From IMG/VR virus record IMGVR_UViG_3300029107_000044, positions 1 to 18,194 of that record: a DNA stretch of 18,194 bases; one strand, given 5' to 3'. The translations under genes were made by a program, and so were the position numbers. This document shows positions 1 through 18,194 of this stretch, in pieces. Each line of letters starts with the position of its first letter. Within the stretch, counting starts at the first letter, position 1. The notes under the pieces were generated by a model. It did no database searches. It saw only the letters and a program-made list of their open reading frames with translations, and was not told where the DNA came from. The stretch comes from a virus (Duplodnaviria > Heunggongvirae > Uroviricota > Caudoviricetes).

Positions 1-489
1 ATGGCTACCAATCCGAGAGAACATGCCCGGCGAGTGCTGGAGACGTTCTGGCGTGGTCGGGACTTTCCTGTCGATCCTGCAAAAATCGCTAACGATATGG
101 GGATTGATGTTTTTATTGGCAAATTACCGGGCAATGTGTCTGGGGCTTTGATCAAGCAAAGGTGTCAGGATCCCGCAATCTTTCTTAACGCAGATGATAG
201 CAAGCCCCGGCAGCGCTTTTCGTGCGGACATGAACTCGGTCATTATATTGCCAGACTGGCAGATCAAAGTGACGTCTATGAGTACGCTGATTTTCGTGGT
301 GAAGAATCCAGGAGTGGAACTGATCCAGATGAAATCTTTGCGAATCAGTTTGCTGCTGAACTTCTTATGCCTATAGATGAAGTAAAAAGACTGCATTCTC
401 AGGGACATCCGAGCTATGTTATAGCACATCATTTCGGAGTGTCTGATGATGCGATCAATTTCCGTCTGAAGAATCTAAGGTTAGCCTGA
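1..489 (+). CDS. ImmA/IrrE-family (M78-like) zinc metallopeptidase; may be 5'-partial at the window edge
   Basis: 162-aa ORF with HEXXH motif (SCGHELGHY) and a downstream FAxxLLMP-type motif typical of ImmA/IrrE peptidases. ATG sits exactly at position 1, so the true start may lie upstream. Confidence 0.6.
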   Translation: MATNPREHARRVLETFWRGRDFPVDPAKIANDMGIDVFIGKLPGNVSGALIKQRCQDPAIFLNADDSKPRQRFSCGHELGHYIARLADQSDVYEYADFRGEESRSGTDPDEIFANQFAAELLMPIDEVKRLHSQGHPSYVIAHHFGVSDDAINFRLKNLRLA

Positions 490-500
490 TACATTGAGCT

Positions 501-968
501 ATGCAGCACGAGAACGATTCTGATAATGAATTCAGGTTGTCGGTATTCGATACCCTAAAGGGAACGCTGAACCAACATAGACAGATGGCTGAAGAGGGGC
601 GCGACGAACAGGCCTTTAAAAAAGATGAAGAGATCGAGAGTGAACATTTTGTCTATAGATCACGCACAAGGAGTGGCACAGATCATTCCGATGTGACACA
701 GGTTGGTTCGCTTGACCCTGAGCAACACAGAAAACAGCTCAGTAACAGAGATTTTGAAGGTGAGATTAAGTTAAAAAAGACCTATGGTATCTGGCTTTTG
801 TTTATTCTTGCCATCCAGTTGCTTGTTATGAATGCGGTGTTCATTGTGGTTGGATTTAAGACACTGGTATTTGATGCCTTAACATTGCAGCTGTACATGG
901 GGGGAACCTTAACAGAAGTGTTTGGGCTTGTTCTCGTAATCACGAAGTACCTCTTCAATCGAAAATAG
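501..968 (+). CDS. hypothetical membrane protein (acidic N-terminal region, about two C-terminal transmembrane helices)
   Basis: 155-aa ORF 12 nt after the peptidase stop, same strand. C-terminal hydrophobic stretches (IWLLFILAIQLLVMNAVFIVVGF; TEVFGLVLVITKYLF). No recognised family. Confidence 0.4.
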   Translation: MQHENDSDNEFRLSVFDTLKGTLNQHRQMAEEGRDEQAFKKDEEIESEHFVYRSRTRSGTDHSDVTQVGSLDPEQHRKQLSNRDFEGEIKLKKTYGIWLLFILAIQLLVMNAVFIVVGFKTLVFDALTLQLYMGGTLTEVFGLVLVITKYLFNRK

Positions 969-1002
969 CCCCATTGGTTGATTTGGGGCCTTTGCTATTT
1001 CA

Positions 1003-2013
1003 TTACCCTTCTTTTTTGACTAATGGCAGATCCAGTGTTGGTGTGATTTTCGTTTTCCGGTCATAAACTAGCACTTGCGCTTCAGTCTTATGTCCAGAGA
1101 AAAGCTGTTTGTCCCGACTGCTTCCCTCATAGTCTGAAATCCCTTTAGCCTTAAGATCATGAAAGGTGAAGTCGGTTAAAATACCTGAAATTTTGCCTGC
1201 GCGATTTCTTGCTTCTACCCACATTTCGTTAAAGCCTTTGTACATATATCGGTTGCCGTATTGATTGCTGATTACATAGGCGGATGTTGGTAACTGTTTT
1301 GCTTTTTCGATCGCCGCCTGTAATCGTGGACTCCATGCTTTTATCTGTTTTTTCCCTGTTTTCCCTTGCTGGATAAAGATCCCGTCGTTTCCAATCTGCT
1401 CCCATTTCAGCGATAACACATCGGAAACCCTCGCTGCACACAGATAGGCAATTTCCATTGCGATAAAAACAGGAAGAGGTGCAACGCTTAATACTGCCTG
1501 GTATTCTTTATCAGTTACATATCGTTCGCGGTTTTTGGCCTTGAATTTACTTACACCTGCACATGGGTTACTCTTCACGTACCCTCGCTCATACCCCCAA
1601 CTGTAAACGCGGGACATACTGCTTTTTTCATGGTTGGCTTGCGTTTTACTCTGTTCCCCTCTCTTGTCCATGTATCGACGGATGTGTTCTGGTTTTATGG
1701 AATCTGCCTGCACCTTACCGAATACGGCAAGCAACTTTTTTTGATGTTGCAGATAATCTTTTTGTGTTCTTGGACTGAGGTCACTGTAATAGGCGCTGGC
1801 GAGGAATTTTTCCCACAAGCGACCGAATGTCATTGCGCGATCGCGATTATTTACAGTTTCCTCATACTTTTTCCATAAAGCAGCTAAACCATCCTTGATG
1901 GCGGTTAGTGTGACAGATTCTCTGGATGTTGGTTTCCATACATAACTATATTTATTTGGGTATACATTTGGAGGTAGTTTTTCGTGTTCAGGATTTTTCC
2001 TTCGTCTTCCCAT
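1003..2013 (-). CDS. int: phage tyrosine integrase (lambda Int-like)
   Basis: 336-aa ORF. N-terminus MGRRRKNPEHEKLPPNVY resembles lambda Int MGRRRSHERRDLPPNLY; C-terminus GHKTEAQVLVYDR resembles the lambda Int catalytic-Tyr region (LGHKSDTMASQYRDDR). Confidence 0.9.
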   Translation of the reverse strand: MGRRRKNPEHEKLPPNVYPNKYSYVWKPTSRESVTLTAIKDGLAALWKKYEETVNNRDRAMTFGRLWEKFLASAYYSDLSPRTQKDYLQHQKKLLAVFGKVQADSIKPEHIRRYMDKRGEQSKTQANHEKSSMSRVYSWGYERGYVKSNPCAGVSKFKAKNRERYVTDKEYQAVLSVAPLPVFIAMEIAYLCAARVSDVLSLKWEQIGNDGIFIQQGKTGKKQIKAWSPRLQAAIEKAKQLPTSAYVISNQYGNRYMYKGFNEMWVEARNRAGKISGILTDFTFHDLKAKGISDYEGSSRDKQLFSGHKTEAQVLVYDRKTKITPTLDLPLVKKEG

Positions 2014-2216
2014 CAGATTGCACCAAAATTCGGCTCTACCTCGCGTGGTGGTAAAGTTTTATTGCAGGTAAATAGATCCCGGCTGACAATCGGTTTGCCA
2101 CTACGATTGGTATAGAACGGAAGCCCGTTTTCCGTTAACCATTTTCGCTGGTGGCTTGCATATTTGCAGCCCGTTAATATTAGCAATTCATCTTCGGTTA
2201 AAAATAAGCTGCTCAT
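2013..2216 (-). CDS. excisionase-like protein (Xis)
   Basis: 67-aa ORF directly upstream of int on the same strand, its end overlapping the int start codon. Position and size fit a lambdoid xis; sequence family not verified. Confidence 0.5.
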   Translation of the reverse strand: MSSLFLTEDELLILTGCKYASHQRKWLTENGLPFYTNRSGKPIVSRDLFTCNKTLPPREVEPNFGAI

Positions 2217-2274
2217 AGCTATATCTCATAACCGCCGCTAACTATATACGGTTAGCGGCAATTAGGGTTGAACA

Positions 2275-4749
2275 TTAAAAATCAGCCTGACTCGGGATCA
2301 GTTTTTGCCAGATAGCTGAAACGTATTTTGCCTGGTAACGGGCGTCATCAAGTGCATTGTGGCGCTCACCTTCGAATGGAATATCCGTTCTGGCATCGAA
2401 GTTCAGGGCTTTTCCCAGCTCAACGATTGTGCGCACATCGCGATCGTTGCAATAACGCCACGGGCAGGGGATCCCCTGCCGTTCGTATGAACGGCGTAAA
2501 ATCACGTTGTCGAAGTTGGCTCCATTTCCCCAGACCTGAACAAAAAACTCACCGGAGTTTTCATCGATAAATTCCCGCAATTGCAGCAATGCATCATCTA
2601 ACGGGATTTCATCGGTCAGAATGGCAGATTGCGCCTCGCGTGATTGCTTAAGCCACCATTTAATGACGTCACGATCAATGACTCCGCCAGCAGTATCCAG
2701 ATCGATGGTCTTGCTAAATTCCGGCCCCATCTCTCCGGTTTCGGGATCAAAGAATTTACCGCCAATAGAGTTGATTGGCGCATCAGGATTTGTTCCCATC
2801 GTTTCAAGATCGATCATCAGATGGTGCCACACCCGGCTGGTGGATGTGATAACGTGATGACCGTTCACCGCAATTAAGGGATCTGTCGCCTCGCCAGTTT
2901 CACTATCGCTGGCGTGGCCCTGAGCGCTTCCCGCATTCTCCTTGTGTGGATGTTCAGCGCCTTCCATTTTCTCCGAATCGTCTTCCTGAACTTCGACCTG
3001 ATTCTCGTCATCGAACGTTTCCTGGTATGTTGCGTCACCCATCACCGCGCCACAATCAGGGCAGTTGCCGCCACCGCTCTTACCGCAGGCGGTGCAGATC
3101 TTTTCCGGTTCCTGTTGCGCTACTGGTTCGGATTGTTTCGTTTCTGGCTCGTTTTGTTGCGTATTTGGGCTGTTTTGCTCCGCTTTCTGGTCGTTCTGTT
3201 CCGTTTCTTGCTGGTTCTGGTTCACAGAATCGCGGGTTTCAATTCCCTTCACCCACTTCGGATCATTCGGGTCGCTAATCCCTGCAACAAATTCTCCGCG
3301 AGAGGCAGCAAGCAACTGATTGGCGTCAGGCTGGCTGATATTGGCTGCCTGCATAATTTTGTTTACTTCGTCAGCGGTAACTTTTACCGGCTCTGGTTGT
3401 GCTGCCGTGTCAGACGCACCAGTATTTTGTTGTGAGCCTGAGTATGTGCCGTTTTTACGGGCAAAATATTCTTCTTTCGTGATTTCAGTAGCCCCGGCAG
3501 CCAGCGCCTTTTCCAGACCTGAAAGTTTGTTTGCACGACCGTATTTTTCGCCATCCTTATCTGTGAAGAGGAAGTAGAACGGCCCCTCACGCTCTACAGA
3601 TGGTTCGACTTCCACTTCGCATTCGGTTTTTTCGTTGTCCGGCATTGCCGTTTCCACTGCATCAGTTTCAGGTACTGGCGACGGGAGAGTATCAGTTGTG
3701 CTCTGATTTGTTCCTTCATCTTCAAATACGCCCTTTGTAGTCAGGTAGTCAGTGATGTATTTGTTCAGTGCCACAGGGTCTTTGTGAATGTCGATCGGAC
3801 GTTCACGGACAAGGCCAAAAATAGTCTGACGGTCGTAACGAATGGCATCAGGCTGTTTGCGCATTGATGCAGAAATACGCTTCCAGTCTTCGCGATCGTT
3901 CTCGATAACTTCATTTTTTGCCCAGCGATGGATGCTGCCGTCAATGTTTCCGGCATCAATGTCACCAGGCCACAGAGAGTAGGCCAGCTCTTCATCCAGC
4001 GTTTTCCATGTCTGCTTGTATTCGCGACGAATGGCAGTAGTGACAGGGTTGATTTTTTCTGCTGAGTTTTCAGTGTGCTGTCGGTTGACTCTGGCGCGGG
4101 CAAGATCAACAACAGAAGTATATGCACCACCTTCTTTGCGATCCTTTTCCTGGCGTTTTTTACGGTCGAGAAAATATGCCTGAACGTCGGGCCATTTGGC
4201 GGTTGGTTTTAAATCATGTCTGGCATCGTTGATGTATTCAATCTGACGTTCCGGATACATGGCGTTAATTTCTTTAGTCCGGATAATTGCTTCTGCGAGG
4301 TGTCCGTCAAAGGTCATCATGTCGTCATCACCAAGAAGCCCGCTTGCGTTGATGACCATATCCACGGTGACGTTTTCATGTGTGCCGAACTTAACGAGGA
4401 CAGCGGCCTGCTTGTCGTCGGATAACTGGTTAAAGTTAACAATTTCTGTATTCGGCTCTGGTTCGACCGGAACAAAGGAAGCGGATTCCTCATCCCAGCG
4501 GTTTTCCTGCATATATTCGGTATCCCAGGAATCAAGGGCGGGGCGGGCCATGCCGGGTTTATCCTCGCAGACAAGAAATTTATAAGCACAGTCCTGAGCA
4601 GCCGGATATTGCTCCAGGAATTGCCAGGTAAATTTGGCGCGGGCGCGGCGTTCGTCACCGGCTTCAATGGCAGTGGCTACAGCAACTGCACCTTCTTCCT
4701 TAATTGCCTGTTCGTCCGGAATGGCGGCGCAAATAAAGACTTTACTCAT
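2275..4749 (-). CDS. prophage exonuclease (exodeoxyribonuclease VIII / RecE-like linker with C-terminal DEDDh-type 3'-5' exonuclease domain)
   Basis: 824-aa ORF. Central segment (LLAASRGEF..GISDPNDPKWVKGI..CTACG..GGGNCPDCGAVMGDATYQETFD) closely matches the linker/zinc-ribbon region of Rac RecE as I recall it. C-terminal ~180 aa has DnaQ-like exonuclease motifs (MIDLETMG, HNALDDARY). Confidence 0.8.
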   Translation of the reverse strand: MSKVFICAAIPDEQAIKEEGAVAVATAIEAGDERRARAKFTWQFLEQYPAAQDCAYKFLVCEDKPGMARPALDSWDTEYMQENRWDEESASFVPVEPEPNTEIVNFNQLSDDKQAAVLVKFGTHENVTVDMVINASGLLGDDDMMTFDGHLAEAIIRTKEINAMYPERQIEYINDARHDLKPTAKWPDVQAYFLDRKKRQEKDRKEGGAYTSVVDLARARVNRQHTENSAEKINPVTTAIRREYKQTWKTLDEELAYSLWPGDIDAGNIDGSIHRWAKNEVIENDREDWKRISASMRKQPDAIRYDRQTIFGLVRERPIDIHKDPVALNKYITDYLTTKGVFEDEGTNQSTTDTLPSPVPETDAVETAMPDNEKTECEVEVEPSVEREGPFYFLFTDKDGEKYGRANKLSGLEKALAAGATEITKEEYFARKNGTYSGSQQNTGASDTAAQPEPVKVTADEVNKIMQAANISQPDANQLLAASRGEFVAGISDPNDPKWVKGIETRDSVNQNQQETEQNDQKAEQNSPNTQQNEPETKQSEPVAQQEPEKICTACGKSGGGNCPDCGAVMGDATYQETFDDENQVEVQEDDSEKMEGAEHPHKENAGSAQGHASDSETGEATDPLIAVNGHHVITSTSRVWHHLMIDLETMGTNPDAPINSIGGKFFDPETGEMGPEFSKTIDLDTAGGVIDRDVIKWWLKQSREAQSAILTDEIPLDDALLQLREFIDENSGEFFVQVWGNGANFDNVILRRSYERQGIPCPWRYCNDRDVRTIVELGKALNFDARTDIPFEGERHNALDDARYQAKYVSAIWQKLIPSQADF

Positions 4750-4872
4750 TTTGTTTTAACCTCATTACAGATTTAAGGGTGAACAAATCCCTGCCATTGC
4801 TGGCATATAAGAATCAAATCTGATGTATTCATTAAGCTGAATGTCGTATTGTGGCAGTTATTTTATTACTGC

Positions 4873-5094
4873 TCACCATGACTCTGCTTTTACAGGTAAA
4901 CCATCACGACCAAGGAAGACTTTAATCATGGTTTCCTTAATACAGTGTTGTGTGGAAAAATCACGAATATAGAGCCGTTGTTTTTTAATGTTGTTTACCG
5001 AAGCAATATATGTTCTTCCTTTATGAATAACATAATCACCGGGAGTCACGCACTGACGAGGAATCTCATCAGTTCCGAAGTGATGAGCAATCAT
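4873..5094 (-). CDS. hypothetical protein at the dicB position of the operon (not DicB-like)
   Basis: ORF-track 77-aa ORF; a GGAG RBS precedes the second in-frame ATG (5094), giving 73 aa. Lies downstream of DicF in the same operon direction; no similarity to K-12 DicB recognised. Confidence 0.4.
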
Positions 5095-5268
5095 AATTAT
5101 CTCCATTTTTACAAATGAACTTTGTTGATGCGGTGCCTGGTGCCTCCAGGTGACGTTAACCAGTTAACAATTAACGCCGGATACAGAGAATCCACCCATA
5201 ACACAGTTTTCTGTTTTAACTGTTCCGCGTGCGCTCAGCCGCATTCACCACATCACAAAATTCACTTT

Positions 5269-5326
5269 AAAAAGGGCGGCAGAGCAGTCACGGAGTAAAA
5301 CTGATACCGCCAAACGTCACCAGAAA
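5269..5326 (-). ncRNA. dicF: DicF small regulatory RNA (cell-division inhibitor sRNA targeting ftsZ mRNA)
   Basis: Minus-strand sequence TTTCTGGTGACGTTTGGCGGTATCAGTTTTACTCCGTGACTGCTCTGCCGCCC followed by TTTTT matches DicF as I recall it, including its intrinsic terminator. Synteny downstream of ydfC supports it. Confidence 0.85.
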
Positions 5327-5666
5327 ATTGATAACAGAGGGCGTTGCAGCGGGGTTGTCACTTAAGCGTATGGTCAACCTGACAACCCGGTGTCCTCAAC
5401 GGGGAAGGAATAACCCCGCCATACTTACCGCCGCGCCATTTCGCGGGTTGCCACAACCGGAAGCGCACGGTCGACGAAAATTTAACGACAGGCTATCTAT
5501 GAACCAGCTACCTCGCCGTGCGCTTTCGCGTTATGGTCTGACTTTTCAGGGAAATATCCTTTCAGTAAACTGTCAGTGCCGGATGCTCACCCGTGTCCGG
5601 CGCACGCACTCCACCTCACCCGTGGAGAACTCCTTAATTACCAACCTTAGCTTCGTTGGTTAGCTA

Positions 5667-5885
5667 TTAACGCGGGTATGTAATCATTCTGGCAATGCTT
5701 AATGCCGCTGCTTTTTCCAGATTGGTGATATCCTGCTCCAGAGAGAACAGATTTTCAGCCTGCTTAGCCCTGGCTTCATTAGCCCATTTCAGATCCTGCG
5801 CTGCATTAATTTTCTGGTGCATCCACTCATAAAGTTCATCATCGGTATAGTCTGGCGCGATGATAACGGGTTCTCGTTTCTGCAT
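5667..5885 (-). CDS. ydfC: YdfC-like prophage protein
   Basis: 72-aa ORF with AGGAA RBS before the ATG. Length and position (third gene after dicA, just upstream of DicF) match K-12 Qin ydfC (72 aa). Confidence 0.6.
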   Translation of the reverse strand: MQKREPVIIAPDYTDDELYEWMHQKINAAQDLKWANEARAKQAENLFSLEQDITNLEKAAALSIARMITYPR

Positions 5886-5914
5886 ACTGATTCCTTGCGG
5901 TGCTGTTTCGCTTA

Positions 5915-6043
5915 TCAGCCGTTAGATTTTGCCGAACTGGAAAGCGCCTGTTTAAATTCGCTGAAGCTGAGAGCTTCTTCGCCTTCGGCAAGGCCTTCGA
6001 AGTATTCTTCGTAAGCCTTTTCCATGATTGTGTCGAAATCCAT
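5915..6043 (-). CDS. ydfB: YdfB-like small protein (42 aa)
   Basis: Hand-translated ORF below the track's 60-aa cutoff: MDFDTIMEKAYEEYFEGLAEGEEALSFSEFKQALSSSAKSNG. Sits between the ydfA-like and ydfC-like genes; length matches K-12 ydfB (42 aa). Confidence 0.5.
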   Translation of the reverse strand: MDFDTIMEKAYEEYFEGLAEGEEALSFSEFKQALSSSAKSNG

Positions 6044-6044
6044 A

Positions 6045-6200
6045 TCACCCACCTGAATTTCTTTCCAGCCAGCGACGCGCTCCAGATTCGGTTTTAAACG
6101 TTTTGCTTTTGGTATACGTCATTGCGGTGAACGTGCCGTCCTGGTTTGGAAACACGCCGTACACCAGAGATTCGTTGTTGCCAAGATCGATAGTATCCAT
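6045..6200 (-). CDS. ydfA: YdfA-like small protein (51 aa)
   Basis: Internal ATG at 6200 with a GAGG RBS 5 nt upstream gives MDTIDLGNNESLVYGVFPNQDGTFTAMTYTKSKTFKTESGARRWLERNSGG (51 aa). First gene downstream of dicA; length matches K-12 ydfA. Confidence 0.5.
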   Translation of the reverse strand: MDTIDLGNNESLVYGVFPNQDGTFTAMTYTKSKTFKTESGARRWLERNSGG

Positions 6201-6314
6201 GCTGACCTCATTTCCCCTTAACGCCGGGGTAGCGGAACTGTTTGCTGAGAACACCGTGCGGTGTCTTGATGGAAAATAATTTAGAATAACCTAACATGAG
6301 AGGCAAGTGTTTTT

Positions 6315-6332
6315 TGTTAGATTGATCTAACA
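6315..6332. promoter_or_regulatory. 18-bp palindromic operator TGTTAGA-N4-TCTAACA upstream of the ydfA-dicF operon (putative DicA operator at the dicB-operon promoter)
   Basis: Perfect inverted repeat TGTTAGATTGATCTAACA between the dicA stop and the ydfA start. A second copy with identical arms lies at 6826-6843. Confidence 0.55.
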
Positions 6333-6368
6333 AAAAGGGTGGGCGCAACTAATCACTTGAAAAGAATG

Positions 6369-6776
6369 TTATTTTATTGATTTATTTTTACGCGCTTTAA
6401 GCATTTCTTCGAAGAGTTTGTTGAAGTTTTCTACTCTTGCGCGCATTTCAGACAGCAAGGCTTCCTGCTCGGAAGATGGAAGAGCATCGAATAATTCGAT
6501 CAATTCTTTGTGGTTGGGAGTTAGCTCTGTTTCCACATGAAGTTCTTGTGCAGGCACTGGTGCCTTGTCTTCGTCACCAAACATTAGCCATGTAGGTGAG
6601 CACTTCAGAGCATCCGCTAAAGCAAACAATCGTTTTCCGACTGGCTGGGTTTCGTCTCTTTCCCATTGTGAAATTGTGACGTGAGCAACTCCAGCGAGGC
6701 GCGCGGCTTCTCGTTGTGTTAAGCGTAATTCTTTTCGTCGCGCCAGAACTCGCTGGCCCAGGGTTCTTGTATCCAT
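6369..6776 (-). CDS. dicA: DicA-like HTH (XRE-family) repressor
   Basis: 135-aa ORF with an N-terminal XRE-type helix-turn-helix (LRLTQREAARLAGVAHVTISQWE) and no S24 peptidase domain. Length and divergent arrangement with a cro-like gene match K-12 dicA (135 aa). Confidence 0.8.
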   Translation of the reverse strand: MDTRTLGQRVLARRKELRLTQREAARLAGVAHVTISQWERDETQPVGKRLFALADALKCSPTWLMFGDEDKAPVPAQELHVETELTPNHKELIELFDALPSSEQEALLSEMRARVENFNKLFEEMLKARKNKSIK

Positions 6777-6798
6777 AGTTAGGTAATTCTAATTTTTC

Positions 6799-6843
6799 TT
6801 GACTTAGGTATCCCGCGCACAATAATGTTAGAAAAGTCTAACA
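6799..6843 (+). promoter_or_regulatory. divergent dicA/dicC control region: sigma-70 promoter (TTGACT-N17-ATAATG) overlapping an operator palindrome
   Basis: TTGACT at 6799-6804, 17-nt spacer, ATAATG at 6822-6827. Palindrome TGTTAGAAAAGTCTAACA at 6826-6843 overlaps the -10 and precedes the dicC RBS (GAGGGGG). Confidence 0.55.
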
Positions 6844-6856
6844 AGAGGGGGATTTG

Positions 6857-7084
6857 ATGCTTAAAGTTGACGCAATTACTTTTTTTGGCAGCAAAACAAA
6901 GCTTGCCAATGCCGCAGGAGTGAGGCTGGCAAGTGTTGCTGCTTGGGGGATACTGGTTCCTGAAGGTCGCGCGATGCGTCTACAGGAGGCATCTGGCGGG
7001 GAGCTTCAGTATGATCCCAAAGTTTATGATGAATATCGTAAGACGAAGCGGGCGGGGCGGTTGAACAATGAAAATCACTCCTGA
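6857..7084 (+). CDS. dicC: DicC/Cro-like small DNA-binding regulator (YdaS-like)
   Basis: 75-76-aa ORF divergent from dicA with a strong RBS. The track starts at TTG 6854; ATG 6857 is the likelier start. Length and position match K-12 dicC (76 aa). Confidence 0.65.
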   Translation: MLKVDAITFFGSKTKLANAAGVRLASVAAWGILVPEGRAMRLQEASGGELQYDPKVYDEYRKTKRAGRLNNENHS

Positions 7085-7589
7085 ACAGGCTCGTGAGGCT
7101 CTGGATGCCTGGATATGTCGACCAGGAATGACACAGGAGCAGGCGACGATATTAATCACTGAAGCATTCTGGGCTTTGAAAGAGCGCCCGAACATCGATG
7201 TTCAGCGTGTCACAGATGAAGGTGGCGCGGTTGATCAGCGAGCGCTTGGTGTTAATCGAGTGAAGATATTCGAACGCTGGAAGGCTATCGACACCAGGGA
7301 TAAGCGTGAAAAGTTCACGGCGCTAGTGCCTGCGATTATGGAGGCTATCCGGATTAGTGATTTCAGGTTGTATCGTGAAATTACTGACGGAAAAAGCATC
7401 ACGTGCATGATCGCCGGGTTAAACAAAGAATATGGCGATGTGGTGGAGTCCGGACTGCTTTTTGCTGATCCTGCCGTAGTGGATCGTGAAACTGACGAAC
7501 TTATAGAAAAAGCAATTGCTTTCAAGCTTGCGTATCGACAGCAATACCAACAAAAAGCTGGATGGAATTATGAGCCTTCTTTTTGCTGA
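7068..7589 (+). CDS. YdaT-like protein (CII-position regulator/toxin-domain family)
   Basis: 173-aa ORF overlapping the dicC end. Segment KIFERWKAIDTRDKREKFTALVPAIMEAI resembles the Rac YdaT sequence as I recall it. Confidence 0.55.
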   Translation: MKITPEQAREALDAWICRPGMTQEQATILITEAFWALKERPNIDVQRVTDEGGAVDQRALGVNRVKIFERWKAIDTRDKREKFTALVPAIMEAIRISDFRLYREITDGKSITCMIAGLNKEYGDVVESGLLFADPAVVDRETDELIEKAIAFKLAYRQQYQQKAGWNYEPSFC

Positions 7590-8535
7590 ACGCCCACTGG
7601 TTATAAACACGCAGCTGGCAATGAAAATTGGCTTAAACGAAGCCATTGTTTTGCAACAACTGCACTACTGGTTGAGAGATACCAACTCCGGCATGGAATG
7701 TGATGGTGTTCGCTGGATTTATAACACAACGGAACAATGGCTGGAACAGTTCCCATTCTGGTCAGAGTCAACGTTAAAGCGCGCGTTTGCAAGTCTGAAA
7801 ACGCTGGGGCTTTTGCGTTGTGAAAAGCTCAATAAATCAAAGCGCGATATGACCAATTTCTACACGATCAACTATGGGAGCGAGCTTTTAGATGGTGGCA
7901 AATTGAGCGAATCCATCGGTTCAAAATGCGCCGCTCCATCAGGTCAAAATGACACGATGGAAGAGGTCAAAATGAAACGCTCCATTGATTCAAAACGACC
8001 CAATGTCATCGGGTCAAAATGGCCTGATGATCTTACAGAGAATACAACAGAGATTACTACAGAGAATAAAAACACTTTTCGTCCGGAAGCTTCGCAACCG
8101 GACCCGCAGACGACTGAACAGGATTTTTTAACCCGGAACTCCGACGCGGTTGTGTTTAGTGCGAAAAAACGCCAGTGGGGTAGCAGGGAGGATTTGGCGT
8201 GTGCGCAGTGGATCTGGGGGCGGATCGTGGGTCTCTACGAACAGGCAGCCAGTGATGATGGCGAGATCATGCGACCAAAAGAGCCTAACTGGACTGCCTG
8301 GGCCAATGACGTGCGCACAATGCGGATGCTGGATGGCAGAAGCCACAGACAAATTTGCGAAATGTTTGGTCGGGTTCAGCGAGATCCATTCTGGGTAAAA
8401 AACATCATGAGCCCGTCAAAGCTCCGCGAAAAATGGGACGAACTGGTCATCCGCCTGGGACGTTCACCTGTACAGCGTTGTGTTAATCATATTTCTGAAC
8501 CGGATACAGAAATTCCGCCTGGTTTCAGAGGATAA
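7570..8535 (+). CDS. phage replication initiation protein (O-like replisome organiser with DnaT-like C-terminal domain)
   Basis: ATG 7570 is preceded by an RBS; the track ORF starts in-frame at 7516 inside the upstream gene. N-terminal HTH-like region, central repeat-containing linker that carries iterons in the DNA, C-terminal DnaT-like region (judged by eye). Confidence 0.7.
   Translation: MSLLFAERPLVINTQLAMKIGLNEAIVLQQLHYWLRDTNSGMECDGVRWIYNTTEQWLEQFPFWSESTLKRAFASLKTLGLLRCEKLNKSKRDMTNFYTINYGSELLDGGKLSESIGSKCAAPSGQNDTMEEVKMKRSIDSKRPNVIGSKWPDDLTENTTEITTENKNTFRPEASQPDPQTTEQDFLTRNSDAVVFSAKKRQWGSREDLACAQWIWGRIVGLYEQAASDDGEIMRPKEPNWTAWANDVRTMRMLDGRSHRQICEMFGRVQRDPFWVKNIMSPSKLREKWDELVIRLGRSPVQRCVNHISEPDTEIPPGFRG
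7918..8021 (+). repeat. putative replication origin: five direct iterons (GGTCAAAATG core) at ~23-bp spacing inside the initiator gene
   Basis: Repeats at 7918, 7941, 7964, 7988 (degenerate) and 8011, followed by an A-rich stretch at 8022-8090. Layout is analogous to lambda ori within gene O. Confidence 0.6.
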
Positions 8536-8575
8536 GTGTTGATTTCAGGTCATGAGGTAATTTTAAGGGGGACTT

Positions 8576-8998
8576 GTGGCAAAAGTTTTTACACAAGAAG
8601 AGCGGGAAAAAATTAAATGGCAGGTGGTGGAACTCGTGCGCCAGAGCGGCCGTGAGACGTTACGGCAACTGGAAGCTAAAACAGGTGCGACTAGATATCT
8701 GATGAGCGTTCTTGCCAGAGAGCTGGTAGCCAGTGGCGATGTATACAACTCCGGCTACGGGTTATTCCCCTCTGAACAGGCGCGTAAGGACTGGCAAAAC
8801 GCCCGCAAAAAACTCTCGAGGGCAAAGGTGAAGAAACCTGCTGTGGTTGATCCGGACCTTATCTGGTCATCACCTGACGGAGAAATACGTCGCTACGACA
8901 GTCGCCTAAACATAATCTGTCGCGAGTGCCGGAAGAGCGAAGTTATGCAGCGCATACTGGCTTTCTATCAGGGTAATTTTCAGGACGTGGCGCAGTGA
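8576..8998 (+). CDS. hypothetical protein, translationally coupled to the downstream methyltransferase ORF
   Basis: 140-aa ORF with GTG start and an AAGGGGG RBS 6 nt upstream. Its stop overlaps the next start in GTGA (8995-8998). No recognised family. Confidence 0.5.
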   Translation: MAKVFTQEEREKIKWQVVELVRQSGRETLRQLEAKTGATRYLMSVLARELVASGDVYNSGYGLFPSEQARKDWQNARKKLSRAKVKKPAVVDPDLIWSSPDGEIRRYDSRLNIICRECRKSEVMQRILAFYQGNFQDVAQ

Positions 8999-9351
8999 GT
9001 GCACCGGCAACCATTCTTGATATGTGCTGTGGCAGCCGCATGTTCTGGTTCGATAAGTCTGACGAACGGGCGATATTTAGCGATATCAGAAAAGAAGGAT
9101 ACACATTACGCAATGGGAGACGCTTGATTATCAGCCCTGACATTATCGCAGATTTTCGTGCATTATCATTTGCAGACGCATCTTTTTCGATGGTTGTATT
9201 AGACCCTCCGCATCTTGAGCGTGTTGGTGATAACGCCTGGATGGGAAAGAAATATGGACGGCTGAATAAAGATGCCTGGCGTGATGATTTGCGACAGAGA
9301 TTTAAAGAAGCTTTTCGGGTGTTGAGGCCGCACGGCGTTCTGATTTTTTAA
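8995..9351 (+). CDS. DNA methyltransferase, truncated (N6-adenine/N4-cytosine type; AdoMet motif I and DPPH catalytic motif present, target-recognition region absent)
   Basis: 118-aa ORF with motif I-like ILDMCCGSRMF, an acidic residue after the next strand (IFSDIR) and motif IV VVLDPPHL. It ends at a TAA after ...RPHGVLIF; the same frame continues past the stop (WNETQIPVSQILALTDRKPV...) and about 1 kb downstream has no long ORF. Confidence 0.5.
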   Translation: MSAPATILDMCCGSRMFWFDKSDERAIFSDIRKEGYTLRNGRRLIISPDIIADFRALSFADASFSMVVLDPPHLERVGDNAWMGKKYGRLNKDAWRDDLRQRFKEAFRVLRPHGVLIF

Positions 9352-9961
9352 TGGAATGAAACGCAAATACCGGTAAGCCAGATTCTGGCACTGACAGATA
9401 GAAAGCCTGTTATCTGTCAACGAACAGGGAAAAAACGATAAAACCCACTGGATTATTTTTATGAAAGAGGCATCCAGTGAGTAGATTCGTAAGGTTACAG
9501 ATACGTATATCTGAATAATTAAATTCAGTTCTGTAAATAAAACTTAATCCTTAACCGGATGGATTTCTGCACCCTCAGAACATCAGGAGGCCGCCCGAAA
9601 GGGCGGTAGTGAAATGCGAAAGTTCAAAATTATTATTGAAACGGGAATAGCTGGTGGAGATTTTGAGGATGTATTCGAAGTGGACGATGACGCAACACCT
9701 GATGAAATTCATGACGGAGCATAAGAAATTTTCTTTAACTACTGCAATTACTCATACCACGAAATAAAAGACGATGAGGAAGAACAAAGTGGCTGATTTT
9801 TGTTCAGCTAAATATAACATCAGTTTTGAAGAGCGGGATGAACTATTAATGGACTATGGTGAGTTACGCGGTGGAAGTGCTGCTGATGTCGAATCCTAGC
9901 GTGATGACTATGAAGCGGGAAAAACTCCGGTCGAAGCATATTGTGATGAGTGGGGCGATGA

Positions 9962-10249
9962 ATGAGCGAGATTAATTATCAGGAAGGGCATGAAACGGCG
10001 GGGCAAGCAAAACCAGTGACATGGCGATATCGCTACGTGAAAAAAGGCGTTACGGACTTTCAGGGGAAGTAGTGGTCTGGTGACTGGAAATATGTACCGA
10101 AAAAAGAGGATTGTAACGACAGGCCGAACTATCAAATTCAGGCCTTATTCACTGCCTCACCAGTCCCGGTTACATCAGAAGAATTGGTTAAAGCTGTGCA
10201 CTTTTATGAACAACTAAAACGCGAAAATCCACCAACATCCGGCAACTAG
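9962..10249 (+). pseudogene. possible nonsense-disrupted ORF (96 codons with one in-frame amber at 10070-10072)
   Basis: Hand translation: MSEINYQEGHETAGQAKPVTWRYRYVKKGVTDFQGK, then TAG, then WSGDWKYVPKKEDCNDRPNYQIQALFTASPVPVTSEELVKAVHFYEQLKRENPPTSGN. Could be coincidental. Confidence 0.3.
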
Positions 10250-10503
10250 ATTAATGGGTTAACTATGTCGGTTAAACGACCAGCCAACTGAAAAAGCGGA
10301 AACCTGATTACAGGTTGCCAGATAAGGCAATGAGCTACCTGGCGCGGAACGGACTGATAAGTATGGGGAATGTTTTACGATGAACCTTTAGACTAAAGAG
10401 TTTGTAACGCTATGTAAGTGATTTTTTCTGGTTTAGATATTTATATGTCCGGCCAAATTGAGGTGTGTTTAAATGTAATTGCACATTGATTGTAGGAGGA
10501 ATA

Positions 10504-10683
10504 ATGAAAAACGCATTGCAGTTTTTGTTTGTTGCGTTCTGGTTGTTCGCATCATGTATGCCCATCATCTTCACAGCAAGGTATATGGAAAAAGTTGATG
10601 TTTTGATATTAATATTTGGATATATAAATGCCCTTTTTTTAGGGGTGTTCATGGCGGTCATGTGCATTGAATACTGGCGGTAA
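10504..10683 (+). CDS. small hydrophobic membrane protein (59 aa, about two transmembrane helices) in an AT-rich island
   Basis: Strong RBS (AGGAGGAATA) before ATG 10504; the track ORF starts upstream at 10465. Sequence MKNALQFLFVAFWLFASCMPIIFTARYMEKVDVLILIFGYINALFLGVFMAVMCIEYWR. Confidence 0.45.
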   Translation: MKNALQFLFVAFWLFASCMPIIFTARYMEKVDVLILIFGYINALFLGVFMAVMCIEYWR

Positions 10684-11017
10684 ATACAGCGAACTCCATT
10701 GGTTTAGTTGGATATTTACTGTGCTGGACAAAAACGGTTTGCGGGGAAATCTTAGTTAAGTAGAATGACTGCGGGTGCTTGAGGCTATCTGCCTCGGGCA
10801 CGAACACCAACGGCAGGTAGAGAAAAGCCCCAGTTAACATTACGCGTCCTGCAAGACGCTTAACATTAATCTGAGGCCAATTTCATGCCAGACACATGTA
10901 GGTTAGCCTCTTACGTGCCGAAAGGCAAGGAGAAGCAGGCTATTGTTAACACCAAGCTGTAATGTCCCCTTTGAACCATTCTAAAATGTCCCCAGACAAT
11001 TCTCTGGGGGATTTTTC

Positions 11018-11389
11018 ATGACCAAAGAAACTGTTACGATGAGTCATAAGGAACTCCACCGACTTCAGATTATTCAGGAGTCAATTAATCGACATATTAC
11101 TCAGGAACAAGCTGCGGCACGCATTGGCATTTCTATTCGGCAGGTTAAACGTCTGGTGCAACGGTATAGAAATGAAGGGCCTTCTGGTCTGGTTTCCCAC
11201 CGACGTGGAAAGCGTCCTAATAATTCCTTTTCTACTGAATTCAGAGCAACAGTAATTTTACTCCTCAAAGGCCGTTACGCTGATTTTGGACCTACGTTTG
11301 CGTGCGAAAAATTGCGCGAGATACACGGTTTATCTTTATCCGTTGAAACTCTCAGAAAGTGGATGATAGAAGAGGGGGGTATGGCGTGA
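11018..11389 (+). CDS. transposase N-terminal part (HTH domain; orfA or upstream fragment of a frameshifted gene)
   Basis: 123-aa ORF with a helix-turn-helix (ITQEQAAARIGISIRQVKRLVQRY). It ends just after a G6 homopolymer (GAGGGGGGT); the +1 frame continues in-frame into the downstream ORF (..GVWRERRRKIARIYQRRMRRPSYGELIQ..). Confidence 0.7.
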   Translation: MTKETVTMSHKELHRLQIIQESINRHITQEQAAARIGISIRQVKRLVQRYRNEGPSGLVSHRRGKRPNNSFSTEFRATVILLLKGRYADFGPTFACEKLREIHGLSLSVETLRKWMIEEGGMA

Positions 11390-11426
11390 ACGCCGTCGTA
11401 AAATTGCCCGTATATATCAACGCCGC

Positions 11427-12359
11427 ATGCGACGACCATCTTACGGTGAACTGATCCAGATTGATGGCTCACCTCATGACTGGTTTGAAAATCGAGGCCC
11501 CAGATGTACACTGATCGTTTTCATTGATGATGCCACCAGTGCGTTGATGGCGTTGCGTTTTGTGCCTGCTGAAACAACCCGGGCTTACATGGAAACCCTC
11601 CGGGGTTACCTTAATGATCATGGCGTACCGCTCGCTCTCTACTCTGATAGACACAGTATATTCAGGGTAAATAACCCAGAGCGGGAAGGTGAGCTGACCC
11701 AGTTCACTCGTGCGATAAAGACACTGGGCATCGAGCCAATCCATGCCAACAGCCCGCAGGCAAAAGGGCGGGTAGAGCGCGCCAATCAGACACTACAGGA
11801 CAGGCTGGTCAAAGAAATGCGGCTTCAGAATATCAGTGATATTGAAACAGCAAATGCATGGTTGCCGACCTTTATTGAAGCCTATAACAACCGGTTCGCT
11901 ACGTCGCCTCGTACTACTGATAATGCTCATCTTGATGTGCACCATTCTGAAGAGGAACTGGGTTATATCTTCAGCCTACAGGCGAAGCGCGTTCTGTCTA
12001 AAAATCTCACTTTCCAGTACAAAAGCAGTGCGTTTCAGGTACGCAGTGAGGGCCGGGGATATCGACTTAGGCATTCGGTTGTTACTGTATGCGAGAACTT
12101 TGACGGTGAAATTAACGTTCTGTATGACGGGAAAGCGCTGGGCTGGGAAAAGTATGTTGATGGCCCGGAGCCTATACCACTGGATGATGAAAAGAGTGTC
12201 CATGAACGAGTGGATAATGCCCGTATTGATTTACGCTCAAAATACTATGTTAAACCTAAAGCTGACCATCCCTGGCTTACGCGCCGAACGCAAAGTCATC
12301 AGCAAGTTAAGCCCCCGAAGTTACCTAAAAAGAAGCCTGATCCCGATAAAAAAGATTGA
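11427..12359 (+). CDS. transposase C-terminal part (DDE integrase-core / rve domain)
   Basis: 310-aa ORF with rve-type motifs (IQIDGSPHDW, LYSDRHSIF, KGRVERANQTLQDRL) and a lysine-rich C-terminus. Confidence 0.75.
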   Translation: MRRPSYGELIQIDGSPHDWFENRGPRCTLIVFIDDATSALMALRFVPAETTRAYMETLRGYLNDHGVPLALYSDRHSIFRVNNPEREGELTQFTRAIKTLGIEPIHANSPQAKGRVERANQTLQDRLVKEMRLQNISDIETANAWLPTFIEAYNNRFATSPRTTDNAHLDVHHSEEELGYIFSLQAKRVLSKNLTFQYKSSAFQVRSEGRGYRLRHSVVTVCENFDGEINVLYDGKALGWEKYVDGPEPIPLDDEKSVHERVDNARIDLRSKYYVKPKADHPWLTRRTQSHQQVKPPKLPKKKPDPDKKD

Positions 12360-12754
12360 AACCAAGATCGATTCGGTTGAGTGCATATCCATTCATAGGG
12401 TAGATTCTTAAGTCGCGTTTCTGGTGTTCATTTTCGGGTGGTTTGTTACTTGTTTTACCGGGGATATGCCAGAAACGCGCTGAGTCAGTCTGGGCGGTGC
12501 GCGTAATGAGGCGTTATGGTAAATAGCCTATGCTAATGTCCGCTAAGAGCAAGAAGCGGAAGTTGGCAGTTTTGTGGACTGTCCCCACAAAAGTGACTAC
12601 AGAAATAGTTGCAATTCATAATTGATCATGGGTTGTCAGTTAAACTCGTGGCGATTTAAATAGACTAATTGGGAGTGCGTCCATTACTTATATCTTGTAA
12701 TGTTAACTATCAGAAATGATACAAAGATAATATGTCTTTAAAGAAAAGGCTGAT

Positions 12755-12781
12755 GGCGAAAAGTGGCCCGATGAGGGCCAC
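12755..12781 (-). terminator. intrinsic terminator downstream of flxA
   Basis: Minus-strand hairpin GTGGCCC-TCATC-GGGCCAC followed by TTTTCGCC, 15 nt after the flxA stop. Confidence 0.55.
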
Positions 12782-12795
12782 AATACGGCTGTCAC

Positions 12796-13128
12796 TTAGA
12801 CGTAAATATCAATGGTGCCAGCGGTATTTGTATCGTCTTTTTTCTCTTCTTTTTTATCAGGCTGAACTGTCGCGTCTTTATTCTTTTTCTCTGCCTGCTG
12901 CCTTAACAACTGCTCCAGTTGAGCCCTGAGGCTTTCAATTTGCTTCTGTACCAATGCAGCCATTTCTTTTTTCTGCTGTGTCGTCATCCCCTCTTCCGAT
13001 GAGATTTTCCCAAGCTTTTCAGTCAGCACCTGAATTTGTCTTGTGATTTTGGCTATTTCTGATGTTCCTTCCGGGGCGGAGTTGTTTGAAATAACGGTTG
13101 AGGTATTTCCCTGAATTGTGACAGACAT
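12796..13128 (-). CDS. flxA: FlxA-like protein (sigma-28-dependent prophage gene)
   Basis: 110-aa ORF (MSVTIQGNTSTV...), matching the length of K-12 Qin FlxA, with a near-consensus FliA promoter immediately upstream. Confidence 0.8.
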   Translation of the reverse strand: MSVTIQGNTSTVISNNSAPEGTSEIAKITRQIQVLTEKLGKISSEEGMTTQQKKEMAALVQKQIESLRAQLEQLLRQQAEKKNKDATVQPDKKEEKKDDTNTAGTIDIYV

Positions 13129-13151
13129 AGATTTCTCCTTTTAAAAAAGCA

Positions 13152-13178
13152 CTATCGGCATGCACAAAAAAATCTTTA
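13152..13178 (-). promoter_or_regulatory. sigma-28 (FliA) class-3 flagellar promoter for flxA
   Basis: Minus strand reads TAAAGATT-N11-GCCGATAG, against the consensus TAAAGTTT-N11-GCCGATAA, placed upstream of the flxA RBS (AAAAGGAG). Confidence 0.75.
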
Positions 13179-13330
13179 ATCGTATTTCTTGTGTCATTAA
13201 TTGTTTGATGTTCAGATTGTTTTCCTCGCGGGCTGGCGCGCCTCAGAAAGTAAAGCTTGTTGACAGGGGTAAACGTTCGGCAATAATTTTCTGCCGCATG
13301 CGGGTGTTGCATAAAACGTGCTACGTTCCT

Positions 13331-13636
13331 TTATCGACAGGTCAGGTCACCGCTCACCCGCCGACGAGAAAGCAACACTGACATGCTAAAGCAAAAAATA
13401 GATGAATAAGTTGAGTTGTGCATATGTAGCCTGACCGTCACAAAGTATATGGTGTCTGTACCAGTAAGATGATGGCCGGACTCTTTAAAAACGAGCTGAC
13501 CTGCACAATACAGGATGGACTTAGCAATGGCTGCTCCTGGCACAAAGCGGACAGTGATCACCGTTCTTACGACTACTTTCTGACTTCCTTCGTGACTTGC
13601 CCTAAGCATGTTGTAGTGCGATACTTGTAATGACAT
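13331..13636 (-). CDS. hypothetical protein (ydfV-like by position and length); possibly not a real gene
   Basis: 101-aa ORF between flxA and relB, the same size and position as K-12 ydfV. It overlaps the relBE promoter region and has unusual composition. Confidence 0.3.
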   Translation of the reverse strand: MSLQVSHYNMLRASHEGSQKVVVRTVITVRFVPGAAIAKSILYCAGQLVFKESGHHLTGTDTIYFVTVRLHMHNSTYSSIFCFSMSVLLSRRRVSGDLTCR

Positions 13637-13649
13637 TTGTAATTACAAG
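13624..13649 (+). promoter_or_regulatory. relBE operator/promoter region (inverted repeat CTTGTAAT-N10-ATTACAAG)
   Basis: Palindromic element 11 nt upstream of the relB start codon, consistent with RelB/RelE autoregulation sites. Confidence 0.55.
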
Positions 13650-13660
13650 AGGTGTAAGAC

Positions 13661-13900
13661 ATGGGTAGCATTAACCTGCGTATTGACGATGAACTTAAAG
13701 CGCGTTCTTACGCCGCGCTTGAAAAAATGGGTGTAACTCCTTCTGAAGCGCTTCGTCTCATGCTCGAGTATATCGCTGACAATGAACGCTTGCCGTTCAA
13801 ACAGACACTCCTGAGTGATGAAGATGCTGAACTTGTGGAGATAGTGAAAGAACGGCTTCGTAATCCTAAGCCAGTACGTGTGACGCTGGATGAACTCTGA
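13661..13900 (+). CDS. relB: RelB antitoxin
   Basis: 79-aa ORF MGSINLRIDDELKARSYA...RNPKPVRVTLDEL, near-identical to K-12 RelB as I recall it; overlaps the relE start. Confidence 0.92.
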   Translation: MGSINLRIDDELKARSYAALEKMGVTPSEALRLMLEYIADNERLPFKQTLLSDEDAELVEIVKERLRNPKPVRVTLDEL

Positions 13901-14187
13901 TGGCGTATTTTCTGGATTTTGACGAGCGGGCACTAAAGGAATGGCGAAAGCTGGGCTCGACGGTACGTGAACAGTTGAAAAAGAAGCTGGTTGAAGTACT
14001 TGAGTCACCCCGGATTGAAGCAAACAAGCTCCGTGGTATGCCTGATTGTTACAAGATTAAGCTCCGGTCTTCAGGCTATCGCCTTGTATACCAGGTTATA
14101 GACGAGAAAGTTGTCGTTTTCGTGATTTCTGTTGGGAAAAGAGAACGCTCGGAAGTATATAGCGAGGCGGTCAAACGCATTCTCTGA
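13900..14187 (+). CDS. relE: RelE mRNA-interferase toxin
   Basis: 95-aa ORF MAYFLDFDERALKEWRKLG...VISVGKRERSEVYSEAVKRIL, matching K-12 RelE as I recall it. Confidence 0.92.
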   Translation: MAYFLDFDERALKEWRKLGSTVREQLKKKLVEVLESPRIEANKLRGMPDCYKIKLRSSGYRLVYQVIDEKVVVFVISVGKRERSEVYSEAVKRIL

Positions 14188-14258
14188 ACCAAAGCATGAC
14201 ATCTCTGTTTCGCACCGAAGGTGACACTTCTGCTTTGCGTTGACAGGAGAAGCAGGCT

Positions 14259-14414
14259 ATGAAGCAGCAAAAGGCGATGTTAATCGCCCTGATCGTCATC
14301 TGTTTAACCGTCATAGTGACGGCACTGGTAACGAGGAAAGACCTCTGCGAGGTACGAATCAGAACCGGCCAGACGGAGGTCGCTGTCTTCACAGCTTACG
14401 AACCTGAGGAGTAA
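14259..14414 (+). CDS. hokD: HokD (RelF) Hok-family membrane toxin
   Basis: Hand-translated 51-aa ORF MKQQKAMLIALIVICLTVIVTALVTRKDLCEVRIRTGQTEVAVFTAYEPEE, a typical Hok sequence, with RBS AGGAGAAGCAGG upstream. Below the ORF-track size cutoff. Confidence 0.85.
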   Translation: MKQQKAMLIALIVICLTVIVTALVTRKDLCEVRIRTGQTEVAVFTAYEPEE

Positions 14415-14482
14415 GAGACCCGGCGGGGGAGAAATCCCTCGCCACCTCTGATGTGGCAGGCATCCTCAACGCACCCGCACTT

Positions 14483-14510
14483 AACCCGCTTCGGCGGGTT
14501 TTTGTTTTTA
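14483..14510 (+). terminator. intrinsic terminator after relBE-hokD
   Basis: CCCGC-TTCG-GCGGG hairpin followed by TTTTTGTTTTTATTTT. Confidence 0.7.
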
Positions 14511-14630
14511 TTTTCAACGCGTTTGAAGTTCTGGACGGTGCCGGAATAGAATCAAAAATACTTAAGTAGCGCGCAGGGATAAGAGGGATGGTCCCTTAAA
14601 GGGGAGAGCTAATTATCCGGAAGGATTCTG

Positions 14631-14882
14631 ATGATGAACATCGAAGAACTGCGTAAAATTTTTTGTGAAGATGGCCTCTATGCTGTGTGCGTTGAAAATG
14701 GAAATCTTGTTAGTCATTACCGCATTATGTGTTTGCGAAAGAATGGGGCTGCGTTAATTAATTTTGTGGATGCTCGGGTCACGGACGGATTTATCTTGCG
14801 CGAAGGTGAGTTTGTCACTTCATTACAGGCATTGAAAGAGATCGGAATAAAAGCTGGCTTTTCTGCTTTTTCAGGAGAATAA
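14631..14882 (+). CDS. rem: Rem-like prophage protein (function unknown)
   Basis: 83-aa ORF downstream of hokD, matching K-12 Qin rem in length and position. Confidence 0.55.
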   Translation: MMNIEELRKIFCEDGLYAVCVENGNLVSHYRIMCLRKNGAALINFVDARVTDGFILREGEFVTSLQALKEIGIKAGFSAFSGE

Positions 14883-14948
14883 ACTCATCTACAATCTTGC
14901 GCGGGGCTGAACTCCCGCTGAGTAACACCGTGCCACCGGAGAAAACCG

Positions 14949-15227
14949 ATGGCACGCAACGCAAAATATTACAATTCTGATAATTCGCCCGTTCTTGCCT
15001 GCACGCACGGGCGGTATTCTCACGCATTCAAGTCTGAATGGTTCCAGCACCCTCCATGCACTGCAGAACAGGCCGAATGGCTGATTCATTCTTACCGCAG
15101 GCGCGGGTTCGAGGTTAAGAAAGCTCTCAGTCTCGACTATCGGCACTGGATAATCTCTGTCAGGCTGCCTTATTCCGAACGCCCACCACGTGCGTCCCGC
15201 ACTTTCCAGCAACGGATCTGGAGGTAA
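14949..15227 (+). CDS. hypothetical protein
   Basis: 92-aa ORF whose stop lies 1 nt before the ydfU GTG start; its last codons overlap the ydfU RBS (GGAGGT). No recognised family. Confidence 0.4.
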   Translation: MARNAKYYNSDNSPVLACTHGRYSHAFKSEWFQHPPCTAEQAEWLIHSYRRRGFEVKKALSLDYRHWIISVRLPYSERPPRASRTFQQRIWR

Positions 15228-15228
15228 C

Positions 15229-16278
15229 GTGCGGGTATTACTTAGACCTGTTCTGGTGCCTGAGCTTGGGCTGGTGGTCCTTAAGCCGGGCCGTGAATCC
15301 ATACAGATATTTCATAATCCTCGAGTGCTGGTGGAACCGGAACCAAAAAGCATGCGTAATCTGCCATCCGGAGTCGTTCCTGCCGTTCGCCAGCCGCTGG
15401 CGGAAGACAAAACATTGCTGCCGTTTTTTAGTAACGAACGGGTGATTCGTGCTGCTGGCGGCGTTGGCGCATTGTCCGACTGGCTATTACGTCATGTTAC
15501 ATCCTGCCAGTGGCCTAATGGCGATTACCATCACACTGAAACAGTCATTCACCGTTATGGTACCGGCGCAATGGTGTTGTGCTGGCACTGCGACAACCAA
15601 CTGCGTGACCAGACATCGGAATCACTGGAGCTGCTTGCTCAACAAAATCTGACAGCATGGGTGATTGACGTCATCCGTCACGCAATAAGCGGTACGCAGG
15701 AGCGGGAATTATCTTTGGCTGAATTATCCTGGTGGGCGGTCTGCAATCAGGTGGTGGATGCACTACCTGAGGCTGTATCGCGTCGTTCGCTGGGATTACC
15801 AGCGGAAAAAATCTGCTCGGTGTACCGCGAAAGCGACATCGTACCGGGAGAGCAGACCGCCACCAGCATATTGAAACAACGCACAAAAAATCTTGCACCG
15901 TTGCCTTACGCCCACCAGCAACAAAAATCACCACAGGAAAAGACGGTGGTAAGCATCACCGTTGATCCAGAGTCTCCGGAATCTTTCATGAAGCTGCCTA
16001 AACGTCGCCGCTGGGTTAAGGAGAAATACACACGTTGGGTTAAGACACAGCCGTGTGCTTGCTGCGGTATGCCAGCCGACGATCCGCATCATCTGATTGG
16101 TCACGGGCAGGGCGGAATGGGAACAAAAGCACATGATCTCTTTGTGTTGCCTTTGTGCAGAAAGCATCACAACGAGCTGCATACGGATACAGTGGCATTT
16201 GAAGATAAGTATGGCTCCCAACTGGAGCTGATATTTCGTTTTATCGATCGCGCGCTGGCAATTGGCGTACTGGCGTAA
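15229..16278 (+). CDS. ydfU: YdfU-like DUF968 protein (Cys/His-rich C-terminal domain)
   Basis: GTG start at 15229 with a GGAGG RBS gives 349 aa, the length of K-12 ydfU; the track ORF starts at an upstream ATG (15190). C-terminal CACCG...HHLIGHGQGG...CRKHHNELH cluster. Confidence 0.65.
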   Translation: MRVLLRPVLVPELGLVVLKPGRESIQIFHNPRVLVEPEPKSMRNLPSGVVPAVRQPLAEDKTLLPFFSNERVIRAAGGVGALSDWLLRHVTSCQWPNGDYHHTETVIHRYGTGAMVLCWHCDNQLRDQTSESLELLAQQNLTAWVIDVIRHAISGTQERELSLAELSWWAVCNQVVDALPEAVSRRSLGLPAEKICSVYRESDIVPGEQTATSILKQRTKNLAPLPYAHQQQKSPQEKTVVSITVDPESPESFMKLPKRRRWVKEKYTRWVKTQPCACCGMPADDPHHLIGHGQGGMGTKAHDLFVLPLCRKHHNELHTDTVAFEDKYGSQLELIFRFIDRALAIGVLA

Positions 16279-16291
16279 GTGGAGAACGAGC

Positions 16292-17044
16292 ATGAACCTT
16301 GAAGCCTTACCAAAATATTACTCCCCAAAATCTCCAAAATTGAGCGATGACGCTCCAGCGACAGGCACCGGTTGTTTAACAATTACGGATGTAATGGCAG
16401 CGCAGGGGATGGTGCAGTCGAAAGCACCACTTGGGTTGGCCTTATTTCTGGCAAAAGTTGGTGTTCAGGACCCTCAGTTTGCGATTGAAGGCCTGCTAAA
16501 TTACGCGATGGCACTGGATAACCCGACATTGAACAAATTGAGTGAAGAAATCCGGTTACAGATTATTCCTTACCTCGTGAGTTTTGCCTTTGCTGATTAC
16601 TCCAGGTCTGCGGCAAGTAAGGCTCGCTGTGAGCATTGTTCAGGTACGGGATTTTATAATGTATTGCGCGAAGTGGTGAAACACTACAGACGCGGGGAAT
16701 CTGTAATCAAGGAAGAATGGGTGAAGGAACTATGTCAGCATTGCCATGGTAAGGGCGAAGCCAGCACAGCGTGCAGAGGGTGTAAGGGTAAAGGGATTGT
16801 TCTGGATGAAAAAAGAACCCGGTTTCATGGCGTACCGGTATATAAGATTTGTGGGCGTTGTAATGGAAACCGGTTTAGTCGTTTACCGACCACGCTGGCA
16901 CGACGTCATGTCCAGAAGCTGGTACCAGACCTGACCGATTATCAGTGGTATAAGGGGTATGCGGACGTCATTGGTAAACTGGTAACAAAGTGCTGGCAGG
17001 AAGAAGCATACGCGGAAGCGCAATTGAGGAAGGTGACGAGATAA
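16292..17044 (+). CDS. quuQ: late-gene antitermination protein Q
   Basis: ATG 16292 after a GGAGAA RBS gives 250 aa, matching K-12 quuQ in length. Multiple CxxC pairs (CEHCSGTG, CQHCHGKG, CRGCKGKG, CGRCNG), and a promoter plus terminator follow immediately. Confidence 0.75.
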   Translation: MNLEALPKYYSPKSPKLSDDAPATGTGCLTITDVMAAQGMVQSKAPLGLALFLAKVGVQDPQFAIEGLLNYAMALDNPTLNKLSEEIRLQIIPYLVSFAFADYSRSAASKARCEHCSGTGFYNVLREVVKHYRRGESVIKEEWVKELCQHCHGKGEASTACRGCKGKGIVLDEKRTRFHGVPVYKICGRCNGNRFSRLPTTLARRHVQKLVPDLTDYQWYKGYADVIGKLVTKCWQEEAYAEAQLRKVTR

Positions 17045-17075
17045 ATGATTTTTGCTGAAGATGGCGACATGATGT

Positions 17076-17104
17076 TTGCATTTTTCAAAAAATATGGATA
17101 AAAT
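17076..17104 (+). promoter_or_regulatory. late promoter (PR'-like) downstream of Q: TTGCAT-N17-TAAAAT
   Basis: Near-consensus sigma-70 -35/-10 pair with 17-nt spacing, 32 nt after the Q stop and about 50 nt before an intrinsic terminator. Confidence 0.5.
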
Positions 17105-17151
17105 TTTTTCAACGATGGGCTTTGTATACCCGACGTTAAGAAAAAGTAGAA

Positions 17152-17180
17152 AACCCGCTGATGAGCGGGTTTTGTGCTTT
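17152..17180 (+). terminator. intrinsic terminator (tR'-like) after the late promoter
   Basis: AACCCGCT-GATG-AGCGGGTT hairpin followed by TTGTGCTTT. Confidence 0.6.
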
Positions 17181-17465
17181 AAATGGGGCAATGGTAATGT
17201 TGAATCTCATCCCGGGACTCATGTCTGTTAACTTATTATTTAGCTGGTGACTTGGTTATTTGCCTGATGTTTAAAATGTTTTCTTCCAGTACAATGTCCC
17301 TAAACACAATGAGTCTGCTTATTATATTATTAGCAGAGCTATTACGGCCAAAGTACAGCATAAGCTTTTAAAGCCAATCAACCAGTCATCAAGACAGACG
17401 GGGTTATTCATAAAAACTCTCCATGTGTGATCCGATGGGGCCTGAAATTAAAGCTTTAATATAGC

Positions 17466-17678
17466 TCATGAAAGGTAAACATTGGCAGCTGAAGGGCCAC
17501 GCAGACCATTTATCCGGCAAAATTCCACGCGTAATCCGGTGGTAATTTCTTCTGCATCGCGGAGATTGAGCGCTGAGACATGAAGCTGGACATCGATACG
17601 ACCATCGGATGGGGTGATAAGACCCTTGCCGCTTTTGCCGTCAAAGGTTTTGACAATTCCTGTCATTTTACGGGACAA
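17466..17678 (-). CDS. cspF: cold-shock-protein family protein CspF-like (lacks canonical RNP motifs)
   Basis: 70-aa [34 protein letters not shown]...[11 protein letters not shown], matching K-12 CspF as I recall it. Confidence 0.8.
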
Positions 17679-17978
17679 AAAAATTCCTTAATACTGATAA
17701 CTTGGCGCACTATACACACGTTCCTGAAGAAAGCTATAGTTTTTTGATGGGGTTGAAGATGGCTGGATGTCTAAAATAAACATTGCTTCATATGTTCAAC
17801 TATGCGTTAATGATTGCGTCGGTTTGAAGAACAGACGATATACGAAGTAGTTTACTAAAGCAGTTCTCATTTCAGGTGTTATTCACTTATTCCTTCTTTG
17901 AGTCTCTCCAATTAAGTACGAAGTCGTTTCTGTTATACAAACCATTTATGCCGAAAGGCTCAAGTTAAGGAATGTAGA

Positions 17979-18194
17979 ATGTCAAATAAAATGACTGGTT
18001 TAGTAAAATGGTTTAACGCTGATAAAGGTTTCGGCTTTATTTCTCCTGTTGATGGTAGTAAAGATGTGTTTGTGCATTTTTCTGCGATTCAGAATGATAA
18101 TTATCGAACCTTATTTGAAGGTCAAAAGGTTACCTTCTCTGTAGAGAGTGGTGCTAAAGGTCCTACGGCAGCAAATGTTATAATTACCGATTAA
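17979..18194 (+). CDS. cspB: cold-shock protein CspB-like (could be a CspI-like paralogue)
   Basis: 71-aa [41 protein letters not shown]... with canonical RNP1/RNP2 motifs; the stop coincides with the window end. Confidence 0.8.

Follow-up and report, generated by a model that had tools for sequence, protein, structure and literature searches.

The window analysed here (the whole 18,194-nucleotide stretch of DNA) opens with a gene for a zinc peptidase of the ImmA/IrrE family, directly followed by a gene for a small membrane protein, and these two genes raise the question of what such a pair does in a prophage. Standard annotation labels the products 'ImmA/IrrE family metallo-endopeptidase' and 'hypothetical protein', and the pair goes unrecognised as a system, with the 2023 PADLOC models missing the toxin and matching the peptidase to capP and RmrA only. 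We propose, with a probability of roughly 0.75, that this E. coli pair is a RosmerTA-type toxin-antitoxin and anti-phage module of the HTH-less subtype found in Gordonia phage Kita, with the membrane protein as the likely toxin and the peptidase as the likely antitoxin. The pair is laid out as follows:

1..489, + strand: rmrA-like peptidase gene, encoding a complete 162-aa ImmA/IrrE (Peptidase_M78) zinc peptidase without an HTH domain; putative antitoxin
229..243, + strand: codons of the HELGH zinc-binding/catalytic motif, residues 77-81 (distal Glu111 at nt 331-333)
490..500, + strand: intergenic spacer of 11 nt between the peptidase stop codon and the membrane protein gene
501..968, + strand: rmrT-like gene for the 155-aa two-helix membrane protein; putative membrane-depolarising toxin
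513..716, + strand: acidic, variable N-terminal region, predicted to be cytoplasmic (AF2: helix at residues 5-31, disordered linker at 32-72)
717..785, + strand: conserved juxtamembrane segment, residues 73-95, LDP..R..L.N.D...E..LKK.Y (invariant or near-invariant alignment columns)
786..854, + strand: membrane helix 1, residues 96-118, with conserved polar Q106 and N111 (alignment, hydropathy, AF2)
885..953, + strand: membrane helix 2, residues 129-151, with invariant GGT..EVFG...V.TKYLF (alignment, hydropathy, AF2)

The first-pass annotation had described a HEXXH peptidase of the ImmA/IrrE type at the start of the window, and our searches bear this out. The 162-aa product matches Pfam PF06114 (Peptidase_M78, IrrE N-terminal-like) at 72.2 bits against a cut-off of 22, with the match spanning residues 31-157 and the entire profile. 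Pfam gave no further domain in the protein, and hence no XRE HTH fusion; likewise, the 117 clusters of its clade (~160-280 aa) have no precomputed Pfam domain except Peptidase_M78, and so no HTH. The ATG at window base 1 is the true start of the gene: RefSeq gives the identical 162-aa product in near-identical genomes, and a GGAGG lies 7 nt 5' of the ATG. Across 16 diverse homologues, down to 44% identity, residues H77, E78 and H81 and the distal E111 do not vary, and this invariant active site argues that catalysis matters. Compared with a diverged E. coli allele, the gene has a dN/dS of 0.11.

The AF2 model of the peptidase has a pLDDT of 89. When compared using Foldseek, its best match was CapP (7T5T; E 1.5e-7), followed by IrrE (3DTE) and PprI (8SLN), and a Mycobacterium tuberculosis XRE-DUF955 regulator was also found. 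All of these structural matches cover only the N-terminal peptidase domain of their targets, and the TM-score with CapP is 0.72 on the query and 0.44 when normalised to the target. Among the PADLOC profiles, capP matched at 5e-25, with only positions 3-150 of 242 aligned, and RmrA profiles matched at down to 2e-11, with the peptidase aligning only at positions ~150-290.

The 155-aa protein had been credited with an acidic N-terminal region and two membrane helices, and both features are present. Residues 1-92 hold 21 Asp/Glu vs 14 Lys/Arg (pI 5.15), and hydropathy and AF2 agree on helices at ~96-118 and ~129-151. Since Lys/Arg residues lie at both ends of the membrane hairpin, the positive-inside rule is consistent with a predicted N-in/C-in topology. 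The AF2 model is of low confidence (pLDDT 60), and a Foldseek search of the PDB with it gave no match. The protein matches PHROG 5346 (function unknown) at 2e-43 and has zero matches in Pfam, NCBIfam or PADLOC (2023 models). Searching the literature and its supplements for the protein accessions, PHROG 5346 or Tn-seq essentiality of the peptidase, we found nothing.

For the membrane protein, a word-indexed search recovered 38 clusters, none of them named, and an exhaustive profile search recovered 846 (50% identity clusters; E <= 1e-3), of which 221 reach E <= 1e-10; the family ranges over Proteobacteria, Actinobacteria and Firmicutes. All 846 are small proteins that have a common C-terminal two-helix core and an N-terminus that varies in length and sequence, being just ~30-45 residues long in many members. 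In the family alignment, the linker is hypervariable and rich in indels, and it is in the N-terminal region (513..716) that nucleotide identity to the 82%-identical pair L002 is lowest, at 67%. We looked for positive selection in this hypervariable region and saw no sign of it, with a dN/dS of 0.12 for the N-terminal half (dS saturated) and 0.04 for the C-terminal half, in comparison with the diverged E. coli allele. Both ORFs are under purifying selection (dN/dS 0.04-0.12), and given this and the 846 clusters of the membrane family, we regard them as real genes, not chance ones.

What the family conserves lies at and within the membrane. The juxtamembrane motif recurs in distant family members, and since this segment is conserved and would face the cytoplasm in the likely N-in/C-in topology, residues 73-95 are the obvious candidate for a docking or cleavage site. 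Within the helices, the polar residues Q106, N111 and E139 are conserved, together with a Gly-rich packing motif. Polar residues inside helices combined with Gly-rich packing suggest a membrane-active design, which we count in favor of the toxin reading.

The setting of the pair is given by three further features:

968..989, unstranded: GC-rich hairpin, 6-bp stem and 10-nt loop, separating the putative toxin gene from the convergent int gene
1003..2013, - strand: prophage tyrosine integrase gene (Pfam Phage_integrase, RefSeq annotation), convergent with the pair
6369..6776, - strand: gene for a DicA-like XRE HTH repressor of 135 aa without a peptidase S24 domain (Pfam HTH_3, 1.5e-14)

Over its first 1,002 bases, the window matches four E. 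coli chromosome records, which come from two strains, at 99.6% identity, and a further two at 82%. In those genomes, the pair sits between a tRNA-Ser gene (serU, beside mtfA) and the int gene of a lambdoid prophage. The 3' end of the tRNA-Ser gene, which is attL, lies 216 bp upstream of window base 1 in the near-identical genomes, and the terminal 62 bases of the tRNA-Ser recur (60/62) ~40 kb away, between tail-fibre genes and yodB. Since these 62-base repeats are the attL and attR that flank the pair, the pair is part of the prophage, located between attL and int, and does not lie just outside the integrase end as had been claimed. We regard it as an autonomous accessory cassette ('moron') in a lambdoid prophage at serU.

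ImmA-type peptidases suggest an HTH partner, and the first-pass annotation, which saw none in the window, had proposed looking upstream of it. No HTH gene is there: the 216-bp spacer contains no ORF for an HTH protein, the tRNA-Ser lies beyond it, and on the other side of the pair the membrane protein gene is followed by int. The window does hold an HTH repressor, namely the XRE-type protein at 6369-6776, which is the sole candidate in the window for an ImmR-like substrate and lies 5.4 kb from the pair. In the other loci compared, the pair has no consistent HTH neighbour.

The membrane protein gene does follow the peptidase gene directly, as had been noted, but the gap given as 12 nt is in fact 11 nt (490-500). 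This spacer is consistent with translational coupling, and across 25 loci the spacing of the two genes ranges from -23 to +11 nt. A scan of the attL-to-peptidase spacer with the sigma-70 consensus returned no promoter. At the other end of the pair, the hairpin at 968-989 folds as RNA at -11.1 and -11.8 kcal/mol on the two strands and is plausibly a bidirectional terminator; a strict consensus terminator scan missed it because its loop exceeds 8 nt.

Conservation of the gene pair across genomes, raised at the outset as a check, proved to be strong. Counting as informative those contexts with enough upstream DNA present, a peptidase of the same M78 clade lies directly upstream of the membrane protein gene, on the same strand, in 27/27, which come from Proteobacteria, Actinobacteria and Firmicutes. 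This was seen in 10/10 species-representative genomes (for example, Gallibacterium, Thalassotalea, Microbulbifer, Desulfuromonas and a Rhodococcus MAG), in 13/13 viral contigs with a full-length membrane protein gene, and also in L013, L014, L048 and the Firmicute contig L049. When queried from the peptidase side, the two-helix family was downstream in 6/7 contexts, the seventh being a Curtobacterium locus with an unrelated tail-anchored protein in that position. Divergence of the peptidase and of the membrane protein is correlated over 25 loci (r = 0.86, Mantel p <= 2e-4), which shows co-inheritance, not necessarily physical contact.

The positions taken by the pair are diverse. In the window and in a further locus (L026), it adjoins int at the att site. 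A prophage of ST131 and many other E. coli has it in the nin/Q region, on the other strand from the lytic operon. A Serratia prophage has it after the Q gene and a Mu-like phage between Mor and an amidase gene. It is found in P4-like primase/AlpA/integrase islands, beside a type IIG restriction enzyme in one locus and beside an IS in another, and on one viral contig it is adjoined by a gene for a Panacea-domain (toxin-antitoxin) protein. Chromosomal actinobacterial loci also carry it, and there, as beside the IS, no phage repressor is nearby. Of 5,426 complete E. coli genomes, 431 (~8%), including pandemic ST131, carry a variant of ~71% identity, each with one copy on the chromosome.

Searching 50,697 phage genomes with the membrane protein by tblastn, we obtained no match. 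The Kita counterpart (gp33) has diverged beyond the reach of tblastn, and the single record of an E. coli phage that encodes the peptidase, vB_EcoM-705R4, breaks off at the stop codon of the peptidase gene. The same search of plasmids gave one weak match only, in a record that is really a chromosome.

The link to a characterised system comes from Gordonia phage Kita, whose RosmerTA operon was validated in the NetFlax study (Ernits et al. 2023; PMC10440598). There, RmrA is node D25 (gp32, YP_009301393.1, annotated Peptidase_M78) and RmrT is node D5 (gp33, YP_009301394.1, annotated transmembrane) (PMC10440598). The Kita toxin depolarises and permeabilises the E. coli membrane, quickly halts translation, transcription and replication, and is neutralised only partly by its peptidase antitoxin, and AlphaFold failed to model the peptidase-toxin complex (PMC10440598). 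The operon defends E. coli against Bas54 and Bas59, which is a narrow defence (PMC10440598).

The window peptidase aligns with Kita gp32 at 43.3% identity over 97% of its length (E 2e-32), and the HMM of its clade scores gp32 at 2.6e-54. For the membrane protein, the path is longer. Direct BLASTP of gp33 against the window protein gave no alignment. The HMM of the two-helix family, built from 182 members, scored gp33 at E 4.1e-13, and in the same 3,524-ORF database no hit other than gp33 fell between E 1e-6 and 10. BLASTP of gp33 against a Rhodococcus family member gave 4e-10 across both helices, and hhalign of the enterobacterial alignment against gp33 was colinear over columns 92-155 (E 7.7e-5, probability 62%). 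Membrane helices can inflate profile scores such as these, and we consider the case for homology between the window membrane protein and Kita gp33, which is remote and transitive, to be strong but not absolute.

The two operons are alike in layout. In both, a short M78 peptidase without an HTH domain comes first, and the gene directly after it encodes a small protein of the same family in both operons, variable at its N-terminus and with the two-helix hairpin at its C-terminus; the overlap between gp32 and gp33 is 4 nt, and gp33 has two C-terminal membrane helices. Both lie in the accessory region of a temperate phage, near tail genes or the integrase. On the other hand, the Kita operon belongs to an actinophage and ours to an E. 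coli lambdoid prophage, the toxin sequences are very divergent and are linked only by profiles or actinobacterial intermediates, and in the enterobacterial toxins the acidic N-terminal region is longer and includes a conserved helix. We assign the pair to the Kita-type, HTH-less RosmerTA because this homology comes together with an orthologous partner and with a shared gene order and architecture. Since toxicity, neutralisation and defence have been shown experimentally for the Kita pair only, they are attributed to the E. coli pair by homology.

Other known systems resemble the pair in part. Canonical RosmerTA (Millman et al. 2022) is likewise an anti-phage toxin-antitoxin system with a zinc-peptidase antitoxin beside a toxin without a known domain. 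However, canonical RmrA (357-400 aa in the PADLOC models) has an N-terminal XRE HTH and a C-terminal extension, and the window peptidase corresponds only to its central peptidase part; the toxin often comes first, and the window toxin fits no PADLOC model. A toxin-antitoxin module tied to clpP essentiality in E. coli E101 (Rousset 2021) was not equated with the pair, as its toxin comes first and its proteins are different. PanA-PanT offers small tail-anchored or two-helix depolarising PanT toxins and a hyper-promiscuous antitoxin domain, but that antitoxin is the non-enzymatic Panacea domain and not a peptidase.

CapP of CapP/CapH (PDB 7T5T) is the best match to the peptidase domain in both sequence and fold. 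Nevertheless, we rejected a CapP/CapH regulator identity: the capP profile is aligned at positions 3-150 of 242 only, and at the window pair there is neither a CapH-like HTH partner nor a regulated defence operon. The C-terminal domain of CapP forms an inter-domain ssDNA groove and a cysteine-switch loop (PMC13228613). The window peptidase has neither this domain nor its groove and loop, so CapP-type activation is unlikely to apply. ImmA/ImmR of ICEBs1 and IrrE/DdrO share with the pair the M78 family, the HExxH motif and the distal Glu; their proteases cut an adjacent HTH repressor, whereas the conserved partner in the window pair is a membrane protein.

In the mechanism that we propose, the C-terminal hairpin of the 155-aa toxin would insert in the inner membrane, probably as an oligomer, and unchecked toxin would depolarise and permeabilise the membrane, halting macromolecular synthesis. 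The 162-aa M78 peptidase, translated first from a shared transcript, would act as the antitoxin, neutralising the toxin post-translationally by recognising, and probably cleaving, its cytoplasmic N-terminal or juxtamembrane part. Once a sensitive phage infects the cell, peptidase control may be relieved, such that the lysogen would abort the infection and the resident prophage would be shielded from competitors. Since neutralisation in Kita is partial and AlphaFold gave no complex, a direct interaction between peptidase and toxin is putative. The antitoxin role is also weighed down by the known ImmA, IrrE and CapP, which are signal-activated proteases that release, and do not suppress, a function. 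A more specific version, in which the peptidase is an enzymatic antitoxin that cleaves the juxtamembrane segment, possibly handing the toxin to ClpXP or FtsH, and in which a phage factor blocks cleavage, is possible but doubtful. ClpX or ClpP has been reported to be essential in strains carrying other RosmerTA systems, with different toxins, and this may hint, by analogy, at proteolytic clearance of the toxin.

The peptidase could instead be an activator. The first-pass annotation had raised a protease-gated toxin or abortive-infection effector, and its toxin part is supported by the conserved operon and the Kita homology. Its activating sense would require the N-terminal region to hold the membrane protein inactive until a peptidase activated by infection or damage cut this region off and opened a pore. 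Characterised M78 relatives (ImmA, IrrE and CapP) are indeed activated by a signal and cleave a partner, and the invariant catalytic site and the long disordered linker ahead of the membrane hairpin would suit such a scheme. Yet the N-terminal region is unconserved and short in many members, leaving no conserved inhibitory domain, and in CapP and PprI the ssDNA-sensing groove is formed by a C-terminal domain that is missing from the window peptidase. In Kita, moreover, the toxin is toxic alone and the peptidase neutralises it (PMC10440598), and we consider protease activation to be quite unlikely. That the peptidase is an ImmA/ImmR-type anti-repressor, cleaving the XRE repressor at 6369-6776 to induce the prophage with the membrane protein as a passenger or accessory, is less likely still. 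The repressor is an HTH-only protein of 135 aa without a self-cleaving S24 domain, and ImmA-family peptidases classically cut such repressors. However, the peptidase gene lies 5.4 kb from the immunity region, across int, and the pair rides with three different immunity regions: that of the window and the unrelated ones carried with the 99.6%-identical pair (L001) and the 82%-identical pair (L002). These swapped immunity regions argue against a dedicated protease-repressor role, as do the actinobacterial and IS-associated loci with no phage repressor nearby and the near-absolute linkage to the two-helix gene (27/27).

Explanations that leave out host killing or serve the phage itself fare no better. 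Many prophage exclusion proteins are small inner-membrane proteins, and the two-helix protein might anchor the peptidase at the inner membrane, where it would cleave proteins of an incoming phage or a host receptor without killing the cell. The pair does occupy accessory positions typical of genes expressed in lysogens and has an orientation and a plausible terminator of its own, but a mere anchor needs no invariant polar and glycine residues in both helices. The Kita membrane homologue is itself a depolarising toxin (PMC10440598), which makes such superinfection exclusion highly improbable. We give almost no weight to a role in lysis timing, in which a holin- or antiholin-like protein would be under protease control. 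The protein is small, with two helices and a predicted N-in/C-in topology, and some phages have the pair between the late activator (Q or Mor) and the lysis genes, but in the window and in ST131-type prophages it is remote from the lysis cassette and encoded on the other strand, and P4-like islands and chromosomal loci carry it without lysis genes. We also rejected the class II holin as an identity for the protein: the two-helix topology fits, but the gene lies by int here and on the opposite strand of the nin region in ST131-type prophages.

Once assigned to the Kita-type RosmerTA, these prophage genes have a function that can be tested, namely toxin-antitoxin behaviour and defence against competing phages. 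RosmerTA itself is already known, and an unannotated member in E. coli would not surprise a specialist. With this assignment, the HTH-less subtype would no longer be confined to actinophages but would include lambdoid, Mu-like and P4-like elements of enterobacteria. If juxtamembrane cleavage proves true, the ImmA/IrrE family would gain a class of substrate other than transcription repressors, and a mechanism would be explained for a family of at least 846 sequence clusters. The pair also offers a minimal two-protein system, free of an HTH domain, for studying how an M78 peptidase controls a membrane toxin. As a separate observation, a natural fusion of peptidase and toxin exists (P0067).

Because members of the short peptidase clade are found beside unrelated small membrane proteins in Mycobacterium phage Che9c, Curtobacterium and a P2-like phage, our comparison indicates that this clade swaps partners. 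In Che9c (gp32/gp33, locus L055) and in Curtobacterium (loci L018/L019), the accompanying protein carries a single C-terminal helix, while in the P2-like phage NC_070905 (gp41/gp42, L054) a different, unrelated two-helix protein lies 211 bp downstream of the peptidase. The Che9c pair also adjoins a HicAB-like module.

We also found one open reading frame, P0067 (277 aa, on a 1.8-kb Logan contig), that joins the peptidase to the two-helix putative toxin. This may be either a natural fusion or an artefact of assembly or of the stop codon; if real, it would be Rosetta-stone evidence that peptidase and toxin are directly linked in function.

Partial copies of the cassette were observed as well. 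Of the toxin gene, viral contigs L039-L047 and locus L004 (9914-9996) keep no more than the final 24-41 codons, at 68-88% identity. These 3' remnants have no peptidase gene beside them and look like scars left where the cassette was lost or where the toxin gene recombined at its 3' end. The 27-kb "complete genome" record of Escherichia phage vB_EcoM-705R4 (L056, ON470624.1) has as its last base the end of the peptidase stop codon, so it seems to have been cut short inside the toxin-antitoxin cassette carried by an ST131-type prophage.

Further along the window, the prophage carries the following features:

2275-4749, minus strand: gene for an 824-aa protein in which just one domain was recognised, an Rv2179c-like 3'-5' exoribonuclease at the C-terminal end (residues 642-814)
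5274-5325, minus strand: DicF small RNA (Rfam, 76.7 bits)
10773-10944, plus strand: Rfam match (99.8 bits) to sok, the antisense RNA of a type I toxin-antitoxin locus of the hok/sok kind
11018-12359, plus strand: a pair of ORFs in which transposase HTH (HTH_28/HTH_29) and integrase-core (rve_3) domains were recognised
17818-18194, plus strand: cspA-type 5' UTR thermoregulator, cut off by the window end (Rfam, 154.6 bits)

The prophage shares 97% identity with Qin-type prophages across its early-left region, and the dicB/ydfABC region that holds DicF is Qin-like. The 824-aa protein has a long acidic, Gln-rich N-terminal and central part that matched no family; around 4001-4500 its nucleotide identity to L001 and L002, the E. 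coli loci with closely related cassettes, drops to 66-74%. Neither locus matches the immunity region (6239-8472) or 11018-12359, where the prophage appears to be interrupted by an insertion sequence. The hok/sok locus is a second toxin-antitoxin module of this prophage. The Q antiterminator (16262-17044) is followed by a prophage-borne cold-shock gene.

Outside the window, the stretch from attL to the start of the peptidase gene contains three copies of TTGGAAT(A) (L001, 11840-11870), and the sequence is found again near attR (L015, about 27325-27622); these repeats are candidate arm-type binding sites for the integrase.

What the first reader, a model, noticed from the sequence alone, without database searches (positions are those of the whole stretch)
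5269..6776. Complete dicA-ydfABC-DicF operon, but no DicB-like gene after DicF
Five ORFs match the K-12 Qin genes in length and order (135, 51, 42, 72 aa plus divergent 76 aa) and DicF is present with its terminator. The gene after DicF is an unrelated 73-77-aa ORF rather than a DicB-like sequence, suggesting a cassette swap at the cell-division-inhibitor position.
Basis: partly seen in the sequence, partly recalled or inferred. Interest (0 to 1): 0.5.

Follow-up and report, generated by a model that had tools for sequence, protein, structure and literature searches.

The report
DicF operon carrying Kil instead of DicB
A Qin-like prophage has the usual DicA-repressed ydfABC-DicF operon, but the gene after DicF is the Rac-prophage cell-division inhibitor Kil rather than DicB, a mix of known prophage parts already present in about 3% of complete E. 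coli genomes.

Summary
DicF is at 5274-5326 (-) and is identical to K-12 DicF. Upstream lie ydfC, ydfB, ydfA and a dicA-type repressor, with a divergent dicC. No DicB or YdfD is encoded anywhere in the window.

The "unrelated 73-77-aa ORF" is not unknown. It is Kil/KilR (4873-5094, -, 73 aa), the Rac-prophage FtsZ inhibitor: it passes the NCBIfam cut-off over its full length, is 81% identical to K-12 KilR, and has dN/dS 0.15. One division inhibitor therefore sits where another normally sits.

The roughly 180-nt leader between the sRNA terminator and the inhibitor gene is homologous in Qin (DicF-dicB) and Rac (KilS-kilR), which gives recombination a substrate. This window is a recombinant. Its left arm (int-exo-kil) matches a kil-type prophage, and its right arm is 100% identical to a dicB-type prophage. 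The crossover lies in 5213-5343, which contains DicF.

The DicF-kil junction occurs in 149 of 5426 complete E. coli genomes, against 4002 with DicF-dicB. It also occurs in 24 IMG/VR contigs and in phage Evi.

The predicted function is co-expression of DicF and Kil from dicBp, blocking FtsZ. This is ordinary lambdoid mosaicism and of modest interest.

The parts
6854..7084 (+). dicC-type Cro-like regulator. It is 75 aa from the ATG at 6857, or 76 aa from the TTG at 6854.
   Evidence: NCBIfam DicC 165.7 bits (cut-off 130) and Pfam P22_Cro. 85.5% identical to K-12 DicC. 100% identical to WP_000921596.1 of strain N12.
6799..6843 (+). PR-like promoter for dicC (TTGACT-16-AATAAT, 6799-6826), followed directly by the operator palindrome TGTTAGAAAAGTCTAACA (6826-6843).
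   Evidence: Promoter scan. The pattern TGTTAG-N6-CTAACA occurs twice in the window against 0.04 expected by chance. The same motif lies in the K-12 dicC-dicA spacer.
6369..6776 (-). dicA-type CI-like repressor, 135 aa. It is a different allele from K-12 DicA.
   Evidence: NCBIfam DicA 224.7 bits and Pfam HTH_3. 55.6% identical to K-12 DicA. 100% identical to WP_000381212.1 of strains WAT and N12.
6278..6332 (-). dicBp, the PL-like promoter: -35 TTGCCT at 6306-6301 and -10 TAAATT at 6283-6278, with the operator TGTTAGATTGATCTAACA at 6315-6332.
   Evidence: Alignment with the K-12 dicBp region, where the -35 and -10 hexamers are in register. Operator pattern. DicA represses dicBp in K-12 (PMC10448788). 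The promoter assignment here rests on homology and was not measured.
6045..6200 (-). ydfA (51 aa, DUF1391).
   Evidence: Pfam DUF1391 at 99.4 bits. 96% identical to K-12 YdfA.
5915..6043 (-). ydfB (42 aa).
   Evidence: 100% identical to K-12 YdfB. PHROG 2061.
5667..5885 (-). ydfC (72 aa).
   Evidence: 96% identical to K-12 YdfC. PHROG 1744.
5274..5326 (-). DicF sRNA (53 nt). Its terminator hairpin is followed by a T-tract at 5269-5273.
   Evidence: Rfam RF00039 at 76.7 bits. 53/53 identical to K-12 DicF. Predicted fold.
5213..5343 (.). Crossover interval of this recombinant. To the left the window follows the kil-type prophage of strain 2015C-4136CT1. To the right it is 100% identical to the dicB-type prophage of strain WAT.
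   Evidence: Mismatch maps: no mismatch to WAT across 5213-10100, and a single mismatch to the kil-type locus between 4800 and 5343, followed by many. Sliding identity.
5095..5273 (-). Conserved leader between the DicF terminator and the kil start. It is homologous to both the Qin dicF-dicB spacer and the Rac kilS-kilR spacer. The switch from Qin-like to Rac-like sequence lies at about 5113-5126. PGAP labels 5121-5204 'DicB, partial' in identical loci.
   Evidence: Alignment A1 and blastn. Sub-threshold Rfam STnc100 match, 38.6 bits against a gathering score of 47. The 'DicB partial' call is only the stretch upstream of dicB that stays open in frame in K-12, so it is not part of the 62-aa DicB.
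4873..5094 (-). kil (kilR-type FtsZ/division inhibitor, 73 aa) with a GGAG Shine-Dalgarno sequence at 5104-5101.
   Evidence: NCBIfam NF008465 'FtsZ inhibitor protein' at 139.7 bits (cut-off 92), matching model positions 1-73 of 73. PHROG 294 Kil at 113 bits. 81% identical to K-12 KilR, E=2e-47. Identical to WP_000560212.1, annotated kil. dN/dS 0.15 against K-12 kilR.
4792..4805 (-). Hairpin TGCCAGCAATGGCA followed by GGGATTTGTT, in the flank shared with dicB-type loci. It is the candidate 3' end of the read-through transcript.
   Evidence: Terminator-like scan, weak fold of -8.8 kcal/mol, conserved in K-12 and WAT. Its K-12 position fits the end of the 1,608-nt ydfABC-dicFB-ydfD transcript of PMC10448788. 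That position is my calculation from the paper's numbers, so it is an inference.
2275..4749 (-). 824-aa exonuclease, the next gene of the early-left operon.
   Evidence: Pfam Rv2179c-like 3'-5' exonuclease at 215.5 bits, and a partial NCBIfam exonuclease VIII match. Annotated 'exonuclease' in relatives.
14631..14882 (+). rem, the antirepressor shown in K-12 to relieve DicA repression of dicBp.
   Evidence: 100% identical to the annotated Rem of strain N12. Function from PMC10448788. Whether it acts on this DicA allele was not tested.

Best explanation
This is the early-left (PL-type) operon of a Qin-like lambdoid prophage. Its order is dicA / dicBp - ydfA - ydfB - ydfC - DicF - leader - kil - exonuclease. 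The slot after DicF holds the Rac-type FtsZ inhibitor Kil in place of DicB+YdfD.

Shown here:
- The identities of all the parts.
- The absence of DicB and YdfD from the window.
- The homology of the sRNA-to-inhibitor leader between Qin and Rac.
- That this window is a recombinant, with its crossover in the DicF region.
- That the same DicF-kil junction recurs in many E. coli prophages and in one sequenced phage.

Inferred from K-12 work:
- DicA bound at the TGTTAG-N6-CTAACA operators keeps dicBp off.
- When repression is lifted (by the Rem antirepressor or by spontaneous switching), a polycistronic RNA is made.
- RNase III and RNase E release the 53-nt DicF, which pairs with ftsZ mRNA and lowers FtsZ synthesis.
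- Transcripts that read through the DicF terminator carry kil. It is translated from its own GGAG site, and Kil blocks FtsZ-ring formation.
- The result is division arrest and filamentation by two hits on FtsZ.

Compared with a dicB-type operon, the expected losses are the MinC-dependent route, DicB's inhibition of ManYZ (which protects against some phages), and the YdfD lysis protein.
For: - Part identities.
- DicB and YdfD are absent.
- The boundaries of the alternative segments and the leader homology with Rac at 82%.
- Recombinant structure.
- Recurrence: 149 of 5426 genomes carry the discriminating DicF-kil junction, against 4002 with DicF-dicB. IMG/VR holds 24 contigs with DicF-kil against at least 120 with DicF-dicB. 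Phage Evi carries the junction at 98.1% identity.
- kil is intact in all 22 IMG/VR loci that hold the full gene, and 21 of them are identical to this allele. dN/dS is 0.15.
- The dicBp hexamers and operators align with K-12.
- K-12 regulation and the read-through transcript: PMC10448788.
- Rac Kil prevents FtsZ-ring formation: as summarised in PMC3961180 and PMC10798246.
- DicB functions: PMC6832061.
Against: - Nothing about expression or phenotype was measured here.
- This Kil is 19% different from the tested K-12 KilR, with the differences clustered in residues 39-56.
- This DicA is only 56% identical to the K-12 protein, so operator use and sensitivity to Rem are assumptions.
- In Rac, kilR expression is limited by Rho/NusG termination (PMC10798246). 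The same could silence kil here.
- The hairpin after kil is weak (z = -1.2).
Confidence: 0.85

Rival explanations
1. kil is present but is not part of the DicA-controlled operon. It would either be silent, because transcription stops at the DicF terminator or by Rho action in the leader, or be driven by its own promoter in the leader, as was suggested for KilS in Rac.
For: DicF ends in a proper intrinsic terminator. Rac kilR is kept off by NusG/Rho (PMC10798246). Bar et al. report that KilS may have its own promoter (PMC8175672).
Against: In K-12 a 1,608-nt transcript reads through DicF into dicB-ydfD, and no internal promoter was found (PMC10448788). The terminator and most of the leader here are the Qin-type sequence. 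No promoter-like site lies on the minus strand between DicF and kil, although that scan is insensitive and also missed dicBp.
Confidence: 0.12
2. The exchange was a small in-situ cassette replacement, a double crossover that swapped only dicB-ydfD for kil inside an otherwise unchanged prophage.
For: Both sides of the 279-nt segment are shared with dicB-type loci: the leader on the right, and 4601-4834 on the left at 88%. Prophages of this family at the same tRNA-Ser/mtfA site carry either allele.
Against: The whole left arm (exonuclease and onward) is only 64-92% identical to the dicB-type relatives, yet about 100% identical to a kil-type prophage. Identity to the dicB-type prophage reaches 100% only from 5213 rightward. 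For this window, a single crossover in the DicF region is enough to explain that.
Confidence: 0.15
3. The ORF is a decaying remnant, or a gene whose function is unrelated to division.
For: The protein is small, has no Pfam family and no solved structure.
Against: It gives a full-length match above the curated NCBIfam cut-off. It is 81% identical to the experimentally studied KilR. dN/dS is 0.15, and the identical protein occurs in 21 independent contigs, two complete genomes and a phage. The Shine-Dalgarno sequence is intact.
Confidence: 0.04

Closest known systems
dicBF operon of cryptic prophage Qin (E. coli K-12): dicC / dicA - ydfABC - dicF - dicB - ydfD
   Same: Same gene order up to DicF. 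DicF is identical, YdfA/B/C are 96-100% identical, and the dicBp hexamers align. The operator motif TGTTAG-N6-CTAACA is shared, the leader after DicF is about 93% identical, and rem is present.
   Different: DicB and YdfD are absent and Kil stands in their place. The DicA allele is only 56% identical. Here the prophage's exonuclease reading frame is intact.
Early-left operon of cryptic prophage Rac (E. coli K-12): racR - ydaG - ydaF - kilS - kilR - ydaE - racC - recE
   Same: Kil is 81% identical to KilR. The leader between the sRNA terminator and kil is homologous (82% over 4858-5279). The last ~30 nt before the start codon, including the ribosome-binding site, are of the Rac type. ydaF is a DUF1391 homologue of ydfA.
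   Different: The sRNA is DicF, not KilS. KilS shares only the terminator half with DicF: it scores 39.1 bits on the DicF model against a gathering score of 48. There is no ydaE or racC. The repressor is DicA-type, not RacR. The kil allele differs (82% nucleotide identity).
Prophage of E. coli 2015C-4136CT1 (NZ_CP027550) and Escherichia phage Evi (LR597642)
   Same: Same DicF-leader-kil-exonuclease junction at 99.8% and 98.1% identity, with an identical Kil protein. PGAP already annotates the gene as kil.
   Different: Different repressor/immunity regions. No complete E. coli genome covers more than 88% of window 4700-7100 in one place, so the exact combination of modules is new but each junction is not.
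kil of bacteriophage lambda (PL operon, between cIII and gam)
   Same: A small FtsZ-ring inhibitor encoded in the repressor-controlled leftward early operon, just upstream of the recombination genes (PMC3961180).
   Different: No sequence similarity, and it belongs to different PHROG families. Lambda has no DicF-like sRNA.

Membership tests
DicF RNA (Rfam RF00039) | Covariance-model score above the gathering threshold, with the terminator stem-loop | tested here: met
   76.7 bits against 48, model positions 1-52 of 52. Hairpin plus U-tract.
DicF RNA (Rfam RF00039) | 5' single-stranded region that pairs with ftsZ mRNA | tested here: met
   The sequence is 53/53 identical to K-12 DicF, whose pairing with ftsZ was shown experimentally (PMC5069750). 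The window does not contain ftsZ, so pairing itself was not computed.
Qin-type dicBF operon | DicA-type repressor and DicC-type Cro flanking operators, with dicBp upstream of ydfA | tested here: met
   NCBIfam DicA and DicC above their cut-offs. Two operator palindromes. Promoter alignment.
Qin-type dicBF operon | ydfA-ydfB-ydfC-dicF in this order on one strand | tested here: met
Qin-type dicBF operon | dicB (62-aa MinC-activating inhibitor) downstream of dicF | tested here: not met
   No BLASTP or tblastn match to DicB anywhere in the window. The PGAP 'DicB partial' call in identical loci covers only the upstream leader.
Qin-type dicBF operon | ydfD (lysis protein) after dicB | tested here: not met
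   tblastn finds no hit better than E=0.65.
Kil/KilR FtsZ-inhibitor family (NCBIfam NF008465, PHROG 294) | Full-length profile match above the curated cut-off | tested here: met
   139.7 bits against 92, model positions 1-73 of 73. PHROG 294 at 113 bits.
Kil/KilR FtsZ-inhibitor family (NCBIfam NF008465, PHROG 294) | Close similarity to the experimentally studied Rac KilR | tested here: met
   59/73 identical, 92% positives, no gaps, E=2e-47. dN/dS 0.15.
Kil/KilR FtsZ-inhibitor family (NCBIfam NF008465, PHROG 294) | Expression blocks FtsZ-ring formation and division, and extra FtsZ suppresses the block | not testable with these tools
   Requires an induction experiment. Known only for the K-12 allele (PMC3961180; Conter et al. 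1996, which I could not read here).
Lambda Kil family (PHROG 3924/2461) | Sequence similarity to the 47-aa lambda Kil | tested here: not met
   No BLASTP alignment, and different PHROGs. It is a functional and positional analogue only.
STnc100 prophage sRNA (Rfam RF02076), considered for the leader at 5087-5272 | Score at or above the gathering threshold | tested here: not met
   38.6 bits against 47. The K-12 Qin spacer scores 34.4 and the Rac spacer 28. This is a resemblance only.

The most novel reading that the evidence does not exclude
'sRNA - conserved ~180-nt leader - small division inhibitor' may be a general plug-in architecture of lambdoid early-left operons. Examples are DicF-DicB in Qin, KilS-KilR in Rac, and DicF-Kil here.

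Under this reading the leader is a functional RNA element in its own right, not just a spacer. It resembles the prophage sRNA family STnc100 below threshold. It would control read-through or translation of whichever inhibitor follows, and its conservation would make it the recombination joint that lets sRNAs and inhibitors reassort independently.

The DicF+Kil pairing would then be a selected combination that arrests division without needing MinC, rather than a neutral mosaic.
Probability: 0.15. Interest if true: 0.45.

Novelty: new member of a known kind. Interest (0 to 1): 0.25.

Why it matters
The window gives a clean natural example of unrelated small FtsZ inhibitors (DicB, Rac Kil, and by position lambda Kil) being interchangeable at one slot of the repressor-controlled early operon. 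The conserved DicF/leader region acts as the joint.

For work on DicF in pathogenic E. coli there is a practical point. About 3% of complete genomes carry a DicF copy followed by Kil, not DicB. For those copies, phenotypes attributed to "dicBF" (MinC dependence, ManYZ-mediated phage resistance, YdfD lysis) should not be assumed.

It also exposes an annotation artefact. PGAP labels part of the leader as a truncated DicB pseudogene.

Beyond that, the finding is ordinary lambdoid mosaicism built from known parts.

Tried and rejected
- Remnant of dicB between DicF and kil. PGAP annotates 'DicB, missing C-terminus' at the equivalent of 5121-5204. I rejected this as a true remnant. In K-12 the dicB frame simply stays open upstream of its ATG, and that upstream stretch is the conserved leader. 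None of the 62 DicB codons is present.
- Exact DicF...kil pattern in one genome per species (GTDB representatives): no match. A protein-based scan for Kil found only Escherichia/Shigella loci and two MAG contigs with identical sequence. All were the K-12-like allele, mostly preceded by KilS. Two had DicF, then about 2.2 kb including IS2-like sequence, then kil. So I found no evidence for the junction outside Escherichia/Shigella.
- Exact combination of modules. No complete E. coli genome covers more than 88% of 4700-7100. None of the 24 IMG/VR kil loci combines this dicA allele with an intact ydfC. I read this as reshuffling of known modules, not as a new element.
- Solved structure for Kil: none. 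No Pfam family either. I did not run structure prediction or the large protein searches, because the identity was already unambiguous.
- Literature. Searches for DicF with KilR/kil found no paper that describes the DicF-kil arrangement. The two papers most likely to bear on DicF-like sequence in Rac (Faubladier & Bouché 1994; Conter et al. 1996) are not held.
- The 111-aa plus-strand ORF at 5328-5663 and the other antisense ORFs in the region. I treated these as spurious. They overlap conserved, annotated minus-strand features and are not annotated in any relative.
Full report
**What is in the sequence**

All features below are on the minus strand unless stated.

- An Rfam scan places DicF at 5274-5325 with 76.7 bits against a gathering score of 48. 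The 53-nt sequence is identical to K-12 dicF. It folds into the expected terminator hairpin followed by UUUUU.
- Upstream lie ydfC (5667-5885), ydfB (5915-6043) and ydfA (6045-6200). Their products are 96%, 100% and 96% identical to the K-12 Qin proteins.
- Next comes a 135-aa DicA-type repressor (6369-6776). NCBIfam DicA scores 224.7 bits, but the protein is only 55.6% identical to K-12 DicA.
- A divergent DicC-type Cro lies at 6854/6857-7084 on the plus strand.
- Two perfect TGTTAG-N6-CTAACA palindromes lie at 6315-6332 and 6826-6843, against 0.04 expected by chance. They sit beside the promoters, and the same motif is in the K-12 dicC-dicA spacer.
- The dicBp -35 and -10 hexamers align with K-12.
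- The rest of the window carries rem, relBE, hokD, ydfU, the Q antiterminator and cspF/cspB. The context is therefore a Qin-like lambdoid prophage.

**The gene after DicF**

The ORF at 4873-5094 has a GGAG 6 nt upstream of its ATG, so it encodes 73 aa rather than 77. It has no detectable similarity to DicB. Neither DicB nor YdfD is encoded anywhere in the window.

It is not an unknown gene, for these reasons:

- It matches NCBIfam NF008465, "FtsZ inhibitor protein", over the full model length (139.7 bits, cut-off 92).
- It matches PHROG 294, "Kil protein for bacterial septation inhibition".
- It is 81% identical, without gaps, to KilR of the K-12 Rac prophage (E=2e-47).
- It is identical to WP_000560212.1, which PGAP annotates as kil in other E. 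coli genomes.
- Against K-12 kilR, dN/dS is 0.15.
- It is unrelated in sequence to lambda Kil.

**How the two arrangements relate**

I aligned the window with a dicB-type relative (strain WAT), K-12 Qin and K-12 Rac. About 180 nt between the sRNA terminator and the inhibitor's start codon are conserved in all four sequences.

- The window follows the Qin-type sequence down to about 5126.
- It follows the Rac-type sequence for the last ~30 nt before the kil start, including the ribosome-binding site.
- Leftward, similarity to dicB-type loci resumes at 4834, at 88%.
- So 279 nt here (4835-5113) replace the 402 nt that carry dicB+ydfD in WAT and K-12.

In Rac the position of DicF is occupied by KilS, an sRNA from the kilR 5' UTR (PMC8175672). 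Its terminator half scores 39.1 bits on the DicF model, which is below threshold. The two operons are thus built on the same plan.

In loci identical to this one, PGAP annotates a "DicB, missing C-terminus" pseudogene at the equivalent of 5121-5204. This is an artefact. In K-12 the dicB frame happens to stay open upstream of its ATG, and that stretch is the conserved leader.

**Origin of this particular window**

Sliding-window identity and mismatch maps give the following picture:

- 1021-5343 is nearly identical to the kil-type prophage of strain 2015C-4136CT1.
- 5213-10100 has no mismatch at all to the dicB-type prophage of strain WAT.
- The exonuclease arm is only 64-92% identical to WAT.

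This window is therefore a recombinant whose crossover lies within 5213-5343, an interval that contains DicF. The DicF-kil junction itself existed before that event.

Prophages of this family at the same tRNA-Ser/mtfA site carry either allele. No complete E. coli genome covers more than 88% of 4700-7100 in one place. Among 24 IMG/VR kil-type loci the upstream modules vary: a different repressor, sieB in place of ydfC, or a 591-nt insertion. This is the usual lambdoid reshuffling.

**Prevalence**

| Collection | DicF-kil | DicF-dicB |
|---|---|---|
| Complete E. coli genomes (5426), junction query at >=80% coverage | 149 | 4002 |
| Phage records | phage Evi, 98.1% | phages Tritos and mEp460_ev081 |

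The junction queries were built so that neither the dicB-type nor the KilS-type arrangement can reach 80% coverage of the kil query.

Species-representative genomes gave no exact match. Kil relatives there are confined to Escherichia/Shigella and are mostly preceded by KilS. Two loci show DicF, then about 2.2 kb including IS2-like sequence, then a K-12-like kil allele. One IMG/VR locus also joins DicF to a K-12-like kil allele. DicF-kil joints have therefore probably formed more than once.

**Mechanism**

The steps below are inferred from K-12 experiments, not measured here.

1. DicA represses dicBp, and the Rem antirepressor or spontaneous switching relieves that repression.
2. [quoted passage not shown]
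3. Both a ydfABC-dicF transcript and a longer 1,608-nt read-through transcript exist (PMC10448788).
4. From the paper's numbers, I calculate that the read-through RNA ends at the conserved hairpin that here lies at 4792-4805, just after kil.
5. DicF represses ftsZ translation (PMC5069750).
6. Rac Kil prevents FtsZ-ring formation by an unresolved mechanism (PMC3961180; PMC10798246).

Derepression should therefore hit FtsZ twice. Relative to DicB-type operons, I expect loss of MinC dependence, of ManYZ inhibition with its phage protection (PMC6832061), and of the YdfD lysis protein.

The uncertainties are:

- the 19% divergence from the tested KilR;
- the divergent DicA allele;
- possible Rho/NusG silencing of kil, as in Rac.

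**Comparison and verdict**

The locus meets the definition of a Qin-type dicBF operon except for its two terminal genes. Its replacement gene is a clear member of the Rac Kil family.

I found no paper that describes the DicF-kil arrangement. The mSystems survey notes only that some strains carry "parts of the dicBF locus". The arrangement is, however, already present and correctly annotated in many public genomes.

The result is a tidy, low-novelty example of module exchange at a conserved joint. It carries a practical caveat for DicF studies and one annotation artefact worth knowing about.

Noticed in passing
window 5087-5272 (-); also L004 2933-3142 and L005 6223-6409: The leader between the DicF (or KilS) terminator and the inhibitor gene matches the prophage sRNA family STnc100 (RF02076) over the whole model, but below threshold: 38.6, 34.4 and 28 bits against a gathering score of 47. 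It contains a conserved CCUGG-AGGCA-CCAGG hairpin. It may be a structured regulatory leader or a diverged sRNA (STnc100 context in bioRxiv 10.64898/2026.05.13.724894).
   Followed up: partly
L005 6406-6503 (K-12 Rac kilS): KilS looks like a composite. Its 3' half is a diverged DicF terminator domain (39.1 bits on RF00039). Its 5' part carries AUUGCUGUGUGUAGUC, identical to a conserved stretch of the RprA consensus. I did not find either resemblance mentioned in the KilS paper I read.
   Followed up: partly
window 1-1020: An ImmA/IrrE-family metallopeptidase (1-489, running off the window's left end) and a 155-aa gene with no family (501-968) sit outside the integrase gene. In strain ECL27977 the same pair lies between the tRNA-Ser attachment site and the integrase. 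The pair is rare, found in 6 of 5426 complete genomes.
   Followed up: partly
window 5121-5204 (-): In identical loci, RefSeq/PGAP annotates this stretch as 'cell division inhibition protein DicB, incomplete'. It is the conserved leader, which is in frame with dicB only in dicB-type loci, so the pseudogene call is an artefact.
   Followed up: yes
window 10773-10944 (+): A full-length Rfam sok antitoxin match (99.8 bits) lies in the region that relatives annotate as frameshifted hypothetical genes next to an IS. It is separate from hokD at 14259-14414. Whether a matching hok gene is intact was not checked.
   Followed up: no
window 6369-6776 (-) compared with L004 1435-1842: The DicA here is only 56% identical to K-12 DicA, and blastn finds no match across its N-terminal DNA-binding half. 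Yet the operator half-sites TGTTAG/CTAACA are the same as in the K-12 dicC-dicA spacer, while the flanking ydfABC and DicF are nearly identical. This suggests immunity-region allele exchange without a change in the core operator motif.
   Followed up: partly
L160 1-2737 and L155 1-2737 (E. coli ECMA0423, Shigella flexneri SFBU1023): DicF (only partly matched in L155) plus leader ends at the same point as in the window (equivalent to 5113). About 2.2 kb including IS2-like sequence follows, then a K-12-like kil allele with Rac-like sequence continuing downstream of kil. This looks like an independent DicF-kil joint, interrupted by an insertion.
   Followed up: partly
window 17818-18194 (+): An Rfam cspA thermoregulator match (154.6 bits, cut off by the window end) corresponds to the 5' UTR and start of the prophage cold-shock gene cspB, with cspF divergent at 17469-17678. 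This is the ordinary Qin content.
   Followed up: yes

What the first reader, a model, noticed from the sequence alone, without database searches (positions are those of the whole stretch)
6315..6843. Two identical-arm 18-bp palindromes flanking dicA
TGTTAGA-N4-TCTAACA occurs at 6315-6332, upstream of the ydfA-DicF operon, and at 6826-6843, overlapping the -10 of the dicC promoter. This is the expected layout if one repressor shuts off both the division-inhibitor operon and the divergent cro-like gene, forming a compact immunity switch.
Basis: seen in the sequence. Interest (0 to 1): 0.45.

Follow-up and report, generated by a model that had tools for sequence, protein, structure and literature searches.

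The report
Operators of a Qin-type prophage repressor
The two identical-arm palindromes are real and are almost certainly the main binding sites of a DicA-like prophage repressor (and its Cro-like partner DicC), so this is the known Qin/DicA-DicC immunity switch in a variant allele, not a new kind of element.

Summary
Observation confirmed. TGTTAGA-N4-TCTAACA occurs exactly twice, at 6315-6332 and 6826-6843, and in none of 200 shuffles. The sites flank a 135-aa HTH repressor (6369-6776, minus strand).

This repressor is only 57% identical to K-12 DicA. It lies in a ~700-bp diverged immunity cassette (about 6255-6960) inside otherwise 97-100% Qin-like DNA.

6826-6843 is the positional ortholog of K-12 Oc, the operator shown in vivo to bind DicA. 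6315-6332 lies 8 bp upstream of the inferred -35 of the ydfA-DicF promoter.

- 6279-6296 covers the spacer and -10 of that promoter.
- 6777-6794 abuts the repressor start codon.

All four sites sit at fixed offsets across the family. In 85 loci with this repressor allele the half-sites are nearly invariant while the central 4 bp vary. Operator positions 7 and 12 track the repressor and DicC allele: R/Y here, Y/R in K-12-type loci.

The allele-specific operator code and the likely DicA site at dicBp are modest additions.

The parts
6826..6843 (.). Oc-equivalent operator. Perfect palindrome TGTTAGA-AAAG-TCTAACA, starting at the last base of the dicC promoter -10 and covering the expected start site.
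   Evidence: It aligns with K-12 Oc. It sits 67 nt upstream of the repressor ATG, versus 66-68 nt in the relatives that have an upstream site there. K-12 Oc binds DicA in vivo (PMC3441716).
6315..6332 (.). Ob1-equivalent operator. Perfect palindrome TGTTAGA-TTGA-TCTAACA, 8 bp upstream of the inferred -35 of the ydfA (dicB-type) promoter. Complementarity extends to 6311-6336.
   Evidence: It aligns with K-12 TGTTAGCTATAGCATACA. It starts at nt 37 after the repressor stop, versus 36-41 in relatives. The arms are nearly invariant and the centre varies in 85 loci.
6279..6296 (-). Ob2-equivalent weaker operator. Reads TGTTAGG-TTAT-TCTAAAT on the minus strand and overlaps the spacer and 5 of 6 bases of the inferred -10.
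   Evidence: It is the third match in the window. It aligns with K-12 TGTTAGTCATGGCTAATC, which lies between TTGACC and TAATCT. It starts at nt 71-76 after the stop codon in relatives. None of its 12 core columns varies in 39 haplotypes.
6777..6794 (-). Oa-equivalent weaker site. Reads AATTAGA-ATTA-CCTAACT on the minus strand, directly abutting the repressor ATG and 4 bp upstream of the dicC -35.
   Evidence: It aligns with K-12 Oa, ATTTAGCATTAGCTAACT. It is invariant across 21 upstream haplotypes. In K-12, Oa was not bound by DicA in vivo (PMC3441716), so its ligand is uncertain.
6369..6776 (-). Repressor: a 135-aa DicA homolog with an N-terminal P22 C2-type HTH domain and no peptidase domain.
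   Evidence: 57% identity to K-12 DicA. Pfam HTH_3 only. P22 C2 N-terminal domain at E 1.3e-18. Identical to WP_000381212.1.
6857..7084 (+). dicC: a Cro-like regulator of the P22_Cro family. Its N-terminal HTH part belongs to the diverged cassette.
   Evidence: 86% identity to K-12 DicC, with all differences in residues 4-32. Pfam P22_Cro. P22 Cro structure 1rzs at E 1.2e-6. Its allele is linked to the repressor allele.
6799..6826 (+). dicC promoter (PR-like): TTGACT, 16 bp, AATAAT.
   Evidence: It is the only sigma-70-like match in 6000-7100. The K-12 dicC promoter at the equivalent place was supported by 5'RACE (PMC3441716).
6278..6306 (-). Inferred ydfA/dicB-type promoter (PL-like): -35 TTGCCT at 6301-6306, 17-bp spacer, -10 TAAATT at 6278-6283.
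   Evidence: Inferred from the alignment with K-12 TTGACC-17-TAATCT. The hexamers vary little while the first 6-7 spacer bases after the -35 vary freely. It scores 8 of 12, below the scan threshold. No start site has been mapped.
4873..6200 (-). Operon under that promoter: ydfA (6045-6200), ydfB (5915-6043), ydfC (5667-5885), DicF sRNA (5274-5325) and a Kil-like septation inhibitor (4873-5106). The exonuclease gene follows at 2275-4749.
   Evidence: tblastn to the K-12 proteins. Rfam DicF at 76.7 bits. PHROG 294 Kil at E 2.6e-34 and PHROG 2082 exonuclease.
7068..7589 (+). YdaT-family, CII-like gene downstream of dicC.
   Evidence: Pfam YdaT_toxin. PHROG 163 'CII-like transcriptional activator' at E 2.6e-40. 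YdaT acts as a CII analog in CP-933P (PMC8630535).
6255..6960 (.). Immunity cassette. This is the only stretch between 5133 and 7080 that diverges from K-12 Qin (35-83% identity per 40-bp window), with 87.5-100% (mostly 97-100%) identical flanks.
   Evidence: Sliding-window identity. The same cassette is present at 80% coverage or more in 566 of 5,426 complete E. coli genomes.
14631..14882 (+). rem: the antirepressor that relieves DicA repression in K-12.
   Evidence: 100% identity over 83 aa to annotated Rem. Function in K-12 from PMC10448788. Whether it acts on this repressor allele is untested.

Best explanation
The two palindromes are the high-affinity operators of the Qin-type lambdoid immunity switch carried by this prophage.

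Proposed mechanism:
- Dimers of the 135-aa DicA-like repressor, which has a P22 C2-type HTH domain, bind the 18-bp two-fold symmetric sites through the outer half-sites TGTTAG and CTAACA. The central 4 bp are not read base by base.
- At 6826-6843 the bound repressor covers the -10 edge and start site of the dicC promoter. This shuts off dicC and the CII-like and replication genes behind it. By analogy with K-12 it also stimulates the repressor's own weak promoter.
- At 6315-6332, together with the weaker site 6279-6296 that overlaps the spacer and -10, it shuts off the PL-like operon ydfA-ydfB-ydfC-DicF-kil.
- The Cro-like DicC probably binds the same set of sites, including 6777-6794 next to the repressor start, to repress the repressor gene. 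That would make the unit bistable.
- Derepression is expected through the Rem antirepressor, not RecA cleavage.

What is shown here: sequence, positions, conservation, covariation and homology. What is shown only in K-12: binding to Oc, repression of dicC and dicBp, and DicC occupancy on both sides of dicA. What is inferred: binding by this allele, promoter positions, the roles of the two weak sites, and the activation of the repressor's own promoter.
For: 1. There are two exact copies and none in 200 shuffles. Every match with up to 3 mismatches in 18 kb lies within 6279-6843.

2. Positional orthology with K-12 Oc and with the two sites at K-12 dicBp. Oc is genetically defined: single-base mutants abolish DicA binding in vivo (PMC3441716).

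3. In the closer family members from several enterobacterial genera that show all four sites, they sit at fixed offsets. They start 66-68 and 18 nt upstream of the ATG, and at nt 36-41 and 71-76 after the stop codon.

4. Natural variation in 85 loci with this repressor allele:
- The 24 core half-site columns of the two perfect palindromes are variable in 3 (12%).
- The 24 core columns of the two weak sites are variable in 0.
- Other intergenic columns are variable in 47 of 91 (52%).
- The central-4 columns of the perfect sites are variable in 5 of 8.

5. Covariation with the proteins:
- In 85 window-type loci (recognition helix VAHVTISQWERDETQP, DicC VRLASVAAWG), position 7 is a purine in 338 of 340 sites and position 12 a pyrimidine in 339 of 340.
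- In 81 K-12-type loci (ISHVSVSQWER[G/D]DSEP, DicC IRLASLYSWKG), position 7 is a pyrimidine and position 12 a purine in 324 of 324 sites.
- More distant recognition helices (SxSSISLWE) carry TATTGAG-TTTT-CTCAATA-type sites at the same upstream offset in three loci (exact in L021, one base different in L018 and L019). In L021 a matching copy also lies downstream.

6. The stretch that diverges from K-12 Qin (about 6255-6960) contains exactly the repressor, the DicC HTH and all four sites. This is a classic immunity-region swap.

7. The repressor N-terminal domain matches P22 C2 at E 1.3e-18 and DicC matches P22 Cro. From my own knowledge, P22 operators are also 18 bp with an uncontacted central 4 bp.

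8. K-12 DicC ChIP-seq shows one inferred site on each side of dicA, with a TTNG...CNAA palindromic motif (PMC11430063).
Against: - No binding data exist for this allele.
- Even in K-12 the DicA site at dicBp is listed as low-evidence with unknown location (PMC7567609).
- In K-12, DicA did not bind Oa or Om in vivo, so the ligand of the two weak sites is uncertain.
- 6315-6332 does not overlap the core promoter. It is centred near -52 if my promoter assignment is right, so on its own it might not occlude RNA polymerase.
- The ydfA promoter is only an 8-of-12 consensus match and was not reported by the scan.
- The 85 and 81 loci are closely related, so site counts overstate the number of independent events.
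Confidence: 0.88

Rival explanations
1. The palindromes are primarily DicC (Cro-like) sites, and the 135-aa repressor binds elsewhere or only to one of them.
For: K-12 DicC ChIP-seq gives its strongest signal at its own promoter region in Qin, where one DicC site is inferred on each side of dicA, with a matching palindromic motif. The DicC HTH covaries with operator positions 7 and 12 just as the repressor does.
Against: K-12 DicA binds Oc in vivo, and a single A-to-C change in the arm abolishes binding. Lambdoid repressor and Cro proteins normally share operators, so this adds to the main explanation more than it competes with it.
Confidence: 0.06
2. The extended palindrome at 6311-6336 acts as an RNA hairpin that terminates repressor-gene transcription, and not as a protein-binding site.
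For: The minus-strand RNA folds into an 11-bp stem at -9.6 to -10.2 kcal/mol, z = -3.6. It lies 37 nt after the repressor stop codon.
Against: No U-tract follows the stem (AACACUUGCC), and the terminator scan did not report it. The orthologous K-12 sequence folds no better than shuffles (-4.7 kcal/mol, z = -0.4). The same arms recur at 6826-6843, where termination makes no sense. Natural variants keep the arm sequence itself and show no compensatory pair changes.
Confidence: 0.03
3. The sites are targets of a host factor, for example the TetR-family YjdC or H-NS/Cnu, and not of the prophage regulators.
For: YjdC ChIP-qPCR enrichment at the dic locus, and a claim that YjdC binds the dicC operator region (PMC9283627). 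Cnu-H-NS antagonises DicA at Oc.
Against: A chromosomal host factor cannot explain why positions 7 and 12 switch together with the prophage repressor and DicC allele. It also cannot explain why distant repressor alleles carry different half-sites at the same offsets.
Confidence: 0.02
4. Chance palindromes in AT-rich intergenic DNA.
For: None beyond the AT-richness of the spacers.
Against: No exact match occurred in any of 200 shuffles. The sites are conserved at fixed offsets across genera.
Confidence: 0.01

Closest known systems
DicA/DicC immunity locus of the E. coli K-12 Qin cryptic prophage (operator Oc, dicCp, dicBp)
   Same: The gene order is the same: dicC, then divergent dicA, then ydfABC-DicF. 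The repressor has the same 135-aa length and the Cro partner is of the P22_Cro family. The outer half-site TGTTAG/CTAACA, the 18-bp geometry and the four site positions all match. rem is present.
   Different: The repressor is only 57% identical, and the DicC HTH differs. Operator positions 7 and 12 are R/Y here against Y/R in K-12, and the centre is free here against YATR in K-12. Ob1 is a perfect copy of the Oc arms here but degenerate in K-12 (GCATACA). dicB and ydfD are replaced by a Kil-like gene. A CII-like ydaT gene and a replication-type gene (the 321-aa ORF at 7570-8535) are still present downstream of dicC.
Phage P22 c2 repressor / Cro with the OR and OL operators
   Same: The N-terminal DNA-binding domain is homologous (E 1.3e-18) and DicC is homologous to P22 Cro. 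The operators are 18 bp and two-fold symmetric, with a variable central 4 bp. Operators sit at both a PR-like and a PL-like promoter.
   Different: There is no C-terminal S24 peptidase or RecA-cleavage domain: the protein is 135 aa against 216 aa (PMC10448788). The half-site differs (TGTTAGR against ATTTAAG). Only two recognisable sites occur per promoter, 36 and 49 bp apart centre to centre, not three closely packed operators.
PaaR2/YdaS/YdaT immunity region of CP-933P (E. coli O157:H7)
   Same: It is a lambdoid switch in a cryptic prophage with a repressor that is not cleaved in the SOS response. It has a Cro analog, a YdaT-type CII analog, 18-bp palindromes at both PR/PRM and PL, and a leaderless repressor mRNA (PMC8630535).
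   Different: The repressor family is unrelated, the repeat consensus differs (GTTTAGTAA), there are four equally spaced palindromes, and a toxin-antitoxin pair is embedded in the repressor operon.

Membership tests
Qin-type DicA/DicC immunity switch | A ~135-aa DicA-family HTH repressor without a peptidase domain | tested here: met
   57% identity over 132 aa to K-12 DicA at E 4e-55. Only HTH_3-type Pfam domains.
Qin-type DicA/DicC immunity switch | A divergently transcribed DicC (P22_Cro family) gene | tested here: met
   86% identity to K-12 DicC. PF14549 at E 4.9e-12.
Qin-type DicA/DicC immunity switch | An Oc-type inverted repeat (TGTTAG-N6-CTAACA) at the -10/start site of the dicC promoter | tested here: met
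   6826-6843 aligns with K-12 Oc. It lies next to TTGACT-16-AATAAT. It starts 67 nt upstream of the ATG, against 68 nt in K-12.
Qin-type DicA/DicC immunity switch | Operator copies at the promoter of the downstream ydfABC-DicF operon | tested here: met
   6315-6332 and 6279-6296 align with the two K-12 copies around TTGACC-17-TAATCT. DicF is present.
Qin-type DicA/DicC immunity switch | The repressor actually binds these sites and represses both promoters | not testable with these tools
   Only K-12 data exist. Support here is comparative.
Qin-type DicA/DicC immunity switch | The controlled operon encodes DicB | tested here: not met
   No tblastn match to DicB or YdfD. A Kil-like ORF (PHROG 294) takes their place. 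DicF is retained, so the operon is still a division-inhibitor operon.
P22 c2-type repressor-operator system | A C2-type N-terminal HTH domain | tested here: met
   1adr and 2r1j at E about 1e-18 over residues 1-71.
P22 c2-type repressor-operator system | 18-bp symmetric operators with a sequence-tolerant central 4 bp | tested here: met
   At Oc and Ob1 the arms are near-invariant, and 15 distinct central tetramers occur at those two sites among 85 loci.
P22 c2-type repressor-operator system | A C-terminal LexA-like autocleavage domain for RecA-dependent induction | tested here: not met
   The protein is 135 aa with no Peptidase_S24 hit. Literature states that DicA lacks the Ala-Gly site.
P22 c2-type repressor-operator system | Three tandem, closely spaced operators at OR and at OL | tested here: not met
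   Only two recognisable sites occur per promoter, 49 and 36 bp apart. The K-12 'Om' position is not conserved here.
Intrinsic terminator | A GC-rich stem followed by a U-tract | tested here: not met
   The stem is AU-rich with no U-tract, and it is absent from the terminator scan.

The most novel reading that the evidence does not exclude
The window carries a second, heteroimmune specificity class of the DicA/DicC switch. Both regulators would discriminate their own operators from those of K-12-type Qin solely through the purine/pyrimidine identity of the inner positions 7 and 12, and perhaps the central tetramer, while sharing the outer TGTTAG core. A further possibility is that the perfect copies on either side of the repressor gene, 511 bp apart, are bridged by repressor oligomers into a loop enclosing the gene, as lambda OL and OR are.
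Probability: 0.4. Interest if true: 0.4.

Novelty: new member of a known kind. Interest (0 to 1): 0.25.

Why it matters
DicA-type repressors keep the cell-division inhibitors DicF, DicB and Kil silent. The immunity cassette found here is present in 566 of 5,426 complete E. coli genomes (about 10%).

Even for K-12, the DicA site at the dicB promoter is catalogued as low-evidence with unknown location. In this allele the promoter-distal site is a perfect copy of the Oc arms. That points directly at where the repressor should bind at that promoter and gives a clean substrate for footprinting.

The R/Y swap at positions 7 and 12 between the two allele classes is a simple, testable hypothesis. It could explain how related prophages avoid cross-repression.

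None of this changes the general picture of lambdoid switches.

Tried and rejected
- Terminator reading of the 6311-6336 hairpin: rejected. There is no U-tract, it is not conserved in K-12, and the same arms recur at the dicC promoter.
- Chance: rejected.
- More copies elsewhere in the window, for example near rem or the Q gene: none found with up to 2 mismatches to the core or up to 3 to the full pattern.
- An 'Om'-type third site between Oc and Oa: the K-12 Om sequence is not conserved here, and Om is not bound by DicA in K-12.
- Phage database: only one record carries this cassette at 80% or more of its length. It is an 8-kb 'Escherichia phage Rac' fragment at 89% identity, annotated dicA/dicC, and no characterised phage was found.
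- Literature search for the exact arm sequences found nothing relevant. The gSELEX paper gave no DicA motif.
- Not attempted: a structure prediction of the repressor-DNA complex to explain the position 7/12 preference, because the tools give no protein-DNA model.

Full report
TGTTAGATTGATCTAACA lies at 6315-6332 and TGTTAGAAAAGTCTAACA at 6826-6843.
- These are the only exact matches to TGTTAGA-N4-TCTAACA in the 18,194-bp window. No exact match appeared in 200 dinucleotide-preserving shuffles.
- Allowing 3 mismatches to the full pattern, or 2 to the core TGTTAG-N6-CTAACA, adds a single further site at 6279-6296, in the same region.
- The two perfect copies bracket a 135-aa ORF on the minus strand at 6369-6776.

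**2. Context.** The window is a Qin-like lambdoid prophage of Escherichia.
- The 5600-7100 segment is 100% identical to E. coli 07-4299. The whole window matches complete E. coli genomes at up to 96.8-97.3% identity.
- Reading leftward on the minus strand from the repressor, the genes are:
  - ydfA (6045-6200), ydfB (5915-6043) and ydfC (5667-5885).
  - DicF sRNA (5274-5325, Rfam 76.7 bits).
  - A 77-aa Kil-like septation inhibitor (4873-5106, PHROG 294, E 2.6e-34) and an 824-aa exonuclease.
  - An integrase-like gene.
- There is no dicB or ydfD.
- Reading rightward on the plus strand, the genes are:
  - A P22_Cro-family dicC (6857-7084).
  - A YdaT-type, CII-like gene (7068-7589).
  - A 321-aa gene annotated only as hypothetical (7570-8535), a DUF977 gene, relBE, hokD, rem (14631-14882), ydfU and an antiterminator Q gene.

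**3. The repressor is a DicA homolog, not K-12 DicA.**
- It is 57% identical to K-12 DicA.
- DicC is 86% identical to its K-12 counterpart, and every difference falls in residues 4-32, the HTH part.
- A sliding comparison with K-12 Qin gives 87.5-100% (mostly 97-100%) identity from 5133 to about 6252 and from about 6961 to 7080. Between about 6255 and 6960 it is only 35-83%.
- The diverged block contains the DicC HTH, the repressor and every operator-like site. This is the classic signature of an immunity-region swap between lambdoid phages.
- The cassette is common. It occurs at 80% coverage or more in 566 of 5,426 complete E. coli genomes, and no matching genome holds more than two places.

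**4. Orthology with mapped K-12 sites.** In the alignment with K-12, the sites correspond as follows.
- 6826-6843 falls on Oc (TTGTTAGTCATAACTAACAA). Yun et al. showed that Oc titrates DicA, binds DicA in an in vivo repression assay, loses binding through one A-to-C change in the arm, and overlaps the -10 of the 5'RACE-supported dicC promoter (PMC3441716).
- In the window the only sigma-70-like match is TTGACT-16-AATAAT at 6799-6826. The palindrome therefore shares one base with the -10 and covers roughly -7 to +11, the same geometry as in K-12.
- 6315-6332 aligns with K-12 TGTTAGCTATAGCATACA.
- 6279-6296 aligns with K-12 TGTTAGTCATGGCTAATC, which lies between TTGACC and TAATCT.
- By that alignment the window's ydfA promoter is TTGCCT (6301-6306), 17 bp, TAAATT (6278-6283). 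This is my inference. It scores 8 of 12 and falls below the scan threshold.
- So the perfect palindrome sits 8 bp upstream of the -35, centred near -52. The degenerate copy covers the spacer and -10, centred near -16.
- A fourth site at 6777-6794 (AATTAGA-ATTA-CCTAACT on the minus strand) aligns with K-12 Oa. It abuts the repressor ATG and lies 4 bp upstream of the dicC -35.

**5. Comparative test across the family.**
- Fifty-seven loci came from one-genome-per-species contigs, and 160 came from IMG/VR.
- In the closer family members from several enterobacterial genera (examples: Escherichia, Citrobacter, Buttiauxella, Serratia, Rosenbergiella, Rahnella) the four sites recur at fixed offsets. 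They start 66-68 and 18 nt before the ATG, and at nt 36-41 and 71-76 after the stop codon.
- More distant recognition helices (SxSSISLWE) carry TATTGAG-TTTT-CTCAATA-type sites at the same upstream offset in three loci (exact in L021, one base different in L018 and L019). In L021 a matching copy lies downstream as well. One locus (L038) has a P22-like ATTAAAG-N4-CTTAAAT site.

**6. Natural mutagenesis within the allele.** Among 85 loci with this repressor allele there are 21 upstream and 39 downstream haplotypes. Column variability was as follows.

| Column class | Variable columns | Mean minor-haplotype fraction |
|---|---|---|
| Core half-site columns, two perfect palindromes | 3 of 24 (12%) | 0.008 |
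| Core half-site columns, two weak sites | 0 of 24 | 0.000 |
| Other intergenic columns | 47 of 91 (52%) | 0.086 |
| Central-4 columns of the perfect sites | 5 of 8 | 0.213 |

- At Ob1 alone the centre occurs as TCAA, CCAA, CTAA, TTGA, TTTA, TTAA, TCTA, CAAA or TAAA.
- This is the pattern expected for a dimer that reads two outer half-sites. From my own knowledge it also matches P22 c2 operators. The N-terminal domain here matches P22 C2 at E 1.3e-18.

**7. Covariation with the proteins**.

| Locus class | Loci | Position 7 | Position 12 | Central 4 bp |
|---|---|---|---|---|
| Window-type (repressor VAHVTISQWERDETQP, DicC ...VRLASVAAWG...) | 85 | purine in 338 of 340 sites | pyrimidine in 339 of 340 | variable |
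| K-12-type (repressor ISHVSVSQWER[G/D]DSEP, DicC ...IRLASLYSWKG...) | 81 | pyrimidine in 324 of 324 | purine in 324 of 324 | YATR at Oc, Ob1 and Ob2; ATTA at Oa |

- Within each class, transitions at positions 7 and 12 are common and transversions are essentially absent.
- The loci are closely related, so these counts are not independent events.
- Even so, the switch at all four sites together with both regulators argues that the sites are read by the prophage's own proteins. It also suggests a distinct immunity specificity, which is untested.

**8. Mechanism.**
- The repressor dimer at 6826-6843 blocks dicC transcription. In K-12 it also activates the repressor's own weak promoter.
- Repressor at 6315-6332, probably helping occupancy of 6279-6296, blocks the PL-like promoter of ydfABC-DicF-kil.
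- DicC probably binds the same sites. K-12 DicC ChIP-seq gives one inferred site on each side of dicA, a TTNG...CNAA palindromic motif, and 48- to 84-fold repression of dicA (PMC11430063).
- Because K-12 DicA did not bind Oa in vivo, the two weak sites may be DicC-preferred or may need cooperativity. I cannot decide between these.
- The repressor lacks a cleavage domain, and rem, the K-12 DicA antirepressor (PMC10448788), is present. Induction is therefore expected through an antirepressor or through bistable switching, not RecA.

**9. Rivals.**
- Terminator hairpin at 6311-6336: the RNA folds at -10.2 kcal/mol, but no U-tract follows. The K-12 ortholog folds like shuffled sequence, and natural variants preserve the arm sequence itself without compensatory pair changes.
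- Host factors such as YjdC or H-NS/Cnu cannot explain covariation with the prophage alleles.
- Chance is excluded.

**10. Novelty.**
- The switch, Oc and the two-sided layout are known for K-12 Qin.
- New here is a second allele class with a perfect Ob1 copy and an R/Y code at positions 7 and 12.
- The data also give an indication of where the DicA-type repressor binds at the dicB-type promoter, which a recent compilation lists as unknown (PMC7567609).
- This is a new member of a known kind and of modest interest.

Noticed in passing
window 4873-5106 (-): The window has no dicB or ydfD (no tblastn hit). Downstream of DicF sits a 77-aa ORF matching PHROG 294, 'Kil protein for bacterial septation inhibition' (E 2.6e-34). 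Identity to K-12 Qin breaks at about 5130. The repressed operon therefore carries DicF plus a Kil-type inhibitor in place of DicB.
   Followed up: partly
window 6255-6960: A sharp mosaic boundary: a ~700-bp immunity cassette with 35-83% identity to K-12 Qin, flanked by 87.5-100% (mostly 97-100%) identical DNA. The right junction falls inside dicC at about codon 35. The left junction falls just downstream of the inferred -10 of the ydfA promoter.
   Followed up: yes
window 6774-6794 (-): The repressor ATG (6774-6776) has no Shine-Dalgarno sequence. A good -10-like hexamer, TAGAAT (6786-6791, minus strand), lies inside the Oa-like site and would start transcription about 3 nt before the ATG. This suggests a leaderless or near-leaderless repressor mRNA, as for lambda cI and paaR2. 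No start-site data were available.
   Followed up: no
window 6273-6295 versus 6778-6800: The two weak sites and their flanks are 83% complementary over 23 nt (inverted repeat I1). Each promoter therefore has one site centred roughly -48 to -52 and one at the core or start site. The weak sites are mirror images of each other.
   Followed up: no
window 10773-10944 (+): An Rfam sok antitoxin hit (99.8 bits) lies well away from the annotated hokD homolog (14259-14411). This suggests a second hok/sok-type locus or remnant in a region that related genomes annotate as frameshifted pseudogenes.
   Followed up: no
window 14631-14882 (+): A rem homolog, 100% identical to annotated Rem. Rem is the antirepressor of K-12 DicA. 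Whether it can act on a repressor only 57% identical to DicA is an open question.
   Followed up: partly
loci L011, L018, L019: DicA-type immunity loci appear on contigs binned as Collinsella, Bacillota and Veillonella parvula MAGs. L011 is close to K-12 DicA: the first 62 residues shown differ at one position. These are most likely enterobacterial prophage contigs that were mis-binned.
   Followed up: no
locus L038 (Symbiopectobacterium purcellii); loci L018-L021: Distant DicA-family repressors carry different half-sites at the same offset upstream of the ATG. L038 has ATTAAAG-AAAA-CTTAAAT, which is P22-like. Loci with the SxSSISLWE helix (L018, L019, L021) have TATTGAG-TTTT-CTCAATA-type sites, exact in L021. 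This is a ready-made series for studying how recognition helix and operator co-evolve.
   Followed up: partly

Follow-up and report, generated by a model that had tools for sequence, protein, structure and literature searches.

Genomic context of the initiator gene

The window analyzed here, by which we mean the whole stretch of 18,194 bp, is a lambdoid prophage at the Qin/CP-933O site of E. coli and extends from int to Q. Positions 6300–9500 are found at 100% identity in NZ_CP027462, and the gene order at that locus begins with rspB, int, xis, an exonuclease gene, dicB, ydfABC, the repressor gene, cro, and a cII-like gene (YdaT). It continues with the replication initiator gene, a DUF977 gene, a frameshifted methyltransferase gene, pseudogenes, an IS element, relBE, hokD, DUF968, and the Q antiterminator gene. 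Partial matches to this 3.2-kb stretch occur in 4629 of 5426 complete E. coli genomes, with at least 80% of the stretch present in 519. It was also found, at 96–99% identity, in the phage records HannyBb, mEp460_ev081, and PhiR42_1; HannyBb is a complete 45-kb genome whose host is E. coli.

The repressor gene (6369–6776) lies on the minus strand, whilst Cro (6854–7084) and the cII-like/YdaT protein (7068–7589) are encoded on the plus strand, the latter overlapping the start of the initiator gene by 20 nt. Given that both lie upstream of the initiator on the plus strand, rightward transcription enters the origin described below. The initiator gene itself occupies 7570–8535 on the plus strand (ATG at 7570, stop codon at 8533–8535), and its 321-residue translation matches PHROG 391 ("replication initiation O-like") with an E-value of 8.6e-92. 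The next gene (8576–8998; plus strand) encodes a small winged-helix protein, which was assigned to Pfam DUF977 (E 5e-29) and to PHROG 142 ("Ren-like") and which has a weak phmmer match to lambda Ren. It follows the initiator directly, in the slot that is taken by P or DnaC-like genes in relatives; the DUF977 gene occupies the ren slot, and no gene fills the P slot. The prophage is decayed downstream of the initiator, as seen in the frameshifted methyltransferase gene and the IS element, and its own origin may never fire.

Iterons and an A-rich region inside the initiator gene

The earlier note on this DNA, which was made from the letters alone, described five repeats at 7918–8021 with a periodicity of about 23 bp. 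That description is correct, in that there are four exact copies and a weak one at ~7988, and there is possibly a sixth copy upstream, at ~7896. Matches to the motif GKTCAAAAYG number exactly four over the 18,194 bp of the window, each of them on the plus strand (7919, 7942, 7965, and 8012), compared with a mean of 0.22 in shuffled sequence, and none of 200 shuffles reached four. The weaker copy at ~7988 reads GATTCAAAACG and the degenerate copy at ~7896 reads GGCAAATTGA. Taken together, they form a plus-strand array of six 23-bp units (7891–8029) with the core GGTCAAAATG and a partial CATC...GATG dyad symmetry. The individual units are located at 7891–7913 (degenerate), 7914–7936, 7937–7959, 7960–7982, 7983–8005 (weak), and 8007–8029, which gives spacings of 23, 23, 23, 23, and 24 bp. 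The units have a partly palindromic sequence; the one at 7937–7959, for instance, reads CATCAGGTCAAAATGACACGATG.

The A-rich stretch that had been reported to follow the repeats is present at 8030–8079 (plus strand). It has a GC content of 0.33 and a positive AT skew, and is a candidate DNA-unwinding element. Within it, TRF detects 2.8 copies of the 12-mer ACAGAGAATACA (8035–8068), and CAGAGANTAC occurs twice against 0.10 expected. Immediately to the right of the A-rich region, the inverted repeat GTCCGG-N11-CCGGAC can be read from the sequence (8081–8103), and its GTCCGG arm is kept in six of eight aligned loci. There is no cluster of DnaA boxes at the origin; matches are at chance level, with two in 18 kb.

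One rival explanation is that the array reflects a repeated peptide or chance and has no origin function. The linker peptide does indeed have recurring GSK/SK motifs. However, the 23-nt period is not a multiple of three, and the iteron cores fall in three reading frames (GGT TCA AAA; GGT CAA AAT; GAG GTC AAA ATG), such that the copies are translated as GSK, GQN, VKM, DSK, and GSK. The sequence is also constrained at synonymous sites. When third positions were compared at codons for the same amino acid in a Citrobacter homologue (~70% protein identity), their identity was 0.90 in the iterons and 1.00 in the A-rich repeats, but 0.56 in the region encoding the N-terminal domain and 0.39 in that encoding the C-terminal domain. 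The near-frozen synonymous stretch spans positions 7894–8073 of the window.

A further argument comes from relatives. Most of the 84 loci that encode this family of C-terminal domain have a phased repeat array at the same position of the gene, and the sequence of the repeat tracks the type of N-terminal domain, not the C-terminal tail. All of the "MSLL..." initiators, so called from the start that the homologues share, have a GGTCAAAATG-like core (mostly TCAAAA) at a spacing of 23 bp or 46 bp. The repeats of other N-terminal types are AATCGCGG or GAAACGTC at 22 bp, CCGAAAAC at 21 bp, and CCGCACAT at 12/45 bp. In an alignment of the MSLL type from eight genera, the iterons are kept and the pattern CAGAGAnTACnnCAGAGAnTACnnCAGA of the A-rich region is invariant (8/8), regardless of which tail the protein has. 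Natural alleles (P0015 and relatives) with a deletion of 31 amino acids (93 nt) have a collapsed array, in which the first and last iterons are fused. Based upon the three-frame reading, the shuffles, the synonymous constraint, and the covariation with the DNA-binding domain, we consider the peptide-repeat explanation to be effectively refuted. Because of the constraint at the DNA level and the covariation of the repeats with the N-terminal type, we conclude from the sequence that this is very probably a lambda-type origin located inside its own initiator gene, as the earlier note had proposed by analogy with lambda ori in gene O.

A lambda-O-type domain with a DnaT-type tail

The initiator comprises a winged-helix N-terminal domain, an origin-encoded linker, a lambda-O-type C-terminal domain, and a DnaT-type tail. 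The N-terminal domain (residues 1–108; 7570–7893, plus strand) is predicted to be a winged helix and is presumed to bind the iterons. It has no Phage_rep_O (PF04492) Pfam match at E ≤10, and BLASTP finds no similarity between the initiator and residues 1–134 of lambda O. We also compared a model of this domain, of moderate confidence, with the RepA_N initiators (pSK41/pTZ2162 RepA; PDB ID code 4pta). These proteins have no sequence similarity to the initiator, belong to Gram-positive plasmids, and have a different C-terminal domain. Residues ~109–190, which encode the origin at the DNA level, are predicted to be disordered.

The C-terminal globular domain (residues ~195–297; 8152–8460, plus strand) belongs to the family of the lambda O C-terminal domain. 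Homology extends over initiator residues ~147–294, which match lambda O residues ~185–272 (BLASTP E 1e-26; family HMM E 1e-38). AF2 gave a poor model of the full initiator with seven close homologues (pLDDT 53) and a usable one of the domain alone with 43 sequences; the structural models, with pLDDT values of 53 and 74, are thus of low to moderate confidence.

It is in its last 20 residues that the protein matches DnaT. The tail (residues 302–321, QRCVNHISEPDTEIPPGFRG; 8473–8532, plus strand) is identical to DnaT residues 160–179 at 14 of 20 positions (70%), is the extreme C-terminus in both proteins, and shares with DnaT the pattern ..R.VN..SEPD..IPPGFRG. Positions 160–179 of the NCBIfam DnaT model match it with an E-value of 0.0056, a hit that falls far short of the whole-protein cut-off. 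Like the linker, it is predicted to be disordered. Outside residues 302–321, the initiator has no similarity to DnaT: the three-helix-bundle ssDNA-binding domain (DnaT 84–153) was not detected, and the Phd/YefM-like N-terminal oligomerisation domain and the acidic PriB-binding linker of DnaT are absent. The earlier suggestion that the C-terminal ~120 residues resemble DnaT therefore holds for the terminal 20 only; as a statement about the domain it has to be rejected, given that both BLASTP and the HMM place the fold with lambda O.

In DnaT itself, the tail is flexible (PMC5778457) and was left unbuilt in both cryo-EM models (PMC13377028). DnaT without residues 162–179 is a dimer instead of a trimer (PMC5778457), and the tail could therefore act in self-assembly. 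Otherwise, the portions of both papers available to us state no function for it (PMC13377028; PMC5778457).

Comparison with known replication modules

The organization of the locus is similar to that of lambda. The origin has the same offset within the initiator gene, the iterons of lambda being located at nt 349–433 of O, and those of the window at nt 322–460 counted from the ATG at 7570. In both, the iterons are phased, show partial palindromy, and have an A/T-rich region next to them on the downstream side, and the initiator gene is preceded by cro and cII and followed by a ren-like gene. The differences are that lambda has four iterons of ~19 bp, compared to six of 23 bp, and that only the C-terminal domains of the two initiators are homologous (E 1e-26), whereas the N-terminal DNA-binding domains are unrelated in sequence. 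Moreover, lambda O ends in ...LDLTNTDWIYGVDL and is accompanied by P, while the initiator of the window has a DnaT-type tail instead and is not accompanied by P.

Initiators with a DnaT-like portion have been encountered elsewhere. That of Salmonella phage SPN1S has the same IPPGFRG tail, and no loader is annotated in the 2.7 kb downstream. It also has the DnaT three-helix domain (63% identity to DnaT 85–179) and a different N-terminus, unlike the protein studied here, in which the DnaT-type tail is attached to a lambda-O-type domain. The initiators of phiV10 and epsilon15-like phages likewise match the C-terminal half of DnaT, and several are annotated as "primosomal protein I", as is the homologue of our initiator in mEp460_ev081. 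A precedent for an O/DnaT chimera is DopC, which combines an O-like HTH N-terminus with a C-terminal DnaT motif (PMC5509034; Brezellec et al., 2017). Unlike the initiator of the window, DopC has been domesticated on the chromosome and has no iterons, and its partner is the P-like DopE (PMC5509034). Lambda-type origins, the DopC chimera, and phage initiators with the whole C-terminal half of DnaT are thus already known. We found no published description of a link between tail and loader class, or of a loader-less chimera of lambda O with a DnaT tail; the papers listed for mEp460 are surveys of genomes and prophages.

E. coli DnaT acts upstream of DnaB-DnaC loading, and the initiator would do likewise. 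The initiator would, however, recognize a sequence, namely the iterons, instead of a fork structure.

The module has no loader gene

The claim that no P- or DnaC-like loader and no DnaB-like helicase gene follows the initiator was borne out, and a search for a loader elsewhere in the prophage, as far as the window covers it, also returned none. No loader or helicase gene was found between int and Q, and searches with five references (lambda P, two that are P-like, and two that are DnaC-like) identified no P-like or DnaC-like ORF in either the window or the complete genome of HannyBb. Neither has an IstB/DnaC-like AAA+ gene immediately downstream of the initiator. No ORF of the window encodes a genuine Walker-A NTPase, and the terminase is the only one in HannyBb. 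The Walker-A pattern used, GK[ST], would miss the GKN of DnaC, so that the absence of DnaC is based on the phmmer searches with the two DnaC-like references.

There are, however, sibling modules that do have a loader. In three IMG/VR loci (L107, L123, and L127), the same initiator is present at 91–93% DNA identity with the same iterons and an identical tail, and a paralog of DnaC begins 4 nt later. Their homology to the window runs from cro to exactly position 8535, the end of the stop codon, after which the DnaC paralog replaces DUF977, whereas the window goes straight to DUF977. The same class of AAA+ loader is found in 31 other such modules from IMG/VR and in two from Enterobacter (L017 and L018), and the L017 protein reaches 433 bits with NCBIfam PRK12377 and 320 bits with the DnaC equivalog model.

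The tail of the initiator tracks the class of loader

The proteins of this C-terminal domain family have short tails of a few distinct kinds. We compiled 164 loci (the window, 83 genome loci, and 80 viral loci) and scored the class of loader within 1.5 kb downstream; 156 of these have at least 900 nt of downstream sequence and were tabulated by tail. The scan of viral contigs returned only relatives at ≥90% identity, and was thus uninformative on tail diversity, but it did expose the variants with a DnaC paralog. Loci with lambda's own NTDW tail (...LTNTDWIYGVDL) have a P-type loader in 11 of 11 cases, as do all 26 with a WNxxEAWE tail, and neither group includes a DnaC-like loader or a locus lacking both types; these P-type loaders match Pfam Phage_lambda_P. 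In contrast, none of the 96 loci with a GFRG (DnaT-type) tail has a P-type loader. A DnaC-like loader is present in 37 of them, and 59 have neither. The DYRAG tail of Duganella-group genomes likewise occurs without P, four of five loci having a DnaC-like loader and one having neither, while all nine loci with a long tail of ~75 residues have neither. The remaining nine loci have GFRV/S tails (two) or unclassified tails (seven).

In nearly all viral loci that carry one, the DnaC-like gene begins 4 nt past the stop codon of the initiator. The loader-less initiators are, without exception, followed by a small winged-helix protein (DUF977, PerC-like, or DUF1627), and the loader-less GFRG loci are all from Enterobacterales, except for two evidently mis-binned MAG contigs. 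The dnaC gene has been described as a domesticated phage gene, found in Enterobacterales and in only a few groups besides (PMC5109545).

Close relatives are numerous among the 164 loci, and the counts therefore overstate the number of independent events. Nevertheless, one and the same N-terminal cluster can recur with tails and loaders of more than one type, so that shared ancestry of the whole module does not by itself account for the link. From these sequence comparisons a modular rule emerges, by which the N-terminal type would set iteron specificity, and the last ~15–30 residues track the class of loader.

Proposed mechanism and its alternatives

Based on these observations, we propose that the winged-helix domain binds the six phased 23-bp iterons (7891–8029), and that the resulting nucleoprotein complex destabilizes the adjoining A-rich 12-mer repeats (8030–8079). 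The lambda-O-type domain, together with the disordered 20-residue tail, would then bring in the replicative helicase. The tail would serve as the specificity element for the class of loader: NTDW and WNxxEAWE would go with the P protein of the phage, and the DnaT type with DnaC-class loaders. A phage with a GFRG tail would have its own DnaC paralog or, where the host has DnaC, none. Since the phage of the window has no DnaC paralog, its initiator most likely docks the DnaB-DnaC complex of the host directly at the opened origin. What the sequences show is the anatomy of the repeats, the constraint on the DNA, the homologies of the domains, the lack of a loader gene, and the link of tail type to loader type; that the iterons are bound, that the A-rich region is unwound, and that the tail physically touches DnaC is what we infer. 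Taken as a whole, the model of an in-gene origin, a tail that docks DnaC-class loaders, and the use of the host DnaB-DnaC has, in our view, slightly better than an even chance of being right, and the odds on the step from tail to DnaC are about even. In lambda, it is the C-terminal part of O that contacts P. The partition of tails and loaders is consistent with the very end of the protein being the loader-specific contact.

The main alternative on the side of the host is the restart machinery. The earlier note had suggested that the phage recruits the host primosome directly, in which case the DnaT-type tail would dock PriA, PriB, or both at the A-rich region once it is unwound, DnaB-DnaC would be loaded by them, and the origin-bound initiator would replace or cooperate with DnaT. 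The loading of helicase through PriA is used by other mobile elements, such as Mu and ColE1. The tail is common to DnaT, a partner of PriA and PriB, and the C-terminal domain of DnaT contacts PriA (PMC13377028). The cryo-EM contacts with PriA and PriB reported there are, however, made by the three-helix domain and the acidic linker, and the initiator has neither. Furthermore, relatives with the same tail carry a DnaC paralog and never a PriA- or PriB-like gene. We therefore consider recruitment through PriA or PriB unlikely. We would give the same low weight to the idea that the tail is an element for self-assembly or for handling ssDNA, and not a recruitment peptide, with the helicase arriving via DnaA, transcription/R-loops, or an unrecognized phage protein such as the DUF977 product. 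The change of DnaT from trimer to dimer on loss of the tail (PMC5778457) can be cited in its favor, as can the constant presence of DUF977, PerC-like, or DUF1627 proteins after loader-less initiators. Yet it leaves unexplained why the tails partition perfectly by class of loader, independently of the N-terminal type, and the DnaA boxes are at chance level. The small downstream genes also occupy the position of ren; the DUF977 product has a weak match to lambda Ren, a protein that is dispensable for the replication of lambda.

It could also be argued that the missing loader is a matter of decay, and that a cryptic prophage lost its DnaC-like gene, leaving a dead module. Pseudogenes and an IS element are indeed found downstream in the prophage, and, as noted above, in 37 of 96 relatives the initiator is immediately followed by a DnaC paralog. 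Nevertheless, the junction between initiator and DUF977 is also present in the complete phage HannyBb, as well as in mEp460_ev081 and PhiR42_1 (96–99% identity), at least 1000 contigs carry an intact and identical ORF for the initiator, and the boundary at the stop codon is a clean mosaic junction with no deletion scar. Loss by decay is therefore very unlikely. As regards the host partner, DnaC or DnaB-DnaC appears the likeliest, ahead of the PriA-PriB machinery, because it is with DnaC-class loaders that the DnaT-type tail is paired in relatives, ~40% of the loci with this tail having a DnaC paralog 4 nt downstream.

Implications for phage replication and for DnaT

The wider suggestion, which we put forward tentatively and on the strength of comparative sequence data, is that the ~20-residue tail of DnaT and of many phage initiators may be a portable docking peptide for DnaC-class loaders. 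The dnaT and dnaC genes lie in one operon, and how DnaT recruits DnaB-DnaC is described as unknown in papers of 2024 and 2026 (PMC11087952; PMC13377028). Restart proteins have yet to be shown to touch DnaC directly, although the A84Y substitution in DnaC specifically blocks the PriA/PriB pathway (PMC11087952). In the 2026 paper on the preprimosome, it is the N-terminal domain of DnaT that is proposed as the recruiter, and not the tail (PMC13377028). The modular rule offers a concrete and cheap way of asking which part of DnaT makes contact with DnaB-DnaC during replication restart in E. coli.

Apart from its different DNA-binding domain, the origin follows textbook lambda biology, and it is the modular rule seen in its relatives that adds value, in that tails of the GFRG class are accompanied either by a loader of the DnaC type or by none from the phage. 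The loader-less replication module of many E. coli genomes would thereby receive an explanation. The annotation of the initiator can also be improved, as it is mostly listed as a "hypothetical protein" in public records and matches no NCBIfam family and no Pfam family, even at E ≤10. If the tail is indeed a docking peptide, it would be the missing link in the handover from the PriA-PriB-DnaT preprimosome to DnaB-DnaC, and would explain how some lambdoid phages manage without a loader gene. The chromosomal dnaT-dnaC pair would then mirror, and may descend from, a phage module consisting of an initiator with a GFRG tail and DnaC.

Sequence elements in and around the origin

Within the A-rich region that follows the iterons lies a 12-mer repeat, CAGAGAnTACnn (window 8035-8068). 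In A6, an alignment of eight genera sharing the MSLL type of initiator N-terminus, the 12-mer is invariant, and so better conserved than the iterons themselves. Instead of a passive unwinding region, it may be a site bound specifically, either as ssDNA or by a host factor. Because its period equals four codons, the encoded peptide also repeats (TENT/TEIT/TENK). Directly to the right of the A-rich region is an inverted repeat, GTCCGG-N11-CCGGAC (8081-8103), with an AAGCTT palindrome inside it, an arrangement reminiscent of lambda, where a palindrome is likewise found to the right of the A/T-rich region. An isolated DnaA-box-like sequence, TTTTACACA at 8587, is at the level expected by chance.

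Several E. coli contigs carry 290-aa alleles of the initiator (homologs P0015, P0017, P0018, P0020, and P0021), in which 31 aa (93 nt) are lost in frame from the region of window 7914-8006, so that the first and last iterons are fused. The deletion looks like a product of recombination between iterons, and the origin of these alleles is probably crippled.

Genes flanking the initiator

The start of the initiator gene shares 20 nt (window 7570-7589) with the cII-like/YdaT gene (7068-7589), which suggests translational coupling. Downstream of the replication module (8995-12359) the prophage has decayed: RefSeq annotation of an identical locus lists a frameshifted SAM methyltransferase, two further pseudogenes, and a truncated ISEsa1-family transposase. 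The E. coli prophage module also appears, at 95% identity, on contigs of two MAGs labeled as Gram-positive, "Bacillota bacterium" (locus L007) and "Veillonella parvula" (L009), assignments that are almost certainly due to binning contamination.

Among relatives, the gene immediately after a loader-less GFRG initiator usually encodes a small protein with a winged-helix-like N-terminal segment and a variable C-terminus. These proteins are of the DUF977, PerC-like, and DUF1627 types (loci L003, L010-L013, 147-164 aa; L016, L030, L032, L034, 128-267 aa; L029, 140 aa), which are unrelated in sequence and occupy the same position, matching that of lambda ren.

Other initiator architectures

A genuine DnaT three-helix domain is joined to an IPPGFRG tail in the initiator of Salmonella phage SPN1S (L167, 35140-35955), and to a different tail (...ALDCTDWRDD) in that of the PPompW prophage (L168, 7887-8927), which has dicA and dicC in common with the window. 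Tails thus reassort independently of the globular domains to which they are attached.

A third class of initiators (L035-L038, L040, L042-L047, L085), from Sodalis, Acerihabitans, Edwardsiella, Morganella, Proteus, and Providencia, combines the same C-terminal domain with an extension of ~75 aa whose end reads ...W(N/V)xIW.... In none of the nine loci with at least 900 nt of downstream sequence is the initiator followed by a gene for P or for a DnaC-like protein. This class is a further loader-less solution, in which the extension may serve as a built-in adaptor.

What the first reader, a model, noticed from the sequence alone, without database searches (positions are those of the whole stretch)
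10400..10700. 59-aa two-helix membrane protein in a sharply AT-rich island
It has a strong RBS, is very hydrophobic, and sits in AT-rich DNA between the decayed region and the IS element, typical of a horizontally acquired moron. Small phage membrane proteins like this are often toxins or superinfection-exclusion factors.
Basis: inference. Interest (0 to 1): 0.45.

Follow-up and report, generated by a model that had tools for sequence, protein, structure and literature searches.

The report
Unannotated small prophage membrane protein gene
The 59-codon reading frame is very probably a real small membrane-protein gene that standard annotation misses, carried on an AT-rich add-on cassette in a Qin-type E. 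coli prophage, and what it does remains untested.

Summary
An ATG ORF at 10504-10683 (+) encodes 59 aa behind AGGAGG, with two hydrophobic helices, in DNA of about 36% GC against 46% for the window. ORF length alone is not significant, since 15% of shuffles reach it.

The evidence for coding is a second subfamily at 41% identity. It has the same 59-aa length and no gaps, and its start and stop sit at the same places. It lies in a prophage remnant next to ttcA in 1045 of 5426 complete E. coli genomes. Subfamily 1 is in 1568. The antisense 85-aa ORF that phage records annotate is not conserved.

Related phages carry a 74-nt segment encoding a 27-aa membrane peptide where the window has a 338-nt cassette (10385-10722). 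So the cassette is moron-like in presence/absence and in composition, but no promoter or terminator was found. It always sits just upstream of a hok/sok locus, which here is split by a 3.3-kb IS1202-type element.

No Pfam, PHROG, NCBIfam, PADLOC, PDB or fold relatives were found. Within subfamily 1, all 10 substitutions are nonsynonymous. The toxin or exclusion role is untested. A lipobox-like LFASC/IVISC motif raises a lipoprotein alternative.

Verdict: a new member of a known kind, of moderate interest.

The parts
10504..10683 (+). ORF59: a 59-aa small membrane protein CDS, ATG to TAA. Predicted helices are 2-26 and 28-58. Residues identical in the window protein, a subfamily 1 variant and subfamily 2 protein P0037 are M1 L5 L8 W13 S17 C18 P20 I21 I22 T24 Y27 L36 F38 G39 N42 A43 L44 G47 V48 F49 I55 E56 W58 R59.
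   Evidence: Conservation against subfamily 2 is. The ORF was intact in 111 of 116 contigs sampled without regard to ORF state.
10494..10499 (+). Shine-Dalgarno sequence AGGAGG, 4 nt upstream of the ATG. Subfamily 2 has AGGGA 6 nt upstream of its ATG.
   Evidence: Sequence reading.
10385..10722 (.). AT-rich cassette of about 338 nt and about 36% GC carrying ORF59. The boundaries come from comparison with related contigs that lack it. In those contigs a 74-nt, 54% GC segment encoding a 27-aa one-helix peptide occupies the slot.
10384..10503 (+). 120-nt AT-rich leader between the stop of the upstream gene and the ORF59 ATG. It is loosely homologous to the subfamily 2 leader, with about six indels. 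It contains the palindrome CTTTAGaCTAAAG (10386-10398), which reads CTTCAGtCTGAAG in subfamily 2. No consensus sigma-70 promoter was found.
10380..10391 (+). Stump (ATG AAC CTT TAG) of the 27-aa peptide gene that occupies this slot in related phages. Its ATG overlaps the TGA of the upstream gene (ATGA).
9962..10383 (+). Decayed upstream gene of the phrog_660 family, function unknown, with stops in every frame. It forms the left conserved flank of the slot.
10410..10667 (-). Antisense 85-aa shadow ORF. This is the feature annotated in the phage records ('hypothetical protein', 'hornerin'). It is rejected as a gene because it has 2 stops in the subfamily 2 homologue.
10733..10943 (+). 5' half of a hok/sok locus. 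The putative hok promoter is TTGCGG (10739-10744), a 16-nt spacer, then TAGAAT (10761-10766). It also holds the sok/mok region and the hok Shine-Dalgarno. It is cut inside the hok ATG. This forms the right conserved flank of the slot.
   Evidence: Rfam RF01794 at 99.8 bits. 93% identical to the intact hok of phage vB_EcoS-640R1.

Best explanation
ORF59 (10504-10683, + strand) is a genuine but usually unannotated accessory gene of Qin/Rac-type lambdoid prophages of E. coli and Shigella.

It sits on an AT-rich cassette of about 338 nt. That cassette lies in a variable slot between a phrog_660-type gene of the early-right (nin-like) region and a hok/sok locus.

The product is a 59-aa inner-membrane helical hairpin, predicted to have both ends in the cytoplasm. 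The N-terminus carries K2 (R2K3 in subfamily 2), and the short loop at residues 26-32 is neutral to acidic.

Shown here:
- The ORF, its ribosome-binding site, its hydrophobic helices and its composition.
- Presence or absence of the cassette between conserved flanks.
- A second subfamily at 41% identity with the same length, start and stop.

Inferred:
- It is transcribed rightwards with the repressor-controlled early-right operon, because no promoter or terminator of its own was detected. It would therefore be made mainly after induction or infection.
- It acts by helix-helix association in the membrane. The conserved features for this are a small-residue face G39-x3-A43-x3-G47 with a buried N42 in helix 2, and a W13/S17-C18/P20 kink region in helix 1.

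My committed guess, at about 40% given that it is a real protein, is a self-associating, membrane-perturbing peptide that is toxin-like when over-expressed. Its physiological role would be host-membrane takeover or exclusion during phage development. At about 30% it is a non-toxic exclusion factor or a regulator of a host membrane protein.
For: Family and conservation:
- An exhaustive phmmer search of 1.84 billion proteins found a second 59-aa family (P0037/P0042) at 41% identity over residues 1-59.
- The DNA alignment shows no indel across the 180-nt ORF but several in the leader.
- Differences by codon position are 25/17/31. NG86 gives dN 0.45 and dS 2.3. Only the ORF59 frame is open in both copies.
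- In a neutral-divergence simulation, P(no internal stop) = 0.035, and 0.0035 with the start and stop also kept.
- 24 of 59 residues are identical, against 17 +/- 2.5 expected from random placement of the same changes, P = 0.005.

Distribution:
- Subfamily 1 is in 1568 and subfamily 2 in 1045 of 5426 complete E. coli genomes.
- The ORF was intact in 111 of 116 contigs sampled on an upstream anchor.
- In the subfamily 2 remnant it is flanked by fragments of int, a DUF977 gene and hok.

Cassette behaviour is shown.

Hairpin: hydropathy and the AlphaFold2 model.

The ORF is co-oriented with dicC, ydaT-like, O-like, DUF977, methyltransferase, rem, ydfU and the Q antiterminator gene.
Against: Coding evidence:
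- Within subfamily 1 all 10 substitutions seen are nonsynonymous and none is synonymous. The probability of that under neutrality is about 0.07-0.15 for 9 sites. So there is no sign of purifying selection at shallow depth.
- Frameshifted, truncated and chimeric alleles exist.
- ORF length alone is within chance, reached by 15% of shuffles.
- The lower density of variable sites in the ORF (6.1%, against 13% and 9% in the flanks) is only suggestive.
- Only two subfamilies exist, both in E. coli/Shigella, so the comparative evidence rests on one deep comparison with saturated dS.

Annotation and expression:
- NCBI's PGAP pipeline does not call the ORF in any listed RefSeq genome.
- No expression data were found.
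- No promoter or terminator was found.

Function: nothing bears on it beyond sequence features. No family, defence-system or fold match was found.
Confidence: 0.62

Rival explanations
1. It is not a gene. The frame is a chance open frame in an AT-rich, T-rich spacer upstream of hok/sok, and the similarity to the second copy reflects shared descent of non-coding DNA.
For: - ORFs of at least 59 codons occur in 15% of shuffles.
- 10 of 10 recent substitutions are nonsynonymous.
- Homology to subfamily 2 extends beyond the ORF on both sides.
- PGAP never calls it.
- Disrupted alleles occur.
- There are no relatives outside E. coli/Shigella.
Against: - At 41% nucleotide divergence the frame, start, stop and length are all kept, with simulated P = 0.0035.
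- There are no indels in the ORF but several in the leader.
- Substitutions cluster by codon, P = 0.005.
- Second codon positions are the least changed.
- All five other frames are closed in at least one copy.
- A ribosome-binding site is present in both copies.
Confidence: 0.12
2. It is a small lipoprotein precursor rather than a hairpin. Residues 1-17 would be a signal peptidase II signal peptide with lipobox L-F-A-S-C (I-V-I-S-C in subfamily 2). The 42-aa mature peptide would be lipidated at C18 and held in the inner membrane by helix 2.
For: - Both subfamilies fit the PROSITE PS00013-type rule. That rule asks for K/R in the first 7 residues, six uncharged residues, [LIVMFWSTAG]2-[LIVMFYSTAGCQ]-[AGS]-C, and the Cys at position 15-35. 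The pattern was written from memory.
- S17 and C18 are invariant although positions 14-16 differ.
- Small lipoproteins such as Cor, Llp, Bor and Rz1 are common phage accessory products (established knowledge).
Against: - The hydrophobic stretch continues for 7 residues past the Cys (MPIIFTA), giving a normal 22-residue transmembrane length.
- AlphaFold2 models one continuous helix 2-26.
- The mature part would be almost entirely a membrane helix, unlike known lipoproteins.
- Lipobox patterns are frequent false positives in transmembrane helices (established knowledge).
Confidence: 0.15
3. ORF59 works together with the adjacent hok/sok locus, for example as a modulator or immunity factor for Hok or as a second toxin under the same control. 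On this reading the position directly upstream of hok is functional rather than inherited.
For: - In both subfamilies the ORF lies directly upstream of a hok locus or hok remnant.
- In related phages the same slot carries other tiny hydrophobic peptide ORFs of 27 and 29 aa.
Against: - All 108 newly fetched hok loci with at least 500 nt of upstream sequence, out of 120 sampled in viral contigs, lack any ORF59 homologue within 800 nt upstream.
- ORF59 stays intact where hok is destroyed, both in the window and in the subfamily 2 remnant.
- Both subfamilies share the same left junction, so the adjacency is explained by common descent.
- The ORF lies outside the hok mRNA, upstream of its promoter.
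Confidence: 0.08
4. The real gene is the 85-aa ORF on the minus strand (10410-10667), as annotated in the phage GenBank records.
For: - Phage records PV340562, ON470612 and ON470619 annotate that ORF.
- An ORF of at least 84 codons is rarer in shuffles, at 1.6%.
Against: - It has 2 in-frame stops in the subfamily 2 homologue and only 33% identity in that frame.
- It has the low-complexity K/N/T-rich composition expected of the shadow of a T-rich coding strand.
- It runs against the direction of the operon.
Confidence: 0.02

Closest known systems
Phage 'morons' (Hendrix/Juhala sense), e.g. lambda bor and lom, HK97 gp15
   Same: It is an extra DNA segment, present in some related lambdoid genomes and absent in others, lying between the same flanking genes. 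Its base composition is clearly different, and it encodes a small envelope protein that is not needed for the core phage cycle.
   Different: No promoter or terminator of its own was detected. It lies inside the early-right operon in the same orientation. Expression from the repressed prophage is unknown.
Hok/Gef type I toxins (Pfam PF01848), including the neighbouring hok and hokD
   Same: It is a small hydrophobic inner-membrane peptide encoded in the same prophage region, directly next to a hok locus.
   Different: - There is no sequence match.
- It has two helices and 59 aa, against one helix plus a periplasmic tail.
- No antisense RNA, mok-like leader ORF or fold-back mRNA elements were found (Rfam).
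- It remains intact where hok has been inactivated.
GhoT/OrtT (type V toxin, 57 aa, two transmembrane helices; Pfam Toxin_GhoT_OrtT)
   Same: Size and predicted two-helix hairpin topology (established knowledge for GhoT).
   Different: No Pfam hit at E <= 10. There is no adjacent antitoxin gene. It is prophage-borne and restricted to E. coli/Shigella.
Small phage exclusion proteins of the inner membrane (T4 Imm, P22/lambdoid SieB, HK97 gp15)
   Same: It is a small helical membrane protein made by a phage, non-essential and variable between related phages. The excess of amino-acid changes among recent alleles would fit a conflict gene.
   Different: No match in Pfam, PHROGs or PADLOC. No exclusion phenotype has been tested. 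The excess of nonsynonymous changes is not statistically significant.
Class II holins and pinholins (e.g. phage 21 S68)
   Same: It has two transmembrane helices and a small-residue (Gly/Ala) face in one helix suited to self-association.
   Different: The C-terminal tail is not charged (it ends ...IEYWR). It is not in the lysis cassette, because essD, ydfR and rrrQ lie beyond the Q antiterminator gene. There is no dual start and no holin family hit.

Membership tests
Moron (autonomous add-on gene of a phage genome) | Present in some and absent in other closely related phages between the same flanking genes | tested here: met
   28 hok-anchored viral contigs share the tail of the upstream gene, ending at the equivalent of window 10383, and the hok block from about 10726. 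They have 74 nt or other inserts in the slot instead of the 338-nt cassette.
Moron (autonomous add-on gene of a phage genome) | Base composition distinct from the surrounding genome | tested here: met
   The island is 36.5% GC against 46.3% for the window, and it holds the lowest 300-nt bin of the window. The short version of the slot in relatives, measured through to the hok RNA start, is 46-51% GC.
Moron (autonomous add-on gene of a phage genome) | Own promoter upstream and own terminator downstream | tested here: not met
   The consensus scan of 10200-11050 found no sigma-70-like site. The only terminator-like sites lie outside the cassette or on the other strand. The scan is crude and also missed the hok promoter, so this result is weak.
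Moron (autonomous add-on gene of a phage genome) | Expressed from the repressed prophage | not testable with these tools
   No transcriptome or ribosome-profiling data are available. A literature search for the peptide sequences found nothing.
Hok/Gef type I toxin-antitoxin | Hok_Gef protein domain, with a sok-type antisense RNA and a mok leader | tested here: not met
   No Pfam hit at E <= 10. The Rfam sok match starts at 10773, downstream of the ORF, and nothing was found over 10300-10772.
GhoT/OrtT membrane toxin | Match to the Toxin_GhoT_OrtT family | tested here: not met
   No Pfam-A family at E <= 10 for ORF59. NCBIfam gave none for ORF59 and only a sub-threshold hydrophobic match for subfamily 2.
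Holin (class II / pinholin) | Two transmembrane helices plus a charged C-terminal tail, encoded next to the endolysin | tested here: not met
   Two helices are present. The tail is only 4-5 residues with no net charge (E56, R59). The lysis genes essD, ydfR and rrrQ lie beyond the right end of the window, past the Q antiterminator gene. No holin model in Pfam or PHROGs matched.
Known anti-phage defence or exclusion proteins | Match to a PADLOC, PHROG or Pfam model of a defence or exclusion protein | tested here: not met
   No PADLOC family for either subfamily. PHROGs gave none for ORF59 and only E = 0.12 to an unknown-function family for subfamily 2.
Bacterial lipoprotein (signal peptidase II substrate) | Positively charged N-terminal region, hydrophobic core, and a lipobox ending in Cys at position 15-35 | tested here: met
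   A PS00013-type pattern, written from memory, matches LFVAFWLFASC and LCISIWIVISC with Cys18 in both subfamilies.
Bacterial lipoprotein (signal peptidase II substrate) | Cleavage and lipidation at the Cys, with a soluble mature domain | not testable with these tools
   No SignalP or LipoP was available. The sequence after C18 stays hydrophobic, and AlphaFold2 shows a continuous helix 2-26. That argues against membership but does not test it.

The most novel reading that the evidence does not exclude
The slot directly upstream of prophage hok/sok loci may be a dedicated exchange site for tiny membrane-peptide genes. Those seen here are ORF59, a 27-aa MTWPEAF... peptide and a 29-aa MLVLKCAL... 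peptide. These peptides might act on or with Hok, or on the same membrane target. On this reading ORF59 would be a new family of self-associating two-helix membrane effector under diversifying selection in phage-phage or phage-host conflict.
Probability: 0.1. Interest if true: 0.6.

Novelty: new member of a known kind. Interest (0 to 1): 0.35.

Why it matters
One or the other subfamily of this 59-aa protein is present in a large share of complete E. coli genomes, 1568 and 1045 of 5426 with some overlap. RefSeq annotation nevertheless leaves the locus blank, and phage records annotate the wrong strand.

It is a concrete, testable example of the small membrane proteins that gene callers miss. 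It sits in a region already full of membrane-active and growth-arresting prophage genes, including hok, relE, dicB and ydfD.

If it proves to be membrane-perturbing or to exclude other phages, it would add a new family to the small set of characterised two-helix phage membrane effectors. If not, it remains an ordinary orphan accessory gene.

Tried and rejected
- Family searches with ORF59 and its homologue found nothing meaningful in Pfam, PHROGs, NCBIfam or PADLOC.
- A PDB sequence profile search found nothing.
- Foldseek of the AlphaFold2 model against viral structures gave only generic helical hairpins with E > 2.
- The word-indexed protein search with the single sequence, and again with a two-subfamily profile, found no third subfamily.
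- The scan of one genome per species found only two Shigella flexneri records.
- The phage collection holds only three records with the ORF.
- A literature search for the peptide strings gave no hits. Papers on hok distribution and on hokW-sokW do not mention neighbouring small ORFs.
- Rfam found nothing over the ORF or its leader.
- The antisense 85-aa ORF was rejected.
- The 72-aa GTG-start version found in GenBank was rejected. Subfamily 2 has an in-frame TAA five codons upstream of its ATG, and there is no start codon between that stop and the ATG.
- My first test for purifying selection, using the 80 best tblastn loci, was biased towards intact ORFs. It was repeated on contigs anchored on an upstream 40-mer.
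- A strict regular-expression attempt to classify the contents of the slot recovered only 5 loci. It was replaced by a BLAST-based approach.

Full report
**Setting**

The window is a Qin-type lambdoid prophage of E. coli or Shigella. The finding's region is 99-100% identical to many complete E. coli chromosomes.

From NCBI's PGAP annotation of near-identical records, the gene order is as follows:
- int, xis-like, exo, ydfD, dicB, DicF RNA, ydfC, ydfB, ydfA and dicA on the left arm;
- then rightwards dicC (cro position), a ydaT-like gene, an O-like gene, a DUF977 gene and a methyltransferase;
- a DUF7167 pseudogene and a second pseudogene;
- the region of the finding;
- an ISNCY/IS1202-type transposase pseudogene, ydfW, flxA, ydfV, relB, relE and hokD;
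- rem, ydfU, the Q antiterminator gene, cspF and cspB.

E. coli K-12 MG1655 appears to lack the segment with the finding. This is my recollection of its dicC-ydfX-ydfW junction and was not checked here.

**The observation**

The ORF runs from ATG 10504 to TAA 10683 on the + strand and encodes 59 aa. AGGAGG lies at 10494-10499, leaving a 4-nt spacer.

Kyte-Doolittle analysis gives GRAVY 1.27, with hydrophobic segments at about 4-25 and 31-55 separated by ARYMEKVD. AlphaFold2 on an 8-row alignment gives helices 2-26 and 28-58 with pLDDT 73.

The intergenic island 10384-10772 is 36.5% GC against 46.3% for the window, and it contains the lowest 300-nt bin of the window.

The 'decayed region' upstream is real. 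All three frames of 9962-10383 carry stops. An intact version from a related contig belongs to phrog_660, a family of unknown function.

One correction is needed. The ORF's downstream neighbour is not the IS. It is the 5' half of a hok/sok locus (Rfam sok, 10773-10944, 99.8 bits), and the IS-type element begins at 10944.

**Is it more than chance?**

Length alone is not. An ATG ORF of at least 59 codons appears in 15% of dinucleotide-preserving shuffles of the island.

The ORF has no Pfam, PHROG, NCBIfam or PADLOC family. PGAP leaves it unannotated in every listed RefSeq genome. GenBank submitters call it 'hypothetical protein' or 'membrane protein', sometimes as a 72-aa version from an upstream GTG.

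The three phage records that carry it annotate the antisense 85-aa ORF instead.

**Shallow variation**

The 221-nt stretch occurs in 1568 of 5426 complete genomes, always at 95% identity or more.

My first sample of 80 viral contigs was chosen by protein similarity and so was biased. I therefore re-sampled 116 contigs anchored on an invariant 40-mer upstream of the ORF. Results from that sample:
- The ORF is intact in 111 of them. The rest include one T-run frameshift, two recombination junctions and two with an upstream indel.
- Variable-site density is 6.1% in the ORF, against 13% in the leader and 9% in the downstream spacer. I estimated by hand a chi-square P of about 0.1, so this is only suggestive.
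- All 10 substitutions inside the ORF change the amino acid: A16V, M28I, V31I, I37M, Y40H, A43V, L44I, V48G, M53T and one at 10658. None is synonymous.
- Given a synonymous fraction of 19-25% for random changes in this sequence, 0 synonymous out of 9 has P = 0.07-0.15 under neutrality. It would be very unlikely under strong purifying selection.

So recent history shows no protein-level constraint. This remains the main evidence against a functional gene, or a hint of diversifying selection.

**Deep conservation**

The exhaustive phmmer search found a second family, P0037/P0042. It is also exactly 59 aa and is 41% identical over residues 1-59. No third family appeared with a profile search or in one-genome-per-species DNA.

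Subfamily 2 is present in 1045 of 5426 genomes, again unannotated. It lies between ttcA and uspF-ompN, the region I know as the Rac attachment site. There it sits in a prophage remnant alongside three gene fragments: an integrase fragment, a DUF977 fragment and a hok 3' fragment.

Aligning the two DNAs shows homology from about 10368 to about 10710. There is no indel in the 180-nt ORF, and there are about six in the 120-nt leader.

Further measures from this comparison:
- Differences per codon position are 25, 17 and 31.
- NG86 gives dN 0.45 and dS 2.3. dS is saturated, so the ratio of about 0.2 is rough.
- The ORF59 frame is the only one of six that is open in both copies. The antisense ORF has two stops in subfamily 2.
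- Simulating neutral divergence with the observed 73 changes keeps the frame open in 3.5% of trials, and keeps the start and stop as well in 0.35%.
- Random placement of the same number of changes gives 17 +/- 2.5 identical residues, against 24 observed, P = 0.005.

Subfamily 2 has an in-frame stop five codons before its ATG, so the 59-aa start is the conserved one.

I conclude that the + strand ORF has been maintained as a protein-coding frame over a long divergence. My probability that it is a real gene is about 0.85.

**The cassette and its slot**

I sampled 120 viral contigs on an intact hok ribosome-binding region. Of the 108 newly fetched ones with at least 500 nt of upstream sequence, none has an ORF59 homologue within 800 nt upstream.

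28 of them share the same upstream gene tail, ending at the equivalent of 10383, and the same hok block from about 10726. The contents of the slot vary:
- In most, it is 74 nt of 54% GC. This encodes a 27-aa one-helix peptide, MTWPEAFTTxGIAMAxALVVYSICRWG, whose ATG overlaps the upstream stop (ATGA).
- Some add a 29-aa hydrophobic ORF.
- Some carry a different AT-rich insert with an 87-aa ORF.

In the window the 27-aa gene is reduced to ATG AAC CTT TAG, and about 338 nt of AT-rich DNA with ORF59 fills the slot.

This meets two defining features of a moron: presence or absence between conserved flanks, and deviant composition. It does not meet the third, because no promoter or terminator of its own was found. 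That scan is crude, and it also missed the hok promoter I read at 10739-10766.

Since the ORF points the same way as the early-right operon, I infer read-through expression after induction. This step is inference.

**How it probably works**

Charge distribution favours both ends in the cytoplasm and a short periplasmic loop. The N-terminus carries K2 (R2K3 in subfamily 2), and the loop is neutral or acidic.

The residues shared between the window protein, one subfamily 1 variant and subfamily 2 protein P0037 cluster in four places. In the wider 8-sequence alignment Y27, G47, V48, F49 and I55 are no longer strictly invariant.
- W13, S17-C18, P20-I21-I22 and T24 in helix 1.
- F38-G39, N42-A43-L44 and G47-V48-F49 in helix 2.
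- Y27 just after helix 1.
- I55-E56 and W58-R59 at the C-terminal interface.

The G39-x3-A43-x3-G47 spacing puts small residues on one helix face next to a buried Asn. From general knowledge of membrane proteins, this is a typical self-association or partner-docking surface. That is the basis for my committed guess of a self-associating, membrane-perturbing hairpin, at about 40% given a real protein. The alternative, at about 30%, is a non-toxic exclusion or regulatory peptide.

Nothing here tests either guess. The intactness of ORF59 where hok has been destroyed is compatible with both. This holds in the window, where an IS-type element splits hok, and in subfamily 2, where hok is partly deleted.

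**Lipoprotein alternative**

In both subfamilies residues 8-18 satisfy the classical lipobox rule with Cys18, and S17-C18 are invariant. Against this, the hydrophobic run continues past the Cys and is modelled as one helix. I give this rival 0.15.

**Comparison with known systems**

The ORF resembles small phage or prophage membrane effectors such as Hok, GhoT, T4 Imm, HK97 gp15 and pinholins in size and topology only. It failed every sequence-model membership test that I could run.

It is best filed as a new, orphan member of the broad kind 'small prophage-encoded membrane proteins on add-on cassettes', not as a member of any named family.

**Verdict**

The new information is fourfold:
- The gene is very likely real and is systematically missed or mis-stranded by annotation.
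- It has a second subfamily in a prophage remnant.
- It occupies a variable slot for tiny membrane-peptide genes just upstream of hok.
- Its recent evolution shows only amino-acid changes.

Interest is moderate, at 0.35.

Noticed in passing
window 10733-10943 and 14245-14509; element 10944-14245: The hok locus is split. The intact hok/sok of phage vB_EcoS-640R1 matches 10733-10943 (promoter, sok, mok, ribosome-binding site) at 93%, and matches 14245-14509 (the 'hokD' coding sequence and 3' region after relE) at 97.7%.

The 3302-nt insert between them carries the truncated ISNCY/ISEsa1-type transposase gene, ydfW, flxA, ydfV and relBE. It starts with TGT and ends with ACA, as described for IS1202-family ends (PMC10132070). 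Its terminal inverted repeats match at 19 of 26 positions, the only such match in the window.

The insert is flanked by a 15-16-nt direct repeat, (A)GGAGAAGCAGGCTAT. So relBE, and with it the promoter-less hokD, look like the result of an IS1202-type element inserting into the hok start codon. ISEsa1 itself is reported to make no target duplication, whereas other family members make duplications of 16-28 bp.
   Followed up: partly
slot equivalent to window 10380-10725 in loci L246, L267, L303, L297, L248, L280, L276: Related hok-carrying lambdoid contigs encode a conserved 27-aa hydrophobic peptide, MTWPEAFTTxGIAMAxALVVYSICRWG. It is translationally coupled (ATGA) to the phrog_660-type gene.

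Some contigs add a 29-aa peptide, MLVLKCALAIAAVMAIYCLVIVLMNHLSD. Others carry an AT-rich insert with an 87-aa ORF.

The slot upstream of hok therefore looks like a hot spot for small membrane-peptide genes. No Pfam or PHROG family matched at a meaningful score.
   Followed up: partly
window 10386-10398; L203 about 5877-5889: There is a perfect 13-nt palindrome, CTTTAGaCTAAAG, at the left edge of the cassette. In the subfamily 2 copy it reads CTTCAGtCTGAAG, so it has changed symmetrically on both arms. It could be a protein-binding site or a recombination scar. As RNA it would be too short a hairpin.
   Followed up: no
L203 4984-7200 (E. coli chromosome between ttcA and uspF): The subfamily 2 copy lies in a prophage remnant of about 2 kb. 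The remnant holds an integrase fragment, a 100-nt DUF977 fragment (76% identical to window 8878-8980), the intact 59-aa ORF, and a hok 3' fragment (80% identical to window 14327-14392). A decayed ABC-3 permease gene lies next to it on the other strand. It is present in 1045 of 5426 complete genomes, including strains 536 and ATCC 11775.
   Followed up: partly
window 10627-10633: A run of seven T inside ORF59 (CCCTTTTTTTAGG) is the site of the frameshift alleles seen in databases and in one of 116 sampled contigs. Subfamily 2 has no such run.
   Followed up: no
window 5274-5325 (-) and 17818-18194 (+): Rfam finds DicF RNA at 76.7 bits and the cspA-type thermoregulator leader in front of cspB at 154.6 bits, cut off by the end of the window. 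Both are expected features of Qin.
   Followed up: no
window 1-2270 versus E. coli records: The left end of the window (integrase side) matches the best E. coli records only from position 1021 or 2267 onwards, or at 84-88% identity. In strain N12 a closely related prophage sits next to tRNA-Ser and mtfA, whereas the record labelled DH5alpha has it next to rspB. So the integration module differs between otherwise near-identical prophages.
   Followed up: no
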